NCBI GenBank assembly: GCA_963783385.1
Contig: CAWANJ010000006.1
Location: 384,001 to 448,000 of the forward strand
Direction: 5' to 3'
DNA length: 64,000 bases
Origin: an uncultured Gemmatimonadales bacterium
Lineage (GTDB): Bacteria > Gemmatimonadota > Gemmatimonadetes > Palauibacterales > Palauibacteraceae
Numbering within the stretch: position 1 is the stretch's first letter; every line of letters begins with the position of its first letter. Shown here in pieces: positions 1 to 64,000 of this stretch. The notes under the pieces are model-generated. The model saw only the letters and a list, made by a program, of their open reading frames with translations. It was not told where the DNA came from and did no database searches. The position numbers and the translations under genes are program-made.

Positions 1-1978
1 CCCCCCTGACGCCCTCGAGGAGGCGCGCGCCCCGGAGGTCCCGCACCATCTCCTTCGCGTCCACGTCCGTCACGGGCTGGACCCGGAAGGTGACGTCGCC
101 GAGCGCCTCGACGTATACGCCCCCGAGCCCGAACATGATGAGCGGCCCGAAGTTGGGTTCGAGCGTCATGCCCACGATGGTCTCCCGGCCGCCACGCACC
201 ATGGGCTGCACGACCGCGCCCGTCATCACCGCGCCGTCGGGCCAGCTCGAGGCCCGCGACTCCATGTCGCTGTACGCCACGCGCACCGCCCGGGGCTCGT
301 CCAGGTCCAGCGCCACGGCTCCCGCCTCGGACTTGTGTGACAGCCCCGGAGCCACCGCCTTGAGCACGACCGGGTAGCCGAGCTCGCTCGCGGCCGCCGC
401 AGCTTCGTCGGCGCTCTCGACCACCCGGTAGGGGGCCACCGGAATCCGGTACGCCTCGAGAACCTCGAGCGCCTGCGGGACGGGCAGCAGCGCCCGACCC
501 TCGCTCGTCGCCTCGGCCAGCACCCGATCGGCACGCTCCCGGTCGACGTCCTCGAACTGGCGGACCTCGCCCGTGGGCCTGGCGAGCCAGCGCCGGTACT
601 TCTCCATGGCCGCCAGGGCGCGGGCCGCGGACTCCGGGAAGATGTAGGCCGGGATGCGGGCCTCATGGAGCTCGGCCATGCCCCGCGGGAGTCCCTCGCG
701 TCCCATGAGGACGGCCATCACCGGCTTGGGGGCACCTTCGGCCACCGAGCGAATGGCCCGGGCCACGTCGCCCGCGTCCACGCCGAGGGGCGGCACGAAG
801 GCGGCGATGACGGCGTCGACCTCCTCGTCGGCGAGCACGATCTCGAGCACCGAGCCGTATTCCTCCGCCCGGGCGCTGGCGATCATGTCGACCGGGTTCG
901 CCACGCTCGCTTCCTCGGGGAGGAGCTCGCGGAGGCGGGCCTGCGCACCCCCGGACAGCGGGGAGACTTCGAGGCCGCGAGACTCGCACGCATCGGCGAT
1001 GATGATCCCGGGTCCGCCGGCGTTCGTCACGATCGCCACCCGGGGCCCCTCCGGCATAGGGGCATTGCCAAAGGCCATCGCGGCGTCGAACAGCTCCTCG
1101 ACCGTGTCCACGCGCAGCACGCCGCACTGGGCGAAGAGCGCGTCGGTGGCTACGTCCATGGCCGCCATCGCTCCCGTATGGCTCGACGCCGCGCGGGCGC
1201 CCGCGCGGCTGCGTCCCGCCTTCACGGCGATCACGGGCTTCTTACGGGTCACTTCCCTGGCGATGCGCGTGAAGCGCCGCGGATTTCCGAAGTTCTCGAG
1301 GTAGAGGAGGATGACGCCGACGCGGGGGTCGTCGCGCCAATAGGCCAGGAGGTCGTTTCCGGAGACGTCGGCCTTGTTCCCCATGGAAACGAACTGGCTG
1401 ACGCCGATCCCGTATTCGGCCGCGTAGTCCAGGATGGTGACGCCCATGGCGCCCGACTGGCTCATGAACGCGATGGGCCCGGAAGGCGGCATGGAGGGGG
1501 CGAAGGTCGCGTTCATCGACATCTCGCCCGACGTGTTGATCACCCCCATGCAGTTGGGGCCGACCATCCGCATGCCGTGACTACGGACGATGTCCAGCAG
1601 CTCCCGCTCCCGGGTGATCCCGGCGCCTCCCACCTCCTTGAAGCCGGCGCTGATCACGACCACCCCCGGTACGCCGGCCTCGGCGCATTGCTCGACCACG
1701 GAGCGGACGTGCTCCTTGGGAACCACCACGACGGCCAGGTCGGGCACCTCGGGAAGGTCGCCGACCGATGGGAAGGCCCGAATCGAGTGGATCGCCCTGG
1801 CCCCGGGATTCACCGGATAGACGGTGCCCTGGAAGCCGTGCACGAGGAGATTGTCCACGATCTGGTAGCCGATCGTGCCCGGACGGCGGCTGGCGCCGAC
1901 CACCGCGATGGAGGACGGCCGCAGGATGGCGTCGAGGGACGGGCGAACGGGCCGTGGGGCCCGGTCGACGTCGCTCAA
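1..1978 (-). CDS. Acetate/acyl--CoA ligase (ADP-forming) family protein, 3' end runs off the window
   Basis: Not in the ORF track (no stop in window). Manual translation from TTG at 1978: MSDVDRAP...SLDAILRPSSIAVVGASRRPGTIG...YPVNP...GPNCMG...SQSG...GNKADV. Start overlaps the dnaN stop. Confidence 0.9.
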   Translation of the reverse strand, partial: MSDVDRAPRPVRPSLDAILRPSSIAVVGASRRPGTIGYQIVDNLLVHGFQGTVYPVNPGARAIHSIRAFPSVGDLPEVPDLAVVVVPKEHVRSVVEQCAEAGVPGVVVISAGFKEVGGAGITRERELLDIVRSHGMRMVGPNCMGVINTSGEMSMNATFAPSMPPSGPIAFMSQSGAMGVTILDYAAEYGIGVSQFVSMGNKADVSGNDLLAYWRDDPRVGVILLYLENFGNPRRFTRIAREVTRKKPVIAVKAGRSRAGARAASSHTGAMAAMDVATDALFAQCGVLRVDTVEELFDAAMAFGNAPMPEGPRVAIVTNAGGPGIIIADACESRGLEVSPLSGGAQARLRELLPEEASVANPVDMIASARAEEYGSVLEIVLADEEVDAVIAAFVPPLGVDAGDVARAIRSVAEGAPKPVMAVLMGREGLPRGMAELHEARIPAYIFPESAARALAAMEKYRRWLARPTGEVRQFEDVDRERADRVLAEATSEGRALLPVPQALEVLEAYRIPVAPYRVVESADEAAAAASELGYPVVLKAVAPGLSHKSEAGAVALDLDEPRAVRVAYSDMESRASSWPDGAVMTGAVVQPMVRGGRETIVGMTLEPNFGPLIMFGLGGVYVEALGDVTFRVQPVTDVDAKEMVRDLRGARLLEGVRG

Positions 1979-3078
1979 TCGAGGAGCCGCAGCGGCATCA
2001 CCAGGCACAGGTAATCGGGCTCGCCCCCGGCCGGTCGGAAGGTCGCCGCCCGCTCCGGGGCCCGGAACTCGATGCGGACGTCCTCGTCCGGCATGTAGCG
2101 CAGCACCTCGAGCAGGTAGTTGGCGTTGAAACCGATCTCGAGAGTCTCTCCCTGGTAGTCGACCGACACCTCGTCCTCGGCCTCTCCGAGGTCGGGTGTC
2201 TGGACGCGGAAGCCGAGAGTCCCATCGGAGAAGGAGAGGCGGACGCGGTGCGTCTGGTCGCTGGCCACCACGGCCATGCGCCGGAGCGCCTTCTCGAGCG
2301 CCTCGGTACTGCCGACCGCCTGCTTGTCGTTGTCCGAGGGGATGACCTGCTCGTAGTTCGGGTACGGTCCCTCGATGAGCCGGGTGTATACCACCCGTGC
2401 CGCGGAGCGGAAGGCCAGGTGGTTCTCGGACCGCGCCACCTCGACCTCCTCGTCGGCTTCGAACAGCCGCTCGACCTGCTGGAGCGCTTTCGGGGGCACG
2501 ATGAGGTCGGCTTCGGGAGCATCCACCTCCTCCAGCGGGAACGTCATGCGCGCCAGGCGGTGGCCGTTGGTGGCGACCATGGTGCAGTGGTCGGAACGCA
2601 GTTGCCACAACACCCCGTTCAGGATCGGCCGACTCTCCTCGGTCGATGCCGCGAAGGACGTGCGCCCGATGAGCTCCTGGAGCGTCCCGGCGGTCACCTT
2701 CCAGCTCTCGGAGAAGTCGACCTCGGGGAAGGACGGGAACTCCCCCTCGGGGAGCCCGAAGAGCTTGAAGCGGCTCTTCCCGCAGGACAGCTCGATCTGG
2801 TCACCATCCCCGACCAGGTGCACCGGGGCACTCTCGAGCTCCCGGGCGATGTCGGAGATCTTCCGGGCGGGAACGGTGATCGCTCCGGCCTTCTCCACCT
2901 CGGCGTCCACCGCTACCGACACCGAGATGTCCAGATCGGTGCCGCTCATCTCGAGCCTGGATCCCTGCGCCCGCAGGAGTATGTTCGAGAGGACCGGCAG
3001 GGTCGTCTTGTTGGGGATCGTGGCTGCCACGGCCCCGAGTCCCTCCTGCAACTTCTCGCGCGTTATCGAAAGCCTCAT
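1975..3078 (-). CDS. dnaN: DNA polymerase III beta sliding clamp
   Basis: TDLDIS, ATNGHRLA, RLIEGPYPNY, IGFNANYL and LVMPLRL motifs; directly downstream of dnaA. Confidence 0.98.
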   Translation of the reverse strand: MRLSITREKLQEGLGAVAATIPNKTTLPVLSNILLRAQGSRLEMSGTDLDISVSVAVDAEVEKAGAITVPARKISDIARELESAPVHLVGDGDQIELSCGKSRFKLFGLPEGEFPSFPEVDFSESWKVTAGTLQELIGRTSFAASTEESRPILNGVLWQLRSDHCTMVATNGHRLARMTFPLEEVDAPEADLIVPPKALQQVERLFEADEEVEVARSENHLAFRSAARVVYTRLIEGPYPNYEQVIPSDNDKQAVGSTEALEKALRRMAVVASDQTHRVRLSFSDGTLGFRVQTPDLGEAEDEVSVDYQGETLEIGFNANYLLEVLRYMPDEDVRIEFRAPERAATFRPAGGEPDYLCLVMPLRLLD

Positions 3079-3129
3079 CGAGCTCCTCGTTCCTCCCGTG
3101 GCGGCGACTTTCCCCGGCGATCATCAGGG

Positions 3130-3370
3130 CTACGGTATGATATAGTAATCTTCGTAGTAGTAGTAGGGACCGTGGACATGTGGACATCTCGGGGCGGCAC
3201 GCATGGAAGTCGAGCCTCCACGCGCTGTTCCATGTCTCCACCCACTGTGGACGGTCGGGGGAAAACCGGGTCTTCTTCGACGCGTGTCCACACGCGGAGC
3301 GTTCTCCGGAAGCCTCTCCACCCCGATCCACACTCCGTCAACGAGTCCCCGCGGCACGCGGGGAGAGACA
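3130..3370. other. oriC: Chromosomal replication origin oriC (dnaA-dnaN intergenic)
   Basis: AT-rich patch, (TAG)4 at 3155-3166, tandem boxes CGTGGACAT/TGTGGACAT at 3171-3187, further degenerate DnaA boxes at 3246-3254, 3284-3292 and 3324-3332. Confidence 0.85.
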
Positions 3371-4744
3371 TCAGTGGCGCAGCTCGTCCTGGAGCTCCCG
3401 GACCCGCACACGGAACTCCGGGTCCGAAGCCATTTCGGCCTCGACCTTGTTGACCGAGTGGATGACGGTGGAGTGGTCTCGGTCCCCGAAGAGCCCGCCG
3501 ATCTCGGTGTAGGGCAGGTCGAGGAGAGTCTTGATCAGGTACATGGCAATCTGACGGGGGACCGTGAGGTTTCGGGTTCGGCGCCTGGAGGTGAGCCCGT
3601 CCACGGTCACGTCCCATGCCTCCGCCGTCCGTCGTCGGATCTCCTCGGGTGTGGCGCGCTGCGGCTCGGGCTCCGGCTCGTCCGAACCTCCCAGCGCCTC
3701 CCGAGCCAGCTCGAGGGTGATCTCCCGGCGAGTCAGCGAGCTGTAGGCGAGCAGCTTGATGACGGCACCCTCGAGCTGCCGGACCGACGTCTTGCGGTGG
3801 CGCGCGATGTACTCGATGACGTCGTCGTCCAGGACGAGGCGGTCCTCGGCCGCCTTCTTCTGCAGGATAGCGACCCGCGTCTCGAAGTCGGGCGGCTTGA
3901 TGTCGGTGACAAGTCCCCACTCGAAGCGCGACACCAGGCGCTCCTGGAGACCGGGGATCTCCTGCGGGGGTCGGTCGCTCGTGATGACGATCTGCTTCTG
4001 GGCGTCGTAGAGGGAGTTGAAGGTGTGGAAGAACTCCTCCTGCGTGCCCTCCTTGTTGCCCAGGAAGTGTACATCGTCCACCAGGAGCACGTCGATCCGC
4101 CGGTAGCGCTGGCGGAACTCGGGCGTGCGGCCGCTCTGGATGGCCGAGATCATCTCGTTCGTGAACTGCTCGGACGGGATGTAGGCGACCCGGCGGCCCG
4201 GTGCTCGGTCCAGGATGGCGTGCCCGATGGCGTGCATGAGGTGCGTCTTGCCGAGGCCGGTGTCGCCGTAGATGAACAGAGGGTTGTAGGCCTTGGCCGG
4301 GGCATCGGCCACGCGCTGGCAGGCGGCCGCCGCCAGCTGGTTGTTCCCGCCGATGACGAAGCGCGAGAAGGTGTAACGCTCGTTGAGGCCGGAGTCGGAC
4401 GGGGAGGCCGACGCGGCGGCCGACTCGGTCGGCTCGGTGGAAGGCCGGGCGGCCTCGGAGGACCTGAACTCCGGGATCTGGATCCGGTCCGTATGGCCCT
4501 GGTGCTCGAACCGGAGCTCGAGCGAGCGTCCCAGCTGGCGCTCGGCCAAATCGACCAGGAGCGGACCGTACTTATCTTCGATCCACTCGACGGCGAACTT
4601 GGTGGGCGCGCCGACGACGAGCGTGTCGTCCGAGAGGGTGACGGCTTCCGTGGCCGAGAGCCACGTCCGGAACGTCTGCTCGGGAAGCACGTCCCGCGCG
4701 GCATCGGTAATGCGGGCCCAGACTTCGTTCGCGGTCAGTTCCAT
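3371..4744 (-). CDS. dnaA: Chromosomal replication initiator DnaA
   Basis: YNPLFIYGDTGLGKTHL, LLVDDVHF, RLVSRFEWGL, RDHSTVIH. Start moved to ATG 4744 (MELTANEVW) because the promoter lies inside the ORF-track extension. Confidence 0.98.
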   Translation of the reverse strand: MELTANEVWARITDAARDVLPEQTFRTWLSATEAVTLSDDTLVVGAPTKFAVEWIEDKYGPLLVDLAERQLGRSLELRFEHQGHTDRIQIPEFRSSEAARPSTEPTESAAASASPSDSGLNERYTFSRFVIGGNNQLAAAACQRVADAPAKAYNPLFIYGDTGLGKTHLMHAIGHAILDRAPGRRVAYIPSEQFTNEMISAIQSGRTPEFRQRYRRIDVLLVDDVHFLGNKEGTQEEFFHTFNSLYDAQKQIVITSDRPPQEIPGLQERLVSRFEWGLVTDIKPPDFETRVAILQKKAAEDRLVLDDDVIEYIARHRKTSVRQLEGAVIKLLAYSSLTRREITLELAREALGGSDEPEPEPQRATPEEIRRRTAEAWDVTVDGLTSRRRTRNLTVPRQIAMYLIKTLLDLPYTEIGGLFGDRDHSTVIHSVNKVEAEMASDPEFRVRVRELQDELRH

Positions 4745-4798
4745 GCGGCCTGGTTCCAGGGTCGGCCCGAGCACCGGGGGCAGGAGACGGGGGGCCTC

Positions 4799-4827
4799 AT
4801 TGTAGAGAGGGTGACCGGGAGTGTCAA
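4799..4827 (-). promoter_or_regulatory. sigma70-type promoter of dnaA
   Basis: Minus strand TTGACA-N17-TACAAT. Confidence 0.8.
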
Positions 4828-4870
4828 CGAGGAGGCCGGGGGGCACGAGGCCGGGCGAGCGCTCCTCACT

Positions 4871-4899
4871 TTGACAGTGGTCGGCCCTGCGTCTATACT
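4871..4899 (+). promoter_or_regulatory. sigma70-type promoter of the rpmH operon
   Basis: TTGACA-N17-TATACT. Confidence 0.85.
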
Positions 4900-4996
4900 G
4901 ATCGGCTCCTCGAAAAGCCGAGGCCCCGAACCGACGCCGCTCGCACCGAGCACGCCGCGAGCCGGCCCGCTTTCCCCGCGATCATAGACGGGTGTC

Positions 4997-5167
4997 ATGG
5001 GAAGGACGTGCAGCAAGACCACCAATCGCAAGCGCCGCCGCGACCATGGCTTTCGGGCCCGTATGAAGACCAAGGGTGGCCGCAAGACGCTCGCCCGTCG
5101 TCGCCGGAGGGGCCGCAAGCGGCTCAGCGTGAGCCGCGAGCGCGTGCGCAAGCATCGGGGCCGCTGA
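4997..5167 (+). CDS. rpmH: 50S ribosomal protein L34
   Basis: 56 aa, absent from the ORF track: [43 protein letters not shown]...; canonical position between dnaA and rnpA. Confidence 0.95.
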
Positions 5168-5215
5168 GGAGGGCGCCGGGGCCGCCGCGAGTCCGAGAGA
5201 CGAGGGTGACGTTGC

Positions 5216-5587
5216 GTGAGCGCGGGCGAGCGCTTCCCGCGCGCGGCGCGCCTGCGATCCTCGAAGGAGATTCGCGCGACCTTCCGGGAGGGCCGCCGCC
5301 ACGCGGGGCGCGACCTGGAGCTCTTCGCCAGGGGCTCCCCGAGCGGGCGACCGCGGGTGGCCATCGTCGTTCCGACGCACGGCCGCACCATCGCGGAGCG
5401 CAACCGGCTCCGGCGACGGCTCCGCGAGATCCTGCGCCGGGAATGGCTCCCGGCCGCGGTGCGTGAGGGCACGAGCGTGGATGTGGTGGTGCGGACCCGC
5501 GCCACGGCGTACGACCTCGGCTTCGGGGAGCTGCGCTCCGGGCTCCTGGAGGCGCTGGGAGGGCTGACGTGGCCGCGCGGTTCCTGA
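5216..5587 (+). CDS. rnpA: Ribonuclease P protein component
   Basis: RFPRAARL and [14 protein letters not shown] (RNR motif); synteny. Confidence 0.93.
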
Positions 5588-5832
5588 TCCTGCTCATCCG
5601 GGTGTACCGGGCGGCGTTCTCGCCGCTCCTCCCGCCGGCGTGTCGCTACACGCCGACCTGCTCGGAGTATGCGCTCGAGGCGGTGCAGCGCTTCGGCGCC
5701 CTCAGGGGAGGGTGGCTCGCCGCTCGCAGGCTGCTGCGCTGCCACCCCTTTGGAGGCTTCGGTCCCGATCCGGTGCCGCCCGCCGACGGTGAGTCGGTCC
5801 GGACGGAGGCCGCGGGGCGCGGGGTGACCTGA
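5569..5832 (+). CDS. yidD: Membrane protein insertion efficiency factor YidD
   Basis: [10 protein letters not shown] and RLLRCHPF motifs; synteny. Confidence 0.95.
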
Positions 5833-5836
5833 CGCG

Positions 5837-7609
5837 ATGGAGAAGCGCGTAACCCTGGCGATCGTGCTCATGATCGCCGTCGTCGTGATCACGAACCTCC
5901 TGTTCCCGCCCTCGGCGCCCAGGCACCCACCGGGGGCTGCCGTGGACTCGGCCGCCGTGGCGGCGGGCACTGCCGCGGTCGCGGGCAGCGCTTCCACGGC
6001 GCCGGACTCGGCGTCGACTTCCCAAGGTGTGGGAGCGCCGGCGGGCAGTGTGGCGGCCGGCAGCGCCGCGGCGAACATCGCGGCGCCCGACACCGGGACC
6101 GCGGCAGCCGGCCCCACGCCCTCGCTCGGGAACCAGGGCGCGGCCGAGACGGCGCCGGGCGACACCATCCGGGTTCGCACCCCCCTGTACTCCCTGGCGT
6201 TCGACACGCGTGGGGCCCGGCTGGTCAGTGCCACGCTCCGGCACTACGCCTCCTTCGCGAGCGGCGACTCGGCCGGCCGGAGGGCGGAGCTGGTACGCTC
6301 CGGCGAGCACCTGCTGTCGTGGCGGGTCGCCGTCGGTCCCGACACCCTCGATCTCTCCGGGCGCCGGTTCGAGCCCAGCGCCACGTCCGTCCGGGTGGAC
6401 AGCGGCGGCGGGGCCGACAGTCTCTCGTTCCGGTACGCCGTCCCCGGGACGAAGCTGGTCTATAGGGTCACGTACCGGTTCGAGCCGGACCGGTACCTGG
6501 TGGACGTGCACGGCACGTTCGAGGGTCTGGGCTCGCGGGGCTACACGGTGCTCGCCTGGCTGGGCAGCGGCATCCGTACGAACGAGGCGCATCCGGGGGA
6601 GGATTACAAGCACCTCGGCTACGTCGTGAACGGGCAGCAGGGGGTGAAGAGCCAGGGGCTCGACGATGTGAAGCCCGACAGCGTGCGGACGCCGGAGGGG
6701 GCGCCCTTCCGGTGGGTGGCCGTGAAGGACAAGTACTTTCTGGAGGCCCTGATCGCCTCTCGCGGGAAGCAGGGATTCGGCGGCCTCCTGGTGACCGGCG
6801 ACGCGGCGCCGCACACCGCCCACATGGAGGCGGCGCTTCCCGTCCCGGCCGGCCAGCCCGGCTTCGAGCTCCAGTCCTACCTGGGTCCGCAGGAGTTCGA
6901 TCGCCTGGCCGCCATCGGCCAGGAGCTCCAGAACGTGAACCCCTACGGCTGGCAGTGGCTCCGGTTCATCATCCGGCCGCTCGCCGGGCTCATCACCAAG
7001 ATCCTCACCTGGCTCCACAACGTGCTGGGCCTGCAGTACGGGTGGGTGCTCATCCTGTTCGGGATCCTGATGCGGGTCGTCCTGTTCCCGCTGTACCAGA
7101 AGTCGATGCGGGCCCAGATGGCCCAGATGAAGGTGCAGCCGCTGGTCAAGGAGCTACAGGCCAAGTACAAGGACGAGCCGGAGAAACTCCAGAAGGAGAT
7201 GATGCGGGTCTACCGGGAGCACAACATCAACCCGCTGGCCGGGTGCCTCCCGATGATGCTCCCGTTCCCGGTCCTGATCACGCTGTTCTTCGTGTTCGAG
7301 AACACGATCGAGTTCCGGGGCGTTCCCTTCCTGTGGCTTCCGGACCTCTCGCTCCAGGATCCGCTGTACATCATCCCGGTCGCCATGGGACTGTCGATGT
7401 TCGTGCTGCAGTGGATCGGGCAACGCGGCATGGAGCGGAACACGCAGATGAAGATGATGGGTTACGCCATGCCCGTCGTCATGACCTTCCTGTTCGCCCG
7501 CTTCCCGGCCGGGCTGAACCTGTACTACACGACCAGCAACCTGGCCTCGCTGCCGCAGCAGTGGTATCTGGCCAGGGAGCGAATGGAAGAGAGCGGGGGC
7601 TCCCGGTAG
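5837..7609 (+). CDS. yidC: Membrane protein insertase YidC
   Basis: N-terminal TM, periplasmic domain, NPLAGCLPM, FLWLPDLS, PAGLNLYY. Confidence 0.97.
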   Translation: MEKRVTLAIVLMIAVVVITNLLFPPSAPRHPPGAAVDSAAVAAGTAAVAGSASTAPDSASTSQGVGAPAGSVAAGSAAANIAAPDTGTAAAGPTPSLGNQGAAETAPGDTIRVRTPLYSLAFDTRGARLVSATLRHYASFASGDSAGRRAELVRSGEHLLSWRVAVGPDTLDLSGRRFEPSATSVRVDSGGGADSLSFRYAVPGTKLVYRVTYRFEPDRYLVDVHGTFEGLGSRGYTVLAWLGSGIRTNEAHPGEDYKHLGYVVNGQQGVKSQGLDDVKPDSVRTPEGAPFRWVAVKDKYFLEALIASRGKQGFGGLLVTGDAAPHTAHMEAALPVPAGQPGFELQSYLGPQEFDRLAAIGQELQNVNPYGWQWLRFIIRPLAGLITKILTWLHNVLGLQYGWVLILFGILMRVVLFPLYQKSMRAQMAQMKVQPLVKELQAKYKDEPEKLQKEMMRVYREHNINPLAGCLPMMLPFPVLITLFFVFENTIEFRGVPFLWLPDLSLQDPLYIIPVAMGLSMFVLQWIGQRGMERNTQMKMMGYAMPVVMTFLFARFPAGLNLYYTTSNLASLPQQWYLARERMEESGGSR

Positions 7610-7673
7610 GGTCCGTCCCCCCGCTGCCCGGACGGGAGGGGCCGTTCGCTCCGACGGCGGGCGCCGGGCCGGC

Positions 7674-8543
7674 TCAGTGCACCAGCGTGAACACGACTCC
7701 CAACAGCGTCTCGTTCTGTCTCCAGAACTGCTCGGCGCGCGACGGCCCCGCCCCGCCCTCCAGACCGAGTCGGAACCTGCCTCCGCCGAACCGCACCCCG
7801 GCCTGCCCCGATAGGATCGGGTCCCATCCCAGCTCCGCCCAGGAGAAGGCCTCCGCGCCCGCGTAGGGGGCGAAGGGGCCCCAGCGCAGCCGCGTCGGCA
7901 CCCATTCGAAACCGGCGCGCACCGAGGCGGCCACGAAGTTCCGCTTGGAGCGCACGATCGAGCCGGGGCCCCCGTACAGGATGAGCCCGGGCAGAGGCGA
8001 ACCCTGGACGAGGATCTCCAGACCCTCCCGGCTGGTGGAGTGCGGAAGGGCGCCGGTGCGAACCATGTACTCGTCGCCCAGGTGCGAGCTCACGTGGTAG
8101 AGCTCCGCCCGGGCCGCCAGCCCTCGCCACCCGGCCCGCAGCTGCAGGCCCACGCGGAAGTGGGCCTCCCGGAACTCGTTGTTCCGGCTCTGGAGGTCGA
8201 AGCGGGCGAAGGCCCCGCCGGCGAGCCCGATGGCGAGTCGCAGGGAGCGGTCGGGGGAGGACGAAGGGACGGCGCGCGCGGCGCCCGAGTCGTGCCGCGA
8301 GCCGCGCCTCAACCACACCGCGAACGCATCCCCGAAATTGGCCAGCCCCACCGTCCTGTGCTCCGAGCCGCGGTGGATCCGGACCGGCGCCAGTCGGGTG
8401 CCGGGCTCGATGGCGGAGGCGAGGGGAGGCCGGAACGGGTAGCCGTCGGGTCCGTCGAGGAGGCTCGTGGACTGCCCGACCGCGGCCCGGGGCGGGCACA
8501 GGCCGAGCACGCACAGGAGGAGCGCCGCCGGGACCGCGCGCAT
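7674..8543 (-). CDS. DUF1207-like secreted/outer-membrane protein
   Basis: Signal peptide; YHVSSHLGDEY motif typical of DUF1207. Confidence 0.75.
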   Translation of the reverse strand: MRAVPAALLLCVLGLCPPRAAVGQSTSLLDGPDGYPFRPPLASAIEPGTRLAPVRIHRGSEHRTVGLANFGDAFAVWLRRGSRHDSGAARAVPSSSPDRSLRLAIGLAGGAFARFDLQSRNNEFREAHFRVGLQLRAGWRGLAARAELYHVSSHLGDEYMVRTGALPHSTSREGLEILVQGSPLPGLILYGGPGSIVRSKRNFVAASVRAGFEWVPTRLRWGPFAPYAGAEAFSWAELGWDPILSGQAGVRFGGGRFRLGLEGGAGPSRAEQFWRQNETLLGVVFTLVH

Positions 8544-8575
8544 CGCCGCGGTCCCGGCGGACGCCGCCCGACCCG

Positions 8576-9373
8576 TCAGGCGGCTCGCTGACAGCGAGGA
8601 CAGATGTAGGTCTTACGACCGATGAGGGTCATCGACTCGAGCCCGTTCCGGCAACGGGGACAGGGCGCCCCGTCGGCGCGGTGGTTGATGAGCCAGCCCG
8701 GGTCGGCGTGCGCGGCCTCCCAGTGGAGGGTGGCGCGGCGCAGCACTCGCTTCAGGTACTTGTGCACCCGGGAGAGCTGGTGCTCGGTCATGTCCCCGAC
8801 GCGGGCGTCCGGGCGGTAGCCCGCCTGGAAGCAGATCTCGTCGGCGTACTCGTTCCCGATGCCGGCGATGATCTCCTGGTTCATCAGCATCCCCTTGAGC
8901 GAGCTGCGGGGATGCGCGGCGGCGAGCTCGATGAAGCGCTCGGGGGTGAGCTCGTCGCTGAGGGGGTCGATGCCGAGGTTCTCGAGGGTCTCCAGTCCAG
9001 CGAAGTCGTGGCCCTCGACCAGGTGCACCTCGCCCTTGTCGCCCGGGGAGGCGTAGCGGAGCTCGCGCCCGGCGGCGAACTGCAAGCGAATCTTGGAGTT
9101 AGGTGGTGGTGGGGCGGTCTGCGACTCGAGGTAGATCTCGCCCTGCTCACCCATGTGGAACACGAGGCTGTAGCCGGAGCGGAAGCGCAGGACGATGTAG
9201 CGTCCGTGGCGCTCGACCGCGTCGATCGCGAAGCTCTCGAGATGCTCCTCGGCGGCTTCGGGATCGACATCGACGGCCTCGGGCTCGTCGATCAAGACGT
9301 GGGAGATGGTCTTGCCGGTCGCGTAGCCGGCGAAGCCATCGATCATGCGCTCTACGTCGGGGAGCTCGATCAT
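8576..9373 (-). CDS. Fpg/Nei family DNA glycosylase-like protein with atypical N-terminus
   Basis: MIELPDVE start, H2TH motif IAGIGNEYADE, C-terminal CPRC...CPRCQ zinc finger. Confidence 0.9.
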   Translation of the reverse strand: MIELPDVERMIDGFAGYATGKTISHVLIDEPEAVDVDPEAAEEHLESFAIDAVERHGRYIVLRFRSGYSLVFHMGEQGEIYLESQTAPPPPNSKIRLQFAAGRELRYASPGDKGEVHLVEGHDFAGLETLENLGIDPLSDELTPERFIELAAAHPRSSLKGMLMNQEIIAGIGNEYADEICFQAGYRPDARVGDMTEHQLSRVHKYLKRVLRRATLHWEAAHADPGWLINHRADGAPCPRCRNGLESMTLIGRKTYICPRCQRAA

Positions 9374-9479
9374 GCGGCGAAGTCCTCCCTAGAAAAAGTT
9401 CTCGCGCGAATACCCCGAAGAAGCCCGAAAGTGCCGAACCCGGCGTCGGGCCCCGCCCCGTGCGGCGCACGCGGGGTGA

Positions 9480-9767
9480 TCAGCGTACGATCCTGAAGTC
9501 TCGCGGGAGGTCGTCGCCGGGGAGGATCTCCTCGACCGCCTCGACCCGGGCCGCCCGCGGTCCTCGGTTGAGCCAGTCGCGGAGACGCCCGAGGGCGTCG
9601 ACGCCGCCCGACGCGTGCACCTCGACCGAGCCGTCAGCGCGGTTGTGGACGGTGCCCGAAAGACCGAGCTTCCGCGCGATGCGGACCGTGTTCCAGCGGA
9701 AGCCGACTCCCTGCACGCGTCCCCGCACCCGGAACGCCCGTCGGGAGTCGGCGGTTTCGCCGTCCAT
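9480..9767 (-). CDS. acyP: Acylphosphatase
   Basis: C-terminal 95 aa of the ORF-track 9480..11486 frame: VRGRVQGVGFR...GTVHNRADGSVEV; start ATG 9767. Confidence 0.93.
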   Translation of the reverse strand: MDGETADSRRAFRVRGRVQGVGFRWNTVRIARKLGLSGTVHNRADGSVEVHASGGVDALGRLRDWLNRGPRAARVEAVEEILPGDDLPRDFRIVR

Positions 9768-9880
9768 GTTCGTTTGCTCACCCGTCGCCTGGAGGAGGTG
9801 CCCGGCGGGCGGTCGGCCGCGGACGCGAGACGCTCCGCGCAAACGACGTGCCGGGTTCGCCGGAGGGCCGCGTCGCCCTT

Positions 9881-10222
9881 CTACAGGCGGTAACGAGCCT
9901 TCATGTCCTGGTAGCGGCCGAACGCCTTGCGGTCCAGCTCCGGGCGCAGATAGGCATCGAGCAGGGGGACGAGCTGCTCGCGGAGGAAGACCCCCCGGGC
10001 CATCCACTGAAAGTAGCGGCGGCCACTGTGGTGATAGGGCCCGTAAAGCTTCCCGCCCGGAAACGCGTCCTCGATCCAGCGAAACAGCGTCTCGTGGTCC
10101 GTGTGCATGCGGAGGGTCACCTGCGGCTGGCGGCCGTCCCCCCCGAAATGGCCCTCTCCGACGAGGACGCCGAGGAGGAACCCGCGCCGAAACTCCTCCG
10201 AGTGGACCGCCTCCGGCGTCAT
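9881..10222 (-). CDS. Small LAGLIDADG-like domain protein
   Basis: GFLLGVLVGEGHF helix followed by an alternating beta/alpha pattern; GGAGG RBS upstream; host-like codon usage. Confidence 0.65.
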   Translation of the reverse strand: MTPEAVHSEEFRRGFLLGVLVGEGHFGGDGRQPQVTLRMHTDHETLFRWIEDAFPGGKLYGPYHHSGRRYFQWMARGVFLREQLVPLLDAYLRPELDRKAFGRYQDMKARYRL

Positions 10223-10252
10223 CCCCCATCCTCCCTGGTTGTTTCACCGTAA

Positions 10253-10268
10253 GGTTTCCCGTGCAACA
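10253..10268. other. Degenerate parS-like site
   Basis: GGTTTCCCGTGCAACA, 3 mismatches to TGTTTCACGTGAAACA. Confidence 0.45.
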
Positions 10269-10377
10269 GCTTCCGGGGGACCGGGCGGCCGCGCAAGGGG
10301 CGGTTCGGAGAGGGCGGGGCAGCCACGTCCGGGGGCGGGAGGCGCCCGGTCCCGCCGCGGGTCCGCGGGGGGGCCGA

Positions 10378-10393
10378 TGTTTAACGTGAAACA
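10378..10393. other. parS: parS centromere site
   Basis: TGTTTAACGTGAAACA, 1 mismatch to the consensus, just upstream of parA. Confidence 0.88.
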
Positions 10394-10529
10394 TGCCCGC
10401 GGGGGCCCGGGGCCGCTTGGCGCGCTCCGGACGCTCCCCGTATATTCGCTCCGGCGGCCCGACGCGCGGGCCCCTCGCCTGCGCGAGCGTCCTCGCCGAG
10501 CGACTCCCGATCCATCCAGCGACCGGTCC

Positions 10530-11315
10530 ATGGCCCGCGTCATAGCTATCGCGAACCAGAAGGGCGGCGTGGGCAAGACCACGACCGCCATCAACCTCGG
10601 TGCTTCCCTCGCGGTGGCCGAGAAGCACACCCTGGTGGTCGATTGCGACCCCCAGGGCAACGCGACCAGCGGCTTCGGGGTTCGCAAGGACGTCGGCGAG
10701 CCCTCGACCTACGACTGCATCGTGGACGGGGTGCCGATCGCGGAGGCCACCCGACGAGAGGTGCACTTCCCCTTCCTCGACGTGGTGCCGGCCAGCCGCG
10801 ACCTGGCCGGGGCGGAGATCGAGCTCATCGACCGGCCCGAGCGCGAGAAGCGGCTCCGGCGGGCGCTGGACGAGGTGCGCGAGGACTACGAGTACATCCT
10901 CATCGACTCGCCCCCGTCCCTGGGGCTCCTGACGCTGAACGCGCTGGCGGCGGCCGACACGGTGCTGATCCCGATCCAGTGCGAGTTCTACGCCCTGGAG
11001 GGGCTCAGCCAGCTCCTCAACACCGTCCGGCTCGTGCAGAGGAACATCAACACCGAGCTGGCGATCGAGGGCGTCCTGCTCACCATGTACGATTCGCGGC
11101 TCAATCTCTCGAAGCAGGTGGCCGAGGAGGCGAGGGAGTACTTCGGCGGCAAGGTGTTCCAGACCATCATCCCGCGGAACATCCGCCTCGCGGAGGCGCC
11201 GAGCTTCGGGAAGCCGATCGCCCTGTACGACGTCCTGTCCACGGGCGCCCGCGGCTATCTCAGCCTCGCCCGGGAGATCATCCGGAAGGACGAGAGGAAG
11301 CGCAAGGTTGGCTAA
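10530..11315 (+). CDS. parA: Chromosome partitioning ATPase ParA/Soj
   Basis: MARVIAIANQKGGVGKTTT, DPQGN, IDSPPSLG, IPRNIRLAEAPSFG; start corrected to ATG 10530. Confidence 0.97.
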   Translation: MARVIAIANQKGGVGKTTTAINLGASLAVAEKHTLVVDCDPQGNATSGFGVRKDVGEPSTYDCIVDGVPIAEATRREVHFPFLDVVPASRDLAGAEIELIDRPEREKRLRRALDEVREDYEYILIDSPPSLGLLTLNALAAADTVLIPIQCEFYALEGLSQLLNTVRLVQRNINTELAIEGVLLTMYDSRLNLSKQVAEEAREYFGGKVFQTIIPRNIRLAEAPSFGKPIALYDVLSTGARGYLSLAREIIRKDERKRKVG

Positions 11316-12207
11316 GGGAGAGAGCCGTCTGGGCAAGGGGCTGGGAGCCCTCCTCGGGGAGTACATGGAGGAGGGCGAGAGCCGGGCCGCCGAGCGCGAG
11401 ATCCCGGTGACCCGGATCCGTCCGAACCCGTTCCAGCCGCGCACCGAGTTCGAGCCGTCGGCGCTGGCCGAGCTGGCCGAGTCCATCCGGGCGAATGGCC
11501 TCCTTCAGCCCCTCGTCGTCCGTCCCTCCGGCGAAGAGTGGGAGATCGTGGCGGGAGAGCGTCGCTGGCGGGCGCTCCAGGAGCTGGGTCGCAAGCGCGC
11601 CCCCGTCATCGTCCGCGAGCTCAGCGACGAGCAGATGCTCGTGCTGGCGCTGGTCGAGAACCTCCAGCGCGAGAGCCTCTCCCCACTCGACGAGGCCCTC
11701 GGGTACCGCCAGCTGCAGGAGGGGTTCGGCCTCACTCAGCAGGAGGTCGCAGAGCGCATCGGACAGGCGAGGTCGACGGTCGCTAACGCATTGCGCCTCT
11801 TGAACTTGCCAGAGTCTATTCGGGCCATGCTGGCCGGCGGCCGGCTCACGGCGGGGCATGGTCGGGCCCTCCTCGGGCTCGAGGACGAGGAGGCGCAGCT
11901 GGCCCTGGCCCGCAAGGTGGTCGCCGACGACCTGTCGGTTCGCGCAACGGAACGGCGGGTGCGTCGTCTCAAGGATGGCGGCGCGGCGAAGACGCGTCGG
12001 CGCCGGGGCCCTTCCGGTCGGCGCGATCCGGTGGCGGACCGGGCGGGACAGATCCTCGAGCGCACGCTGGGGACGCAGGTCAGGGTATCCCTCCGCGGCG
12101 CGGAGGAGGGGGAGATCGGGATCGTGTTCCACGACGCGGACGAGTTCGAGCGGCTCGTGCGGATGATGGCCGGCGAGGACGCGTCCGACCTGTTCGACGG
12201 GTCGTGA
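11308..12207 (+). CDS. parB: ParB/Spo0J partition protein
   Basis: LGKGLGALL, PNPFQPR, IVAGERRWRA, ENLQRE, HTH region RSTVANALRLL. Confidence 0.97.
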   Translation: MAKGESRLGKGLGALLGEYMEEGESRAAEREIPVTRIRPNPFQPRTEFEPSALAELAESIRANGLLQPLVVRPSGEEWEIVAGERRWRALQELGRKRAPVIVRELSDEQMLVLALVENLQRESLSPLDEALGYRQLQEGFGLTQQEVAERIGQARSTVANALRLLNLPESIRAMLAGGRLTAGHGRALLGLEDEEAQLALARKVVADDLSVRATERRVRRLKDGGAAKTRRRRGPSGRRDPVADRAGQILERTLGTQVRVSLRGAEEGEIGIVFHDADEFERLVRMMAGEDASDLFDGS

Positions 12208-12214
12208 GACGACG

Positions 12215-13000
12215 GTGAGCGATCCGCGAGGCGCCAGCTGGACGGTGGTGCTGCTCAGGCGGGGCGGCATGACCTCCCGGTCCTGGCAGCTCGGACGCCG
12301 GCGCGTCCTGCTGGTCGGGGGGGCCGTGGTCCTGGTGGTCCTCGTGCTGGGGGGCGGCGCCGGTTACCTGTGGGGGGCGCACGTGCGCTCGGCCGTCGAG
12401 GCGAGACTGCAGGCCCGCGTCGAGCGCTTCGACCGCGACCGGGCCAAGATCGTCGCGCTGGCGGCCCGACTCGACAGTGTCGCGGGGGCGTACGATCGCC
12501 TGCGGCGGGTGATGGGAGGCGCGGAGGGCAAGTCGGACGAGGACGTGAACCTGCCCCCGGCGACGCCGGAGGAGGAGACGCCCCCGCCGGCCGTCGCCCG
12601 GGGAGCGCCGTCGGGGCTGGACTGGCCGCTCGCGCAGCGGGGCTTCGTGACCCGCGTCCACCAGGAGGGCGGCGCCGGGGCCTCGGAAGGCCATCCGGGC
12701 ATGGACATCGCGGTGCCGACGGGCTCGTACGTGCGGGCCGCCGCCCGGGGCGTGGTGTCCGAGGTGGGAGACGACCCGGTGTACGGCCACTACGTGCGCG
12801 TCAGGCACGGTGGTGGCATCGTGACCCTGTACGCCCACAACCTGTGGCTGTTCGTGGCGCGCGGGGATTCGGTCGAGCGAGACGAGGTGATCGCGCTCTC
12901 GGGCAGCTCGGGACGCTCGACGGCGCCCCATTTGCATTTCGAAGTGACCAGGAACGGCCGGTCCATGGATCCGGCGCGGCTTCTGCCGCCCGGGGATTGA
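12215..13000 (+). CDS. Membrane-anchored M23 family endopeptidase
   Basis: TM, coiled coil, HPGMD and STAPHLHFE motifs. Confidence 0.92.
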   Translation: MSDPRGASWTVVLLRRGGMTSRSWQLGRRRVLLVGGAVVLVVLVLGGGAGYLWGAHVRSAVEARLQARVERFDRDRAKIVALAARLDSVAGAYDRLRRVMGGAEGKSDEDVNLPPATPEEETPPPAVARGAPSGLDWPLAQRGFVTRVHQEGGAGASEGHPGMDIAVPTGSYVRAAARGVVSEVGDDPVYGHYVRVRHGGGIVTLYAHNLWLFVARGDSVERDEVIALSGSSGRSTAPHLHFEVTRNGRSMDPARLLPPGD

Positions 13001-13030
13001 CCGGCGGTTCGGCAAGAGGAGGGGCAGAGG

Positions 13031-13459
13031 ATGGTGAATCGAGCATTGGGACGGATCGAGGGCCGCGAGGCCAGCGACGTGGTCTCGATCATCGGGCCCG
13101 GCATGACGGTGACGGGCGATTGCGACACGGACGGGACGCTGCGCGTGGAGGGGACCGTCCAGGGCGGCGTGCGCGCCGCCAAGGCGGTCGTCGTCGGCAA
13201 GGGCGGAACGATCCGCGGGGACATCGACACACAGGACGCCGTGGTCGCGGGCCGCGTGACCGGGAGCATCACGGCCGCCAGCCGCGTGGAGCTCCAGGCC
13301 GGGTGCCGGGTCGAGGGGGACATCCACAGTCGCCGCGTGAAGCTCGAGGAGGGCGGAGTCGTGGACGGTCGCCTCGAGATGGGCGACAGGGCCGGGCGGA
13401 CGGCGACTTCTCCACACTCGGGCGCCAGCGTGGCCCGCGCGGGAGGAGAGGCGGGGTGA
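13031..13459 (+). CDS. Bactofilin (polymer-forming cytoskeletal protein)
   Basis: [12 protein letters not shown]...LRVEGTVQG...VEGDI beta-helix repeats. Confidence 0.93.
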
Positions 13460-13484
13460 GTTTTCCACACCCCACGGGGAAAAC
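13460..13484. promoter_or_regulatory. Inverted pair of DnaA-box-like sites
   Basis: TTTTCCACA at 13461-13469 (fits TTWTNCACA) and CGGGGAAAA on the opposite strand; GTTTTCC/GGAAAAC inverted repeat. Confidence 0.5.
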
Positions 13485-13511
13485 GTCAGCCTGCCAAATC
13501 GGCGGGTCCCG

Positions 13512-14636
13512 ATGAGCGCCTCGCCCTTCCTGTCGGGCCGTCCGATCGCGCCCGACCCCATTGCCGGCGGGGAGACCGCCGCCGAGCTCATCGAACGCAC
13601 TTTCCTCGCCTACAACGCGGCGCGCCTCAGGGAAGCTTGCCGGCTCCTGACCGAGAAGATGCTCCGCCCCGACGTCACGGTGGGGATGAGCCTCACGGGA
13701 GCCCTCACGCCCGCTGGCCTCGGGATGGCCGCCCTCATCCCGCTCGTGCGGGCCGGGTTCGTCGACTGGGTCGTGTCCACGGGGGCCAACCTCTATCATG
13801 ACACCCACTTCGGACTCGGCCTCTCGATGCGCCGGGGTCGCCACGACGTGAGCGACGTGTCCCTGCGCGACGAGGGGGTCGTCCGCATCTACGACATCTT
13901 CTTCTCCTATGACGTCCTGCTGTCGACCGACGCCTTCTTCCGCGAAGTGATCCGGCAGGAGGAGTTCCAGCACACCATGTCGAGCGCCGAATTCCACTGG
14001 AGACTGGGACGCTACGTGGCCGAGAGGGAGACCGCCCTGGGCATCGAGGGCAAGTCCTTCCTGGCCGCGTGCCACCGGGCGGGCGTGCCCGTGTACACCT
14101 CCTCGCCCGGCGACAGCTCGATCGGGATGAACCTGGCGGCGACGCGGCTGGAAGGAGGCTCCTGCATCCTCGATTCCTCCCTGGACGTGAACGAGACCGC
14201 GTCGATCGTGCTGGGCGCCAAGCGCGACGGGGGCAAGAGCGCCGTCGCGATCATGGGGGGAGGCAGCCCCAAGAACTTCATGCTGCAGACCGAGCCTCAG
14301 ATCCAGGAGGTCCTCGGCATCGAGGAGCGCGGGCACGATTACTTTCTGCAGGTCACCGACGCGCGGCCCGACACGGGCGGCCTGTCCGGCGCCACCCCGG
14401 GGGAGGCGGTGAGCTGGGGCAAGGTCGATCCCGAGAGGTTGCCGGACGCGGTCGTGTGCTATACGGACGTGACGCTCGCCCTTCCCCTCCTCACGAGCTA
14501 CGCCCTGACCCGGCACGAGCCCCGGCCCCTGCGACGCCTGTACGACCGGCGCGAAGAGCTGCTCGGACGCCTGGAAGAGGAGTACGGGGCCGCGGGCGGC
14601 GAGGCGCCGTCGGAGGGTGCCCGGGGCGAGGCCTGA
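13512..14636 (+). CDS. Deoxyhypusine synthase-like (homospermidine pathway) protein
   Basis: [34 protein letters not shown] with the catalytic Lys retained. Confidence 0.92.
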
Positions 14637-14652
14637 GAGAGCGAGGCGAGCG

Positions 14653-15600
14653 GTGTCGGATCTCTACATCCGCGCCCTGATCTTCGCCGGCGGCCTGGCG
14701 GCGCTGACCCTCGGGGCCGACTGCCTGGTGCGTGGGGGCTCGCGCCTGGCCGGGCGGTTCGGCCTGCCCCCACTCGTCATCGGACTCACCGTCGTCGCCT
14801 TCGGCACGTCGGCGCCCGAGCTGGTCGTGTCGGGCGGAGCTGCCCTGCGAGGCGAGCCGGGACTGGCGCTCGGAAACGTCATGGGGTCCACGGTCGCCAA
14901 CGTGGGGCTCATCGTCGGCCTCGGAGCGCTCATCCGCCCCATCGACGTCCACCGCCGGCTTCTCGTGCGCGAGAGTCCCCTGCTCGTCTTCGTCCTCGCC
15001 ATCGTGGTCGTCCTCTCCTGGAACGACGCGCTCGGACGGCTGGACGGTCTCGCACTCGTCACCGGCTTCGCCATTTACCTCTTCTTCCTGGTCCGCTGGG
15101 GCCGGGGTGATGAGAGCGGCGCCGCCCACCGGGAGGGCGGCGCCGAAGGGGAAGCGCGCTCCACGGGGCGGGACGTGGGGCTCACCCTGGTCGGACTGGC
15201 GGCGCTGCTGTTCGGCGCGCACTTCGTGCTGGAGAGCGCGGTCGACATGGCGCGTGCCTACCACGTACCCCAGGCCGTCATCGGCGCCAGCATGGTGGCC
15301 GTCGGAACCTCCCTCCCGGAGCTGGCCTCGACGGTGGCGGCGGCCTTCCGCGGACTGGGCGACATCGCGATCGGCAACATCATCGGCTCCAACGTCTTCA
15401 ATCTGGGCTTCGTGCTCGGTACGGCCGCCCTGCTGCGTCCCCTGCAGCTCCCGCCGCTGGCGGTGGCCCGCATGGTCGGGCCCGCCCTGCTGTTCTCCGT
15501 TCTGCTGGTGCCCCTGGCCTACACGGGCATGCGCGTGGAGCGGTGGGAGGGGCTCCTCCTCCTGGTGGGCTACCTGGGCTTCCTGTACTGGATCTTCTGA
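14653..15600 (+). CDS. Calcium/sodium antiporter (YrbG family)
   Basis: Two alpha repeats, GTSAPEL and GTSLPEL; GNIIGSNVFN; GTG start 14653. Confidence 0.92.
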   Translation: MSDLYIRALIFAGGLAALTLGADCLVRGGSRLAGRFGLPPLVIGLTVVAFGTSAPELVVSGGAALRGEPGLALGNVMGSTVANVGLIVGLGALIRPIDVHRRLLVRESPLLVFVLAIVVVLSWNDALGRLDGLALVTGFAIYLFFLVRWGRGDESGAAHREGGAEGEARSTGRDVGLTLVGLAALLFGAHFVLESAVDMARAYHVPQAVIGASMVAVGTSLPELASTVAAAFRGLGDIAIGNIIGSNVFNLGFVLGTAALLRPLQLPPLAVARMVGPALLFSVLLVPLAYTGMRVERWEGLLLLVGYLGFLYWIF

Positions 15601-15692
15601 GCGCACGCCCGAGACAGCGCCAGGTGTCTCCGCTTTTCGTCATCACAAAGCGGGCCGCGGAGCCGCCGGCGGGCCCCTCCGGCCGGCCGGGC

Positions 15693-15722
15693 TTGTAAAG
15701 CATTCTACGTAAAGCGTATCCT
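15693..15722 (+). promoter_or_regulatory. Promoter/operator of the AbrB-PIN pair, probably giving a leaderless transcript
   Basis: TTGTAA-N18-TATCCT ending 7 nt before the ATG at 15729; contains GTAAAGC twice; no SD. Confidence 0.55.
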
Positions 15723-15728
15723 CTGTTC

Positions 15729-15989
15729 ATGGCCACCTCCGTCAAGATGAGCAGCAAGCACCAGATCGTAGTCCCGAAGGAGGCCCGCGAGGCGCTGGGG
15801 CTGGAGGCCGGCGACCGGCTGGTCGTGACGGTGCGGGACGACGGCGTGATCGAGATGGAGCCCGAGCCGCACGACCTGGTCGAGGAGCTGGCCGGGATCC
15901 TGTCGGCGGCGGTCCCGGAAAGCGGCGCGACCCCGGCCGGGTCGCCGGGCCGGGACGACGGCCTGTGGCCGGAGCTCCGGGACGCGTGA
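15729..15989 (+). CDS. AbrB/MazE/SpoVT family DNA-binding protein (antitoxin-like)
   Basis: VKMSSKHQIVVPKEAREALGLEAGDRL signature. Confidence 0.9.
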   Translation: MATSVKMSSKHQIVVPKEAREALGLEAGDRLVVTVRDDGVIEMEPEPHDLVEELAGILSAAVPESGATPAGSPGRDDGLWPELRDA

Positions 15990-16047
15990 TGGGATTCCCC
16001 CGTCTCCGTCATCCCCGGCCGGGCGCCATGATGGCCGCGGCGCGCGA

Positions 16048-16527
16048 GTGAGCCTCCGGGCGAGGTTCACCGACCGCCTCGAGGAGGCCCGCCGGGTACA
16101 CGTCGACGCCCGGGTGCTGGCCTACCACCTGCTCGGGCGCCCGCCCTACGCCAACCTGGCGCGCCTGCTCCTGGACGGCGTGCGCTCGGGGAGGATCGAG
16201 GCCCAGACCTCCTCCCTGTCCCTGTATCAGCTGCTCGCCGAGCCGTACCGCACCGGTTCCGAGGAGGCCGCCGGCCGCGTGGCCCGGTACGTCTCGGCCT
16301 TTCCGGGCCTGGACATGGTGCCGGTAGGGGCGTCGGTGGCGCGGCAGGCGGCCCAGGTTCAGGCGCGGCTCGGGGGCCGGCCGGAACGCTCGATCCAGGT
16401 GGCCACGGCCCTGGCCGGCGCCGCGGACCTGTTCGTCACGCGCGGGAGCGGCCTCCGGCGCGTCGCGGGAATGGAAGTGCTCGACCTGGACGACTACCTG
16501 CAGCCGGCCGACCGCCCGGGAGCCTGA
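16048..16527 (+). CDS. PIN domain (VapC-like) protein with degenerate active site
   Basis: VHVDARVLAY...SSLSLYQLL...SIQVATA...LFVTRG aligns to the PIN fold; follows the AbrB gene. Confidence 0.8.
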   Translation: MSLRARFTDRLEEARRVHVDARVLAYHLLGRPPYANLARLLLDGVRSGRIEAQTSSLSLYQLLAEPYRTGSEEAAGRVARYVSAFPGLDMVPVGASVARQAAQVQARLGGRPERSIQVATALAGAADLFVTRGSGLRRVAGMEVLDLDDYLQPADRPGA

Positions 16528-16584
16528 GCCGGAGCCGCACCCCGCGGCCCGGACACGGCCGCCGGCCCGCCGCCGGCGTCCCGA

Positions 16585-17835
16585 TCAGTCCAGCAGCCTG
16601 AACAAGAGGCCCGACGGGATCTTGGGCCAGAAGTAGGTGCTCTTGGGCGGAAGCCGGTGGCCGCTCCGCGCCAGCTCCCACACCCGGCCCGGCTCGAGGG
16701 GCGGCAGGAGGAAGGCGGCGCCCTCCTTCCCCGCGGCCCGCGACGCCTCCCCGGCGTCCCGGTGATAGGAGAGCAGGCCGCTGCGCACCGCCTCGTCCGG
16801 ACCGGCGCCGAAGCCGCCGCGCAACACGAGCCGGTCGAACAGGACCGCCGCCGGTGGGGCCTCGAGGCCGGACCGCTCGAGCGCGTCGGACCTCGCGCGA
16901 AGGCGCCAGGCGCCCTCCGGCGTAGCGGCCACCAGCTCCCCGGACCGGGCTCGACGGGCGGCCTCGGGCAGGGCTCGCTCGCCCCCCGACCCCAGCGCTT
17001 CGAGGACGAACGCGGGCTCGAGGATGGACCGCCAGCCGACCGCTCCCGACGGAGGGCGGCGCAGCACCCGGTGGGTCGGAAGGATGACCAGGCCCGGGTC
17101 GCGCTCGCCCACCACGCAGGCGAGCACGCTCGATGCCCCGCGGGGCGCCGCGGTATCGGCCGCGAGGGCGAGCGAGGTCTCGTAGCGGTGGTGTCCATCC
17201 GCCACGAGCAGCGGGAGCGCCCCGGCCGCTCCGAGGAGCCGGGTCTCGCCACCGGACGGCACCCGCCACAGGACGTGGAGGATCCCGTCCTCGGTTCGGG
17301 CACGGAGCACGGGCCCCCGCCGGGCCGCCGCCTCGCGGGCCGATGCCAGCGCCCGCTCCAGGTCTCCCGCGGGGTCGCGGGCCACCAGGAAGATGGGCGA
17401 GAGCTGGGCGCGGCAGGCCCGCATGAGGGCCAGGCGGTCCTCCCTGGGCCCCGGGTGGGTCTCCTCGTGGGGCAGCACCTGCCCCTCCGCGAACGGGCTC
17501 GCCTCGAGCGCGGCGACGATCGCCGTACGCGTGAGGGTGCCGGATGCGTCCCCGGGCACCGGAAAGCCCTGATCGTACAGGTAGACGGTCGGCTCCGGGT
17601 CCGTGGCCAGGATGCCCTCGTCGAGCCAGGTGCGCAGCTGGTCGGCGGCCAGTCCGTACCGGTCGGGGACGGGGCCCTCGGGCAGCACGAGCCGCACAGC
17701 GTTGTGTGGACCGAGCTCGCGTAGCGCCGCGGCCCGCTCGGGCCCGATCACGTCGTAGGGCGGCGCCAGGAGCCGTTCCGGCTCTCCGGCCGCGGCGGTG
17801 AAACGCGTCGCCTGGAAGGGGTGGAGTCGGGGCAT
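16585..17835 (-). CDS. DUF1015 family protein
   Basis: PPYDVI, LPHEET, VADGHHRYE, LPPKSTYFWPK; start ATG 17835. Confidence 0.9.
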   Translation of the reverse strand: MPRLHPFQATRFTAAAGEPERLLAPPYDVIGPERAAALRELGPHNAVRLVLPEGPVPDRYGLAADQLRTWLDEGILATDPEPTVYLYDQGFPVPGDASGTLTRTAIVAALEASPFAEGQVLPHEETHPGPREDRLALMRACRAQLSPIFLVARDPAGDLERALASAREAAARRGPVLRARTEDGILHVLWRVPSGGETRLLGAAGALPLLVADGHHRYETSLALAADTAAPRGASSVLACVVGERDPGLVILPTHRVLRRPPSGAVGWRSILEPAFVLEALGSGGERALPEAARRARSGELVAATPEGAWRLRARSDALERSGLEAPPAAVLFDRLVLRGGFGAGPDEAVRSGLLSYHRDAGEASRAAGKEGAAFLLPPLEPGRVWELARSGHRLPPKSTYFWPKIPSGLLFRLLD

Positions 17836-18018
17836 GCGGGTGTGTCGTCCGTGGCTCGGGGAACCGGGGTCCGCCTTCGGGCCGGGAACGTCGGACGGAC
17901 GGGGCCTCCAGGCAAGCGGCGCGGGCCGTGCCGCCCGGTGCCGCCTCGGCGGTTGCGCCCGCGCGTCCCCGCTCCGAGCATGGAGGCAGCCCACCCTCAC
18001 ACACGGAGACGAAGCTCC

Positions 18019-20383
18019 ATGCGCCGATTCGCCGCCCCACTGGCCGCCGTCGGTCTCCTGGCCCTCCTCGCACCGCTCCCGGTCCGGGCGACGCGGCCCG
18101 GTGCGCCGACCGACACGGTGCCCCCGCCCGCGTCCTACCTGGGCTACCCGGTGGGGGCCGACCGCGAGCTGGCCGACTGGGGCGAGGTCACCGGCTACCT
18201 GTCGGAGCTGGCCAGGGCCAGCGACAGGGTGCGTATGGACACGCTGGGCCCGACCACCCTCGGCCGGCCCTACGTGCTGCTCACGATCAGCGCCCCGGAG
18301 AACCTCCGGCGACTGGACCGGCTCCGGAAGGTGCAGGCGATGCTCGCCGACCCCCGCCGCATCACGGGACCGGCCGAACGAGACAGCCTCCTCGCCGAGG
18401 GCCGGGTCGTGGTGCTCATCACCGGCGGCCATTCACTCCACCGAGGTGGGCGCCTCCCAGGTCCCGATGCGGATCGCCTATCGCCTGGCCTCGTCGAACG
18501 ACCCGGAAGTCAGGGCGATCCTGGACCAGTGCATCGTCCTGCTCGTCCCCTCCCTCAACCCGGACGGCGTGGACCTGGTGACCCACTGGTACCGGACCAC
18601 GGTCGGGAAGCCGTGGGAGGGCGCGAACCCGCCCTTCCTCTATCATCACTACGTGGGCCACGACGACAACCGCGACTGGTACGCGTTCACGCAGCAGGAG
18701 ACGCGGCTGGCCGTCGAGAAGATCCACAACGTCTGGCACCCGCAAATCGTCCACGACATTCACCAGCAGGGCAAGTACGGCAGCCGCTTCTTCCTGCCGC
18801 CGTGGATCGACCCTGTGGAGCCCAACGTGGACCCGGCGCTGATCGCCGGGATCAACGACCTGGGGACGTCCATGGCCTGGGCGCTGGAGCGGCAGGGGAA
18901 GAAGGGCGTGGTCGTCAACGCGACCTACGACGCGTGGACGCCGGCGCGCGCCTACCAGCACTACCACGGGGGCGTCCGCATCCTCTCCGAGACGGCGGGC
19001 GCCGACCTCGCCTCCCCCATCGAAGTGTCCTCCGACCAGCTCGAGCCCGGCCGCAACTTCGACGCCCGGGTGAGCTCCTGGAACTTCCCCGATCCGTGGC
19101 CGGGGGGAGCGTGGCACCTGTCGGACATCGTCGACTACATGGAGGCGGGCGCCTTCGCGCTCCTGGACCACGCCGCCGCCCATCGACGGGCCTGGCTGGA
19201 GAGCTTCCTCGGGATCGGGGAACGGGCCGTGGCGAAGTGGGACCGGTGGCCCGCGGCCTGGGTGGTGCCCGCCGGCCAGCCGCGGGAGGATGGCCTCGCG
19301 GAGCTGGTGCGCATCCTGGTCACCGCCGACGTCGAGGTCGGACGCGCCACGTCGAGCTTCACGTCGGCGGGCCGAACCTTTCCGGCCGGGAGCTACGTGA
19401 TCGACATGCACCAGCCCTACGCCTCCTTCGCCGAGGCGATGCTGGAGCGCCAGCGCTATCCCGACCTGCGGCCGTGTGAGAGCTGCCCCCTGCGGCGCCC
19501 CTACGACGTCACCGCCTGGACGCTGCCGCTCCTGCTGGGCGTGGACGCCTACCGCTCGGTGAAGCCGGTGACGGTGGCGACCGAGCCGGTGTCGACGGCG
19601 CCGGAGGTGGCGAAGGAGGCGCCCGGGCTCAGCGGCAGCGCCGCCGTCAACGTGGGCCTCTACCAGCCCTGGGTGCCTTCGATGGACGAGGGGTGGACCC
19701 GCTGGATCTTCGACCAGTACCGGATACCATACGACACGCTCCACAACGCCGACGTGCGCCAGGGCGACCTCTCGCGTCGCTTCACCACGATCCTCCTGCC
19801 GTCCATCTCCCCCGGCGTCCTGGAGCACGGTTTCACCCCGGGGTCCGAGCCCGTGCGCTACGTGGGGGGGCTCGGCGCGGAAGGCGCGGCGGAGCTGCGC
19901 GCCTTCGTGGTCGAGGGCGGCACCCTGGTGGCCCTCGAGCGATCGACGCCATGGGTGATCGACCGGCTGGAGCTCCCGGTGAAGGAGGTCCTCGCCGACC
20001 TCGATCGGACCGAGTTCTACGCTCCGGGCTCGATCGTGCGGCTGGACCTGACCGGCGAGGCGCGGGCGGGTTCCGGCCGCGCCATACCCGGGCGCGAGAC
20101 AATCGCCTGGCTGGGGACGGGCGGAGCCGCGTTCGAGCCGACCGGGGGCGCCGGCTCCCCCCCGGTACGCGTCGAGGCGCGCTACGGGGCGGGTCCCACC
20201 CTCCTGTCGGGCTGGATCCAGGGAGCCGACCACGTGGCCGGGAAGGCCGCCCTGGTCGAGGTGCCCCTCGGCCGGGGCCGAGTCATCCTGTTCGGCTTCC
20301 GGCCCCAGTATCGCGGCGAATCGGTCGCCACCTACCCCCTCCTGTTCGAGGCTCTGCGCAGGAGAGCGCCAGGCGGGGGGTGA
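18019..20383 (+). pseudogene. Secreted M14 zinc carboxypeptidase, frameshifted near 18430 (possibly a sequencing indel)
   Basis: Signal peptide and N-terminus (MRRFAAPL...VVVLITGG) are in one frame; IHSTE, NPDG and DNRD motifs continue in another. One extra base in ggcggccattcac. Confidence 0.85.
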
Positions 20384-20556
20384 CGGCGGCGGAGCGGGCG
20401 CGGCCGTGATGGCCGAACCTCCTGTCCCTGCCACACATGTGGCACTATGCCACCGCCGGCCCCCTTCTGCGTGCGGCCCGCAAGCGGTCCGACGTACGGG
20501 TCTATGCCATTGTGCTCCAGGGTCTTGTACGGCATGCGCCGCTCAGCGCTGACGGC

Positions 20557-20572
20557 CGGTACCGGCCTTGCC
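20557..20572 (+). promoter_or_regulatory. Candidate sigma54 promoter of the pilin gene
   Basis: CGGTACCGGCCTTGCC has GG-N10-GC spacing; palindrome GTGGCA-CTA-TGCCAC at 20439-20453 upstream. Confidence 0.45.
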
Positions 20573-20661
20573 CTGGACGGCCGATCCGGGAGTATGGCGC
20601 CGTGGGCCCGGCTCCTCCGGATGTGTCAGGCTCAGAGGATCGAATCGGCAGGGGAGGAATC

Positions 20662-21069
20662 GTGGAGTCCCTGGACAGAAGGTCGGCCGGATTCACGCTC
20701 ATCGAGATGCTGGTGGTCATCGTGGTCATCGGCATCCTGGCCAGCATCGCGGTGGTCTCGTACGGGTCGACCACGGAGAAGGCCAACGTCGCCGCCATGA
20801 AGTCAGACCTGCGCAACCTGATTGCGGCCGAGCAGAGCTACTACGCGGACCAGACGGGAGCCGGCGGCACCGGACGCTTCACCAGCCGGCTCCGGGACCT
20901 GGAGTTCTCGACCAGTCCTGGCGTCACACTCAGAATCAAGAAGAACAACTACGGCTGGTCCGCGAGGGCGACGCACGCCAGCGTCAAGAGCGTGCAGTGC
21001 GCCGTCTATCAGGGCTCGATCACGCCCTACAAGCCGGCCACGCAGGAGGGAGAGGTCGCCTGCAGCTGA
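20662..21069 (+). CDS. Type IV pilin-like protein
   Basis: G|FTLIEMLVVIVVIGILASIA class III signal, two C-terminal Cys, GGAGG RBS before GTG 20662. Confidence 0.92.
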   Translation: MESLDRRSAGFTLIEMLVVIVVIGILASIAVVSYGSTTEKANVAAMKSDLRNLIAAEQSYYADQTGAGGTGRFTSRLRDLEFSTSPGVTLRIKKNNYGWSARATHASVKSVQCAVYQGSITPYKPATQEGEVACS

Positions 21070-21273
21070 CGCGTCCGCGGGTCCGCCCTCCGGAGCCGGG
21101 TGCGTCGGGGGAGGTGGTGGCGGACCTCGTCCAGGGCTCGCTTGCCGTCGTGGTACGGGTCCGTGAGACACCCCTCGTCCTGCGCCTCCCACCTCCCAGT
21201 CCGGCCACAGCCAGAACTCCTCGTGCGACACGGCGGAGGCGCGGTCGGCGGTGGTCGGCCCTCCGGCGCTGCC

Positions 21274-22731
21274 TCAGACCGACTCCTCGGGGAAGTTCTC
21301 GATCACCTCCTGGACCTTGTTGAGCCAGAAGGCCGCCATGGCGCCGTCCACCACGCGGTGGTCGTAGCTGAGGCCGAAGTAGGCCATGTGGCGGATGGCG
21401 ATCGTGTCGTTGCCCATGTCGTCCTGGACCACGACCGGGCGCTTCTCGATCACGCCCGTACCCAGGATGGCCACCTGCGGCTGGTTGATGATCGGGGTGC
21501 CGAACAGGTTCCCGAACACGCCCACGTTGGTGATCGTGAAGCTGCCGCCCTGGATGTCGTCGAAGTCGAGCTCCTTCTCCCGGGCCTTCTCGGCCAGCTC
21601 GTTGGCGCCCTGCGCCAGCCCCAACAGGCTGAGCCGGTCGGCGTCCTTGAGGACGGGGACGATGAGCTCCTTGCCGTCGTTGATCGACACCGCGATGCCG
21701 AGATTGATGTTGCGGTGATAGACGATCCGGGTGCCATCCACGGAGGCGTTGAGGATCGGGTAGTCGCGAAGGGCTTCCACGACCGCCTTCATGATGAACG
21801 GCCCGTAGGTGAGCTTGACGCCCTGCTCCTCGAACCGGGGCTTGAGCTTCTTGCGGAGCTTGACGACCCGTTCGAAGTCGATCTCGGTCACGGAAGTGAC
21901 GTGCGCCGAGATCCGCTTGGACATGAGCATGTGCTCCATCGTCCGCAGGCGGACCCGGTTCATCTCCTCGACGCGGTCGCCCTCCCGGATCGGGACGTCC
22001 GGAATGCGGATGTCGAGTGAGGCGCCGTGGATGGGTACACGCATGGTGCCCGGCGCCGGGGCCTCGGCGGCCGCGGCCTGCTTCCGGGCCGCCTGGTCGG
22101 GCTGCGCGGCGCGGGCGGCCTGCGCCTCCTCGCCCCGCGTCTCGATGAAGGCGAGGATGTCGTCCCGCGTCACGCGGCCCGCGATGCCCGTCCCGTCTAC
22201 CTGGCCGATGTCGATGCCGTGCTCGGCGGCGATCTTCCGGACCAGGGGCGTGGAACGAGTGCGCAGCCGCTCTTCGCGCGTGGCCACCCCCGCCCCGTTC
22301 TCCCGGGGCGGGGTCTCCTCGGCGTCGGCGGCCCGCGCGGCCGGGCGCTCGCGCGCCCCGCCGTCCTCGGCCCCGGCCTCCGCTGCGGCGGCCGGGGCCC
22401 GGCTCTCCGCGGCGGCCTCCTCCGGCTCGGCCTCCCCGGTGTCCGACTTCTCCCCGGCCCCGCCCTGCTCACCGCCGCCGCCCGCTTCGGCCTCGGTGTC
22501 GATGCGGGCCACCACCGTGTTGACCTCCACGGTCTCGCCCTCCTCGACGAGGATCTCCGCCAGGACGCCCGCGGCCGGCGCCGGGATGTCGGCGTCGACC
22601 TTGTCCGTGGAGATCTCGAACAGGTCCTCGTCCCGCTCCACTTCGTCGCCCACGCTCTTGAGCCAGCGGGTGAGGGTGCCCTCGGCGATGGATTCCCCCA
22701 TCTGGGGCATGATCACGTCGAGTTTCGACAT
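21274..22731 (-). CDS. 2-oxoacid dehydrogenase E2 dihydrolipoamide acyltransferase
   Basis: Lipoyl domain EISTDKV, E3-binding GTGIAGRVTRDD, catalytic YDHRVVDG. Confidence 0.96.
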   Translation of the reverse strand: MSKLDVIMPQMGESIAEGTLTRWLKSVGDEVERDEDLFEISTDKVDADIPAPAAGVLAEILVEEGETVEVNTVVARIDTEAEAGGGGEQGGAGEKSDTGEAEPEEAAAESRAPAAAAEAGAEDGGARERPAARAADAEETPPRENGAGVATREERLRTRSTPLVRKIAAEHGIDIGQVDGTGIAGRVTRDDILAFIETRGEEAQAARAAQPDQAARKQAAAAEAPAPGTMRVPIHGASLDIRIPDVPIREGDRVEEMNRVRLRTMEHMLMSKRISAHVTSVTEIDFERVVKLRKKLKPRFEEQGVKLTYGPFIMKAVVEALRDYPILNASVDGTRIVYHRNINLGIAVSINDGKELIVPVLKDADRLSLLGLAQGANELAEKAREKELDFDDIQGGSFTITNVGVFGNLFGTPIINQPQVAILGTGVIEKRPVVVQDDMGNDTIAIRHMAYFGLSYDHRVVDGAMAAFWLNKVQEVIENFPEESV

Positions 22732-22801
22732 CGCTCCGTCCTTTGGTACGTGAAAGGCTAACCTTCACGTTGCAGTCAGTATGCCAGCCGCCCCGGGCCC
22801 C

Positions 22802-23836
22802 TCAGTATGCCAGTAGCCAGCGAGCCGCCGTGAGCACGTCATCCACCTGGGGCAAATAGTAGTCCTCGAGCGGCGGCGAGTAAGGCACGGGCGTGTCGAT
22901 GGCCGTGACCCGCCGCACCGGCGCGTCCAGCCACTCGAACGCCTCCTCGCACACGACCGCCGTGATCTCGCCCGCCAGGCCGCCGAAGCGCGGCGCCTCG
23001 TGCAGGACCAGCACCCGTCCCGTCTTGCGGGCCGTCTCCGCGACCGCCTCCACGTCCAGGGGCCGCAGGGAGCGCAGGTCCAGGACCTCGGCCGAGACAC
23101 CGTCCTCTTCGGCCAGGCGGTCGGCCGCCTGGCCGGCGGTGTACACCATGGCGCCCCAGGTGATGATGGACAGGTGCTCACCCTCCCGGTGCACGCGCGC
23201 CTTCCCGATCGGCACGAGGATCTCCTCGTCCGTCGGCAGCTCCTCCTTGATCCGCCGGTAGAGGAACTTGTGCTCGAAGTAGAGCACCGGATCGGGATCG
23301 CGGATGGCCGCGCGCAGCAGCCCCTTGGCGTCGTACGCCGTGGCCGGCGCGACCATCTTGAGGCCGGGCACGTTGGCGAAGTAGGACTCCGGACTCTGCG
23401 AGTGGAAGGGGCCGGCCCGCGCGCCGGCGCCCACCGGCCCCCGGATCACGATCTGCGCCCCGAAGCCGGTCCGGTAGCGGACCTTGGCGGCAAAGTTCAC
23501 GATCATGTCGAACGCGGGCGCGACGAAGTCCATGAACTGCATCTCGGCCACGGGCTTGAAGCCCATGTGGCTGGCCCCGATCGAGGCGCCCACGATGGCC
23601 GCCTCGCTGATCGGCGTGTCGATCACCCGATCGGGCCCGAACTCGTCCAGGAAGCCCTCGGTGATCTTGAACGCGCCCCCGTAGGCGCCCACGTCCTCGC
23701 CCAAAATGAAGACGGTCTCGTCGGTCTTCATCTCCTCCCACAGCGCCTCGCGGATGGCCTCCAGGTACGTGGTCTCCCTGGTGGCGCCGGGGTCTGCGGG
23801 CGCCCGCTGCGGGGCCGCCGCCGTAGCTTCCGCCAT
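22802..23836 (-). CDS. 2-oxoacid dehydrogenase E1 beta subunit
   Basis: GEDVG...DTPISE...EMQFMDF...HSQSPE...DLRSLRPLD; start ATG 23836. Confidence 0.95.
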   Translation of the reverse strand: MAEATAAAPQRAPADPGATRETTYLEAIREALWEEMKTDETVFILGEDVGAYGGAFKITEGFLDEFGPDRVIDTPISEAAIVGASIGASHMGFKPVAEMQFMDFVAPAFDMIVNFAAKVRYRTGFGAQIVIRGPVGAGARAGPFHSQSPESYFANVPGLKMVAPATAYDAKGLLRAAIRDPDPVLYFEHKFLYRRIKEELPTDEEILVPIGKARVHREGEHLSIITWGAMVYTAGQAADRLAEEDGVSAEVLDLRSLRPLDVEAVAETARKTGRVLVLHEAPRFGGLAGEITAVVCEEAFEWLDAPVRRVTAIDTPVPYSPPLEDYYLPQVDDVLTAARWLLAY

Positions 23837-23862
23837 GCCGCTCCTCTCCTTCGCGGGAGGGA

Positions 23863-25017
23863 TCAGGCTCCCCCGCCGCGCTGCTTGCCGTCCGACGCTG
23901 CGGCGTCGCCCTCCCGGACCGCCGCGGCGCTCCTGCCGCTGGACTCGCCCGGGGCGCCCGATCCGAAGGGCCGTGCGGGAGCCACGCCGACGGGTGCGTC
24001 CGCGTAGCCCACCACCACCCGGCGCGTCCACGGAACCCCTCCGTCGGCGGGCTCGGCCGCGTAGGCGCGGGTCCGGGCCTCCTCCGGATCGGGGCGGGGC
24101 CCCGCCAGAGCTTCGTCCGCCGCCGCCGCCATCTCCGACTCGATGTCCCGGCGCATCGCCGCGAGGCCCTCCTCGGTGGCCAGGCCGTTCTCGATCACGT
24201 AGCGGCCGAAGCCGTCGATGGGATCGCGCTCGCGCCAGGCCTCGAGCTCCGCCGGGTCCACGTAGGGCTGCGAGTCGTGCTGCGCGTGTCCCAGCATCCG
24301 GTACGTCTCGGCGACGATGAGCGAGGCGCCCTCGCCCCTGCGGGCGCGGTCCACCGCCTCCCGCGCCGCGTCGTATACCTCGAGCACGTCGTTTCCGTCC
24401 ACGTCGCGCACGGGCAGGCCGTAGGCCCCGGCCACGTCGGTCCACGACGCCACGGCCGCCTCCCGGTCGCTGCGGGTGGAGAACGCCCAGCGGTTGTGCT
24501 CCAGCACCACCACCATGGGGAGGCGCTGGACGGCCGCGAAATTGAGCCCTTCGTGGGAGGTGCCCGTCCGGGTGGCGCCTTCGCCCTGGTACGTCATGCA
24601 CACCCGGGTCTCGCCGCGCATCCGGAAGGAGAGGGCCACCCCGTTGAGCACGGCGAGCTGCGTGCCCAGCGGGCTCACGGGCCCGAGGATGCCGAGCTCG
24701 GGGATGGTGAAGTGGTTGGTGTTGTCCTTGCCACCGGTGGGGGCGTCACGACGCGCCGTGTACTGCCGGAACATGTCCACGGGCGCCAGGCCGCGAACCA
24801 GGAGCGCTCCCATGTCCCGAATGGAGGGGGCGATCCAGTCCTCCGGCTCGAGGGCGTAGGCGCTGCCCACGGCCGTGGCCTCCTGGCCCAGGCTGCGGTA
24901 CAGCCCTCCCACGATGTGGCCCTGCTTGAAGAGCCGCTCGAGCCGCTCTTCCAGCGCCCGGGTGAGGCACATGGAGCGGTACATGTCGAGCATCTGTTCA
25001 CGGGTCAGCGACGCCAT
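23863..25017 (-). CDS. 2-oxoacid dehydrogenase E1 alpha subunit (TPP-dependent)
   Basis: GQEA, GEGAT...N TPP motif, TYRMLGHAQHD; start ATG 25017. Confidence 0.93.
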   Translation of the reverse strand: MASLTREQMLDMYRSMCLTRALEERLERLFKQGHIVGGLYRSLGQEATAVGSAYALEPEDWIAPSIRDMGALLVRGLAPVDMFRQYTARRDAPTGGKDNTNHFTIPELGILGPVSPLGTQLAVLNGVALSFRMRGETRVCMTYQGEGATRTGTSHEGLNFAAVQRLPMVVVLEHNRWAFSTRSDREAAVASWTDVAGAYGLPVRDVDGNDVLEVYDAAREAVDRARRGEGASLIVAETYRMLGHAQHDSQPYVDPAELEAWRERDPIDGFGRYVIENGLATEEGLAAMRRDIESEMAAAADEALAGPRPDPEEARTRAYAAEPADGGVPWTRRVVVGYADAPVGVAPARPFGSGAPGESSGRSAAAVREGDAAASDGKQRGGGA

Positions 25018-25099
25018 GGGCGGGAAGCTACGCGCGCCGCGCCGCGATCTCAAACCCCCGACGTGCCGGCGGTCGGGCCCGCCCGACTGGACAGTCGAA

Positions 25100-25121
25100 C
25101 GCTTTACCTCATCGTAAAGCG
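25100..25121. promoter_or_regulatory. Perfect inverted repeat, candidate operator upstream of E1 alpha
   Basis: CGCTTTAC-N6-GTAAAGCG in the intergenic region. Confidence 0.5.
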
Positions 25122-25162
25122 ATAGGGGGCGATGGGCTCACCCCGGGACGCCCGCGGCCCGT

Positions 25163-26164
25163 TCAGCCCGGGGAAGCCGCGCCCGCGAACGGGAGGGAGA
25201 CGACCGCGGCTACCGGTCCGTCCTCGCGGCCCACGGCGAGTCGCGCCCCGTCCTCCACCTCGCGCCGAACGTAGGCGAGGCCGAGCCGGCCCAACCGCGG
25301 TGAGTCGGCCACGGAAGTGATGTAGCCCCGGCTCCGCTCCGCGGCGAACAGCTCCGTGGCCGGCTCGGGCGGGGGCCCCTCGGGCAGCTGCAGGCCCACC
25401 AGGCGGCGGTTCACGTGGCCCCTGAAGTGGATCCTGGCCACCACCTCCTGGCCCGTGTAGCAGCCCTTGTCGTAGTCGATGGCGCGCGCTTCCTGTCCGG
25501 TCTCCTGTGGCAGGACGTCGAGGCCGATCTCGCGGCCGTACACGGGGAGCCCGCGTTCGATGCGCCAGATGTCGTACGCCGCTCCGTCCGAGGCGCCTCC
25601 GCCCGCCCGCCGGGCCGCCTCGACGAGGGCGTCGCGGAGCTCGGCCTCGCGTCCTGCCGGCACGTACAGGTCGGCGCCGGGCCCTTCGACCGGCTCGCGT
25701 CGGACCAGCCTCACGTCTCCGGACGGGAGCTCGACGAGCTCGAGCGGGGCGATCTCGGCCAGGTCGGGGGCGCCGGGCAGGACGCCCACCACCTCCGCCG
25801 AGAGCGGACCGACCACCGACAGGCGGCGGAGCCCCTCGAGCCGCTCGAAGCGGGCGTAGAGGGGGGGCAGGTACCGGCGGAAGTGCTCGAGCGCCGCCTC
25901 GCCGCACGCAGACGGCATGTCCAGCCATACCTCCCCGGCCTCCGGGACCAGAGCGCGCATCTCGGCCAGCGGACGGCCCTTCGGCGTCAGCATGAACGCG
26001 TACAGCGCGTGGCCCGGCCCGAGGCCGGCGACGTGGTTGGTGACCAGCCCGCCGATCATGTCGCGGGCCCGGTCGCCCCAGACCCGGACGAGCGTACGAT
26101 CGGCGCCGTCGAGGATCCCGGCGGCGTCGCGCAGCGCGTCGTAGGCGGCGGTCGATGCTTCCAT
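25163..26164 (-). CDS. ygfZ: Folate-binding YgfZ/GcvT family protein
   Basis: KGCYTGQE signature; LTPKGR; start ATG 26164. Confidence 0.9.
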   Translation of the reverse strand: MEASTAAYDALRDAAGILDGADRTLVRVWGDRARDMIGGLVTNHVAGLGPGHALYAFMLTPKGRPLAEMRALVPEAGEVWLDMPSACGEAALEHFRRYLPPLYARFERLEGLRRLSVVGPLSAEVVGVLPGAPDLAEIAPLELVELPSGDVRLVRREPVEGPGADLYVPAGREAELRDALVEAARRAGGGASDGAAYDIWRIERGLPVYGREIGLDVLPQETGQEARAIDYDKGCYTGQEVVARIHFRGHVNRRLVGLQLPEGPPPEPATELFAAERSRGYITSVADSPRLGRLGLAYVRREVEDGARLAVGREDGPVAAVVSLPFAGAASPG

Positions 26165-26226
26165 GCTCCCTCCTTCCGGGGTCGGCCCGCCCTCGCTGGA
26201 GGGGCGGGACACCGCCGACCGGCAGG

Positions 26227-26264
26227 CAACAAACACGAAGCCCCCGGACGGACCGGGGGCTTCG
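26227..26264 (-). terminator. Rho-independent terminator of the OmpA-family gene
   Basis: 12-bp stem CGAAGCCCCCGG/CCGGGGGCTTCG followed on the minus strand by TGTTTGTTG. Confidence 0.75.
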
Positions 26265-26320
26265 CTTCCTTCTCGCGGTCCGGGCGGGGATCGCGGCCCG
26301 CCCGGGTCAGGGACGATCGA

Positions 26321-26950
26321 TCAGCCGCCCACCTGGCCCGCGTACTCGATCACGAAGGTGACGCGGCGATTGGCGATTCCGGCCTGGCCGGGACCGCGCT
26401 CGTCGTTCACGAGCCGGTTTTCGCCGTAGCCGACCGTCTTCACGTTCGCGGCGGGCAGATTCCCGGTGCTCGTCAGGTAGTCTGCGACCGCCTTGGCACG
26501 CCGCTGCGACAGGCGCCGGTTGTAGGCGGCGGTGCCGGCCGGATCCGCGAAGCCCTCCACGGTGATCGTCGCGCCCTGGTAGTACTTCTGGGCGATGGAC
26601 GCGAAACGGTCGAGGAGCGGCCTGTCGACGCTGCGGACGTCCGACTTGTCGAAGTCGAAGTGGACCGGCATCGCGAACTTCACGCCGTTCTGGAGCTCGG
26701 TGATTTTCGCCTGGAAGTCCTGGCGAAGCTGCTGCAGGTCACTCTGCAGCCCGTTCACCTTGCTCTGGAGCGCCTGGATGTCCGAGGCGTTCTGATCGAC
26801 CTTCTGCCCCTGCTGCTGCATCTGGGAGCGCAGGTCGGACACCTCGTCGTTGAACTGGTCCTTCTTCACGTAGCTACCGCACCCGACCAGCCCGGCCGTG
26901 AGCAGCAGCGCGGCCATCGAGGCGATGGGCCGGCTGTAGATCTTCTTCAT
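26321..26950 (-). CDS. OmpA-domain lipoprotein with N-terminal coiled coil
   Basis: Lipobox LVGC, heptad coiled coil, FDFDKS...EGFAD...YNRRLSQRRA...NRRV; AGGAGG RBS before ATG 26950. Confidence 0.93.
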   Translation of the reverse strand: MKKIYSRPIASMAALLLTAGLVGCGSYVKKDQFNDEVSDLRSQMQQQGQKVDQNASDIQALQSKVNGLQSDLQQLRQDFQAKITELQNGVKFAMPVHFDFDKSDVRSVDRPLLDRFASIAQKYYQGATITVEGFADPAGTAAYNRRLSQRRAKAVADYLTSTGNLPAANVKTVGYGENRLVNDERGPGQAGIANRRVTFVIEYAGQVGG

Positions 26951-27076
26951 CGATCCTCCTTTGCGCGCGGTTCCCATTCGAACGATACACGCCGCGACCG
27001 CCCGTACGGAACACCGCCGCGGTTTGTGCGGCCGGGGGTCCAAGCGCAGGATCCAACTCCTCTTGCCCGTCCGGCT

Positions 27077-27092
27077 TGCAAAGACAGGGCCA
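27077..27092 (-). promoter_or_regulatory. Candidate sigma54 promoter of the OmpA lipoprotein gene
   Basis: Minus strand TGGCCCTGTCTTTGCA matches TGGC-N8-TGCA. Confidence 0.6.
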
Positions 27093-27268
27093 TGGATCCC
27101 GACTCGGCCGCGTCCCTCCACGTCGGCCCACCGGTCGATCGATTGGACCCGCCGCGTGCCTCTCGGGTCCCTCGCGCTCCGAGTCGGCGGCCAACCTTGA
27201 CGACGACCAAGCTGTGAAAAGGTAACACGGGCGGGAGAAAGGCGCGACGGGGAGCCGCGGGACCCGCC

Positions 27269-28283
27269 CTAGGCCCGGCCCGCGACCACCCGCCGATGCC
27301 AGGCGAGGGCCCGCCGCCATCCCCTCCAGGGCCGGGAGCGCAGGACGCCAGCCGAGCTCGTCGCGTATTCGTGCACACTGAAAGGGATTGGGGCGTCCCG
27401 CGAACCAGACCTGCCGCGGACTGAGGAGCGGGGCCGGGGTGTCGGGCCCGCCCGGTGCCACCCGCTCCAGCCCGGCCACGCACGCCTCCAGGGCGCGGCG
27501 GGGTAGCGGCACGAGCACGGCGCCCTCCGGCGCCGCCTCCGAGAGGAGCTGGCGCTGCGTGAGCTCTCCGTCCTCGGAGATGTTGTAGACCCGTCCGCGC
27601 GCCTCGGGACGGGTCAGCGCCAGCCAGCAGGCTTCGGCGACGTTCCCCGCGTACACGATGGGAAGCGAGTTGTCGCCGCGACCGACGGTGGGCAGGAGTC
27701 GATGGTCCGCCAGGGCCGCGATGCGCGGCGTGAAGTTCCGGTCACGCTCTCCCATGACCACGGCCGGCCTGAGGATCGTCCATCCTGTCTCGGACGTGCG
27801 CCGCACGACGCTCTCGGCCATGCGCTTGGAGCGCTCGTAGTGCGCGCGCGGCTCGAGCGGCAGGTCCACGGCCGCCTCCTCATCCAGGGGGAGGGCGGGA
27901 TGCGCTCCGGGAGGGCCGTACACGGCCACCGAGGAGACGTGCAGGAAGCGCGGGCAGCCGGACCGCAGGCACTCCTCGAGGACCAGGCTCGTGCCCTCGA
28001 CGTTCACCCGCCGGTAGGCTTCCCAGCCGGCCGGGGCCGCCACCAGCGCGGCGGCGTGCAGGATGGCGTCGCAATCCCGACCCGCCCCGCGGAGCGTCTC
28101 CGGCCGCAGGAGGTCGCCCAGAACGAACTCGCAGTCCAGCTCCTCGAGGAAGCGCAGGTCCGCGTCGGGGCGCACGAACGCCCGTACGTTCCAGCCCCGC
28201 TCCCGGAAGAGGGCCGCGGCGTGGCTGCCGACGAGGCCCGTGGCCCCGGTGACGAACAGGGTGGGCTCGGCGCCCCCGCTCAC
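27269..28283 (-). pseudogene. NAD-dependent epimerase/dehydratase with a frameshift about 17 codons before the stop
   Basis: TGATGLVG, SSVAVYG, YERSK. Removing one G from the G4 run (plus 27321-27324) restores ...LEGWRRALAWHRRVVAGRA*. Confidence 0.82.
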
Positions 28284-29221
28284 GCGCTCCGCCCCGGGGA
28301 GTAGCGCCCGAGCGCCTCGGGCATGGGGGTGAGGGGCAGGTCGGGCAGCACCCGGCGCAGCGAGGCGAGCTCGGCGACCGCTCCCCCGGTGGCGAACTCG
28401 AGCGCGTCGCGGGAGAACAGCTGGCCCGGGAGGAGCTCGGCGACCGCGGCGCCCACCCGGAGAAGCCCCATGGGTACATGCACGATCGGCTTGCGCCGCC
28501 CCATGGCGTCCATGAGCGTCTGGATGATCGCGTCCATGGTGTAGGTGATGGGACCGCCGAGCTCGAAGCGGGCGCCGATCGCGGCCGGGGTCTCGAGGGT
28601 CCGGGCCACGGCCGCCGCGAGATCCCCGATCCACACGGGGTTGATCCGCTGGTCGCCCGGACCGAGCTGCGGGAACACCCCGGGCAGGAGGCGGAGGATG
28701 CGGGCGAACACGTTGAGGCTCTGGTCCCCGGGCCCGTACACCCAGGAGGGGCGCACGATCGTGAAGGCGGGCTCGCCGCCGCTCACCGCCGCCTCGGCCA
28801 TGCCCTTGGCCCGGAACCAGGGCCGGTCGGACTCCGGGTCGGCGCCCACGCCGGACAGGTACACGATCCTCCGCACCCCGGCCTCGCCGCCGGCCGCCAC
28901 GACGTTGGCCGTCCCCCGGGCGTCGACGTCGAGGAAGCTCCGGCCCCGCGAGGGGTCCTCCACGGGGAAGCCCGAAAACTGGACGGTCTGGACCACCACG
29001 TCGACGTCCTGGAGGGCGGCCGGGAGCGTGGAAGGATCCGTCACGTCGCCTCCCCGCGCATCCACCTCGATCCCCCCGAAGCGGGCGGCGACGCCCCGGG
29101 GCCGTCGCGACAGCACGATCACCCGGTAGCCGCACCCGGCCAGCTCGCGCACGATGGCGGCCCCGAGGAAGCCGGTGCCGCCGGCCACGAGGACTGTCTG
29201 TGGAGAGGACGCCGGGTTCAT
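28280..29221 (-). CDS. NDUFA9-like NAD(P)-binding oxidoreductase (atypical SDR)
   Basis: AGGTGFLG, RPSWVYGPGD, FELGGP; start ATG 29221. Confidence 0.88.
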   Translation of the reverse strand: MNPASSPQTVLVAGGTGFLGAAIVRELAGCGYRVIVLSRRPRGVAARFGGIEVDARGGDVTDPSTLPAALQDVDVVVQTVQFSGFPVEDPSRGRSFLDVDARGTANVVAAGGEAGVRRIVYLSGVGADPESDRPWFRAKGMAEAAVSGGEPAFTIVRPSWVYGPGDQSLNVFARILRLLPGVFPQLGPGDQRINPVWIGDLAAAVARTLETPAAIGARFELGGPITYTMDAIIQTLMDAMGRRKPIVHVPMGLLRVGAAVAELLPGQLFSRDALEFATGGAVAELASLRRVLPDLPLTPMPEALGRYSPGRSA

Positions 29222-29363
29222 GTCGTCTGCACCGTGTCTCGGGGCCGGCACGTCGAGTGCGAAGGGCGTAACTTCTCAATGGGGTCCGAACAGGGTACGG
29301 CGCAAGGGTCGGACCAATCACGAACGACTCCGCGGTCCCGCAGCAAGGGAGAGAACGCAGGGC

Positions 29364-31328
29364 ATGCGCGACTTTCTGAAGGCTCTCGAGGAACGCCACA
29401 TCTTGCTGTTCGATGGGGCCATGGGAACGGAAATCTACCGGCGCGGCGTGTTCATCAACCGCTCCTACGACGACCTGTGCCGCACGGACCCGGGCATGAT
29501 CCGGGAGATCCACCGGGCCTACCGCGAGGCCGGAGCGGACGTCCTGGAGACGAACAGCTTCGGAGCCAACCGGTTCCAGCTCCAGAGCTACGGCCTGGAG
29601 GAGCAGGTCCCGGAGATCAACGAGGCGGCGGCGGCGCTGGCCCGGGCCGTGGCGGGCTCGGAGCTGCTGGTGGCCGGGAGCATGGGCCCGCTCGGAGTCC
29701 GGCTGGAGCCGTTCGGGCCCACCTCCCGAATGGAGACCCGGGCAGTCTTCCGCGAACAGGCGGCCGCGCTGGCCCGCGGCGGGGTCGACCTGTTCATATG
29801 CGAGACGTTCAGCGACCTCAACGAGGTCGAGGAAGCCGTGCGGGGCTGCCGGGACGCCTCCGACCTCCCGGTGCTGGCCGAGATGACGATCCAGCCCGAC
29901 GGCCAGACGACCTACGGAGCCTCGGCGGTGCAGATCGCCCGCGAGCTCGACGCGATGGGCGTCGACGCGATGGGCCTGAACTGCAGCGTGGGGCCCGCCC
30001 TCATGCTGGAGGCGGTGCGCGACATGGCGGCGATCACCGGCCGCCCGATCGCCGCCATCCCCAACGCCGGCCTCCCGCGGGAGGTACAGGGACGGAAGAT
30101 GTACCTGGCGAGCCCGGAGTACATGGCCAGCTACGCGCGTCGGCTCGTGGAGGCGGGAGCCCGCATCATCGGCGGATGTTGCGGGACGCGTCCGGAGCAC
30201 ATTCGCGAGATGGCCGCGCAGGTGGAGGCCTTGAGGGCGCGGTCCGGGGATGGAGCGGGCTCTGCCGGGGGGGCCGGGGCGGACGGGCGCGAGGGGGCCG
30301 GGGCCTCCCCGGCGGAGGTCCGGGAGGGGGAGGATGGGGTCGTCCGCGTTCGATCCGGCGCGAAGGAGGGGGAACCGTCGACCGCCGGTGGCGCGACCCC
30401 GATGCCGCTCGCCGAGCGCTCCGCGTGGGGCGCGAAGCTGGCGCGCGGGGAGCGTGTGGTGAGCGTCGAGGTCCCGTCGCCGCGCAGCGCCGACCCCTCG
30501 GTGCTCCTGGACGCCTGCCGGGCCCTGCGGGCGGCGGGCGTCGACGCGGTGGCCATCCCCGACGGAGCTCGGGCCCGCATGCGCATGGGCGTGGTGGCGG
30601 CGGCCGCGCTGGCCCAGCGCGAGACGGGGATCGAGGCGCTGGCGCACTACACCTGCCGTGACCGCAACCTGCTCGGGATGGCTACGGACCTCCTGGGCGC
30701 GCAGGCGCTCGGGATCCGCAACCTCCTGCTGGTCACGGGGGACCCGCCCAAGATGGGGCCGTATCCCGAGGCCAGCGCCGTGTTCGACGTCGACTCCATC
30801 GGGCTCGTGAACCTGGTGACGCACCTCAACCGCGGTGAAGACCTGGGCGGTCACCCGATCGGCGGCACGACCAGCTTCGTGATCGGGGTGGCGGCCAACC
30901 CCGGCGCCATGGACCTGGGGCGCGAGATCGAGCGCTGGTACTGGAAGGTGGATGCCGGGGCCGACTTCGGCGTGACCCAGCCGATCTTCGACCGGGCCGT
31001 GCTCGAGACCTTCCTGGAGCGGGTCGAGCGGGCGGGCACCCGGCTCCCGATCGTGGCGGGCGTGTGGCCGCTGACGAGCGGGCGTGACGCGGAGTTCCTG
31101 AACAACGAGGTCCCCGGCATCGAGGTACCCGCCGCGGTGATCGAGCGCATGCGGCGCGCCGAGGCCTCCGGGGCCGAGGCGGCGCGGGCCGAAGGCCTGG
31201 CCATCGCCCGCGAGCTGGCGTCCGGGCTGGACGAGCTGGTGCAGGGATTCCAGCTCACGGCCCCGGCGGGCGACGTCGAGCGGGCCCTGTCCGTTCTCGA
31301 GGCGCTGGAGGGGCGCCCGGCGGGCTGA
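29364..31328 (+). CDS. Bifunctional homocysteine S-methyltransferase / methylenetetrahydrofolate reductase (YitJ-like)
   Basis: DGAMGT, GLNCSVGP, GGCCGT, then MTHFR domain HYTCRDRN, TGDPP, TQPIFD; start ATG 29364. Confidence 0.94.
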   Translation: MRDFLKALEERHILLFDGAMGTEIYRRGVFINRSYDDLCRTDPGMIREIHRAYREAGADVLETNSFGANRFQLQSYGLEEQVPEINEAAAALARAVAGSELLVAGSMGPLGVRLEPFGPTSRMETRAVFREQAAALARGGVDLFICETFSDLNEVEEAVRGCRDASDLPVLAEMTIQPDGQTTYGASAVQIARELDAMGVDAMGLNCSVGPALMLEAVRDMAAITGRPIAAIPNAGLPREVQGRKMYLASPEYMASYARRLVEAGARIIGGCCGTRPEHIREMAAQVEALRARSGDGAGSAGGAGADGREGAGASPAEVREGEDGVVRVRSGAKEGEPSTAGGATPMPLAERSAWGAKLARGERVVSVEVPSPRSADPSVLLDACRALRAAGVDAVAIPDGARARMRMGVVAAAALAQRETGIEALAHYTCRDRNLLGMATDLLGAQALGIRNLLLVTGDPPKMGPYPEASAVFDVDSIGLVNLVTHLNRGEDLGGHPIGGTTSFVIGVAANPGAMDLGREIERWYWKVDAGADFGVTQPIFDRAVLETFLERVERAGTRLPIVAGVWPLTSGRDAEFLNNEVPGIEVPAAVIERMRRAEASGAEAARAEGLAIARELASGLDELVQGFQLTAPAGDVERALSVLEALEGRPAG

Positions 31329-31446
31329 GGCCGACGCGCCATGCTCGCCCCTCCCGTGCGGGGCGGCTACATTGGCGGCGGAGCGACCCGGCCGCGGCCC
31401 GGCCGCCCCCCCCGGACGACAACCGTACCTCCTTCACGCGCGGACC

Positions 31447-33468
31447 ATGCTCGAACAGCTCTACAAGAGGGACGTCCACAAGCGACCCACCACCGTGCGC
31501 TTCCAGGGGCGCATCCTGTTCTTGACCGAGGATCCCGAGCTCATCCGACGGCAGCTCGAGGGCGAGGACCTGGACTGGGATCCGTCGATCCCCCTCCGGG
31601 ACGACATCTCGACCGACGAGATCACCCCCGGCTGGGTGTGCTACTACTACGATGAGAAGCTCGGCGAGTACCCCTACGTGGGGCTCGAGACGGGCGGCCA
31701 GCGGCCCATCGGCCACAAGGACATCATCGGCAAGGGCTTCGTGGCGGCGGTCTCGGGCAAGCGCCGCGGCAAGGGCTCGAGCCGCGAGGCGGCGCCCTAC
31801 GCGGAGCGGGCCGCCGGGATCCGGGTGGTGATCGCCGAGAACATCGAGCGCATCTACCGGGAGAACTGCGAGAACCTCGGCATGCTCGCCTCGACCGACT
31901 TCTCCCTCATCGACCGCATCCGTCGCGGCGAGGAGATCCCGCTCGAGGCGTTCATCGATCCCGAGGCCGGGCGGATCGAGCGCGACGTGATCGAGTACGG
32001 CGGCCTCCTCGACTACGCTGTGGCCCGCCTCAAGGGGCTGGTCCAGGTGCCGGCGATCGACACGAAGCCGGGCCGGCCGATGACGGTGGCCGAGAAGATC
32101 CTGGCGCGGCACTGGGTCGTGGATCTCAAGGAGGACGACATCGGGGTGCCGGCCGTGAAGGCGGGGGACACCGGCTTCGTCCGCACGGACCTGCGGTTCA
32201 GCCACGAGTACGTGACGCCGATGGCGTCGAGCTTCTGGGACGACTTCGTGGGACCGGACGCCGGCCTCAACGACCCGGACAGCATCAAGTTCTTCCGGGA
32301 CCACCTCGCCTTCCTGGACCAGGTGATCACCGAGGAGCGCAAGAAGGCGGGCCTCCTGGACGCGGCGCACGCCCTCCACGATCGGCAGCGCGAGTTCGCG
32401 AAGCGGAAGGGCGTACGTCTGCACGGAGAGCTGACGGACCGCACCGGGAGCGAGGCGATCTGCCACATCATGGTCCAGGACCGTTACGCCCTGCCGGGCC
32501 AGGTCGTGGTGGGGAGCGACTCGCACACGCCCCACTCCGGTTGTCTGGGCTGCGTGGCCTTCGGCGTGGGCACGACCGCCATCGTGAACTCGTGGGCCAC
32601 GAAGGACGTCCGGCTCGAGGTCCCGCCCTCCGTGCGCGTTCGGATCACCGGGGAGAAGCCCGAGAACGTCACCGCCAAGGACATGATCCTGGAGGTGCTC
32701 CGCCACCCCTACGTGCGGGACGGCAAGGCGATCGGAAAGATCATCGAGTACACGGGGGAGGCGATCGAGGCGCTGGGCATCGACGAACGCGCCACCCTCA
32801 CCAACATGGCGGCCGAGGTGGGCGGCTTCACCGGGATCGTCGGCCCCGATGAGACGACGGTGGCGTGGCTGGCCGAGCGCCGCGGGCTCGACCCCGACGA
32901 GGTGCGGGCCATGATCGGTGGCCTCCAGTCGGACGAGGATGCCGAGTACGAGTGGACGATGGAGATCGACGCCTCCGCGCTCAGGCCCATGGTGGCCACG
33001 CCGGGAGACCCGGGGAACGGCATTCCGATCGACGAGCTGGAGGGCCCGGTGGCGCTCGACATCGCATTCGCCGGCGCGTGCACGGCGGCCAAGCGCGAGG
33101 ACATGACCATGTACGCTCGCGTCCTCCGGGAGGCCCTGGACGAGGGCCGAGGCGTCTCCCCCGACCTGCGCTGCTACCTGCACTACGGGTCGGTGGACGT
33201 GGAGGCCTGGGCCCGCGAGCGGGGTTACGACGAGCTCTTCCGCGAGGCCGGCATCCAGGTCATGCCGCCGGGCTGCGGGGCGTGCATCAACGCCGGTCCC
33301 GGGGTGAGCACCTCGCCGGACCAGGTCTCGATCAGCTCGATCAACCGCAACTTCCCGGGCCGCAGCGGTCCGGGGAAGGTCTATCTGGCCAGTCCGTACA
33401 CGGTCATGGCGTCGGCCGTAGCCGGCCGCATCACCGCCTGGCAGCCACGGGCCGCGGTCCCGGCGTAG
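31447..33468 (+). CDS. Aconitase-family dehydratase, swivel domain fused N-terminal to a LeuC-like domain
   Basis: DDISTDEITP and GKGSSRE (swivel), then MTVAEKI, DSHT, GACT, CGACIN, NRNFPGR; start ATG 31447. Confidence 0.9.
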   Translation: MLEQLYKRDVHKRPTTVRFQGRILFLTEDPELIRRQLEGEDLDWDPSIPLRDDISTDEITPGWVCYYYDEKLGEYPYVGLETGGQRPIGHKDIIGKGFVAAVSGKRRGKGSSREAAPYAERAAGIRVVIAENIERIYRENCENLGMLASTDFSLIDRIRRGEEIPLEAFIDPEAGRIERDVIEYGGLLDYAVARLKGLVQVPAIDTKPGRPMTVAEKILARHWVVDLKEDDIGVPAVKAGDTGFVRTDLRFSHEYVTPMASSFWDDFVGPDAGLNDPDSIKFFRDHLAFLDQVITEERKKAGLLDAAHALHDRQREFAKRKGVRLHGELTDRTGSEAICHIMVQDRYALPGQVVVGSDSHTPHSGCLGCVAFGVGTTAIVNSWATKDVRLEVPPSVRVRITGEKPENVTAKDMILEVLRHPYVRDGKAIGKIIEYTGEAIEALGIDERATLTNMAAEVGGFTGIVGPDETTVAWLAERRGLDPDEVRAMIGGLQSDEDAEYEWTMEIDASALRPMVATPGDPGNGIPIDELEGPVALDIAFAGACTAAKREDMTMYARVLREALDEGRGVSPDLRCYLHYGSVDVEAWARERGYDELFREAGIQVMPPGCGACINAGPGVSTSPDQVSISSINRNFPGRSGPGKVYLASPYTVMASAVAGRITAWQPRAAVPA

Positions 33469-33484
33469 AGCAGGCCTGCACGCT

Positions 33485-36379
33485 TTGACCCCCCCGGGGC
33501 CCGCGGACGGGCCAGGCTCGCTGTTCGACGAGCTGCGGCGGGGGTTGGAGCACCGGGCTGACCGGACCCGGGAACGGGTGGACGAGCGCATCTGGGGACC
33601 GCTGCGGGAGCTGGCGGCGCGGCTGGGCGGGCGCGCCGGCGAGGCCCGCCACTGCGATGATCCGCTGCGCGACGCGGGCCGGGCCCTCCGCATGGCCTGC
33701 GACGAGATCGAGACGCTCTCCCTGGCCGCCGTCCTCGAAGAAGAGCTCCGCGCGCACCTCGAGGACGTCCTCCCCCTCGCCCACGCGCTGCCCCGCACCA
33801 TGGAGCTCCCGGGCGAGGGTGGCGGCCGCCGTGTCCCGGCCCGGGCGGCCGCGACCGCGGTCCTCAGGGGCGACTACCCGGTGTCTCTGGTGAAGCGGCT
33901 GCGCCCCGAGGCGCTGGTGGTCGCGCCGGCGTCCTCGCTTCCCCCGGCCCCCGCCGACCTGCTCGGCGAGGAGGACTGGCAGGCGCGACTCGCCGGCGCG
34001 GTGGAGGGAGCTTCCGAGCACCTGAGTCGCCTGCTGGACGACCTGGCGGCCGAGGCCACCGAGCAGCTCCGCCGACGCCTCCTCTCCGCGGGGCCGTTCA
34101 CGCACGTGCGGGCCAGGTGGAGGGACCGCCGGGCGAAGCGCGAGCGCGACGAGGCGCTGACCGCCCTGCGGCGGTCGCTGGCGGAGGCGGACGCCGAGGC
34201 CGAGGCCGAGCTCCGGCGCCGACGGCTGGCAGCCGACCTGGCGCGCCGCGAGCGGGCCCTGCGGGACATGGCATCCACCTCGGCGGAGCTGACCCGCGCC
34301 CTGGCGAGCGAGGGCGCGCGGATCCGCCGGATCGCCGAGGGACTGGAAGCCCTGGCCTCCGGCGAGCGTCCCATTCTTATCGATGGAGCCGCGGGCGAGG
34401 GTGAGTCGGCGCTCGGCCAACTGGTCGAGCGAATCCAGGCGGCCCTGGAGGAACGCCGGCAAGCGCTGGGCCCCGCGTCTCCGGACGGCGAGCGGCTCGA
34501 CGCGGCCGTGACCCGCCTCGCACAACGCGCCGCCGCGCTGGGTGGGGTGGCCGAGGATTTCCTGGCCCGTGACGGGGGCGTCGCCGACACGGCGGAGAGG
34601 CCCGCGCCGCAGGAGCCGGGGGGCGAGCTGGCCGAGCTGGCTCGCGGAGCCTGCGAGGAGCTGCACGCCGAGGTGCACGCTCGCATCGCGGAGGCGCGCG
34701 AGGGACTCCAGGAAGCGGGAGAGATCGTGCGTCACGGAGTCGAGGCGGCCCGGGCCACCACCCTGGAGGAAGAGGCCGGGGCCCCGGCGCGTCCGGGGGG
34801 ATGGGATCCCGAGGCCGCCCGAGAAGCCTGCCGGCGGGCCGCCCACCGTCTGCGCGACACCGCGGCGAAGCTGGAGGCGGAGCTCGAGTCGACGGCCGTA
34901 CATCTCGAATCGGTGCCCGACCGGATCCTCGCCGCCCTCCGCGAACGACTGGTCCCCGGGCACGGCGCCAGCCGGCACCCGGCGCCGGGCGCCCTGGGCC
35001 AGGGGGAGTCGCGGCCGTCGTCCCGGGCCGGGCGGCGATTCGTGCGCCGGGCCCGCGCTTACCTGCGGGCGATGTGGCGGGCCGTGGCCCGGGCGTGGCG
35101 GGCCGTGGCCACCTGGGTGCTCCACCTGGTCGCGGTCCCCGCCGCGGCTCCGGAGCGGGAAGGGCAGCAGGTGCGACGGCCCGGCGGGGGGGCGGGCATC
35201 GCGGCGCTCGTGTCCGATTTCGAAGCGGGCTCGGACCTGTCGGGTCTGCCCGCCAATTACCGGTGGCTGTTCCGACCGGAGCCCCTCGACGACCCTCGAC
35301 TCGTGGTGGGGCGGGACGGGGCGCTGGAGCGCCTTCGCGCGGCACGGGCCCGCCTCGCAGAGGGCGACCCGGCCGCGGTGGCCGTGGTGGGAGGACCCGG
35401 AAGCGGCAAGACCACGCTGCTCAACGCCCTCGTCTCCGAGGTGGGTGCGGAGGAGGTGCTGCGGAGCGGCTCCGTCGACCGGCGCCTGGCTACCCGGTCG
35501 GACGTGCTCGCCTGGCTCGGCTCCTTCCTGTTTCCCGGAGAGGGTGGCGGAGGACCGGGCGGGGGCGCCCCGGCCGCCGAGCCTTCCGCCCTGGTTCAGG
35601 CGCTCGAGGGACGCCGCGAGCTCGTGCTCCTCGAGAACGGGGAGCGCCTGTTCCGCCGCCAGGTGGGGGGGTACGGCGCGCTGACGGCGTTCACCGAGTT
35701 CATCGACGCGACGGCCGGACGGCTGGGATGGATCGTGACGTTCGAGACGCTGCCGTGGAAGTTCATCCGCAGCGTGAGCTCCCTGGCGGGCGCGTTCGAC
35801 GAGGTGCTGGAGCTCGGTCCGCTGGACCGGTCGCAGCTCGAGGAGGCGGTAATGGCGCGTCACCGGCTGACGGGCTACGACCTGGAGTTCCGGCCCCCCG
35901 AGGCCGGCCTCTCGGGCGCCCAGGCCGCGCGGCTCCAGGCGATGGGGGAGAAGGCGCGGCAGGCGTGGCTGCGCGACCGTTGCTTCGACCACGTCCACGG
36001 CGACGGCCACCGGGACGTGGGGGAGGCCCTGCTCCTGTGGCGCCGCTGCGTGCGCGCGGACCCGGGCCGACCGGCGACGGTCGCGGCGCGGCCGACGCCG
36101 ATCCCCGATCCTTCCCCGATGGCCGAGCTCGACCGGGCGGTGCTGTTCGTGCTCGCGGCGGTCGCCATCCACGGGGACCTGGACCGGAAGGCGGCCACCG
36201 AGGCGGCGGGCGGGTCGGCGGGGCCGGGGGCGCTGCACCTGCTGGAGACCTCGGGCCTCCTGGAGCCGGTCGGGGGACCGCCCCCGGCGCGGCTGCGCAT
36301 CCGCCCGTTCCTGCACCGGATCGTGGCGAACCGGCTGAGGGATGCCAACGTGCTGCCGCTGGCGGGAGGTGAGGGTTGA
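33485..36379 (+). CDS. Large helical protein with a C-terminal P-loop (AAA-like) ATPase
   Basis: GGPGSGKTT Walker A after about 600 aa of Ala/Arg/Glu-rich helical sequence; stop overlaps the MscS start. Confidence 0.78.
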   Translation: MTPPGPADGPGSLFDELRRGLEHRADRTRERVDERIWGPLRELAARLGGRAGEARHCDDPLRDAGRALRMACDEIETLSLAAVLEEELRAHLEDVLPLAHALPRTMELPGEGGGRRVPARAAATAVLRGDYPVSLVKRLRPEALVVAPASSLPPAPADLLGEEDWQARLAGAVEGASEHLSRLLDDLAAEATEQLRRRLLSAGPFTHVRARWRDRRAKRERDEALTALRRSLAEADAEAEAELRRRRLAADLARRERALRDMASTSAELTRALASEGARIRRIAEGLEALASGERPILIDGAAGEGESALGQLVERIQAALEERRQALGPASPDGERLDAAVTRLAQRAAALGGVAEDFLARDGGVADTAERPAPQEPGGELAELARGACEELHAEVHARIAEAREGLQEAGEIVRHGVEAARATTLEEEAGAPARPGGWDPEAAREACRRAAHRLRDTAAKLEAELESTAVHLESVPDRILAALRERLVPGHGASRHPAPGALGQGESRPSSRAGRRFVRRARAYLRAMWRAVARAWRAVATWVLHLVAVPAAAPEREGQQVRRPGGGAGIAALVSDFEAGSDLSGLPANYRWLFRPEPLDDPRLVVGRDGALERLRAARARLAEGDPAAVAVVGGPGSGKTTLLNALVSEVGAEEVLRSGSVDRRLATRSDVLAWLGSFLFPGEGGGGPGGGAPAAEPSALVQALEGRRELVLLENGERLFRRQVGGYGALTAFTEFIDATAGRLGWIVTFETLPWKFIRSVSSLAGAFDEVLELGPLDRSQLEEAVMARHRLTGYDLEFRPPEAGLSGAQAARLQAMGEKARQAWLRDRCFDHVHGDGHRDVGEALLLWRRCVRADPGRPATVAARPTPIPDPSPMAELDRAVLFVLAAVAIHGDLDRKAATEAAGGSAGPGALHLLETSGLLEPVGGPPPARLRIRPFLHRIVANRLRDANVLPLAGGEG

Positions 36380-37200
36380 ACCAGGTCGCGAACCCGTCCC
36401 AGGCCCTGGAGCGCGCCCTGGACGCCCTGACCCTGGGGCGCGTGGTGGCCGTGCTGCTCATCCTCGCCGGAGCGTGGGCGCTGAGCTGGGCGGTCAGCCG
36501 ACTCCTCGACCGGATCGCCGAGCGCTATCCCAGGACGCGGATGCGGCTCAAGCAGGTCGCTCCGCTGCTCCGGGTGTTCCTGTGGCTGGGTGCGCTGTAC
36601 GTGATCGTGTTCGGCGTGTTCAGGCCCGAGGAGGCGAGCACGCTGGCGGGGGTGGTGGCCGGGGCCGCGATCGGCATCGGACTGGCGGCCCAGGATCTCC
36701 TTCGAGACCTCATCGGCGGCTTCACCCTCATCCTCGACCGCCCGTTCGGCATCGGCGACCGGGTCCGGATCGGGGAGCATTACGGGGAGATCATCTCCAT
36801 GGGCCTGTGCTCCGTACGGCTGCGGACCCCCGAGGACACGCAGGTCGCGGTGCCGAACGCGTTGGTGGTGCGGACCGCGGTCTCGAACGCGAGCAGCGGG
36901 AACGTGGGCTGCCAGGTGGTGAGCGAGATCTGGCTGCCGGCCGACGCGCCGGTGGCCGAGGTGCGCAGGCTGGCGTTCGAGGCCGCCGCCTCCTCGCGGT
37001 TCGCGGACCTGTCGCGTCCCGTCGAGGTCGCCGCCGAGACGGCCTTCCGGCACACCTTCCTGGTCCTCCTGCGCGTGAAGGCCTACGTGCTGGACCACCG
37101 CGACGAAGTGCGCTTCCGGACCGACGTCGTGCAGCGGGTGCAGGAGGAGCTAGTGCGGCGCGGGATCATCGACCGCGCCATGGTCCTTCCGCGCGACTGA
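36376..37200 (+). CDS. Small-conductance mechanosensitive channel (MscS family)
   Basis: Three TM segments, IGLAAQDLL, RPFGIGDRV, VPNA. Confidence 0.92.
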   Translation: MNQVANPSQALERALDALTLGRVVAVLLILAGAWALSWAVSRLLDRIAERYPRTRMRLKQVAPLLRVFLWLGALYVIVFGVFRPEEASTLAGVVAGAAIGIGLAAQDLLRDLIGGFTLILDRPFGIGDRVRIGEHYGEIISMGLCSVRLRTPEDTQVAVPNALVVRTAVSNASSGNVGCQVVSEIWLPADAPVAEVRRLAFEAAASSRFADLSRPVEVAAETAFRHTFLVLLRVKAYVLDHRDEVRFRTDVVQRVQEELVRRGIIDRAMVLPRD

Positions 37201-37248
37201 GGGCCGCGAGGGTCGGGCGCCCGTTCGGCGCCGTCTCGCGCCCGACCT

Positions 37249-38790
37249 TCAGATTCTCAGGTCCGCCAGCGCCTCACGCAGGTGAGCGGCCCCCCGCCGG
37301 CGGGCCCCGGACCGGCCCATACCGAACAGGGTCCCGGCCAGGCCGCCGGGCCGGACGGCCTCGAGCCACCGGTCCACCTCGGCCTCGAGGAAGCGGTCCA
37401 GACGGCGTCGGTCGGCGGCCGGAAGCGTGTCCAGCCCGGCTCGCACGGGAGCCGGATCATCGCCGCTCGCCTCGGCCGCTTCACCCGGGAGATCGGGCAT
37501 GCCCTCGGCCAGGGCGCGCCGCAGGTCGCGGCGGCCCGCCTCGAAGTCGTGCGAACGCCACGCCCGGCACAGGGGCCCGGCGAGCCCTCCGAGCGCGGGC
37601 CCGGCCAGGGGCCGGTCGGCCGGCGGAGCCACGGCGTGGAGGCGCCCGGAGGCCTGGCCGCCCAGGCCGCTCGCCTCCTCGAGGATAAAGATCAGCTTGG
37701 CGAGCCGGGTCCTTCCGGCCCGCGTCTCGATGCCCCGGAACGCCGCGGAGTAGCGGGGATCGTCGGAGATCCTCTCGACATCCCGGTCCAGGACCGCCAG
37801 GCCCGGGTCGGCCGCTTCGTCCCGTGGCATCTCACCGCGCGCCACTCGCCGGTCGGCCACCTCCTCGGCCAGGGCGCCGATGCGGCGGCCCGTGGCTATG
37901 GCCCGGGGATCGTCCAGGTCGCCGCTGAGCTCCCCGATCTGCTCCGCGAGGCCGGCGACGGCCGCGATCCGGTCCTGGCGCAGCGCCTCGTCGTGCCACG
38001 CGGCGGCCGGATCCGTCCCGCCGAGCGCCGCCACAAGTGAGGCGAGCGGGCCCTCTCCCGCCGTCCGGGCCCGGGCGAACCCGGGCGGTTCGGCTCCTGC
38101 GAACAACCGCGGCTCGATCACCACGGCCTCCCAGCGGACGCCCGTGGAGCCGGCGACGCGGGCCGTCAGGGCTCGGGCGAGCGCGGCCGGGGAGTCGCCG
38201 CCGGCCTCGCCGTCACAGGCCAGGAGGGTCCCGTCCCGTCCCTCGAGCCGCACGGCTGGCTGGAGGCCGGGTGTGGCCGATGCGGCCAGGGCGGCCGTGG
38301 CCAGGCGCGACCACACCGGGTCCCCGGCGCCGTGCCGCGTGCCCAGCTCGAACAGGGCCGAACGGACCGGGGCGCCCGAGGGGCGGACCGGCGTGAGTGG
38401 AAAGGCGACCTGGAGGGAGCCGCCGAAGCGCGCCGATGGGCGGTCGTCCGCGGCGGGGTCGCCGGCGATCAGGGTGTGCGCGAGCTCGTGCAGCGGTCCG
38501 GAGGCCAGAAGGCCGTCGCGGTCGGGGCGGCCGGGATCGAGCAGCACGCCGGCATCCAGGGCGTCGACCCAGGTCCGCTCGATCCACGGAACGAGGCCCG
38601 GGTTGACCACGAGTGCGCGGGCGGCGATCGCGGCCGGGAGGGCCGCCGCGGAGCTGGCGACGATCACGTCCAGCGTGGGCGGGTCGGCCGCTTGGACCCG
38701 TTCCAGCGCCGTCAGGAGCTCCACGACCGCCCCGGCCGCGTAGGAGCCGCCGCCGGGACCACCACCCAGGATGAGAGCGATCTTCCTCAC
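37249..38790 (-). CDS. Patatin-like phospholipase domain protein (degenerate motifs)
   Basis: KIALILGGGPGGGSYAAG, VASSAA (GxSxG equivalent), ASATPG, DGE; GTG start 38790. Confidence 0.7.
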   Translation of the reverse strand: MRKIALILGGGPGGGSYAAGAVVELLTALERVQAADPPTLDVIVASSAAALPAAIAARALVVNPGLVPWIERTWVDALDAGVLLDPGRPDRDGLLASGPLHELAHTLIAGDPAADDRPSARFGGSLQVAFPLTPVRPSGAPVRSALFELGTRHGAGDPVWSRLATAALAASATPGLQPAVRLEGRDGTLLACDGEAGGDSPAALARALTARVAGSTGVRWEAVVIEPRLFAGAEPPGFARARTAGEGPLASLVAALGGTDPAAAWHDEALRQDRIAAVAGLAEQIGELSGDLDDPRAIATGRRIGALAEEVADRRVARGEMPRDEAADPGLAVLDRDVERISDDPRYSAAFRGIETRAGRTRLAKLIFILEEASGLGGQASGRLHAVAPPADRPLAGPALGGLAGPLCRAWRSHDFEAGRRDLRRALAEGMPDLPGEAAEASGDDPAPVRAGLDTLPAADRRRLDRFLEAEVDRWLEAVRPGGLAGTLFGMGRSGARRRGAAHLREALADLRI

Positions 38791-38917
38791 GTTCCCCCGA
38801 ATCTTCGCCGACTGTACGTGTCGACCCGAGTGCCGGGCCGATCGCGGTGGACCGGAAAGTGGATCCCGTCCCCGGCCCGGGCAAGCGGGGGGGGGAGGGA
38901 CGGCGTGGGATCTCGGC

Positions 38918-40021
38918 TCAGCGTGATCCGGGTACGGAGTCCCGCGCCGATGCACCCGACCCATCGGACTCGGCGGGTGCATGCAGCTGGAAGAGGCTGC
39001 GGGCATCCAGCGGCACTCCGTCCACGTACAGGCCCCAGTGCAGGTGGGGACCGGTGACCCGGCCCGTGGCCCCGACCTGCCCGATGAGCTGACCCCGCCC
39101 GACCAGCTCGCCCTCGTGGACGTCCACGCGCGACAGGTGGTCGTAGCTGCTGTACACGCCGAGGCCGTGGTCCAGGTAGACGGCGTTGCCCGTGTAGTAG
39201 AAGTGCCCGATCAGAGCCACGCGGCCCCGAGCCGCGGCGCGCACCGGCTCGCCGGTGTGACCGCGGATGTCGACTCCGGTGTGCCGGCTCTTGAGCTCGC
39301 CGTTGAAGATGCGTCGCTGCCCGAACGGGCTGGTGATCTTGCCGTGACGGGGCCACGCGAACGCGTGCCGGGGCAGCCAGGCATCCGTGGCGTGATCGAG
39401 GACGGAACGCACGGTCTCGCGGTCCGCCGCGATCTTCGCGAGAGCGCTCTTCGGCGGACTGGCGAACCGGGGAGCCACGCGCAGGCGCGTGAAGGGAAAG
39501 TCGTACGACGCGATGCGGAAGGTCATGCTGTCGGTCGCCACCGAGTCGGCCGACAGCCGGTAGCGGAGCACGAGCTCCGGCTCCCCGGCGGAGCCGATCG
39601 GCGCCGGCGCGACCCCGAACCAGCCGCCCTGTACGGGCGCGAAGTGGACGGGCCATTTCCCCAGCCGACCCTCTACCGACAGGGGATGGCGACCCGCGGT
39701 GGGCTGGAGGAGGTGGATCCCGATGGCCTCGCCTTCACGCGGGGTGCTGGGGTCCCAGCGCACCCCGAGCGGGAGCCAGGGAAGGAGAGGCGGGGAGACG
39801 TCGACCGGCTCGAGCTGCACGGAGGGAGCGGCCCGCGAGGTGTCCGCGTGGGCCGGCTCGGGCGCCCGCGGAGCGGCCACCGGCTGGGGCGGCGGGGTCG
39901 TCCCGCCGCACGCCGCGACCAGCAGCCCGATGGCGCACAGGAGGATCCGGCCCGCCGGCCGGCGGAGACGGGGCCTGCGGGCGCGAGTGGCAGCGGTCTC
40001 GTGGAAGGTGGTCGTCGGCAT
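38918..40021 (-). CDS. M23 family peptidase lipoprotein
   Basis: Lipobox VAAC, HTGVD, GRVTGPHLHW; start uncertain. Confidence 0.9.
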   Translation of the reverse strand: MPTTTFHETAATRARRPRLRRPAGRILLCAIGLLVAACGGTTPPPQPVAAPRAPEPAHADTSRAAPSVQLEPVDVSPPLLPWLPLGVRWDPSTPREGEAIGIHLLQPTAGRHPLSVEGRLGKWPVHFAPVQGGWFGVAPAPIGSAGEPELVLRYRLSADSVATDSMTFRIASYDFPFTRLRVAPRFASPPKSALAKIAADRETVRSVLDHATDAWLPRHAFAWPRHGKITSPFGQRRIFNGELKSRHTGVDIRGHTGEPVRAAARGRVALIGHFYYTGNAVYLDHGLGVYSSYDHLSRVDVHEGELVGRGQLIGQVGATGRVTGPHLHWGLYVDGVPLDARSLFQLHAPAESDGSGASARDSVPGSR

Positions 40022-40323
40022 CGGCCTCGGGTGACTCGGCATGGGCGTCGAGGGGACAGGTTGCGCCCGGTGCCGCCGGGAGGGCAAGGTCCGGCCGGAT
40101 CGCGGTGTCCCCCGTCGGCGCCCCGGGGCGGCCTGGCGGCTCACACGCGAAGGAAGCGGGACAGGCCGAACCAGCGGTCCATCCGGCGCGCGACGGGCGG
40201 CGGCTTGCTTGCCGGCCCCTCCGGGCCCCGGTAGCTTTCGCGGCTACCGCCAAAACGGTGCACACACGCGAGCGGTTCCGGACGCACGCGTCCGCTCCAG
40301 GAACCCGGAGAGGTCCCGACAGC

Positions 40324-41505
40324 ATGCACGTTTTCGCGAAATGCGAGAACTTCACGACGGCCCGCGACCTTCGCGCTCGCGGACTGTACCCGTACTTCCA
40401 GCGGATCGAGCGCTCCTACGACACGACCGTGGTGATCGGTGGCCACGAGAAGGTCATGGTCGGGTCGAACAACTACATGGGGCTCACCCACGATCCGCGC
40501 ATCATCGAGGCCGCCAAGGAGGCGCTCGATCGGTACGGTAGCGGGAACACGGGCAGCCGCTTCCTGAACGGCAACCTGGACCTCCACGACAGGCTGGAGG
40601 AGGAGCTGGCCGACTTCGTCGGCAAGGAGGCCGCCCTCGTGTTCAGCACGGGCTACCAGACGAACCTGGGGACCCTGGGCGCGCTCATCGGCCGCAACGA
40701 CACCGTGTACGTCGACAAGTTCGACCACGCCTGCATCCAGGACGGCGCGCGGCTGGGCTTCGGCGACGTGCAGCGCTTCACCCACGGGGACTACGACGGC
40801 CTCCAGCGCATGATGGCCTCGGAGCGGGAGACCCGGGGCAAGCTCGTGGCGGTGGACGGGGTGTACAGCATGGAGGGCGACCTGGCGGACCTGCCACGCC
40901 TGGTCGAGATCAAGGAGGAGTTCGACGCGCCGCTGATGGTGGACGATGCTCACGCGCTGGGCGTGATCGGCCCCGAGGGCAACGGCACCGCGGCCCACTT
41001 CGGCCTGACCGACGAGGTGGACCTCATCACCGGCACCTTCAGCAAGTCGTTCGCCTCGATCGGAGGGTTCGTGGCGGGGAACGCCACGGTGATCGATTAC
41101 CTGCGCAACCACGCCCGGGCCCTGATCTTCAGCGCCAGCATGCCTCCGGCCTCCGTGGCCACCGTCCTCAAGGCCCTCGAGATCATTCGCGCCGAGCCCG
41201 AGCGCCGCGAGCGGCTGTGGCGGAACACCCGCAAGATGATGGAGGGCCTCAAGAGCCTGGGCTTCGACATAGGGCCCACGGAGACGCCCATCATCCCGAT
41301 CCTCGTCGGTCCGATGGACAAGACGTTCCGGTTCTGGAAGATCCTGTTCGACGAAGGGGTGTTCACCAACCCGGTGGTGCCGCCGGCCGTGCCCGAGGGC
41401 AGCTGCCGCCTGCGCACCAGCTACATGGCCACCCACACGGATGAGCACCTCGACTTCGTCCTGGAGAAGATCGGGACGATCGGCGCCGAGCTCGGGGTCG
41501 TATGA
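40324..41505 (+). CDS. spt: Serine palmitoyltransferase (alpha-oxoamine synthase family)
   Basis: GLYPYF, GSNNYMGL, GSRFLNG, DGVYSMEGD, DDAH, GTFSKS PLP-lysine motif, FSASMPP; operon context. Confidence 0.82.
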   Translation: MHVFAKCENFTTARDLRARGLYPYFQRIERSYDTTVVIGGHEKVMVGSNNYMGLTHDPRIIEAAKEALDRYGSGNTGSRFLNGNLDLHDRLEEELADFVGKEAALVFSTGYQTNLGTLGALIGRNDTVYVDKFDHACIQDGARLGFGDVQRFTHGDYDGLQRMMASERETRGKLVAVDGVYSMEGDLADLPRLVEIKEEFDAPLMVDDAHALGVIGPEGNGTAAHFGLTDEVDLITGTFSKSFASIGGFVAGNATVIDYLRNHARALIFSASMPPASVATVLKALEIIRAEPERRERLWRNTRKMMEGLKSLGFDIGPTETPIIPILVGPMDKTFRFWKILFDEGVFTNPVVPPAVPEGSCRLRTSYMATHTDEHLDFVLEKIGTIGAELGVV

Positions 41506-41600
41506 GCGTACGGCCCGACTCCCGCGAGCCGGCCCCGTCCCCCAGCGAAGCACCGGAGTCTCCGAAGCGCGAGCCGTCCCGCCCGGCCGGGGAGCGGTGA
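41502..41600 (+). CDS. 32-aa Pro-rich bridging ORF between spt and the GNAT gene
   Basis: ATGA overlap with the spt stop and GTGA overlap with the GNAT start; fully open. Confidence 0.35.
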   Translation: MSVRPDSREPAPSPSEAPESPKREPSRPAGER

Positions 41601-42712
41601 GCGTCGAGGTCCGGCCGGTTCGGTCCGGCGGCGACCGGGACGCGTTCATCCGGCTGCCGTGGCGGATCTACGCGGGCGACCCCAACTGGGTGCCCCCCCT
41701 GATCCGCGACATGAAGACCATGCTGGACCCGGAGAAGCACCCCTTCCATCTCCACTCGGACCTGGAGCTCTACCTGGCCCTCCGGGACGGCCGACCGGTC
41801 GGGCGGATCGCCGCGATCCACAACCGCCGACACGTGGAGTTTCACGAGGAGCCGGTCGGCTTCTTCGGCTTCTTCGAGAGCGAGAACGACCCGGAGGTGG
41901 CCGCGGGACTGTTCGATGCCGCCTCGGCGTGGCTCCGGTCGAGAGGTCTGCGCACGATCCGCGGACCCACGAGTCCGTCCACCAACGACGTCTCGGGCCT
42001 CCTGGTCGAGGGCTTCGACGATCCTCCGATGATCATGATGCCGTACAACCCGGCCTACTACGTGGACCTGGTCGCCGGAGCCGGCTTCGAGAAGGCCAAG
42101 GGCCTCGTGGCGTACGTGCACCGGGACCAGCAGCCGCCCGAGCATCTGGTGCGGGGGGCCGAGCTGGTGAAGAAGCGCTACGGCGTCTCGGTCCGATCCC
42201 TCCGGATGAAGGACTTCGACGAGGAGCTCGAGCGGGTCCAGGGGCTGTACAACGCCGCCTGGGAGGCCAACTGGGGCTTCGTCCCCATGACGGACGAGGA
42301 GTTCCGGTTCCTGGCGAGGGAGCTCAAACCAGCGGTCGACCCGGACCTGGTTCTCATCGCCGAGGACTCCTCCGGCGAGCCGATCGGCTTCGCGCTGTGC
42401 CTGCCCGACTTCAACGTCGCCATCAAGCACGCCAATGGGAGGCTGTTCCCGTTCGGGCTCCTCAAGATCCTGTGGCACTCGCGGAACGTGCACCGCATGC
42501 GGGTCCTCACGCTGGGGCTGGTCGAGGAGTGGCGCGGCAAGGGCGTCGACGCGCTCATGTACCTGGAGATCTTCCGCAGGGGCGCGGCGCGCGGCATCAC
42601 GGAGGGCGAGTTCTCGTGGATCCTGGAGGACAACGAGATGATGCGGCGCCCCATGGACCGGATCGGCGCGCAGGTCTCCAAGCGCTACGCGCTCTACGAC
42701 CGGCCTCTCTGA
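41597..42712 (+). CDS. GNAT-fold protein, bacterial ceramide synthase (bCerS)-like
   Basis: FIRLPW..Y..DPNWVPPL, GRIAA, GFFGFFE, MMPYNPAYY, NWGFVPMT, SWILEDN. Confidence 0.8.
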   Translation: MSVEVRPVRSGGDRDAFIRLPWRIYAGDPNWVPPLIRDMKTMLDPEKHPFHLHSDLELYLALRDGRPVGRIAAIHNRRHVEFHEEPVGFFGFFESENDPEVAAGLFDAASAWLRSRGLRTIRGPTSPSTNDVSGLLVEGFDDPPMIMMPYNPAYYVDLVAGAGFEKAKGLVAYVHRDQQPPEHLVRGAELVKKRYGVSVRSLRMKDFDEELERVQGLYNAAWEANWGFVPMTDEEFRFLARELKPAVDPDLVLIAEDSSGEPIGFALCLPDFNVAIKHANGRLFPFGLLKILWHSRNVHRMRVLTLGLVEEWRGKGVDALMYLEIFRRGAARGITEGEFSWILEDNEMMRRPMDRIGAQVSKRYALYDRPL

Positions 42713-42782
42713 CCACGACCCGCCCCCCTCCCACGTCCGACCCGACCCCTCCTCCGCTCGCCCGGCGCGGCCGGAAGGGCCG

Positions 42783-43739
42783 ATGAGCGGAGTCTCGGGG
42801 ACCGTCCTCGTCACGGGGGCCACCGGCTTCGTGGGGAGCCACGTGGCCGAAGCTCTCCTGGACGCCGGCCACGCGGTGCGCTGCACGGTCCGACGGACGA
42901 GCGACACCCGCTGGCTGGACGGCCTGGACGTCGAGCGTGTCCAGGCGGACATGCGCCGCCGCGAGGCCCTCGCGGAAGCGGTGCGCGGCGCCACGTCCGT
43001 GGTCCACCTGGCCGGCATCACCCGCGCCTCCCGTCCCGAGCTGTATCGACGGATCAACGGCGATGGCACGGCGAGGCTGGGCGAGGCGGCGGTGGAGGCC
43101 GGCGTGCGGCGCTTCGTGTACATGAGCAGCCTCGCCGCCCGCGGACCGGATGGGGCCGAGGGACCGGTGAGTGATTACGGGGCCAGCAAGCGGGAGGGAG
43201 AGGAGCGCCTGCGGGGCATGACGGACCGCATGGAGGTCGTCGTGCTGCGGCCCGGCGGGGTGTATGGCCCCCGGGACGAGGACCTGCTCCCCCTGTTCCG
43301 GGCGGCCTCTCGTGGCTGGCTGGTGGCGCCCTCCGACGGGCCGGCGCTGCAGCCGGTCTACGCCTCCGACGTGGCGCGGGCCGTGCTGCGCGCGCTGGAG
43401 GGCGACGCGGGCTTCGGGCCCTTTCCCCTGGCCGAGGAGGGCGTGTACGACTGGCCTTCGGTCGGAAAGGCGATGGCCCGGGCCTTCGGGCACCCGGTTC
43501 GCCTGGTGAGGCTCCCCGGCCGGGCGTTCGAGGCTGTGGGCGTCCTGGCGCAGACGGCGTGGCGACTCGTGGGCAGCGCCCCGCCGCTGGACCGACGCCG
43601 CGCGCGGGACGTGGCGCGCCACCGCTGGACGTGCGACCCGGGTCCGAGCGAGCGGGCGCTGGGGTGGCGGGCGGAGGTGGCGCTCCCCGAGGGTCTCCGG
43701 CGGTCGGTGGCCTGGTACCGGGAGGCGGGCTGGCTGTGA
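42783..43739 (+). CDS. NAD-dependent epimerase/reductase, candidate ceramide reductase
   Basis: TGATGFVG, SSLAA, YGASK, VYGPRD; in the spt operon. Confidence 0.85.
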   Translation: MSGVSGTVLVTGATGFVGSHVAEALLDAGHAVRCTVRRTSDTRWLDGLDVERVQADMRRREALAEAVRGATSVVHLAGITRASRPELYRRINGDGTARLGEAAVEAGVRRFVYMSSLAARGPDGAEGPVSDYGASKREGEERLRGMTDRMEVVVLRPGGVYGPRDEDLLPLFRAASRGWLVAPSDGPALQPVYASDVARAVLRALEGDAGFGPFPLAEEGVYDWPSVGKAMARAFGHPVRLVRLPGRAFEAVGVLAQTAWRLVGSAPPLDRRRARDVARHRWTCDPGPSERALGWRAEVALPEGLRRSVAWYREAGWL

Positions 43740-44617
43740 GCGGCGGGGCGGAGGCCGGGCTGAGGGACGGCCGTGGCGGGCTGGCGTCCGACGTGGTGCT
43801 CGCCGCGTATCTGCTGGTCACGGCCGTGCTCGCGCTGGCCGGCGGCAGTCGCGCGGGACTGATCCTGGGCTTGGCGCACGGCGCCGCCGCGGCGGCCGTG
43901 GTGCTGATCGCGCGCCGGCCACTGCCGCGCGCCGCGCTCCTGCGCTTCCTGCGAGTGGCCTATCCCCTCCTCCTGATGCCCGTCCTGTACGCGGAGCTCC
44001 GGGTGCTGGACCAGCTCCTGTTCCACGGCTTCTTCGACCCGACCGTGCAGGGCTGGGAGCAGGCCGTGTTCGGGACGCAGCTCAGCGTGGCGGCCGCGCG
44101 GGCCCTGCCCTACGCCTGGCTGTCCGTGATTCTGCACCTGGGCTACGTGTCCTACTACCTCATCGTCCCCACGGCGGCCGTGGCCGCCTACCTGGCGGGC
44201 GGGATGGAGGCGCTGGAGCGTGCCACGACCACGATCGCCCTCGGCTTCTTCATCTGCTACCTGTTCTTCCTGGTGTTCCCGGTGGCTGGCCCGCGCTACC
44301 TGTTCCCGCCGCTGTCCGGCCCGCCCGCCAGGAGCGAGGTGTACGCCGTCGTGCACGCCGTCCTGGACCGCGGCTCCTCCAAGGGTACCGCGTTCCCGAG
44401 CTCCCACGTGGCGGCCGCGGTCTCCTCCCTGCTGGCCGCCTCGCGTGAGAGCCGGCGGGCCTTCGCGATCCTGCTGCTGCCCGTGACCGCCCTGGTCCTG
44501 GGAACCGTATACGGGCGGTTTCACTACGGCGTGGACGCCATGGCCGGCCTGCTGGTGGCGGCAGCGGCGTTCGCGGTCACGCCGTGGCTCGTGGCCAGGC
44601 TGGGCGCCCGGGTCTAG
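43736..44617 (+). CDS. PAP2/AUR1-like membrane phosphotransferase (IPC synthase-like)
   Basis: Multi-TM; PVAGPRY, AFPSSHV, RFHYGVD; GTG start overlaps the upstream stop. Confidence 0.85.
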   Translation: MSGGAEAGLRDGRGGLASDVVLAAYLLVTAVLALAGGSRAGLILGLAHGAAAAAVVLIARRPLPRAALLRFLRVAYPLLLMPVLYAELRVLDQLLFHGFFDPTVQGWEQAVFGTQLSVAAARALPYAWLSVILHLGYVSYYLIVPTAAVAAYLAGGMEALERATTTIALGFFICYLFFLVFPVAGPRYLFPPLSGPPARSEVYAVVHAVLDRGSSKGTAFPSSHVAAAVSSLLAASRESRRAFAILLLPVTALVLGTVYGRFHYGVDAMAGLLVAAAAFAVTPWLVARLGARV

Positions 44618-44657
44618 CCGCGGCCGGCCCGGTGGCGGCCGGCCCCACGAGCGCCCG

Positions 44658-44687
44658 GGCAACCCTCGGCCGGCCCCGGGTATCAAA
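44658..44687 (+). promoter_or_regulatory. Possible autoregulated ECF promoter
   Basis: GGCAAC-N16-GTATCAAA just upstream of the ECF gene. Confidence 0.4.
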
Positions 44688-44712
44688 CGGTCGTCCGTGA
44701 GCGGGGAGAGAG

Positions 44713-45264
44713 GTGGGAGAGACCGAGCTCGTCGAGCGCGCCAGGTCCGGTGACCAGGAGGCGATGGGGGCGCTGTACCGCGCCCACGCGTCCCGGGTCT
44801 ATACGGTGGTGCGCCGGCTCGCGGGGGACGATGCCCTCGCGGAGGATCTCGCCCAGGACGCCTGGATCCGCGCCTTCCGCAAGCTCGAGCTCTTCCGAGG
44901 GGACTCCTCCTTCGGAACGTGGATGTACCGCCTGGCCACGAACATGGCGCTGAACCGTCTTCGTCGTCGCGGCCGGCGGGACGAGGTGGAGCGCGAGGCG
45001 GACATCGTCCACGCCGCCGGCTCCCTCGACGAAGCGGTCATCAACCAGCGCATGCTGGCGCAGGCGCTCGACCGACTTCCTCCCGGCTATCGCAAGGTGC
45101 TGGTCCTGCACGACGTCGAGGGCCGTACGCACGAGGAGATCGCGGAGCTGCTGGGCGTGGCGGCGGGCACGTCCAAGTCCCAGCTCCACAAAGCCCGCGC
45201 TCGCATGCGGGAGCTTCTGGATCCCGGCGAGACCGAGTCGGAAGCGAGCACCCGTGAAGTCTAG
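44713..45264 (+). CDS. ECF RNA polymerase sigma factor
   Basis: AEDLAQD, FGTWMYRLATN, HEEIAELLG..GTSKSQLHKAR. Confidence 0.95.
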   Translation: MGETELVERARSGDQEAMGALYRAHASRVYTVVRRLAGDDALAEDLAQDAWIRAFRKLELFRGDSSFGTWMYRLATNMALNRLRRRGRRDEVEREADIVHAAGSLDEAVINQRMLAQALDRLPPGYRKVLVLHDVEGRTHEEIAELLGVAAGTSKSQLHKARARMRELLDPGETESEASTREV

Positions 45265-45274
45265 GTTGGAGACG

Positions 45275-46153
45275 ATGTCGGAGCATCTGGAACGAGAGAC
45301 GCTGTCCGCGCTGATGGACGAGCCGGGTTCCGACCCGGTCGCCTCCGCCCATCTCGAGGCGTGCCCGGCCTGTCGTCGGGAGTTCGAGATCATGCGCAGG
45401 ATGCGCATGGCCCTGTCGGCGATGGGCCAGCTGGAGCCGCCGGACGGCGCATGGAACCGGATCGAGGCCCGCCTACCCAGGGTGAGCCGGATCGGACGCT
45501 GGCTGGGTGTCCTGGTCGGCGACGGCTGGGTGGCGGCTTCGCTGAGAGCGGCCGCGGCCGTCGTCCTGTTCGCCGGCGGCGTGGCGCTGGGGCTGCGCGC
45601 CGGCGGCCTGGCCCCGGCCGGCCTCGCGTCGACGTCCGGGACCGTGGACTCCGGGAGCGTGGCGGCCGGCGGTTCGGCCGGGCAGCTCGCCCGGACGTCC
45701 GGGGACGCCGCCCGACCGGGCGGTACATCGAGCCCCGAGCTCGCGGCCCGGAACGGCGGCCCGGCGCGCGCCGGCGAGGCTGCGGTGCACGGCAACGCGT
45801 CGCTCTCGGGGCGCGAGGCGGCCGGCCTGGCCCTGGCGAGCACCGGGGGCGGCTTCACGGACGGGGGCTCCGGATCCGTGAGCCTCCCGGCCGACCTCCC
45901 GGAGCCCTACCGGGCCATGTTCTCGCGGCTCGAAGCCCTGCGGACGCAGGGTCCGAGTCCCACCGAGGCGCTCCGTGACCCGCAGGCGGCGGCCCAGCAC
46001 CTGGCGCGGCTGGACGCGCTGATCCGGGCCTCGCGGGAGGCAGTGCGGCAGATGCCCGCCGACCCGGCGGTGAACGACTTCCTGTTCCAGGTCGTGGCGG
46101 AGCGGAACGAGCTCGACCGCGTCCTCCACGTGGCGTCGCTGGAGTACCATTGA
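45275..46153 (+). CDS. Zinc-finger (HxxxCxxC) membrane anti-sigma factor
   Basis: HLEACPAC motif, single TM, follows the ECF gene. Confidence 0.85.
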   Translation: MSEHLERETLSALMDEPGSDPVASAHLEACPACRREFEIMRRMRMALSAMGQLEPPDGAWNRIEARLPRVSRIGRWLGVLVGDGWVAASLRAAAAVVLFAGGVALGLRAGGLAPAGLASTSGTVDSGSVAAGGSAGQLARTSGDAARPGGTSSPELAARNGGPARAGEAAVHGNASLSGREAAGLALASTGGGFTDGGSGSVSLPADLPEPYRAMFSRLEALRTQGPSPTEALRDPQAAAQHLARLDALIRASREAVRQMPADPAVNDFLFQVVAERNELDRVLHVASLEYH

Positions 46154-47268
46154 TGCGTCCCGTCGCCCTCCTCGTGGCCCTCCTGCTGGCGGCTCCCGCC
46201 GGCCTCCGGGCCCAGGGCGCCGCCCCCCAGGGCGCGGCCCGGCAGGACAGCGCGCCGGCCTGGATCGGTGTGGGTCTGGCGGGTCGCACGACCTGCGGGG
46301 ACGGGCACGGCGGCCCGGCCCGGACGGCGTCGGACTGCCACACCGCCTTCATCGCCGAGACGGTAGTCCTGGGGAGCCCGGCCGACAGCGCCGGCATCGA
46401 GCCCGGCGACACGCTGGTGACGATCGCCGGCCAGGCGCTCGGCACGGCGGCGGGCGAGCGGGCGCTGGGCCGTCTCCGGGCTGGCCAGGCCGTCGACGTG
46501 CGGGTCGGCCGCGAGGGAGGAGAGCGGACCGTGCGCGTGGTCCCGAGGGCGCGGCCCTCGGGGGCGCCGGTGGTCCGCGTGCGCGTGGCGCGCGTGGATG
46601 CGGATGGGCCCGACGTGGTGCGGGTGCGGCTCGCGCCCCTGGCCGTGTCTCCGGTCCTGTCTCCCCATGGAATCCCGGCAGTCCCGGCTCCGGGGACCGC
46701 CCCGGAGCGCATGGCGACGTCCTCGAGCTATACGCTGACGCTACCCGCGCGGAGGGCCCCGGACGGATCGGAGACCCTGTTCCGGATCGACATGAACGGT
46801 CGGCCGATGGTGTGGCGGAGCCTGGGCGGCGCCGCCCCGGACTCGATGTCGCCCGACCTGCGGGCGCTGCGCGACTCGGTCCTCGAGGAAGCCAGGGCCC
46901 GGCTGGACTCCCTGCGAGAGGTGTTCCGGGGCCACGTGTGGGCCGCGATGCAGAACGCCGACGCGTTCGGGTCGCCGGCAAGCACGGCTCGCCTGGCGGG
47001 GGCGGAGTTCCGGCCCCTGAGTCCGGCGCTGGCCGAGTACTTCCGTGGGGCCGATCGCGGCCTGCTCGTGCTGCGCGTGCTTCCGGGCACGCCGGCGGGG
47101 TCGCTCGGGCTCCGTCCCGGCAATGTGGTGGTGCGCGCGGCCGGCGAGCCGGTGCGTGACGCCCTCGATCTGCGCTCGGCGCTCGTCAAGGTGGCGCCCA
47201 CCGACTCGGTGGCGGTCGTCTGGGTCCGCAAGGGGCGGACGATGAAGGGAATACTGAAGGGGCGCTAG
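46153..47268 (+). CDS. Secreted double-PDZ domain protein
   Basis: Signal peptide; GSPADSAGIEPGD and GTPAGSLGLRPGN PDZ motifs; no protease domain seen. Confidence 0.85.
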   Translation: MRPVALLVALLLAAPAGLRAQGAAPQGAARQDSAPAWIGVGLAGRTTCGDGHGGPARTASDCHTAFIAETVVLGSPADSAGIEPGDTLVTIAGQALGTAAGERALGRLRAGQAVDVRVGREGGERTVRVVPRARPSGAPVVRVRVARVDADGPDVVRVRLAPLAVSPVLSPHGIPAVPAPGTAPERMATSSSYTLTLPARRAPDGSETLFRIDMNGRPMVWRSLGGAAPDSMSPDLRALRDSVLEEARARLDSLREVFRGHVWAAMQNADAFGSPASTARLAGAEFRPLSPALAEYFRGADRGLLVLRVLPGTPAGSLGLRPGNVVVRAAGEPVRDALDLRSALVKVAPTDSVAVVWVRKGRTMKGILKGR

Positions 47269-47280
47269 CGGCCGCCGCCC

Positions 47281-47790
47281 TCAGAGCCCCTCGGGATGCC
47301 GGCCCACTTGCGCCTCGAGCATCTCGATGCCCCGGCGCACGCTCTCCGGGATCGGAGCCTTGCTGGAGGCGCCATAATCGAACGAGACGACCACGCTGGA
47401 TCCCCTCGCCGCGAGCGCCTCCTGGTCCAGCGACACCAGCCTGTACTCGAGGGTGAAGCGATCCTCCCCGACCTCGGTCGCCCGCGTGGCGGAGATGACT
47501 CGGTCCGGATAAACGAGGGCCCTTCGGAAGCGGCAGTCGGCCGAGTGCAGGATGGCCCCGATCCCGCTGCGCTCGTAGGACGCTTGGAAGCCGCAGCGCA
47601 CCAGGTACTCGACGCGCGCGGACTCGAAGTAGCGGAAGAAGGCGGTGTTGTTGACGTGGCCGTAAGCGTCCATGTCCGACCACTGCACCGGAAGCTGCAC
47701 GGTCACCGGGTATGCTTCCAGCGATGTCTCGGGTCCACCCGGACCCGCTGCCCGGCCCGGACCCGCGCCGGGCGCGCTATGCTCCTCCAT
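47281..47790 (-). CDS. Acyl-CoA thioesterase (4HBT/FcbC hot-dog family)
   Basis: WSDMDAYGHVNN..FFRYFESAR; start ATG 47790. Confidence 0.92.
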   Translation of the reverse strand: MEEHSAPGAGPGRAAGPGGPETSLEAYPVTVQLPVQWSDMDAYGHVNNTAFFRYFESARVEYLVRCGFQASYERSGIGAILHSADCRFRRALVYPDRVISATRATEVGEDRFTLEYRLVSLDQEALAARGSSVVVSFDYGASSKAPIPESVRRGIEMLEAQVGRHPEGL

Positions 47791-47965
47791 GGCCCGCCTT
47801 TCCGTCGGTCGAGGTTGCCTGCACCAACGTGGGGGTCCCGGGCGTCCGCACGCCAATCCGGCGCCCGCCGGGCCGTCCCGCCCATTGGCCCGCCGGCCGC
47901 GGGGGTCGTAACGTCAGGAGGCGAAGACCCCTGCCGCGCCCCGTCCGGACGGCGCAGAGGAGACG

Positions 47966-48462
47966 ATGGCTCGGAGTAAGGACTTTCCCCCCCTGATCGT
48001 GGCGGTCGTGCTCGGAGCGCTCACCTTCGGGTTCCTGCACCTGCACTTCGTGACGTCCTGGCAGGAGCTGTACGTCAATTCACCGTGGCCGGGGTTCGAC
48101 GAGGCGGCGCGCCGCGGGCTCATCCAGCCGTGGTTCACGAACTCGCCCCGCAGCCTTCGCGTCACGGAGGTCGTCCTGTCCGGGCTCGCGTTCCTGGTGG
48201 GGCTCATCCGCGGGTCGCAGCCGTGGGCCACATCGTTGGCGCTGTGGCTCGGTGTCATGATTCCGCTCGTGCCCGTGCTGGTCGCGCGCAGCCTCCTGTC
48301 GACAGCCGCATCCTCACGATCACGATGTTCGGCCACGGGGACATCCCGACGCTCGCCCTCCTATACGAGGCCGTGCGGACGGGGGTGCCCATCGTCGCGG
48401 GGATGCTGTGCGCGGTGATCCTCCTGTTCCTGTGGCGGGCGCTGTTCGGCGGTTCCAGGTGA
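47966..48462 (+). pseudogene. Hypothetical membrane protein, frameshifted near 48300
   Basis: TM-rich N-terminus (MARSKDFPPL...) continues in another frame (DSRILTITMFG...LWRALFGGSR*), whose stop overlaps the luxE-like start. Confidence 0.6.
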
Positions 48463-49604
48463 GGTCGGGCGAGACACCGGAGGCCGAGGCGCGCCCGGCC
48501 GGCGAGGGACCGTTCGGAGCGCTGAGCGCGGAGCTGCGATCCCTGTTCCGCGCCTGGGGAGACGATCCGGCCTCGTGGCCCGCCGAGCGCTTCGGCGAGC
48601 TGGCGCTCCGGGCGTTCGAGCTCCAGTGGAGCACGGTGACCGCCTATCGGGCGTACTGCGCCGCGCGCGGCGTGCGGCCATCCACGGTCAGTGACTGGCG
48701 CGACATCCCCCCGGTTCCGACGGCCGCGTTCCGCGAGGTGGACCTGGCGGTCACGCCGCCGGCCGGGGCCGACCTCGTGTTCCGAACGAGCGGCACGAGC
48801 CGCGGCCCCGGCCGGCGGGGACGCCACCGCGTCGTGGACCCGGAGCTGTACCGAGCGGCGCTGGAGCCGGTGTTCGAGCGCTTCGTCCTCGGCTCCGGCA
48901 GCCGTCCCTGCGTCCTCTCCCTGGTGCCGCCCTTCGAGCGCGGCCGTGACTCGTCGCTGGCCTGGATGTGCGACGACATCGCGGCGCGGTTCGGCGCTCC
49001 CGGGTCGGGGAGCGTGGCGCACGGGGGCGAACCGGACTGGGCGGAGGCGCGGGCCCTCGTGGAGCGATGCGTGGCAGACGACGTCCCGGTGTGCGTGCTG
49101 GGCACCACGCTGGCCGTGGACGCCTGGGTCGAGCGGCTCGAGGCTCGCGGGGAGGCGCTCCGACTGCCCGAGGGCTCGGTCCTCATGGACACGGGGGGCG
49201 CCAAGGGACGCCCGGGCCTGCGGCGCGGCGCCGTCGTCGAGCGCCTGGGACGCGCGCTGGGTCTCTCCCCGGAGCGCGTGATCAACGAGTTCGGCATGAC
49301 CGAGCTCCTCTCGCAGCGCTACGGTCGGGGCGAGGCCGGCGTCGGCCCCTCCCCGCCACTCCTCGGCCCGCCGTGGCTGCGGACGCGGGCCCTGGACCCC
49401 GTGAGCCTCGAGCTCCTTCCGGAGGGCGAGGCGGGGGTCCTCTGCCACCTCGACCTGGCCAATGCGGGAAGCGTCGTGTGCATCCTCACGGAGGACATGG
49501 GGAGGATGCGCGGCGGGGCCCTCGAGTGGATCGGCCGCTCGCCCGGGGCTCCACCCCGCGGCTGCTCCCTGGCCACGGCCGAGCTCCTCGACGCGCTTGG
49601 CTGA
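48459..49604 (+). CDS. LuxE-like acyl-protein synthetase
   Basis: FRTSGTS, MDTGGAKGR, NEFGMTELLSQ, DLAN, ILTED, PRGCS with the C-terminal Cys. Confidence 0.87.
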   Translation: MRSGETPEAEARPAGEGPFGALSAELRSLFRAWGDDPASWPAERFGELALRAFELQWSTVTAYRAYCAARGVRPSTVSDWRDIPPVPTAAFREVDLAVTPPAGADLVFRTSGTSRGPGRRGRHRVVDPELYRAALEPVFERFVLGSGSRPCVLSLVPPFERGRDSSLAWMCDDIAARFGAPGSGSVAHGGEPDWAEARALVERCVADDVPVCVLGTTLAVDAWVERLEARGEALRLPEGSVLMDTGGAKGRPGLRRGAVVERLGRALGLSPERVINEFGMTELLSQRYGRGEAGVGPSPPLLGPPWLRTRALDPVSLELLPEGEAGVLCHLDLANAGSVVCILTEDMGRMRGGALEWIGRSPGAPPRGCSLATAELLDALG

Positions 49605-51003
49605 GCGGGGTCCGCGGCGAGAAGAGGGCCCGTGGCACCTGCCCGGGCTGCCCGTCGGGCAAGACCTCCCGGGCGTGGACGGGGCGGCGGCATCCGGGCG
49701 TCTCTTCCGGGTGCCCCGGCTCGAGCGGGTCGACGCGGAGGCCGTCGCCCGGGAGGTCCGCGCCGCGGCGATCGAGGCCCGGCGCCAGCTGTCGACCGCG
49801 GAGGTCGTCGCGGCGGCCTCGCGCGCGGCCCTGAGGCTGACCGATCCGGAGGACCCGGCGGGGGCGGATGCGGTCGCGATCCTCGCCGCCGAGCTCTCGT
49901 GGCCCGAGCCCCTGTCGCGTGAGACGCTCGCCGGCATGGCCCGCGGGTGGACGCGGGAGGCCCTCATCTCGGTGGTGGACCGCGAGCTCGGGGGCCCGGC
50001 CGCCCTGGACGGGTGGACGACCTCCGGCTCGGCGGCGCTCGCGGGGCGGCGGCGACGCGCGGCGGGTCCGCCCCTGCTGCTCGTCGTCCACGCCGGCAAC
50101 GTGCCGGGCGTGACGATCACGGCGGCGCTGCGCGGCCTGCTCGTGCGCTCGGGCGTCCTGTGCCGGGCCTCGGGGTCGGAGCCCGGGCTCCTGGCCTGCT
50201 TCGCCCGCGCCCTGGCCGAGGAGCACCCGCTCCTGGGCCGGTGCCTGGCCACGACCTGGTGGCCCCCCGCGCACGAGGCTCCGTGGGACGCGTGGGTAAA
50301 GCGCTCAGGTAAAGTGGTTGTGTACGGTGGCGATGCCGCCGTCGAAGGCGTGCGCTCCAGAGTCCCCGCGCACGTCGATCTGGTAGCATACGGTCCCCGG
50401 CTGGGGGTCGCCGCCGTGCTCCCCGATGCGCCGCTGGAGGAGACGGCCACCGCCCTGGCCCGCGACGTGTGCGCCTACGAGCAGCGGGGCTGCGTGTCGC
50501 CGCGTCTCGTCTACGCCGTGGGACGGGAAGGACGCGAGCTCGGCGAAGCCCTGTCCGGGGCGTTGGAACGGGAGGTCGCCAGGCTGCCGCGCCCGGCGGC
50601 CGACGCGGCCACCGCCGTGGCTCTGCGCTCGGCCCGGGCCGAGGCCGAGTTCGCGGCCCTCGCCGGCAGGCCGGTCCACCTGGAGGCGAGCGGGGAGACG
50701 GCGGCGTGGACGGTGGTCGTGGGAGGCGACCCGCTGCGCTCGGACTCCCTGCCCCGCTTCGTGCGCGTCCACGCCGTGGGTGACGTGGCCGAGCTCGAGC
50801 GCGTCCTGGCGCCCCTGGAAGGTCGGTTGCAGAGCGTGGGCTACGCGGGCGCCGCGGGGCTGGACGCGCTCGCCGACGTCGCGGCGCGGCTGGGAGCCTG
50901 CCGGGTCGCTCCGGTGGGAAGCCTGGCGTGGCCGCCGCCCGACTGGCTCCACGATGGGCGCCCGCAGCTCCTGCCGCTGCTGGCCTGGACCGAGTGGGAG
51001 TGA
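49597..51003 (+). CDS. LuxC-like acyl-CoA reductase
   Basis: HAGNVP, VVYGG, YEQRGCVSP with the catalytic Cys, HDGRPQL; TTG start overlaps the luxE-like stop. Confidence 0.85.
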   Translation: MAERGPRREEGPWHLPGLPVGQDLPGVDGAAASGRLFRVPRLERVDAEAVAREVRAAAIEARRQLSTAEVVAAASRAALRLTDPEDPAGADAVAILAAELSWPEPLSRETLAGMARGWTREALISVVDRELGGPAALDGWTTSGSAALAGRRRRAAGPPLLLVVHAGNVPGVTITAALRGLLVRSGVLCRASGSEPGLLACFARALAEEHPLLGRCLATTWWPPAHEAPWDAWVKRSGKVVVYGGDAAVEGVRSRVPAHVDLVAYGPRLGVAAVLPDAPLEETATALARDVCAYEQRGCVSPRLVYAVGREGRELGEALSGALEREVARLPRPAADAATAVALRSARAEAEFAALAGRPVHLEASGETAAWTVVVGGDPLRSDSLPRFVRVHAVGDVAELERVLAPLEGRLQSVGYAGAAGLDALADVAARLGACRVAPVGSLAWPPPDWLHDGRPQLLPLLAWTEWE

Positions 51004-51010
51004 CGCCCGG

Positions 51011-51948
51011 TCAGGCTCCGATCGACAGCCAGCGAGCCAGGAGCGGGTCGGCGACCCGAAGCGCTCCGCCGACCTCATCCAGGAGGCCGCGATCGCGCAA
51101 CGAAGCCGCGGCGCGCTGGGCGCTCGAGGCCGTGGTCAGGCCCGCCCCGGACAGGAAGTCGCGCCCGAACGGGTGAGCCTCGCCCCCACCCCGCGCCACG
51201 GCACGCAGGAACCGCCGCTGGTTGGGCGTGAGAGTCGTCCACGTCACCGTCCACGTCCGGGCTTCCCGTCCCGCGACCCGCTCCAGGGCTTCCTCGAGCA
51301 TCGCATCCTCCACGCGCCTCCCGCGGCCGCTCGCCAGGTCCCACAGCTCGTGGCTCAGGTGCTGAAGGTGGCGAGGGTGCCCCGCTACGAGCCGGTGCGC
51401 GGCCTCCACGTGCTCGTTGGCTACCCAGACATCGGTCTCGAGGAAGCGCTCCAGGGCATAGGGAAGCCAGGCGGCGAGCGGGAGGGGGCCGATCCCGAGC
51501 GGCTCCTCCCCGGGAGCGAGGAGTCGCTCGAGCGCCCCGGCGTCGTGACCGAACAGGAGGAGGCCGGAGCCGCCGGCCGCCTCCCGGAGCCGAAGGCCCG
51601 CGTCCGTGGCCGCGCCGTCCGCGGTCGACCGGTCGGCGTCGTCCACCAGGAGCGGGCGCTCCACGGGATGCTTAGCCTCCGCCGCGTTCGGGCCGGCGGA
51701 GGGGGGAGCCGGTGGGCGAGGTCGTTCCCGTCGGCCAGGTCCGCGAGGCCGACGAGGACCGGGTCCGCGCCCTCCGAACGCAGGCGATCGGCCACCTCCA
51801 GCGCCAGCGAGCTCACGCCGTGCCCGGCCGGGCCCGCCACCGCCGCCACGCGGCGCGCCCGCGCGGCGACGAGGAGGGCGTCGAGGACGTCCTCTCCGTC
51901 GCAGAGCGCGGAGCCCCGGACCGGTCCGTGATACGGAAATGGATTCAT
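51011..51948 (-). pseudogene. Degenerate AAA/ATPase-winged-helix protein, frameshifted at a G6 run (51701-51706)
   Basis: MNPFPYHGPV...GPAGHGVSS in one frame; LLVDDAD...GHPRHLQ...DPLLARWL in another. Confidence 0.7.
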
Positions 51949-52175
51949 GATTATGCACGATGCGTAGTATGCGCGTCGAGCGCAAACCGGCGGGCCGGAC
52001 GTCCCGCGGGGCGGTCCGGCCGGGGACCCCGTCCGAGGCCGAGCCCGCGGGCTGTCTCGGGCGCCGTCGGCCCGCTACCTTGCGGCCGGCCGGGCTCCCG
52101 GGGGCGTCCCGGAACCGCCCGCCGGGGACCGGATGGAGCGAGGATCGAGGGGCGATGCGGGGCCGGCAGGAGGGG

Positions 52176-54215
52176 ATGCGCGGGCGGGGCGGGGACGACG
52201 GCTCGCCCCCCGGATGGTCGGCGGTGGTTCTCCTCGCGCTCGTGGTCTGCAGCGCCCTGCCGGCACCCGCCGTGGCCTCTCGTCCCGCGCCGACGCCGGC
52301 CGACACGGGTCTCGTCTCGGCGGTCCCCGTGTTCACGCCCGTGGTGCCGCCAGCCTCCTACCGCCGGGCGATCCGGCGCGGCACGCGCACGACCGCCGGC
52401 GTGCCGGGGCCGTCCTACTGGCAGCAGGAAGTCGACTACCGGATCCACGGCCGCCTCGTGCCGGACTCCGCCCTGATCCACGGCCGCGAGACCGTCACCT
52501 ACGTCAACCACTCCCCGGACACCCTCTCCACCCTGACCCTCCACCTGTACCAGAACATCTTCGCACCGGGCGCGCAGCGCGACCGCACCGTCCGGCTGAC
52601 CGGTGGGATCCACCTGGAGCGGGTCGAGGCCCAGGGACGCGTCCTGGCGGAGGGAGTGGGTCGCGGCCCGGACACGGGACCCGGCTCGGTGGGCCGGGCG
52701 GACGCGGACTCCGGCTCCGCCGCCGGCTACGCCGTCGATGGGACCCTCGCGCACCTTCGCCTTCCGCGACCGCTCGCCCCCGGCGACACGGCGCGACTGG
52801 CGTTTGCGTGGCACTTCCGGATGCCGGGCGAGCGCTCGTTCCGGACCGGCAGCATCGACCACGACGTGTTCGTCGTCGCCCAGTGGTATCCGCAAGTGGC
52901 GGTGTACGACGACGTCGACGGCTGGGACGAGACGCCCTACCTGGGCGACGGGGAGTTCTACCTGGAGTACGGGGACTTCAGCGTCGACCTCGCGGTGCCG
53001 GCGGGCTACCTGGTCACGGCCACGGGGACGCTCCAGAACCCCACCGACGTGCTCCGCCCCGGCGCGGCGGCCCGACTGCGCGCGGCGGCCCGGGGCGACT
53101 CGGTCGTGGCGGTGGTCGGTTCGGCCGACCGGCAGGCGGGCCGGGCCACGCGAGACGGCGGCGCCTCGGGGACCCTGACCTGGCGCTATCGGGCCCGGAG
53201 GGTCCGGGACTTCGCCTTCGCGACCAGCTCCCGGTACGTGTGGGACGCCGTGGGAGCGCGGGTGGGAGGCGAACAGGGACGCACGCGGGTCGATGCCCTC
53301 TACGACCCGGCGGTGAGCTGGTGGACCGACGCCGCGAAGTTCGAGAAGCACGCGCTCGAGTTCTACAGCCGCTACATCATGTCGTACCCCTGGCCGCACG
53401 CGAGCGCCGCCTACGGGCCGATCGGCGGAATGGAGTACCCGATGCTCGTGTTCATCGGACGATCGGGGCCCGGCCCGCGGCTGTACGGCGTCCTGGCGCA
53501 CGAGCTCAGCCACCAGTGGTTCCCTATGCAGGTGGGCTCCCGGGAGGCCGCCTACGCGTGGATGGACGAGGGCTTGACCACCTTCGACGAGTCGCTGGCC
53601 GCCGGCAACTACTTCGGTAACGACGTGGCGAGGCTGGGCGACATGGCGGCGTACGACGAGGCCGCGACGGCCGGCATCGAGGCGCCCCTCATGCAGCACA
53701 CCGACCACGTGACGAACCCGCGCGGACGCGTGGTCGCCGCCTATTCGAAGCCCGCCACGGTCCTGCACGCCCTGCGCACCCTTCTGGGCCCCGCCACCTT
53801 CGACTCCGCCTACGCGCGCTACGCCCGGGACTGGCAGTACGGGCATCCCCTGCCCTGGGACTTCTTCTCGGTCATGGAGCAGGCGGCGGGCCGGGACCTG
53901 GACTGGTTCTGGAAGGAGTGGTTCTACCGGACCGACGTCCTCGACCAGGCCCTCGGCGGCGTGGAGCCGGCGGGCGATGGCGTGCGGGTCACGGTCGAGA
54001 ACCGGGGAAATGCCGTGATGCCGGTGCTGCTGCGGCTGACCCTGGAGGATGGCTCCACCATCGAGGCGCGCTGGCCCGCCGACGTGTGGGCCTCGACGCG
54101 GCGAGTCACCCTGCTCGTCACGGTCCCGGGCGCCGTGGAGAGAGTCGAGCTCGATCCCCGGCACCTTTTCCCCGACGTGGACCGCAAGAACGACGTGTGG
54201 GAGGCGCACCGATGA
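52176..54215 (+). CDS. Secreted M1 family metallo-aminopeptidase
   Basis: GGMEYP, HELSHQWF, WMDEG, YWQQ; start approximate. Confidence 0.93.
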   Translation: MRGRGGDDGSPPGWSAVVLLALVVCSALPAPAVASRPAPTPADTGLVSAVPVFTPVVPPASYRRAIRRGTRTTAGVPGPSYWQQEVDYRIHGRLVPDSALIHGRETVTYVNHSPDTLSTLTLHLYQNIFAPGAQRDRTVRLTGGIHLERVEAQGRVLAEGVGRGPDTGPGSVGRADADSGSAAGYAVDGTLAHLRLPRPLAPGDTARLAFAWHFRMPGERSFRTGSIDHDVFVVAQWYPQVAVYDDVDGWDETPYLGDGEFYLEYGDFSVDLAVPAGYLVTATGTLQNPTDVLRPGAAARLRAAARGDSVVAVVGSADRQAGRATRDGGASGTLTWRYRARRVRDFAFATSSRYVWDAVGARVGGEQGRTRVDALYDPAVSWWTDAAKFEKHALEFYSRYIMSYPWPHASAAYGPIGGMEYPMLVFIGRSGPGPRLYGVLAHELSHQWFPMQVGSREAAYAWMDEGLTTFDESLAAGNYFGNDVARLGDMAAYDEAATAGIEAPLMQHTDHVTNPRGRVVAAYSKPATVLHALRTLLGPATFDSAYARYARDWQYGHPLPWDFFSVMEQAAGRDLDWFWKEWFYRTDVLDQALGGVEPAGDGVRVTVENRGNAVMPVLLRLTLEDGSTIEARWPADVWASTRRVTLLVTVPGAVERVELDPRHLFPDVDRKNDVWEAHR

Positions 54216-55474
54216 GCGACACGGGCTCCGTGTGGGATGCCTACGCGGCTTTCCTGCGCCGTCCGCCCGAGACCGTGCTCGCCTGGCAGGATCCGCTGTC
54301 GGAGGCCCGGGGATGGCTGGTGCTGAACAGCCGCCGTGGTGGGGCGGCCGGGGGCGGGACACGCATGCGCCGGGGGCTCGGCCCGGAGGAGGTCACGTAT
54401 CTGGCCAAGGTCATGGAGCTCAAGTTCGCGCTCTCCGGACCCTCGATCGGCGGAGCGAAATCGGGGATCGACTTCGATCCGAACGACCCGCGCAGGGCGG
54501 AGGTCCTGGCCCGGTGGTTCCGGGCCATCGAGCCCTTCCTGGGCGCCTGCTACGGCACGGCGGGCGACCTGAACGTCGACGAGGCGCGCGACGTCGTGCC
54601 CCTCTGCCACGCCGTGGGCATCCGACATCCCCAGGAGGGGGTCGCCCGGGGGCACTTCGGACTCTCCGGATCGGCCCTCGACGAACGCCTCAATGCCATG
54701 GAGCACGTCCTCCACGGAGAGGCCGACGGTGCGCACGCCGTGCCGGGCGCCGAACGCCTGCGCGTGATCGACCTGGTGACCGGGTTCGGGGTGGCCCGAG
54801 CCGCCCTCCGCCTGCTGGAGCGCCAGGGGCGCGAGCCGGCCGAGGCGCCGGCCCTGATCGAGGGGTTCGGCAATGTGGGTGGTGCGGCCACCTGGTACCT
54901 GGCCGAAGCGGGCGTCCCCATCGCTGGGATCGTGGACGCGCGGCACGCGCTCGTTCCCCCCGATCCCCTGGACGCCGCCGGCGTGGCCGACCTGCTGGCG
55001 CGGCGGTCCGGGAACGCCCTGCCGCTGCCGGAAGGAGGGGACGAGGGTGATCGGGCCCGGTTCCGGGAGGAGCCCGCGGTCCTGTACGTGGCCGCGGCCG
55101 CCTCGGGGACGCTCAACGCGGCGGTCCTGGACGCGCTGGAGGCCCAGGGAGTCGAAATGCTCGCCTGCGGCGCTAACCGGCCATTCACCGCGGAGGTTCC
55201 GGGCGACACGCGGCTCGAGCAAGACGTCGATCGCCGTTTCGCCGTCATCCCGGACGTGATCGCCAACTGTGGGGCCGCGCGCTCCTTCTACCAGCTGATG
55301 CGCAGCGATCGGGCGGAGAGCGCCGAGACGCTGTTCGAGTCGGTGCGAACGGTGATCGAGGACGCCCTCAATGAGACGGTCGCCCGAGCCGGGAGCGCCC
55401 GTCGCGGCCTCCTGGCATCCACCCTCGGTACCCTGCTCGAGCGGGCGGCGTCGGAGGGAGAGGACCCGGCGTGA
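54212..55474 (+). CDS. Glu/Leu/Phe/Val dehydrogenase family protein
   Basis: GGGTRM, GGAKSG, TGFGVA, EGFGNVG, GAN, IPDVIANCG; start ATG 54212. Confidence 0.9.
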   Translation: MSDTGSVWDAYAAFLRRPPETVLAWQDPLSEARGWLVLNSRRGGAAGGGTRMRRGLGPEEVTYLAKVMELKFALSGPSIGGAKSGIDFDPNDPRRAEVLARWFRAIEPFLGACYGTAGDLNVDEARDVVPLCHAVGIRHPQEGVARGHFGLSGSALDERLNAMEHVLHGEADGAHAVPGAERLRVIDLVTGFGVARAALRLLERQGREPAEAPALIEGFGNVGGAATWYLAEAGVPIAGIVDARHALVPPDPLDAAGVADLLARRSGNALPLPEGGDEGDRARFREEPAVLYVAAAASGTLNAAVLDALEAQGVEMLACGANRPFTAEVPGDTRLEQDVDRRFAVIPDVIANCGAARSFYQLMRSDRAESAETLFESVRTVIEDALNETVARAGSARRGLLASTLGTLLERAASEGEDPA

Positions 55475-56181
55475 CCGGCGAAGGACCGCCGACCGGCACG
55501 TCGGCCGTGGTGTGGTCCGGCGGCAAGGACTCCACCCTCGCCCTGCACCGGGCACTTCGCCAGGGACACCGGGTGACCCATCTCCTCACCGTCTACGACC
55601 GCGTGACCGGGCGGGTGCCCTACCACGGCGTCAGCCGCGAGCTGATCGCCGCACAGGCCGCGGCGCTCGGTCTCGAGCCCGTTGTGGAGGCGAGCGAGGA
55701 GGGCGCGTTCGAAGAGGCGCTGGCGCGCGGCTTCGACCGACTCAGGGACGCCGGTGTCGAGGCCCTCGTGTTCGGCAACATCCACCTGGCGGACGTTCGC
55801 GCGTGGTACGAGGAGCGGGTCCGGGCCGCCGGCTTCGAGCACGTCGAACCTCTGTGGGGCGGTGACCCCGCGCGACTCGTGCGGGAGTTCGTATCGCTCG
55901 GCTACCGGGGCGTCGTGGTCAGCGTCATGCTCGGCCGTGCCGACCCGGAGTGGCTCGGCCGCGAGTTCGGGGGCGAGCTCCTGGCCGAGATCGCCGCGCG
56001 CGAGGAGATCGATCCCTGCGGGGAGCACGGCGAGTTCCACTCCTTCACCCGCGACGGGCCGATCTTCACGAAGGCCGTTCCGCTGCGTCCCAGGGGGGAG
56101 CGCGAGCAGAACGGCTATCGCTACCTGGACCTCGAGATCGACGATCCGGCGACCCGTGCAGGGGCGGGTGACCGGGCGTAG
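55471..56181 (+). CDS. Diphthine-ammonia ligase-like PP-loop ATPase (DUF71)
   Basis: WSGGKDS, EPLW, DPCGEHGEFHS. Confidence 0.9.
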   Translation: MTGEGPPTGTSAVVWSGGKDSTLALHRALRQGHRVTHLLTVYDRVTGRVPYHGVSRELIAAQAAALGLEPVVEASEEGAFEEALARGFDRLRDAGVEALVFGNIHLADVRAWYEERVRAAGFEHVEPLWGGDPARLVREFVSLGYRGVVVSVMLGRADPEWLGREFGGELLAEIAAREEIDPCGEHGEFHSFTRDGPIFTKAVPLRPRGEREQNGYRYLDLEIDDPATRAGAGDRA

Positions 56182-56250
56182 TTTGAGGTCGAGAGGGTCC
56201 GATTCGGCCCGTTCCGACGCATCCAGAAGCCCGTCAGCGAGGATAGTCAG

Positions 56251-57633
56251 GTGACGTCGATCGACGAGTACGTACGCAGCCAGCGCCAGCGTTACGAGGA
56301 GGAGCTGTTCGATTTCCTCCGGATTCCGAGCGTCAGCACCGAGACCCGTTACCGGGACGACGTGCGGCGGTGCGCCGAGTGGGTGGCCGACCGGACGCGG
56401 GAGGCCGGCGTATCGTCGGTCGAACTGGTCGACACGCCGGGGCATCCGATCGTCTACGGCGAGCATCACGTGTCCGATGACGCGCCCACCGTGCTGGTCT
56501 ACGGTCACTACGACGTCCAGCCGGTCGATCCCGAGGAGCTGTGGGATTCGCCCCCCTTCGAGCCCACCGTGCGGGGTCACCGGGTCTACGCCCGCGGGGC
56601 CACCGACAACAAGGGCCAGGTGTTCATGCACCTGAAGGCCCTCGAGGCCTGCCGGGAGACCGGCGGACGGCTGCCCGTGAACGTCAAGCTGCTGATCGAG
56701 GGCGAGGAGGAGATCGGGAGCGTCAACGTCGAGGAGTTCCTGGTCGAGCAGAAGGACCGACTCGCGTGCGACGCGGTCATCCTCAGCGACACGGGCATGT
56801 TCGCGAAGGGGCTGCCCACCATCACGGTGGGCCTTCGGGGCATGGTCTACTTCGAGGTCCGCTTCCGGGGTCCGGCCTCGGACCTCCACTCCGGCGTGTA
56901 CGGCGGGGCGGTGGAGAATCCCGCCAACGCCCTGGCGACAGTGATCGGACGCCTCAAGGACGACGACCACCGAGTCACGATTCCCGGCTTCTACGATGCC
57001 GTCCGGGCCATCACGGACCAGGAGAGGGCCAATCTGGCCAATCTCCCCTTCGACGAGGGGACCTACCTGGAGGAGGAGGTGGGAGCGCCGGCCCTCGCGG
57101 GGGAGGAGGGGTTCGGCACGCTGGAGCGCGTGTGGTTCCGGCCCACGCTCGACGTGAACGGGCTACTGTCCGGGTTCACCGGAGAAGGCGCCAAGACCGT
57201 ACTTCCGTCGAAGGCCATGGCCAAGATCTCGATGCGGCTTGTCCCCGACCAGGACCCGGAGGCCATCCGCGACTCGTTCGAGTCCTACATCCGGGAGCTG
57301 GCGCCCGAGGGGGTCTCGGTCGAGATCGACCTGTGCAACGCGGGCCGCGCTTGGGCCGCCGATCCGGAGGGCCCCCTGTTCACGGCCGCGCAGGAGGCAC
57401 TGGAGGCCGGCTTCGGTCGCTCGCCCGTGTTCATCCGGGAGGGGGGGTCGATCCCGATCGTGGCGTTGTTCTCGGAGACCCTGGGCGCGCCCGTGGCCCC
57501 GATCGGCTTCGCGCTACCGGGCTGTAACCTGCACGCTCCCAACGAGTGGTTGGACCTGGACGTCTACCACGACGGTATCGATGCTCTCGCCCGTCTGTAC
57601 GCCCTGATCGGGGAGCGCGGCCTCTCGGGCTGA
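56251..57633 (+). CDS. M20 family dipeptidase
   Basis: YGHYDVQP, RGATDNKG, EGEEEIGS, DLHSG, HAPNE. Confidence 0.95.
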   Translation: MTSIDEYVRSQRQRYEEELFDFLRIPSVSTETRYRDDVRRCAEWVADRTREAGVSSVELVDTPGHPIVYGEHHVSDDAPTVLVYGHYDVQPVDPEELWDSPPFEPTVRGHRVYARGATDNKGQVFMHLKALEACRETGGRLPVNVKLLIEGEEEIGSVNVEEFLVEQKDRLACDAVILSDTGMFAKGLPTITVGLRGMVYFEVRFRGPASDLHSGVYGGAVENPANALATVIGRLKDDDHRVTIPGFYDAVRAITDQERANLANLPFDEGTYLEEEVGAPALAGEEGFGTLERVWFRPTLDVNGLLSGFTGEGAKTVLPSKAMAKISMRLVPDQDPEAIRDSFESYIRELAPEGVSVEIDLCNAGRAWAADPEGPLFTAAQEALEAGFGRSPVFIREGGSIPIVALFSETLGAPVAPIGFALPGCNLHAPNEWLDLDVYHDGIDALARLYALIGERGLSG

Positions 57634-57714
57634 TGCGGTGTCGTGAGGCGGAGACCGGCGCGACGTCGCCGTCCCGGCCGGCCGGAGCGGAGTGCGACCC
57701 GCCGCCGCCGACTT

Positions 57715-58338
57715 TCAGCGCCTGGCAGGCCCCGCCGGAGGTCGGAGGGCGCGGCGCGTGAAGTCCACGACATGCGCTTCGAGACCGGCCGCCGTCCGTC
57801 CCATGACCCCTCGCGTGCGGCTAGGTCCGAGCGTCCTCCACAGCAGGCCGAACGAGAGGGTCTGAGCGAGCAGGCTGGCCGCCGTGAGCACCGGGTCTCC
57901 GGCCTCGACGCTTCCATAGCTCTTCCCCTCCCGGACCAGCGCCGCGAGGCGCACCAGCAGGGCGTGCAGCACCTCCGCGACGGGCTCGGGCGGCTCGCGC
58001 CCCGCGGCCGCCTCCTGGAAGAGGAGCCCGGGGAGATCGGGCTCCTCTCGCAGGATCCTGAACAGGGCCCGGAGTGCGATCTCGATGCGAGCTGCCGCGT
58101 CCTCGTGTGTCTCCTCCCGAGCGGCGACACCGTCGAGCGCCTCCATCAGCGGCTGGGTGGCTTCGGCCAGGACCGCTTCGTATAGGGCCCGTTTGGATCC
58201 GAAGTGGTAGGTGACGGCGCCGAGGTTCACCCGTGCGGCGCGGGTGATGTCCCGGACCGAGGTGGCGGCGAAGCCCTCGCGGGCGAACAGGGGTCGGGCG
58301 GCCACCAGGAGAGTGCGAGGCGTGTCCCGTGCAGCCAT
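57715..58338 (-). CDS. TetR/AcrR family transcriptional regulator
   Basis: LFAREGFAATSVRDITRAARVNLGAVTYHFGSK HTH. Confidence 0.93.
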   Translation of the reverse strand: MAARDTPRTLLVAARPLFAREGFAATSVRDITRAARVNLGAVTYHFGSKRALYEAVLAEATQPLMEALDGVAAREETHEDAAARIEIALRALFRILREEPDLPGLLFQEAAAGREPPEPVAEVLHALLVRLAALVREGKSYGSVEAGDPVLTAASLLAQTLSFGLLWRTLGPSRTRGVMGRTAAGLEAHVVDFTRRALRPPAGPARR

Positions 58339-58386
58339 GATCCAACTCCTTTTGACGTATCACTATACAGCGCTCAGCCCGGATCT

Positions 58387-58404
58387 CATACAACCGTTTG
58401 TATG
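58387..58404. promoter_or_regulatory. Palindromic operator, probably for the TetR regulator
   Basis: CATACAA-CCGT-TTGTATG about 50 bp upstream of the tetR start. Confidence 0.6.
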
Positions 58405-58713
58405 GCACAATGGGCCCCCACGGGGCTCCCGGGCAAGCCCGGCCCGTCCCCAGGGCACGGCCGCCGGCCCGATCACGGGGCGCTCCCCGGCGACCACGGG
58501 TCTCACGGCCGGGCCGCGCTGCCCTCGCCGCGATCCGGATCGAGGACGGTCGGCGGACCGGCCCCAGTCTCAACAACTGCTCCATCGCATCGGGACCATT
58601 GTTGATACTAGGTTGAGCAAGCCGTTTAGCGTGGAGGTCCGCGCCGCGGGCCGGGAGGAGGGGAGGGGATCGGGACGGGAAGCGCGCTGCCTCGCCACGA
58701 GAGGGGTCCGTCC

Positions 58714-61700
58714 ATGCACACACTTCGCTGCTTCGGTCGAGTAGGCGTCGAGGGGGCGGGAGGAGAGATCGTTCGCCTCCGCTCGAGCAAGCACCTCGCC
58801 CTCCTCGTGTATCTGGTGGCCAACCCCGATCACGAGCATCCGCGTGAGCGGCTCGCGCCGCTGTTCTGGGAGACGGAGCGCTCCCAGGCGCGGCATTCCC
58901 TGAGCCAGGCCCTCTACGACATCCGGTCGAACCTGCCGGAGCTGGGGGTCCGGGCGTCGGTCAACCACGTGGCCGTCAGGCGGGGCACGGTCGCAAGCGA
59001 GCTGGATCTGTTCGAGAAGGCGGTTCGCTCGAGCGATGTGGCCCGGGCCGTAGAGCTGTACAGGGGCGTGTTCGTCCCTGACCTGGAGTCGGTGGCCACC
59101 GAAGCCTTCGAGCGCTGGGTCGAGGACGAACGCCAGCGCCTCCAGCGTCTGGCCGAGCTGGCCTTCTGTCGGTACGTGACCGAGTGTGATGACCGTGCGC
59201 GCTGGGGCGAGATGTGCACGGTGGCCCTGCGGCTCCTGGACATGAACCCCCTGCACGAGGAGGCGCACCGGGCGTTCATGCGCGGAATGTGGCTTCAGGG
59301 CGACCAGCAGGCCGCCCTCGACCACTTCCGCCAGGTCGAGTCGATGTTGAGCGAGGAGCTCCCGAGCGGAATCTCTCCCGAGACGCACAGGCTCCTCGAG
59401 CGGATCCGCAGCTCACGGCCGGATCTTCGCCGAGCAGAGCCCGGTCGACCCGACCGGCCGCGGATGGTGGGGCGTCGCAAGGAGTTCGCGCGGCTCAAGC
59501 GGGATCTTCGCCGCCTCGAGGGTGGGCATGGCGGAGTGGTGGTGATACGGGGCGAGGCCGGCATCGGAAAGACCCGCCTCCTCGAGGAGATTCGCGAACT
59601 CGCGAGGCTGCACGGAGTGTCCCTCCTCGAGAGTCGCTGTTTCGCAGCCGAAACGGACGTGTCCTATGGTCCCATCGTCAATGGACTCTACCCGATCGCA
59701 CGGGTCCGCGCGGGGCGCTCGGACGGCGGCGCTCCTACGTTCTATCAACTGGGCGTCCTCTTTCCCGAACAGTTTCCCCGCTCCGCCACGCACGGAGAGG
59801 GCGAGCTCGAAGCCGACGCCGGGAGGCGCCGACTATACGAAGAGACGGCGGCCCTGCTCAGAATGGCAGCCGATCAGAAACCTCGCCTGTGGATCGTGGA
59901 GGACCTCCATTGGGTCGACGCGTCCTCCGCCTCGCTCCTGCACTATGTGTCCCGACGGCTGCGGGACCACGCCCTGCTGGTGCTCGTGTCGATCCGCTCC
60001 GGCCAGGACGTCGACGAGGCCACCGATTCCCTGCTGCACGACTGGTGCGGCCAGAGCGAGGCGACCTGCATCGATCTCGAAGGGCTGAGCGATGCGGAGA
60101 TGGCCGAGCTGATCGAGGAGGTCCGTCCCACCGAGTTGAGCGACCCCCAGGTCGACTTCATCCGGCGGCTCGCGAGCGGTAACCCCTTCTTCGCCCTGCA
60201 GATGGCCTCCGCGGCGTCCGACCTCCAGGAATGGTGCCCGGAGGCCATCTCATCCCGGCATCTGCTCACGGAGAGCCTCGAGACTCTCCTGGGAGTCCGA
60301 CTCAAGGGTCTGGGCCTCGAACCGGTCCGCCTGCTCGAGACCGTGGCGGTCCTGGAACGCCACGCCACCCCCTTCGTGGTGGCCCGGACCAGCAGCCTGT
60401 CGACCGGAAGGGTCGCGGAGATTGCCCGTACTCTTTACGCGAGGGGCCTCCTGCATGACGCGGAGGGCCGGCTCGAGTTTCCCCACGATCTCACCCGCGA
60501 GTATGTCTATGGAAACATGGGCGAGCTACAGCGTGCCGCCCTGCACCTGGTAGCCGGGGAAGTCCTGGCGGGCAGTGAAGAGGCTGTCAGCCCGAGCACC
60601 CTGGCCCGCCACTTCGAGCTCGGCGGCGATCGGCCCCGGGCCTACGAGTATGCCCTTCGCGCGGCGGAGCAGTCCGCTCTCGGATATGCCCATGACGAGG
60701 CTATCGCCCTCTCTAGACTGGCGATATCCCAGGCCACGTCGGGTGAGGAGCGTGCAGCCGGTCTGCGGATCCTCGCTGAATCCGAGTCCGCGTCGGGTAG
60801 CCTGACAGCCGCCGAGAGCCACCTGAAGGAGCTGGTCGACCTTGCCGTCCTCCAACCCGAAGAGACCATCGCGATAAAGCTGAAGATCGCCCGGGCGAGA
60901 GTTGAATTGTCGCAGTTCCGGTCGGCCGAGTTGATGCTCAATGAGGTCGAGGGCGCTATTCAGGGGCTCCAGAGCTGTTCCCGAACGGGCCTTGAAGCAG
61001 AGGTGCTGCACTGGCGTCTCAAGTCCGCGATGATGAGAGGTGACATCCGCGAAGCCGACAAAGCGGTGTCCGCACTTGAGACGGCCCTTCCGATCCTTAC
61101 GGGTTCGGGCAGTCACAGAGCGACTGCCGTTGGCCTATACAGCTTGGCCGGTCACGCCCTGTTCACTATGTCGATCGACCGGGCAGCTCAGTACTGCAAT
61201 CAAGCCTTGGATGTATTGGGTGACTGTGATGCGGATCTCCTGCTTCGACTGAAGACCCTGAATGGAGCCATACTCACGCGCAGTATGGAATGGACTTCAG
61301 CGAGCCGAATATTTGCGAGTGCCCTGGCGGAAGCGAAGCGCCTAAACGATGTTCGCCACATTCTTGCGCTTCTCAATAACCTAGCATGTTGCCACTTAGA
61401 GCAAGGTAGCTGGGCCGAGGTCTCAACCCTGCACGCCACTTTCGGCCGATTCGCTGCCGGTCTTTCCGAGACGATATCGTCGCGTGCAGATATCGATCTT
61501 AACTTGGCCAACTCACTGTTCTATCAGGGCCAGGCTCGTGCAGCTGCAGCGACGCTAGAAGGCCTCCTTGCAACGGCACGTCGGATCGGCAAGACATCCG
61601 TGCTTCTTGAGATGGAGGCGCTGAGGGGGCTTGTATACGCTCAACTTGGCCGCCGCTCAAATATGAGAGAGTGCCATGACCTGATAGCGGATCTGTCTCG

Positions 61701-62007
61701 GACGGATCTGGGGACAATTCAGGACAGGTTCAAGGTCTATTGGCTTAAAGCCTTCGTGGCACGTTGCGCGGGAACCGATTCCCCCAGTCTATGGGATGAG
61801 GCTGTGAGCATCGACGAACGCTCAGACAGGGTCGGACACCTGAAATTGCTGTGGCTCCAAACCTTGTTCGCGAGTGACCAGCCGGCCGCAGTCGATCCAA
61901 CAACCGATCCGGCTGGCCGTCGTTTGCTTGACGCTGGCCTGCAATGGTTCGCCTACTTTGCCCGGCGCTGGATGATTCAGGCATCCGGCAACAAGGCACT
62001 CGCCTAA
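58714..62007 (+). CDS. BTAD (SARP-like) / AAA ATPase / TPR transcriptional regulator
   Basis: N-terminal wHTH-BTAD (ALLVYL...SLSQALY...LYRG...FERWV...PLHEEAHR), GEAGIGKT, VEDLHWVD, GNPFF, C-terminal helical repeats. Confidence 0.92.
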   Translation: MHTLRCFGRVGVEGAGGEIVRLRSSKHLALLVYLVANPDHEHPRERLAPLFWETERSQARHSLSQALYDIRSNLPELGVRASVNHVAVRRGTVASELDLFEKAVRSSDVARAVELYRGVFVPDLESVATEAFERWVEDERQRLQRLAELAFCRYVTECDDRARWGEMCTVALRLLDMNPLHEEAHRAFMRGMWLQGDQQAALDHFRQVESMLSEELPSGISPETHRLLERIRSSRPDLRRAEPGRPDRPRMVGRRKEFARLKRDLRRLEGGHGGVVVIRGEAGIGKTRLLEEIRELARLHGVSLLESRCFAAETDVSYGPIVNGLYPIARVRAGRSDGGAPTFYQLGVLFPEQFPRSATHGEGELEADAGRRRLYEETAALLRMAADQKPRLWIVEDLHWVDASSASLLHYVSRRLRDHALLVLVSIRSGQDVDEATDSLLHDWCGQSEATCIDLEGLSDAEMAELIEEVRPTELSDPQVDFIRRLASGNPFFALQMASAASDLQEWCPEAISSRHLLTESLETLLGVRLKGLGLEPVRLLETVAVLERHATPFVVARTSSLSTGRVAEIARTLYARGLLHDAEGRLEFPHDLTREYVYGNMGELQRAALHLVAGEVLAGSEEAVSPSTLARHFELGGDRPRAYEYALRAAEQSALGYAHDEAIALSRLAISQATSGEERAAGLRILAESESASGSLTAAESHLKELVDLAVLQPEETIAIKLKIARARVELSQFRSAELMLNEVEGAIQGLQSCSRTGLEAEVLHWRLKSAMMRGDIREADKAVSALETALPILTGSGSHRATAVGLYSLAGHALFTMSIDRAAQYCNQALDVLGDCDADLLLRLKTLNGAILTRSMEWTSASRIFASALAEAKRLNDVRHILALLNNLACCHLEQGSWAEVSTLHATFGRFAAGLSETISSRADIDLNLANSLFYQGQARAAAATLEGLLATARRIGKTSVLLEMEALRGLVYAQLGRRSNMRECHDLIADLSRTDLGTIQDRFKVYWLKAFVARCAGTDSPSLWDEAVSIDERSDRVGHLKLLWLQTLFASDQPAAVDPTTDPAGRRLLDAGLQWFAYFARRWMIQASGNKALA

Positions 62008-62107
62008 ATACGGATGACCGCGGCCGCTCGAGATCGCGACCGGTGAGCAAAACCTCGGCTAGGACTTTGAAGGGGCCTTCGGGAGAGCGCTCCGAACCGA
62101 CGAGGAG

Positions 62108-63451
62108 CTATGACAGCGCGACGGACCTCTGAGGCGGTTCTTCCTCATCTTTGTTCATGCTTGGCTGTATGGCGTCGCTAGTGCTGTCGATGACTTCACC
62201 GAACAAGCCTGTTGCAAGGAAGGACTTCACAATGTGTGGATCAAACTGGGAACCCGTGCACTTGAGTAGTTCCGCCCGGACCACAGCAACTGGCAGCGCA
62301 TCTCGGTAAGGGCGCGCCGTGAGCATAGCGTCGATCGTGTCCGAAACCATAATGATACGGGCTCCAAGAGGGATCTCCTCTCCGGCGAGGCCCGCAGGAT
62401 ACCCGGTGCCATCGAAGCGCTCGTGGTGGTGCCGGACGCAAGCAAGCACCTTGGGGTCCAGTGCGCGAACGGACTGGATGATTTCAACGCCGCGTTCCGG
62501 GTGAGACCGAATGAGCTGTCGTTGGTCGGGTGTCAGCGGACCCTTCTGACGAAGAATGCGACTGAACTCGTTCCCGATCTTCCCAATGTCATGCAGAAGT
62601 GCCGCGGTTTCAATGATTCGAACATGCTTTGCCCGTAGGCCAAGCTGTTCAGCAACGATCTTGGCACGCTCCGCAACCCTGATTGAGTGGCCCGACGTAT
62701 ATGGGTCTTGGGCTTCAAGTGTCTTGACGAGGACCCGTAGAAGATCCCGGTTCAGTTGCTGCAGCTGAATGTTTACGCCGTAGCTGTATCGCAGTCCGAT
62801 AATCGGAACAACAGCAAGAATAAGCGCTAGGACGCCCCACCTTACGTATAGATAGGCTACCGCATACGCAAATGGGCTTACGACGATATCAAAGAGTACA
62901 GTCTTTCCATAGAGCCGTATCCAAATGTCTGTGAATGGCTCTCCTTCGGAAAGCGACATTATGGAACTGACAGCAACGGAGTTAGTGGCAAAGTAGGTCA
63001 CCGCTGCGGCAACAAAGGCTGGAAAGGCCTGCGAGAATGTCAGGACGGAAAGGCTTGGCTCGCCTCCCAGCGCGATATAGACGAAGCCTGCTACGCCAAT
63101 GGACAGTACCGATTGCGCAACATTAAAGGCGACCTTGCGCGGCTGGTTGCGAAAGATAAAGTGCTGAGTGACTAGGCCTGAAACGACGCTCTCGACGAGG
63201 GCGCCTGCCGGACCCAGGAGAATCAGACAGCCGAGTTCCGGCAGGAACTCGAGAGACGCGACCGAACCCGTAGACGTGACCCTAAAAGAAAGGTGAGAGG
63301 CCAGAACGGAAAGGAGGATGAAGAGTGCTAGGGCCAGCATCCAGGAAGCACCAGCATAAGGCTGGAATACCACCAGTATAACGGCTGACATGAGGAAGGC
63401 CGCTAGAACGGTGGTTCCAATGAAGACGCTAATGCGATTGTCGCCAGACAT
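62108..63451 (-). CDS. Membrane-anchored HD-GYP domain protein (c-di-GMP phosphodiesterase-like)
   Basis: Multi-TM N-terminus, then DPYTSGHS, LLHDIGK, HHERFDGTGYP, IPLGARII..SD, QFDP; start ATG 63451. Confidence 0.93.
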   Translation of the reverse strand: MSGDNRISVFIGTTVLAAFLMSAVILVVFQPYAGASWMLALALFILLSVLASHLSFRVTSTGSVASLEFLPELGCLILLGPAGALVESVVSGLVTQHFIFRNQPRKVAFNVAQSVLSIGVAGFVYIALGGEPSLSVLTFSQAFPAFVAAAVTYFATNSVAVSSIMSLSEGEPFTDIWIRLYGKTVLFDIVVSPFAYAVAYLYVRWGVLALILAVVPIIGLRYSYGVNIQLQQLNRDLLRVLVKTLEAQDPYTSGHSIRVAERAKIVAEQLGLRAKHVRIIETAALLHDIGKIGNEFSRILRQKGPLTPDQRQLIRSHPERGVEIIQSVRALDPKVLACVRHHHERFDGTGYPAGLAGEEIPLGARIIMVSDTIDAMLTARPYRDALPVAVVRAELLKCTGSQFDPHIVKSFLATGLFGEVIDSTSDAIQPSMNKDEEEPPQRSVALS

Positions 63452-63492
63452 AGCCCCGCGCAAGTTGAGAAGGCCTCCCAGCCTTCAAGCGC

Positions 63493-63558
63493 TTACCAGA
63501 GGATCTTACCGGTCCAGAGAATCTTGCCGGTGAATAAAGCCATTGCCCAAGCAAGCAT
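63493..63558 (-). CDS. 21-aa peptide MLAWAMALFTGKILWTGKILW
   Basis: AAAGGAGGT SD 9 nt before the ATG; 18-nt tandem repeat differing only at two synonymous positions; TAA stop 41 nt upstream of the HD-GYP start. Confidence 0.8.
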   Translation of the reverse strand: MLAWAMALFTGKILWTGKILW

Positions 63559-63854
63559 AATAGCTACACCTCCTTTATTGAGAAGTCGTAGCCTTTCGCT
63601 ATCGGCTACGCTTCAGCTTCGCTCGGAGGTTTCGCTCAGCTCGAGCTTTGGCAAGTCACCGTGACTGGGGAGGTTCCCGACAATAATGTGACTCAGCCAA
63701 GAGGGCAATTTGGCCCATCGTTCAGTCGTCTGCGGCAAACTGCACTGCCTCCGGGCCGCATCGAATGAAGAGCAGGATCTTGGAAACAGTCGATCGGTCG
63801 ATACCTCGGATGCTTCAAAGTCGCGACCGTCGACTGGCCTAGCTTTCTGCCACC

Positions 63855-64000
63855 TCACGGCGATGCCCACCGATTCGTTGCCTGGAGGCACGCAAGCACG
63901 GAGGCCTCCTCGGCGGAGTCGGTGATCAGGCTGATTCCAGTCAAGATGATCGTATTACGACGCTCCTGGCCCTGTATGAGAGCCACGAGCAGATCTCGGC
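63855..64000 (-). CDS. Possible 3' end of an unknown gene entering from the right edge
   Basis: Open frame ...RDLLVALIQGQERRNTIILTGISLITDSAEEASVLACLQATNRWASP* with no recognisable motif. Confidence 0.3.
   Translation of the reverse strand, partial: RDLLVALIQGQERRNTIILTGISLITDSAEEASVLACLQATNRWASP

Follow-up and report, generated by a model that had tools for sequence, protein, structure and literature searches.

A short open reading frame (sORF) of an uncultured Gemmatimonadales bacterium sits inside a structured 5′ leader of ~210 nt, just upstream of a gene for a membrane HD-GYP c-di-GMP phosphodiesterase. The sORF belongs to a family with coding-type conservation; its leader contains two covarying helices, a long-range helix (P1) and a hairpin (P3); the sORF stop stands at a fixed distance from P1; and the arrangement is syntenic. 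Comparative sequence analysis suggests that the sORF would be a translated leader peptide of a Gemmatimonadota-specific structured leader, in which the ribosome would open P1 in response to an input signal and so control the HD-GYP gene, a reading to which we give an about even chance of being correct.

Results

A 21-codon sORF with an in-frame tandem duplication

All coordinates refer to the window, the 64,000-nt stretch of contig analyzed here. The sORF (MLAWAMALFTGKILWTGKILW, 21 codons followed by TAA) occupies positions 63493–63558 of the minus strand, from an ATG at 63558–63556 to the TAA at 63495–63493, as read from the sequence and from homologous sORFs. An upstream Shine-Dalgarno sequence (SD; AAAGGAGGT, 63568–63576, minus strand) is separated from the ATG by 9 nt. 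Tandem Repeats Finder identified an 18-nt duplication on the same strand (63496–63531; period 18, 2.0 copies, 88% matches, score 58) that encodes TGKILW twice. The first-pass annotation had described the SD, the spacer and the 21-codon frame with its tandem TGKILW in just this way, and its statement that the repeat units differ solely at synonymous third positions holds at both differing sites (ACC GGC AAG ATT CTC TGG and ACC GGT AAG ATC CTC TGG). Two other species of the genus retain the duplication. The peptide of one (G003) is identical to that of the window's genome (G000) and is encoded by different codons, and the peptide of the other (G001) is MAWAIALLTGKILWTGKILW; in all three species the differences between the two copies are exclusively synonymous.

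The SD segment AAAGGAGG (A99–G106 of the first sequence) is invariant in a 12-sequence alignment (A2) and nearly invariant in a 63-sequence alignment (A3). This SD had been singled out as the strongest noticed in the window, a ranking that we revise to one of four such sites because AAGGAGGT occurs four times in the 64 kb, compared with 0.83 occurrences expected from shuffles. A promoter and terminator scan around the sORF returned one promoter-like site, overlapping the SD and start codon (63584–63557), and no terminator.

Many contigs end at the element, and we considered whether repeat number is a variable trait resembling phase variation. Contigs from four of four public DNA runs (metagenomes) cover the ORF with two repeat copies and no indel, and we rejected this idea for variants common enough to appear in contigs, which can miss rare ones, so that low-frequency variation may escape this check. 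Summed read depth over the leader core (63584–63637) is raised in runs X4, X5 and X6 and flat in the fourth, X1, and the loose contig ends at the core lead into a different leader variant. Near-identical leader cores common to co-occurring relatives thus account better for the contig breaks. The organism occurs in salt-marsh and sediment samples, and a search of public runs for the locus returned no RNA run, a result that says nothing on expression.

The sORF family is conserved across Gemmatimonadota

The proposal of a functional peptide had been made to depend on similar small ORFs at homologous loci, and each of the 12 orthologous loci first compared (10 genera) has an SD-led hydrophobic ORF of 12–31 codons ahead of its membrane HD-GYP gene. 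Later sets added many further Gemmatimonadota loci, with a sORF at every leader match that had enough sequence; in one of these sets 41 loci fit the pattern, 37 with complete ORFs and 4 cut by contig ends. A scan that kept only ORFs with an ATG start, a content of hydrophobic or small residues of 70% or more and a G-run downstream of the stop yielded 62 distinct peptides, and the unfiltered lists show the same peptides. All of the genomes are metagenome bins. Neither the 21-aa peptide of the window nor a 31-aa family member matched any NCBIfam family.

Substitutions within the family follow a coding pattern. Pairwise differences at codon positions 1, 2 and 3 stand at 377:222:536, with the second position the most conserved, and the differing codons comprise 381 synonymous and 428 non-synonymous cases. 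The SD, start and stop of the sORF are conserved as well. From these sequence comparisons, the sORF looks translated and under selection on the peptide. Such selection had been proposed from the repeat; the codon-position pattern and the synonymous-only changes between repeat copies in three species both back it.

Conservation of hydrophobicity extends over the entire peptide and is not confined to its C-terminal part. Lengths differ between genome families: many members from family f1, which includes the window, have 14–16 aa, with only ~8 hydrophobic residues before the Gly, and members outside f1 have 22–26 aa. At the 12 loci first compared the C-terminus is mostly G-x-[LIV]-x-W, and variants include GGTVRW, AGKLDW, TGSLDW, GDIAWG and NGVVTW. 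Many f1 members carry Gly-Gly before the last four residues. Most peptides contain a single copy of the motif and some contain two or three, the motif having been duplicated in frame in six groups of genomes. Trp is the terminal residue in 34 of 58 distinct peptides and lies within the last three residues in 50 of 58; terminal V, M, L, I, A, Y, H or T occurs in some members, and 8 of the 58 lack a C-terminal Trp. Overall the sORFs encode 24% Leu and 10% Trp, the latter placed near both ends, and no run of one codon occurs in them.

Codon choice was compared with that in the adjacent HD-GYP genes. AGG accounts for 59% of Arg codons in the sORFs versus 12% in the HD-GYP genes, a bias that points to an RNA-level constraint near the stop. 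Rare, AT-rich codons throughout the sORF were considered and discarded (GC3 0.60 versus 0.63 in the adjacent gene); only the AGG bias stands out.

The sORF lies within a structured RNA leader

In P1 the 5′ end of the leader pairs over a long range with the bases just after the sORF stop. The 5′ arm (CCUCCCCAGUC, 63663–63673, minus strand) pairs with a 3′ arm (GGCUGGGAGG, 63474–63483, minus strand) that begins 9 nt beyond the sORF stop, with 10 nt between its end and the first possible start of the HD-GYP gene, the TTG at 63463; the pairing in the window's genome was worked out by hand. In a MAFFT alignment of 63 leaders, 8 of the 11 P1 pairs show changes on both sides. The hairpin P3 (63582–63614, minus strand), assigned from covariation, has a conserved loop, (G)AUAGCG(A), and shows changes on both sides in 6 of its 7 pairs, with 94.3% of cells paired (63 sequences). 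The covariation score is 0.339, compared with 0.174 in shuffles, none of 500 of which reached the observed value, although these shuffle statistics overstate the support because related sequences are not independent. Sliding the pairing partners by 1–3 columns lowers the score to 0.045–0.100.

The position of P1 relative to the sORF is closely maintained. The G-run of the 3′ arm begins 5–15 nt after the stop in 54 of 55 loci, and the start of P1 lies within the footprint of a ribosome at the sORF stop. In family f2 the 3′ arm overlaps the stop codon itself. A stretch of 4–7 U follows the G-run in 10 of 10 f2-type loci, and at most 2 U follow it in 43 of the other 45 loci. In f1 the G-run is mostly 7–25 nt before the HD-GYP start. 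The spacing ranges from 7 nt to 32 nt and more across loci, so that in many of them it is doubtful whether the G-run could serve as the SD of the HD-GYP gene.

Two further elements lie between the 5′ arm and the sORF. A CCUCC (63625–63629, minus strand) is a candidate anti-SD for the GGAGG of the sORF SD; the pairing is predicted in 11–12 of 12 sequences in the RNAalifold consensus and also in the single-sequence minimum free energy fold, and is absent from f2. Both sides are invariant, so there is no covariation, which cannot serve as a test of this pairing. The second element is an array of NAGC(G) pentamers read from the sequence (GAGCU, GAGCG, GAGCG, AAGCU, AAGCG, UAGCC and UAGCG; 63597–63648, minus strand), mostly single-stranded in the structural models. 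AGC occurs 7.1 times per 128-nt leader compared with 2.8 times after shuffling, with a commonest spacing of 5 nt, and the GAGCG blocks are invariant in alignment A2. We set aside an assignment of the array to CsrA-type GGA sites, since two boxes read GAA or GAG rather than GGA in the window's genus. In the window's genome the sORF repeat could also pair with the 5′ region (CUUGCC/GGCAAG), which we took as chance because G001 does not conserve it. No competing antiterminator-type structure was found in the leader.

The leader does not correspond to an Rfam family. A search of Rfam 15 over 62900–64000 with E up to 10 gave nothing relevant, its only match being a Zeta-pan match of 16 bits on the opposite strand (63278–63320) that we attribute to chance. 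At the gathering score, the leaders of 10 representative loci gave a single match, to a tRNA elsewhere. A covariance model of the leader matches 51 of 114 f1 genomes and 18 of 20 f1 genera, mostly once per genome, together with 12 of 31 f2 genomes and genomes of f3 and f7, and these counts understate the distribution as the model was built from one family. The element is conserved across at least four families of Gemmatimonadota, where it is single-copy, vertically inherited and found in the same gene cluster.

The leader precedes an HD-GYP gene in a conserved cluster

The downstream gene (62108–63463, minus strand; Pfam) encodes 451 aa from the TTG at 63463, with an in-frame ATG at 63451. Its product has a clear match to Pfam HD_5 (E = 3.3e-31), and its N-terminal membrane domain is MASE9-like at 18.1 bits, below the Pfam cut-off of 24.3. 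The HD-GYP start lies 29–41 nt after the sORF stop in the window and, across loci, 25–45 nt downstream of the element, always on the same strand. A long ORF follows 55 of 64 elements; for the other nine, none lies within the flanking DNA compared. All covariance-model matches with flanking DNA stand before this same HD-GYP gene, and one HD-GYP homologue (G030) stands without any leader.

Upstream of the leader, positions 63855–64000 (minus strand) are the 3′ end of a conserved gene encoding 244 aa (ORF L002, 3855–4589), identified from its ORF and homologues, which extends to contig position 448589 (G000:C6). The protein is phylum-specific and of a ligand-binding type, and its homologues lie upstream of the leader in 105 loci. 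By fold comparison it has a CDF-CTD-like domain and a LeuA-regulatory-like domain. A Foldseek match (E = 6.8e-6) likens the latter to the regulatory domain with which LeuA and citramalate synthase bind Leu/Ile, and a VIA comparison of this domain (Z 9.9, rmsd 3.1, 109 aligned) shows a likeness of fold that is silent on ligand. A role for the 244-aa protein in RNA binding was considered and dropped, the Foldseek dsRBD rows (TM-score 0.14–0.17) and a partial uS5-like VIA match (Z ~7) being too weak.

The conserved neighbors across the phylum are a GGDEF cyclase, the 244-aa protein and the HD-GYP gene. The first-pass annotation had looked to the genes beyond position 64000 for proteases, transporters or modifying enzymes; the conserved gene that extends into that region encodes the 244-aa protein, and no modifying enzyme, peptidase (C39 or other) or dedicated exporter is found among the conserved neighbors. 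An ABC-2 permease gene lies farther upstream in this genome.

Discussion

A proposed leader peptide that may switch an HD-GYP gene

The layout of the sORF is that of a leader peptide (uORF): it has its own ribosome-binding site, lies on the same strand just upstream of the HD-GYP gene, and is open and conserved across species with coding-type substitutions. We propose that, as long as the sORF is not translated, the leader's C-rich 5′ end would pair with the G-rich stretch after the sORF stop, so that P1 would close the whole leader. In f2, where P1 is directly followed by 4–7 U, the closed form resembles an intrinsic terminator; in f1, the G-run may belong to the ribosome-binding region of the HD-GYP gene. 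A ribosome at the last codons of the sORF would sit on the 3′ arm and block P1, allowing read-through or HD-GYP initiation.

Two control points could set how often this happens. The first would be initiation at the sORF, whose very strong SD may be masked by the upstream CCUCC and lies beside the NAGC(G) array, which resembles a binding site for a protein and is a candidate for one. The second is probably how long the ribosome dwells on the C-terminal G-x-[LIV]-x-W next to the stop, where an in-frame duplication of the motif, such as the second TGKILW here, would add a second dwell site.

In leader-peptide control regions, which include the trpL, ilvL and pheL attenuators, the pyrBI leader and rtpLP (before the anti-TRAP gene), the position of the ribosome on an SD-led ORF decides the downstream helix, whether this acts by termination or by occlusion of a ribosome-binding site. 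The element described here shares with them a short SD-led ORF in a 5′ leader, with its stop adjoining the putative regulatory helix. Unlike the helix of trpL-type attenuators, P1 closes the whole leader rather than forming a local 3:4 hairpin. Also unlike those systems, the sORF holds no run of codons for a pathway-linked amino acid, of the kind that marks a classical attenuator, and the gene downstream encodes a c-di-GMP phosphodiesterase; hydrophobicity is retained throughout the peptide, and its C-terminal motif has been duplicated repeatedly.

In nascent peptides of the TnaC type, the ribosome is held at the stop codon or close to it. The family resembles them in its conserved aromatic residues, spaced by ~12 positions, and in the conservation of the C-terminus beside the stop, and occupancy of the stop region would likewise keep a downstream RNA element from acting. 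There is no sequence similarity to TnaC, some members lack a C-terminal Trp, and stalling is in our case a proposal.

Two published systems offer parallels in size and in history. In Sinorhizobium meliloti, the trp-attenuator leader peptide peTrpL is reported to act on a multidrug efflux operon (PMC7298713), which makes it, like the putative product of our sORF, a very small attenuator-type leader peptide that may also act free. In Corynebacterium, a conserved uORF regulates the ilvB-II operon and was first taken for an RNA motif (PMC10272879). There, as here, a conserved upstream region reflects a short ORF, which in ilvB-II is translated and regulatory; as reported, ilvB-II differs in being limited to one genus, in having branched-chain amino-acid codons that tie it to its pathway and in having no long-range closing helix.

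A possible peptide acting in trans

The strongest competing explanation, which we hold to be the less likely one and still a serious contender, is that the product is a 14–31-aa hydrophobic micropeptide acting in trans, most plausibly within the membrane, where it would be a partner or ligand of the MASE9-like domain of the HD-GYP protein, with the RNA structure ensuring co-expression and coupling. Small membrane proteins of the MgrB-PhoQ type modulate sensor proteins, and the family recalls them in placing a tiny hydrophobic peptide gene beside a membrane-embedded signaling protein on which the peptide may act. The known examples have ~30–65 aa and span the membrane, whereas many members here have only 14–16 aa. 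Conservation of hydrophobicity over the full length, the constraint on second codon positions, the Trp residues near both ends, as expected of interfacial anchors, and the strict linkage to one membrane-sensor gene all favor such a peptide, and the members of 22–26 aa outside f1 are long enough for a membrane helix. The authors who described MASE9 propose that its ligand binds within the membrane, which would suit an intramembrane peptide; the match of our HD-GYP protein to MASE9 falls below the Pfam cut-off.

What weighs against a purely trans-acting product is, in part, the length of the f1 peptides, whose ~8 hydrophobic residues before the Gly are too few for a bilayer. As many peptides of 14–16 aa are too short to span the membrane, a role in cis is favored. 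The stop also stands at a fixed distance from a covarying helix, which a merely co-expressed gene would not need, and the C-terminal motif tolerates duplication and triplication. Taken by themselves, the whole-peptide hydrophobicity and the 22–26-aa members are at least as compatible with a peptide that functions as a product as with one that acts purely in cis. A complex prediction for the 31-aa peptide of one genome (G008) with residues 1–240 of its HD-GYP protein, both supplied as alignments (score 0.01, mark 0.32), speaks neither for nor against binding.

Stalling, starvation and other readings

An undescribed RNA-peptide switch is a further reading, and one we consider rather unlikely. 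Here a nascent peptide of 14–31 aa ending in G-x-[LIV]-x-W would hold the ribosome at the end of the leader ORF, perhaps through a small molecule or through the 244-aa protein bound to the NAGC array. The terminator or the helix at the ribosome-binding site would then stay open, wiring translation status or a metabolite to c-di-GMP degradation, and the repeated in-frame duplications in six groups of genomes would represent evolutionary tuning of the pause.

We think it improbable that the element is an amino-acid-sensing attenuator, in which stalling on starvation at Trp, Leu or other hydrophobic codons would determine P1 formation and couple the breakdown of c-di-GMP to amino-acid supply, possibly in concert with the LeuA-regulatory-like protein. 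The Leu and Trp content of the sORFs and the Trp codon that is last or nearly last in 50 of 58 peptides, where a stalled ribosome would cover the 3′ arm of P1, agree with it, as does the conserved upstream protein with its regulatory domain like that of LeuA and citramalate synthase. However, the regulated gene is not an amino-acid gene, identical regulatory codons do not occur in runs, 8 of 58 peptides have no C-terminal Trp, the richness in Leu is expected of any hydrophobic peptide, and the fold similarity of the 244-aa protein is silent on ligand. A Trp-sensing leader peptide had been offered as the alternative in the first-pass annotation; the leader-peptide anatomy within a structured leader bears out one half of that suggestion, whereas the sensing of Trp sits poorly with a downstream gene unrelated to tryptophan and with a terminal Trp in only 34 of 58 peptides.

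Still less probable is a type I toxin-like mRNA for a small hydrophobic membrane peptide, whose translation would be prevented by long-distance 5′–3′ pairing and a masked SD; processing of the RNA, or loss of an antisense RNA, would then allow it. In the hok and AapA1 mRNAs, a long-distance interaction between the 5′ and 3′ ends is combined with a masked SD. The leader resembles them in its short ORF for a hydrophobic peptide, in a very strong SD that an anti-SD may mask, and in P1, which covaries and connects the 5′ end with the bases just past the ORF; in f2, the U-run after P1 would give a discrete transcript of ~210 nt. Unlike hok and AapA1, the element is single-copy, vertically inherited and syntenic in the same gene cluster in at least four families, rather than patchy, multi-copy and independent of its neighbor, and it always lies on the strand of the HD-GYP gene and directly before it. 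Members of 14 aa are also shorter than any toxin of this class known to us. The promoter and terminator scan at the locus gave no convincing antisense promoter or terminator.

The main idea of the first-pass annotation, a RiPP or pheromone precursor with a hydrophobic leader and two identical Trp-terminated cores, draws on the two or three motif copies of some members, the peptide-level selection on both copies and the Gly-Gly before the last four residues in many f1 members, and is now barely credible, given that most members have one freely varying motif and no recognizable split into leader and core, that the conserved neighbors are of a regulatory type (GGDEF, 244-aa and HD-GYP) with no adjacent modifying-enzyme gene, C39 peptidase or dedicated exporter, and that a cis-acting RNA structure surrounds the ORF.

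Implications

The sORF family was not recognized by NCBIfam and the leader RNA had no match in Rfam, yet both are conserved in a poorly studied phylum, which marks an annotation gap; a full-text literature search found no paper describing either. The peptide-level conservation of an ORF of 14–21 codons can be verified from genomes alone, with the flanking RNA structure as an anchor. The leader, the sORF and the 244-aa candidate regulator together form a compact, testable system, and the element bears on what membrane MASE-type sensor domains sense. If the proposed leader-peptide model is true, the element would represent a new class of leader peptide and a new structured RNA motif and, to our knowledge, the first case of a c-di-GMP phosphodiesterase controlled through a translated upstream mini-ORF.

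The reading frame and its gene order

On the minus strand at 63493-63576, AAAGGAGGT is followed after 9 bases by an ATG that opens 21 codons (MLAWAMALFTGKILWTGKILW) and a TAA stop, and the first-pass annotation had read the Shine-Dalgarno sequence (SD), nine-base gap, reading frame and repeat correctly. The final 36 coding bases of this short ORF (sORF, 63493-63558) form an 18-nt tandem repeat with two third-position differences between copies (TRF score 58). That annotation also held the SD to be the strongest noticed in the window; it is strong, but one among four equals rather than the single strongest (AAGGAGGT, 4 occurrences in the window versus 0.83 expected).

The source genome (G000) is a 3.5-Mb bin of 9 contigs, the window being G000:C6:384001-448000. 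First in gene order on the minus strand is a GGDEF cyclase gene (565 aa; 4579-6276 of locus stretch L002, past the window end); the N-terminal domain of this diguanylate cyclase resembles the large subunit of iron-only hydrogenase (Fe_hyd_lg_C, E 6.6e-8). Overlapping the end of the cyclase gene is a minus-strand ORF of 244 aa (L002 3855-4589, window 63855 to past the window end), whose protein matches no Pfam family. A spacer of about 300 nt leads to the sORF, and a gap of 29-41 nt separates the sORF from the minus-strand gene of a 451-aa membrane HD-GYP protein (HD_5, E 3.3e-31; MASE9, 18.1 bits, under its cut-off). Convergent to the latter is a plus-strand gene (58714-62007) for a 1097-aa regulator with winged helix, BTAD, AAA and TPR domains, which neighbors a TetR-family regulator gene (57715-58338, minus strand).

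Between the 244-aa gene and the leader (63670-63848), contigs from other metagenomes carry unrelated sequence of other length in place of the spacer (for example, 127 letters where 179 are skipped), and the leader and sORF stay identical. The segment is strain-variable and possibly the promoter. Contigs often stop in or beside the leader or sORF (G012:C29, G017:C10, G111:C171, G109:C200, G079:C151, G011:C37 and G050:C349 among others). Summed depth of the leader core is raised in three of four metagenome runs and loose ends go to other variants; these ends are likely assembly breaks in the near-identical core of co-occurring relatives.

The sORF and its leader across Gemmatimonadota

We read the DNA upstream of HD-GYP orthologues in relatives (12 loci, 10 genera). 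Similar small ORFs, whose absence from homologous loci had been named as a refutation, are present at all 12: each locus carries a short hydrophobic ORF behind a AAAGGAGGTG-type SD, with peptides such as MAWAIALLTGKILWTGKILW, MGSLWLVLLLGGTVRW, MNFFMLLFGGTLKW, MLFLIALLTGSLDW and MLLISTNWLARLFGGTVRWGGTVRWGGTVRW. From alignment A2 we built a covariance model, R1, of the leader, a structured 5′ RNA of about 210 nt around the sORF. R1 matches 51 of 114 genomes and 18 of 20 genera in f1, the family that includes the window (26/63 among good-quality bins), and 12 of 31 genomes in the sister family f2; the genomes are all bins. An even sample of the phylum gave 14/151 genomes, a lower bound because R1 derives from one family (f3, 8/71; f7, 2/2; several families, 0).

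A motif scan over 185,579 species' genomes found 54 places, 44 of them confirmed by R1. Six of the other ten are Gemmatimonadota, with the sORF in four and the 244-aa gene in five; the four labelled as other phyla (Chthoniobacterales, Chloroflexia, Terrabacter and Cohnella) are probably chance. Three R1-confirmed leaders (L135, L124 and L127) carry the labels Akkermansiaceae, Phycisphaerales (a complete chromosome) and 'uncultured bacterium'; either these are Gemmatimonadota under a wrong label or in a wrong bin, or the leader also occurs beyond the phylum. Rfam holds no family for the leader, and across Rfam, NCBIfam and those parts of the literature that our search reached the element is undescribed.

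Peptide variation and coding-type evolution

A filtered scan yielded 69 distinct sORF sequences, which encode 62 different peptides 12-31 aa long; the filter (ATG start, ≥70% hydrophobic or small residues, G-run past the stop) partly selects those traits, and unfiltered lists of loci yield the same peptides. Two loci start with TTG or GTG. In f1-type peptides a hydrophobic stretch leads into G-[GT]-x-[LIV]-[KRD]-W, and the types of f2 and of other Gemmatimonadales are exemplified by MTWMLQLLAAIASLFAGSIAWG and MFSSLFDFFGSLLSLLGNGVVTW, respectively. Among 58 distinct peptides (64 elements), tryptophan is terminal in 34 and within the last three residues in 50, and W, F or Y occurs among the first four residues in 49.

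Six in-frame motif duplications in different genera all hit the motif adjoining the stop: TGKILW twice in g1 (the genus of G000, G003 and G001), GGTVRW three times in G008, FGGTVRW..FFGGTVRW in G092, GLIRI twice in G112, TGTIGW..GTIGW in G009 and FAGNI twice in G038. As the repeat units differ, we infer, without a tree, that the six are independent. Two leader/sORF variants lie on separate contigs in the bins G003 (C116, C83) and G081 (C51, C287), through either mixed strains or true paralogues; one variant of the G003 pair has the duplicated motif and the other a single motif (MLGLMIALFTGRLSW).

Between sORFs of equal length and ≤35% divergence, in pairs that are not independent, differences at codon positions 1:2:3 number 377:222:536, and the differing codons comprise 381 synonymous and 428 non-synonymous. 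G000 and G003 encode an identical peptide despite five base differences, counted by eye in the alignment. The duplication is common to three species of g1, with only synonymous differences between copies; the earlier reading of this pattern as peptide-level selection therefore holds in three species, and the codon-position pattern is coding-type. AGG accounts for 59% of 32 Arg codons in sORFs (55 loci) versus 12% in the adjacent HD-GYP genes. Before the final UGG this preference creates an SD-like AGGUGG directly 5′ of the stop, which hints at an extra RNA-level constraint.

Structure of the leader RNA

RNAalifold analysis of 12 full elements predicted a long-range helix, P1 (63663-63673 with 63474-63483), joining the C-rich 5′ end to a G-rich stretch past the stop, a CCUCC:SD pairing and a hairpin, P3 (63582-63614). 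We examined these helices in A3, a MAFFT alignment of 63 related elements made independently of structure. Paired cells amount to 86.9% versus 77.6% in shuffles, and changes on both sides are seen in 8/11 pairs of P1 and 6/7 pairs of P3. The covariation score, a statistic resting on related sequences, is 0.339 versus 0.174 shuffled (0/500 shuffles as high), and falls to 0.045-0.100 when partners are shifted by 1-3 columns. The SD:CCUCC helix has zero covariation in A3, and CCUCC is absent from f2.

The G-run of the P1 3′ arm starts 5-15 nt past the sORF stop at 54/55 loci, and is followed by 4-7 U at 10/10 f2-type loci and by ≤2 U at 43/45 others. Contig G026:C32 (L075 and L116) lacks about 80 nt relative to its close relative G035. 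The gap spans the sORF end, the P1 3′ arm and the HD-GYP start, so that a frame from a GTG overlapping the SD continues directly into the HD-GYP protein; either the deletion is natural or faulty assembly produced it.

P1 and P3 flank an array of 5-7 (G/A/U)AGC(G) pentamers (63597-63648, minus strand), mostly 5-nt spaced, apparently single-stranded and found at the equivalent place in all leaders (AGC 7.1 per 128-nt leader versus 2.8 shuffled; modal spacing 5 nt). The array is reminiscent of the triplet repeats to which ring-shaped RNA-binding proteins bind.

Conserved neighbors

In a collected set that includes repeats of the same places, the leader is preceded at 105 loci by a homologue of the 244-aa gene, and the latter at 81 by a homologue of the GGDEF gene. 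The cluster thus pairs a c-di-GMP maker (GGDEF) with a breaker (HD-GYP). A long ORF follows the sORF in 55/64 elements (the other 9 have none within the stretch covered), and HD-GYP motifs are common to all 23 aligned downstream proteins. One complete f2 genome encodes an HD-GYP homologue of 39% identity without leader or sORF (L085, G030:C1:616500-619700); its start overlaps the end of a putative protein kinase gene, as read from the translation.

The 244-aa protein is Gemmatimonadota-specific, and its gene is conserved immediately before the leader throughout the phylum; the protein's closest Atlas clusters are Gemmatimonadota hypothetical proteins. Its structure model (mean pLDDT 85) combines a ferredoxin-like domain at the N-terminus, resembling CDF metal transporter cytoplasmic domains (VIA Z 9.6, rmsd 2.0, 68 aligned), with a second domain at the C-terminus, resembling the Leu/Ile-binding regulatory domain of LeuA and citramalate synthase (Foldseek E 6.8e-6; VIA Z 9.9, rmsd 3.1, 109 aligned). 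We speculate that it could be the regulator reading the NAGC array.

A candidate leader-peptide control region

Judged by sequence, the sORF and leader are built like a leader-peptide control region: P1, fixed in place and covarying, begins less than a ribosome footprint from a conserved stop, the sORF has a very strong SD that may be masked, and the element is strictly linked to one gene downstream. A trans-acting micropeptide is also well in play and compatible with a cis leader role: hydrophobicity is kept along the entire peptide, and members of 22-26 aa exist. A type I toxin-like arrangement would fit the RNA features of the leader but not its distribution. The RiPP precursor proposed in the first-pass annotation is not supported, as every required enzyme is absent from the conserved neighbors, and the first genes past 64000, where modifying enzymes and the like were to be sought, encode the 244-aa protein and the GGDEF cyclase instead.

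For a leader-peptide control region, we propose that translation of the sORF would open P1, which is terminator-like in f2 and near the HD-GYP start in f1, and that the C-terminal motif may keep the ribosome in place for longer. The opening of P1 would license HD-GYP expression.
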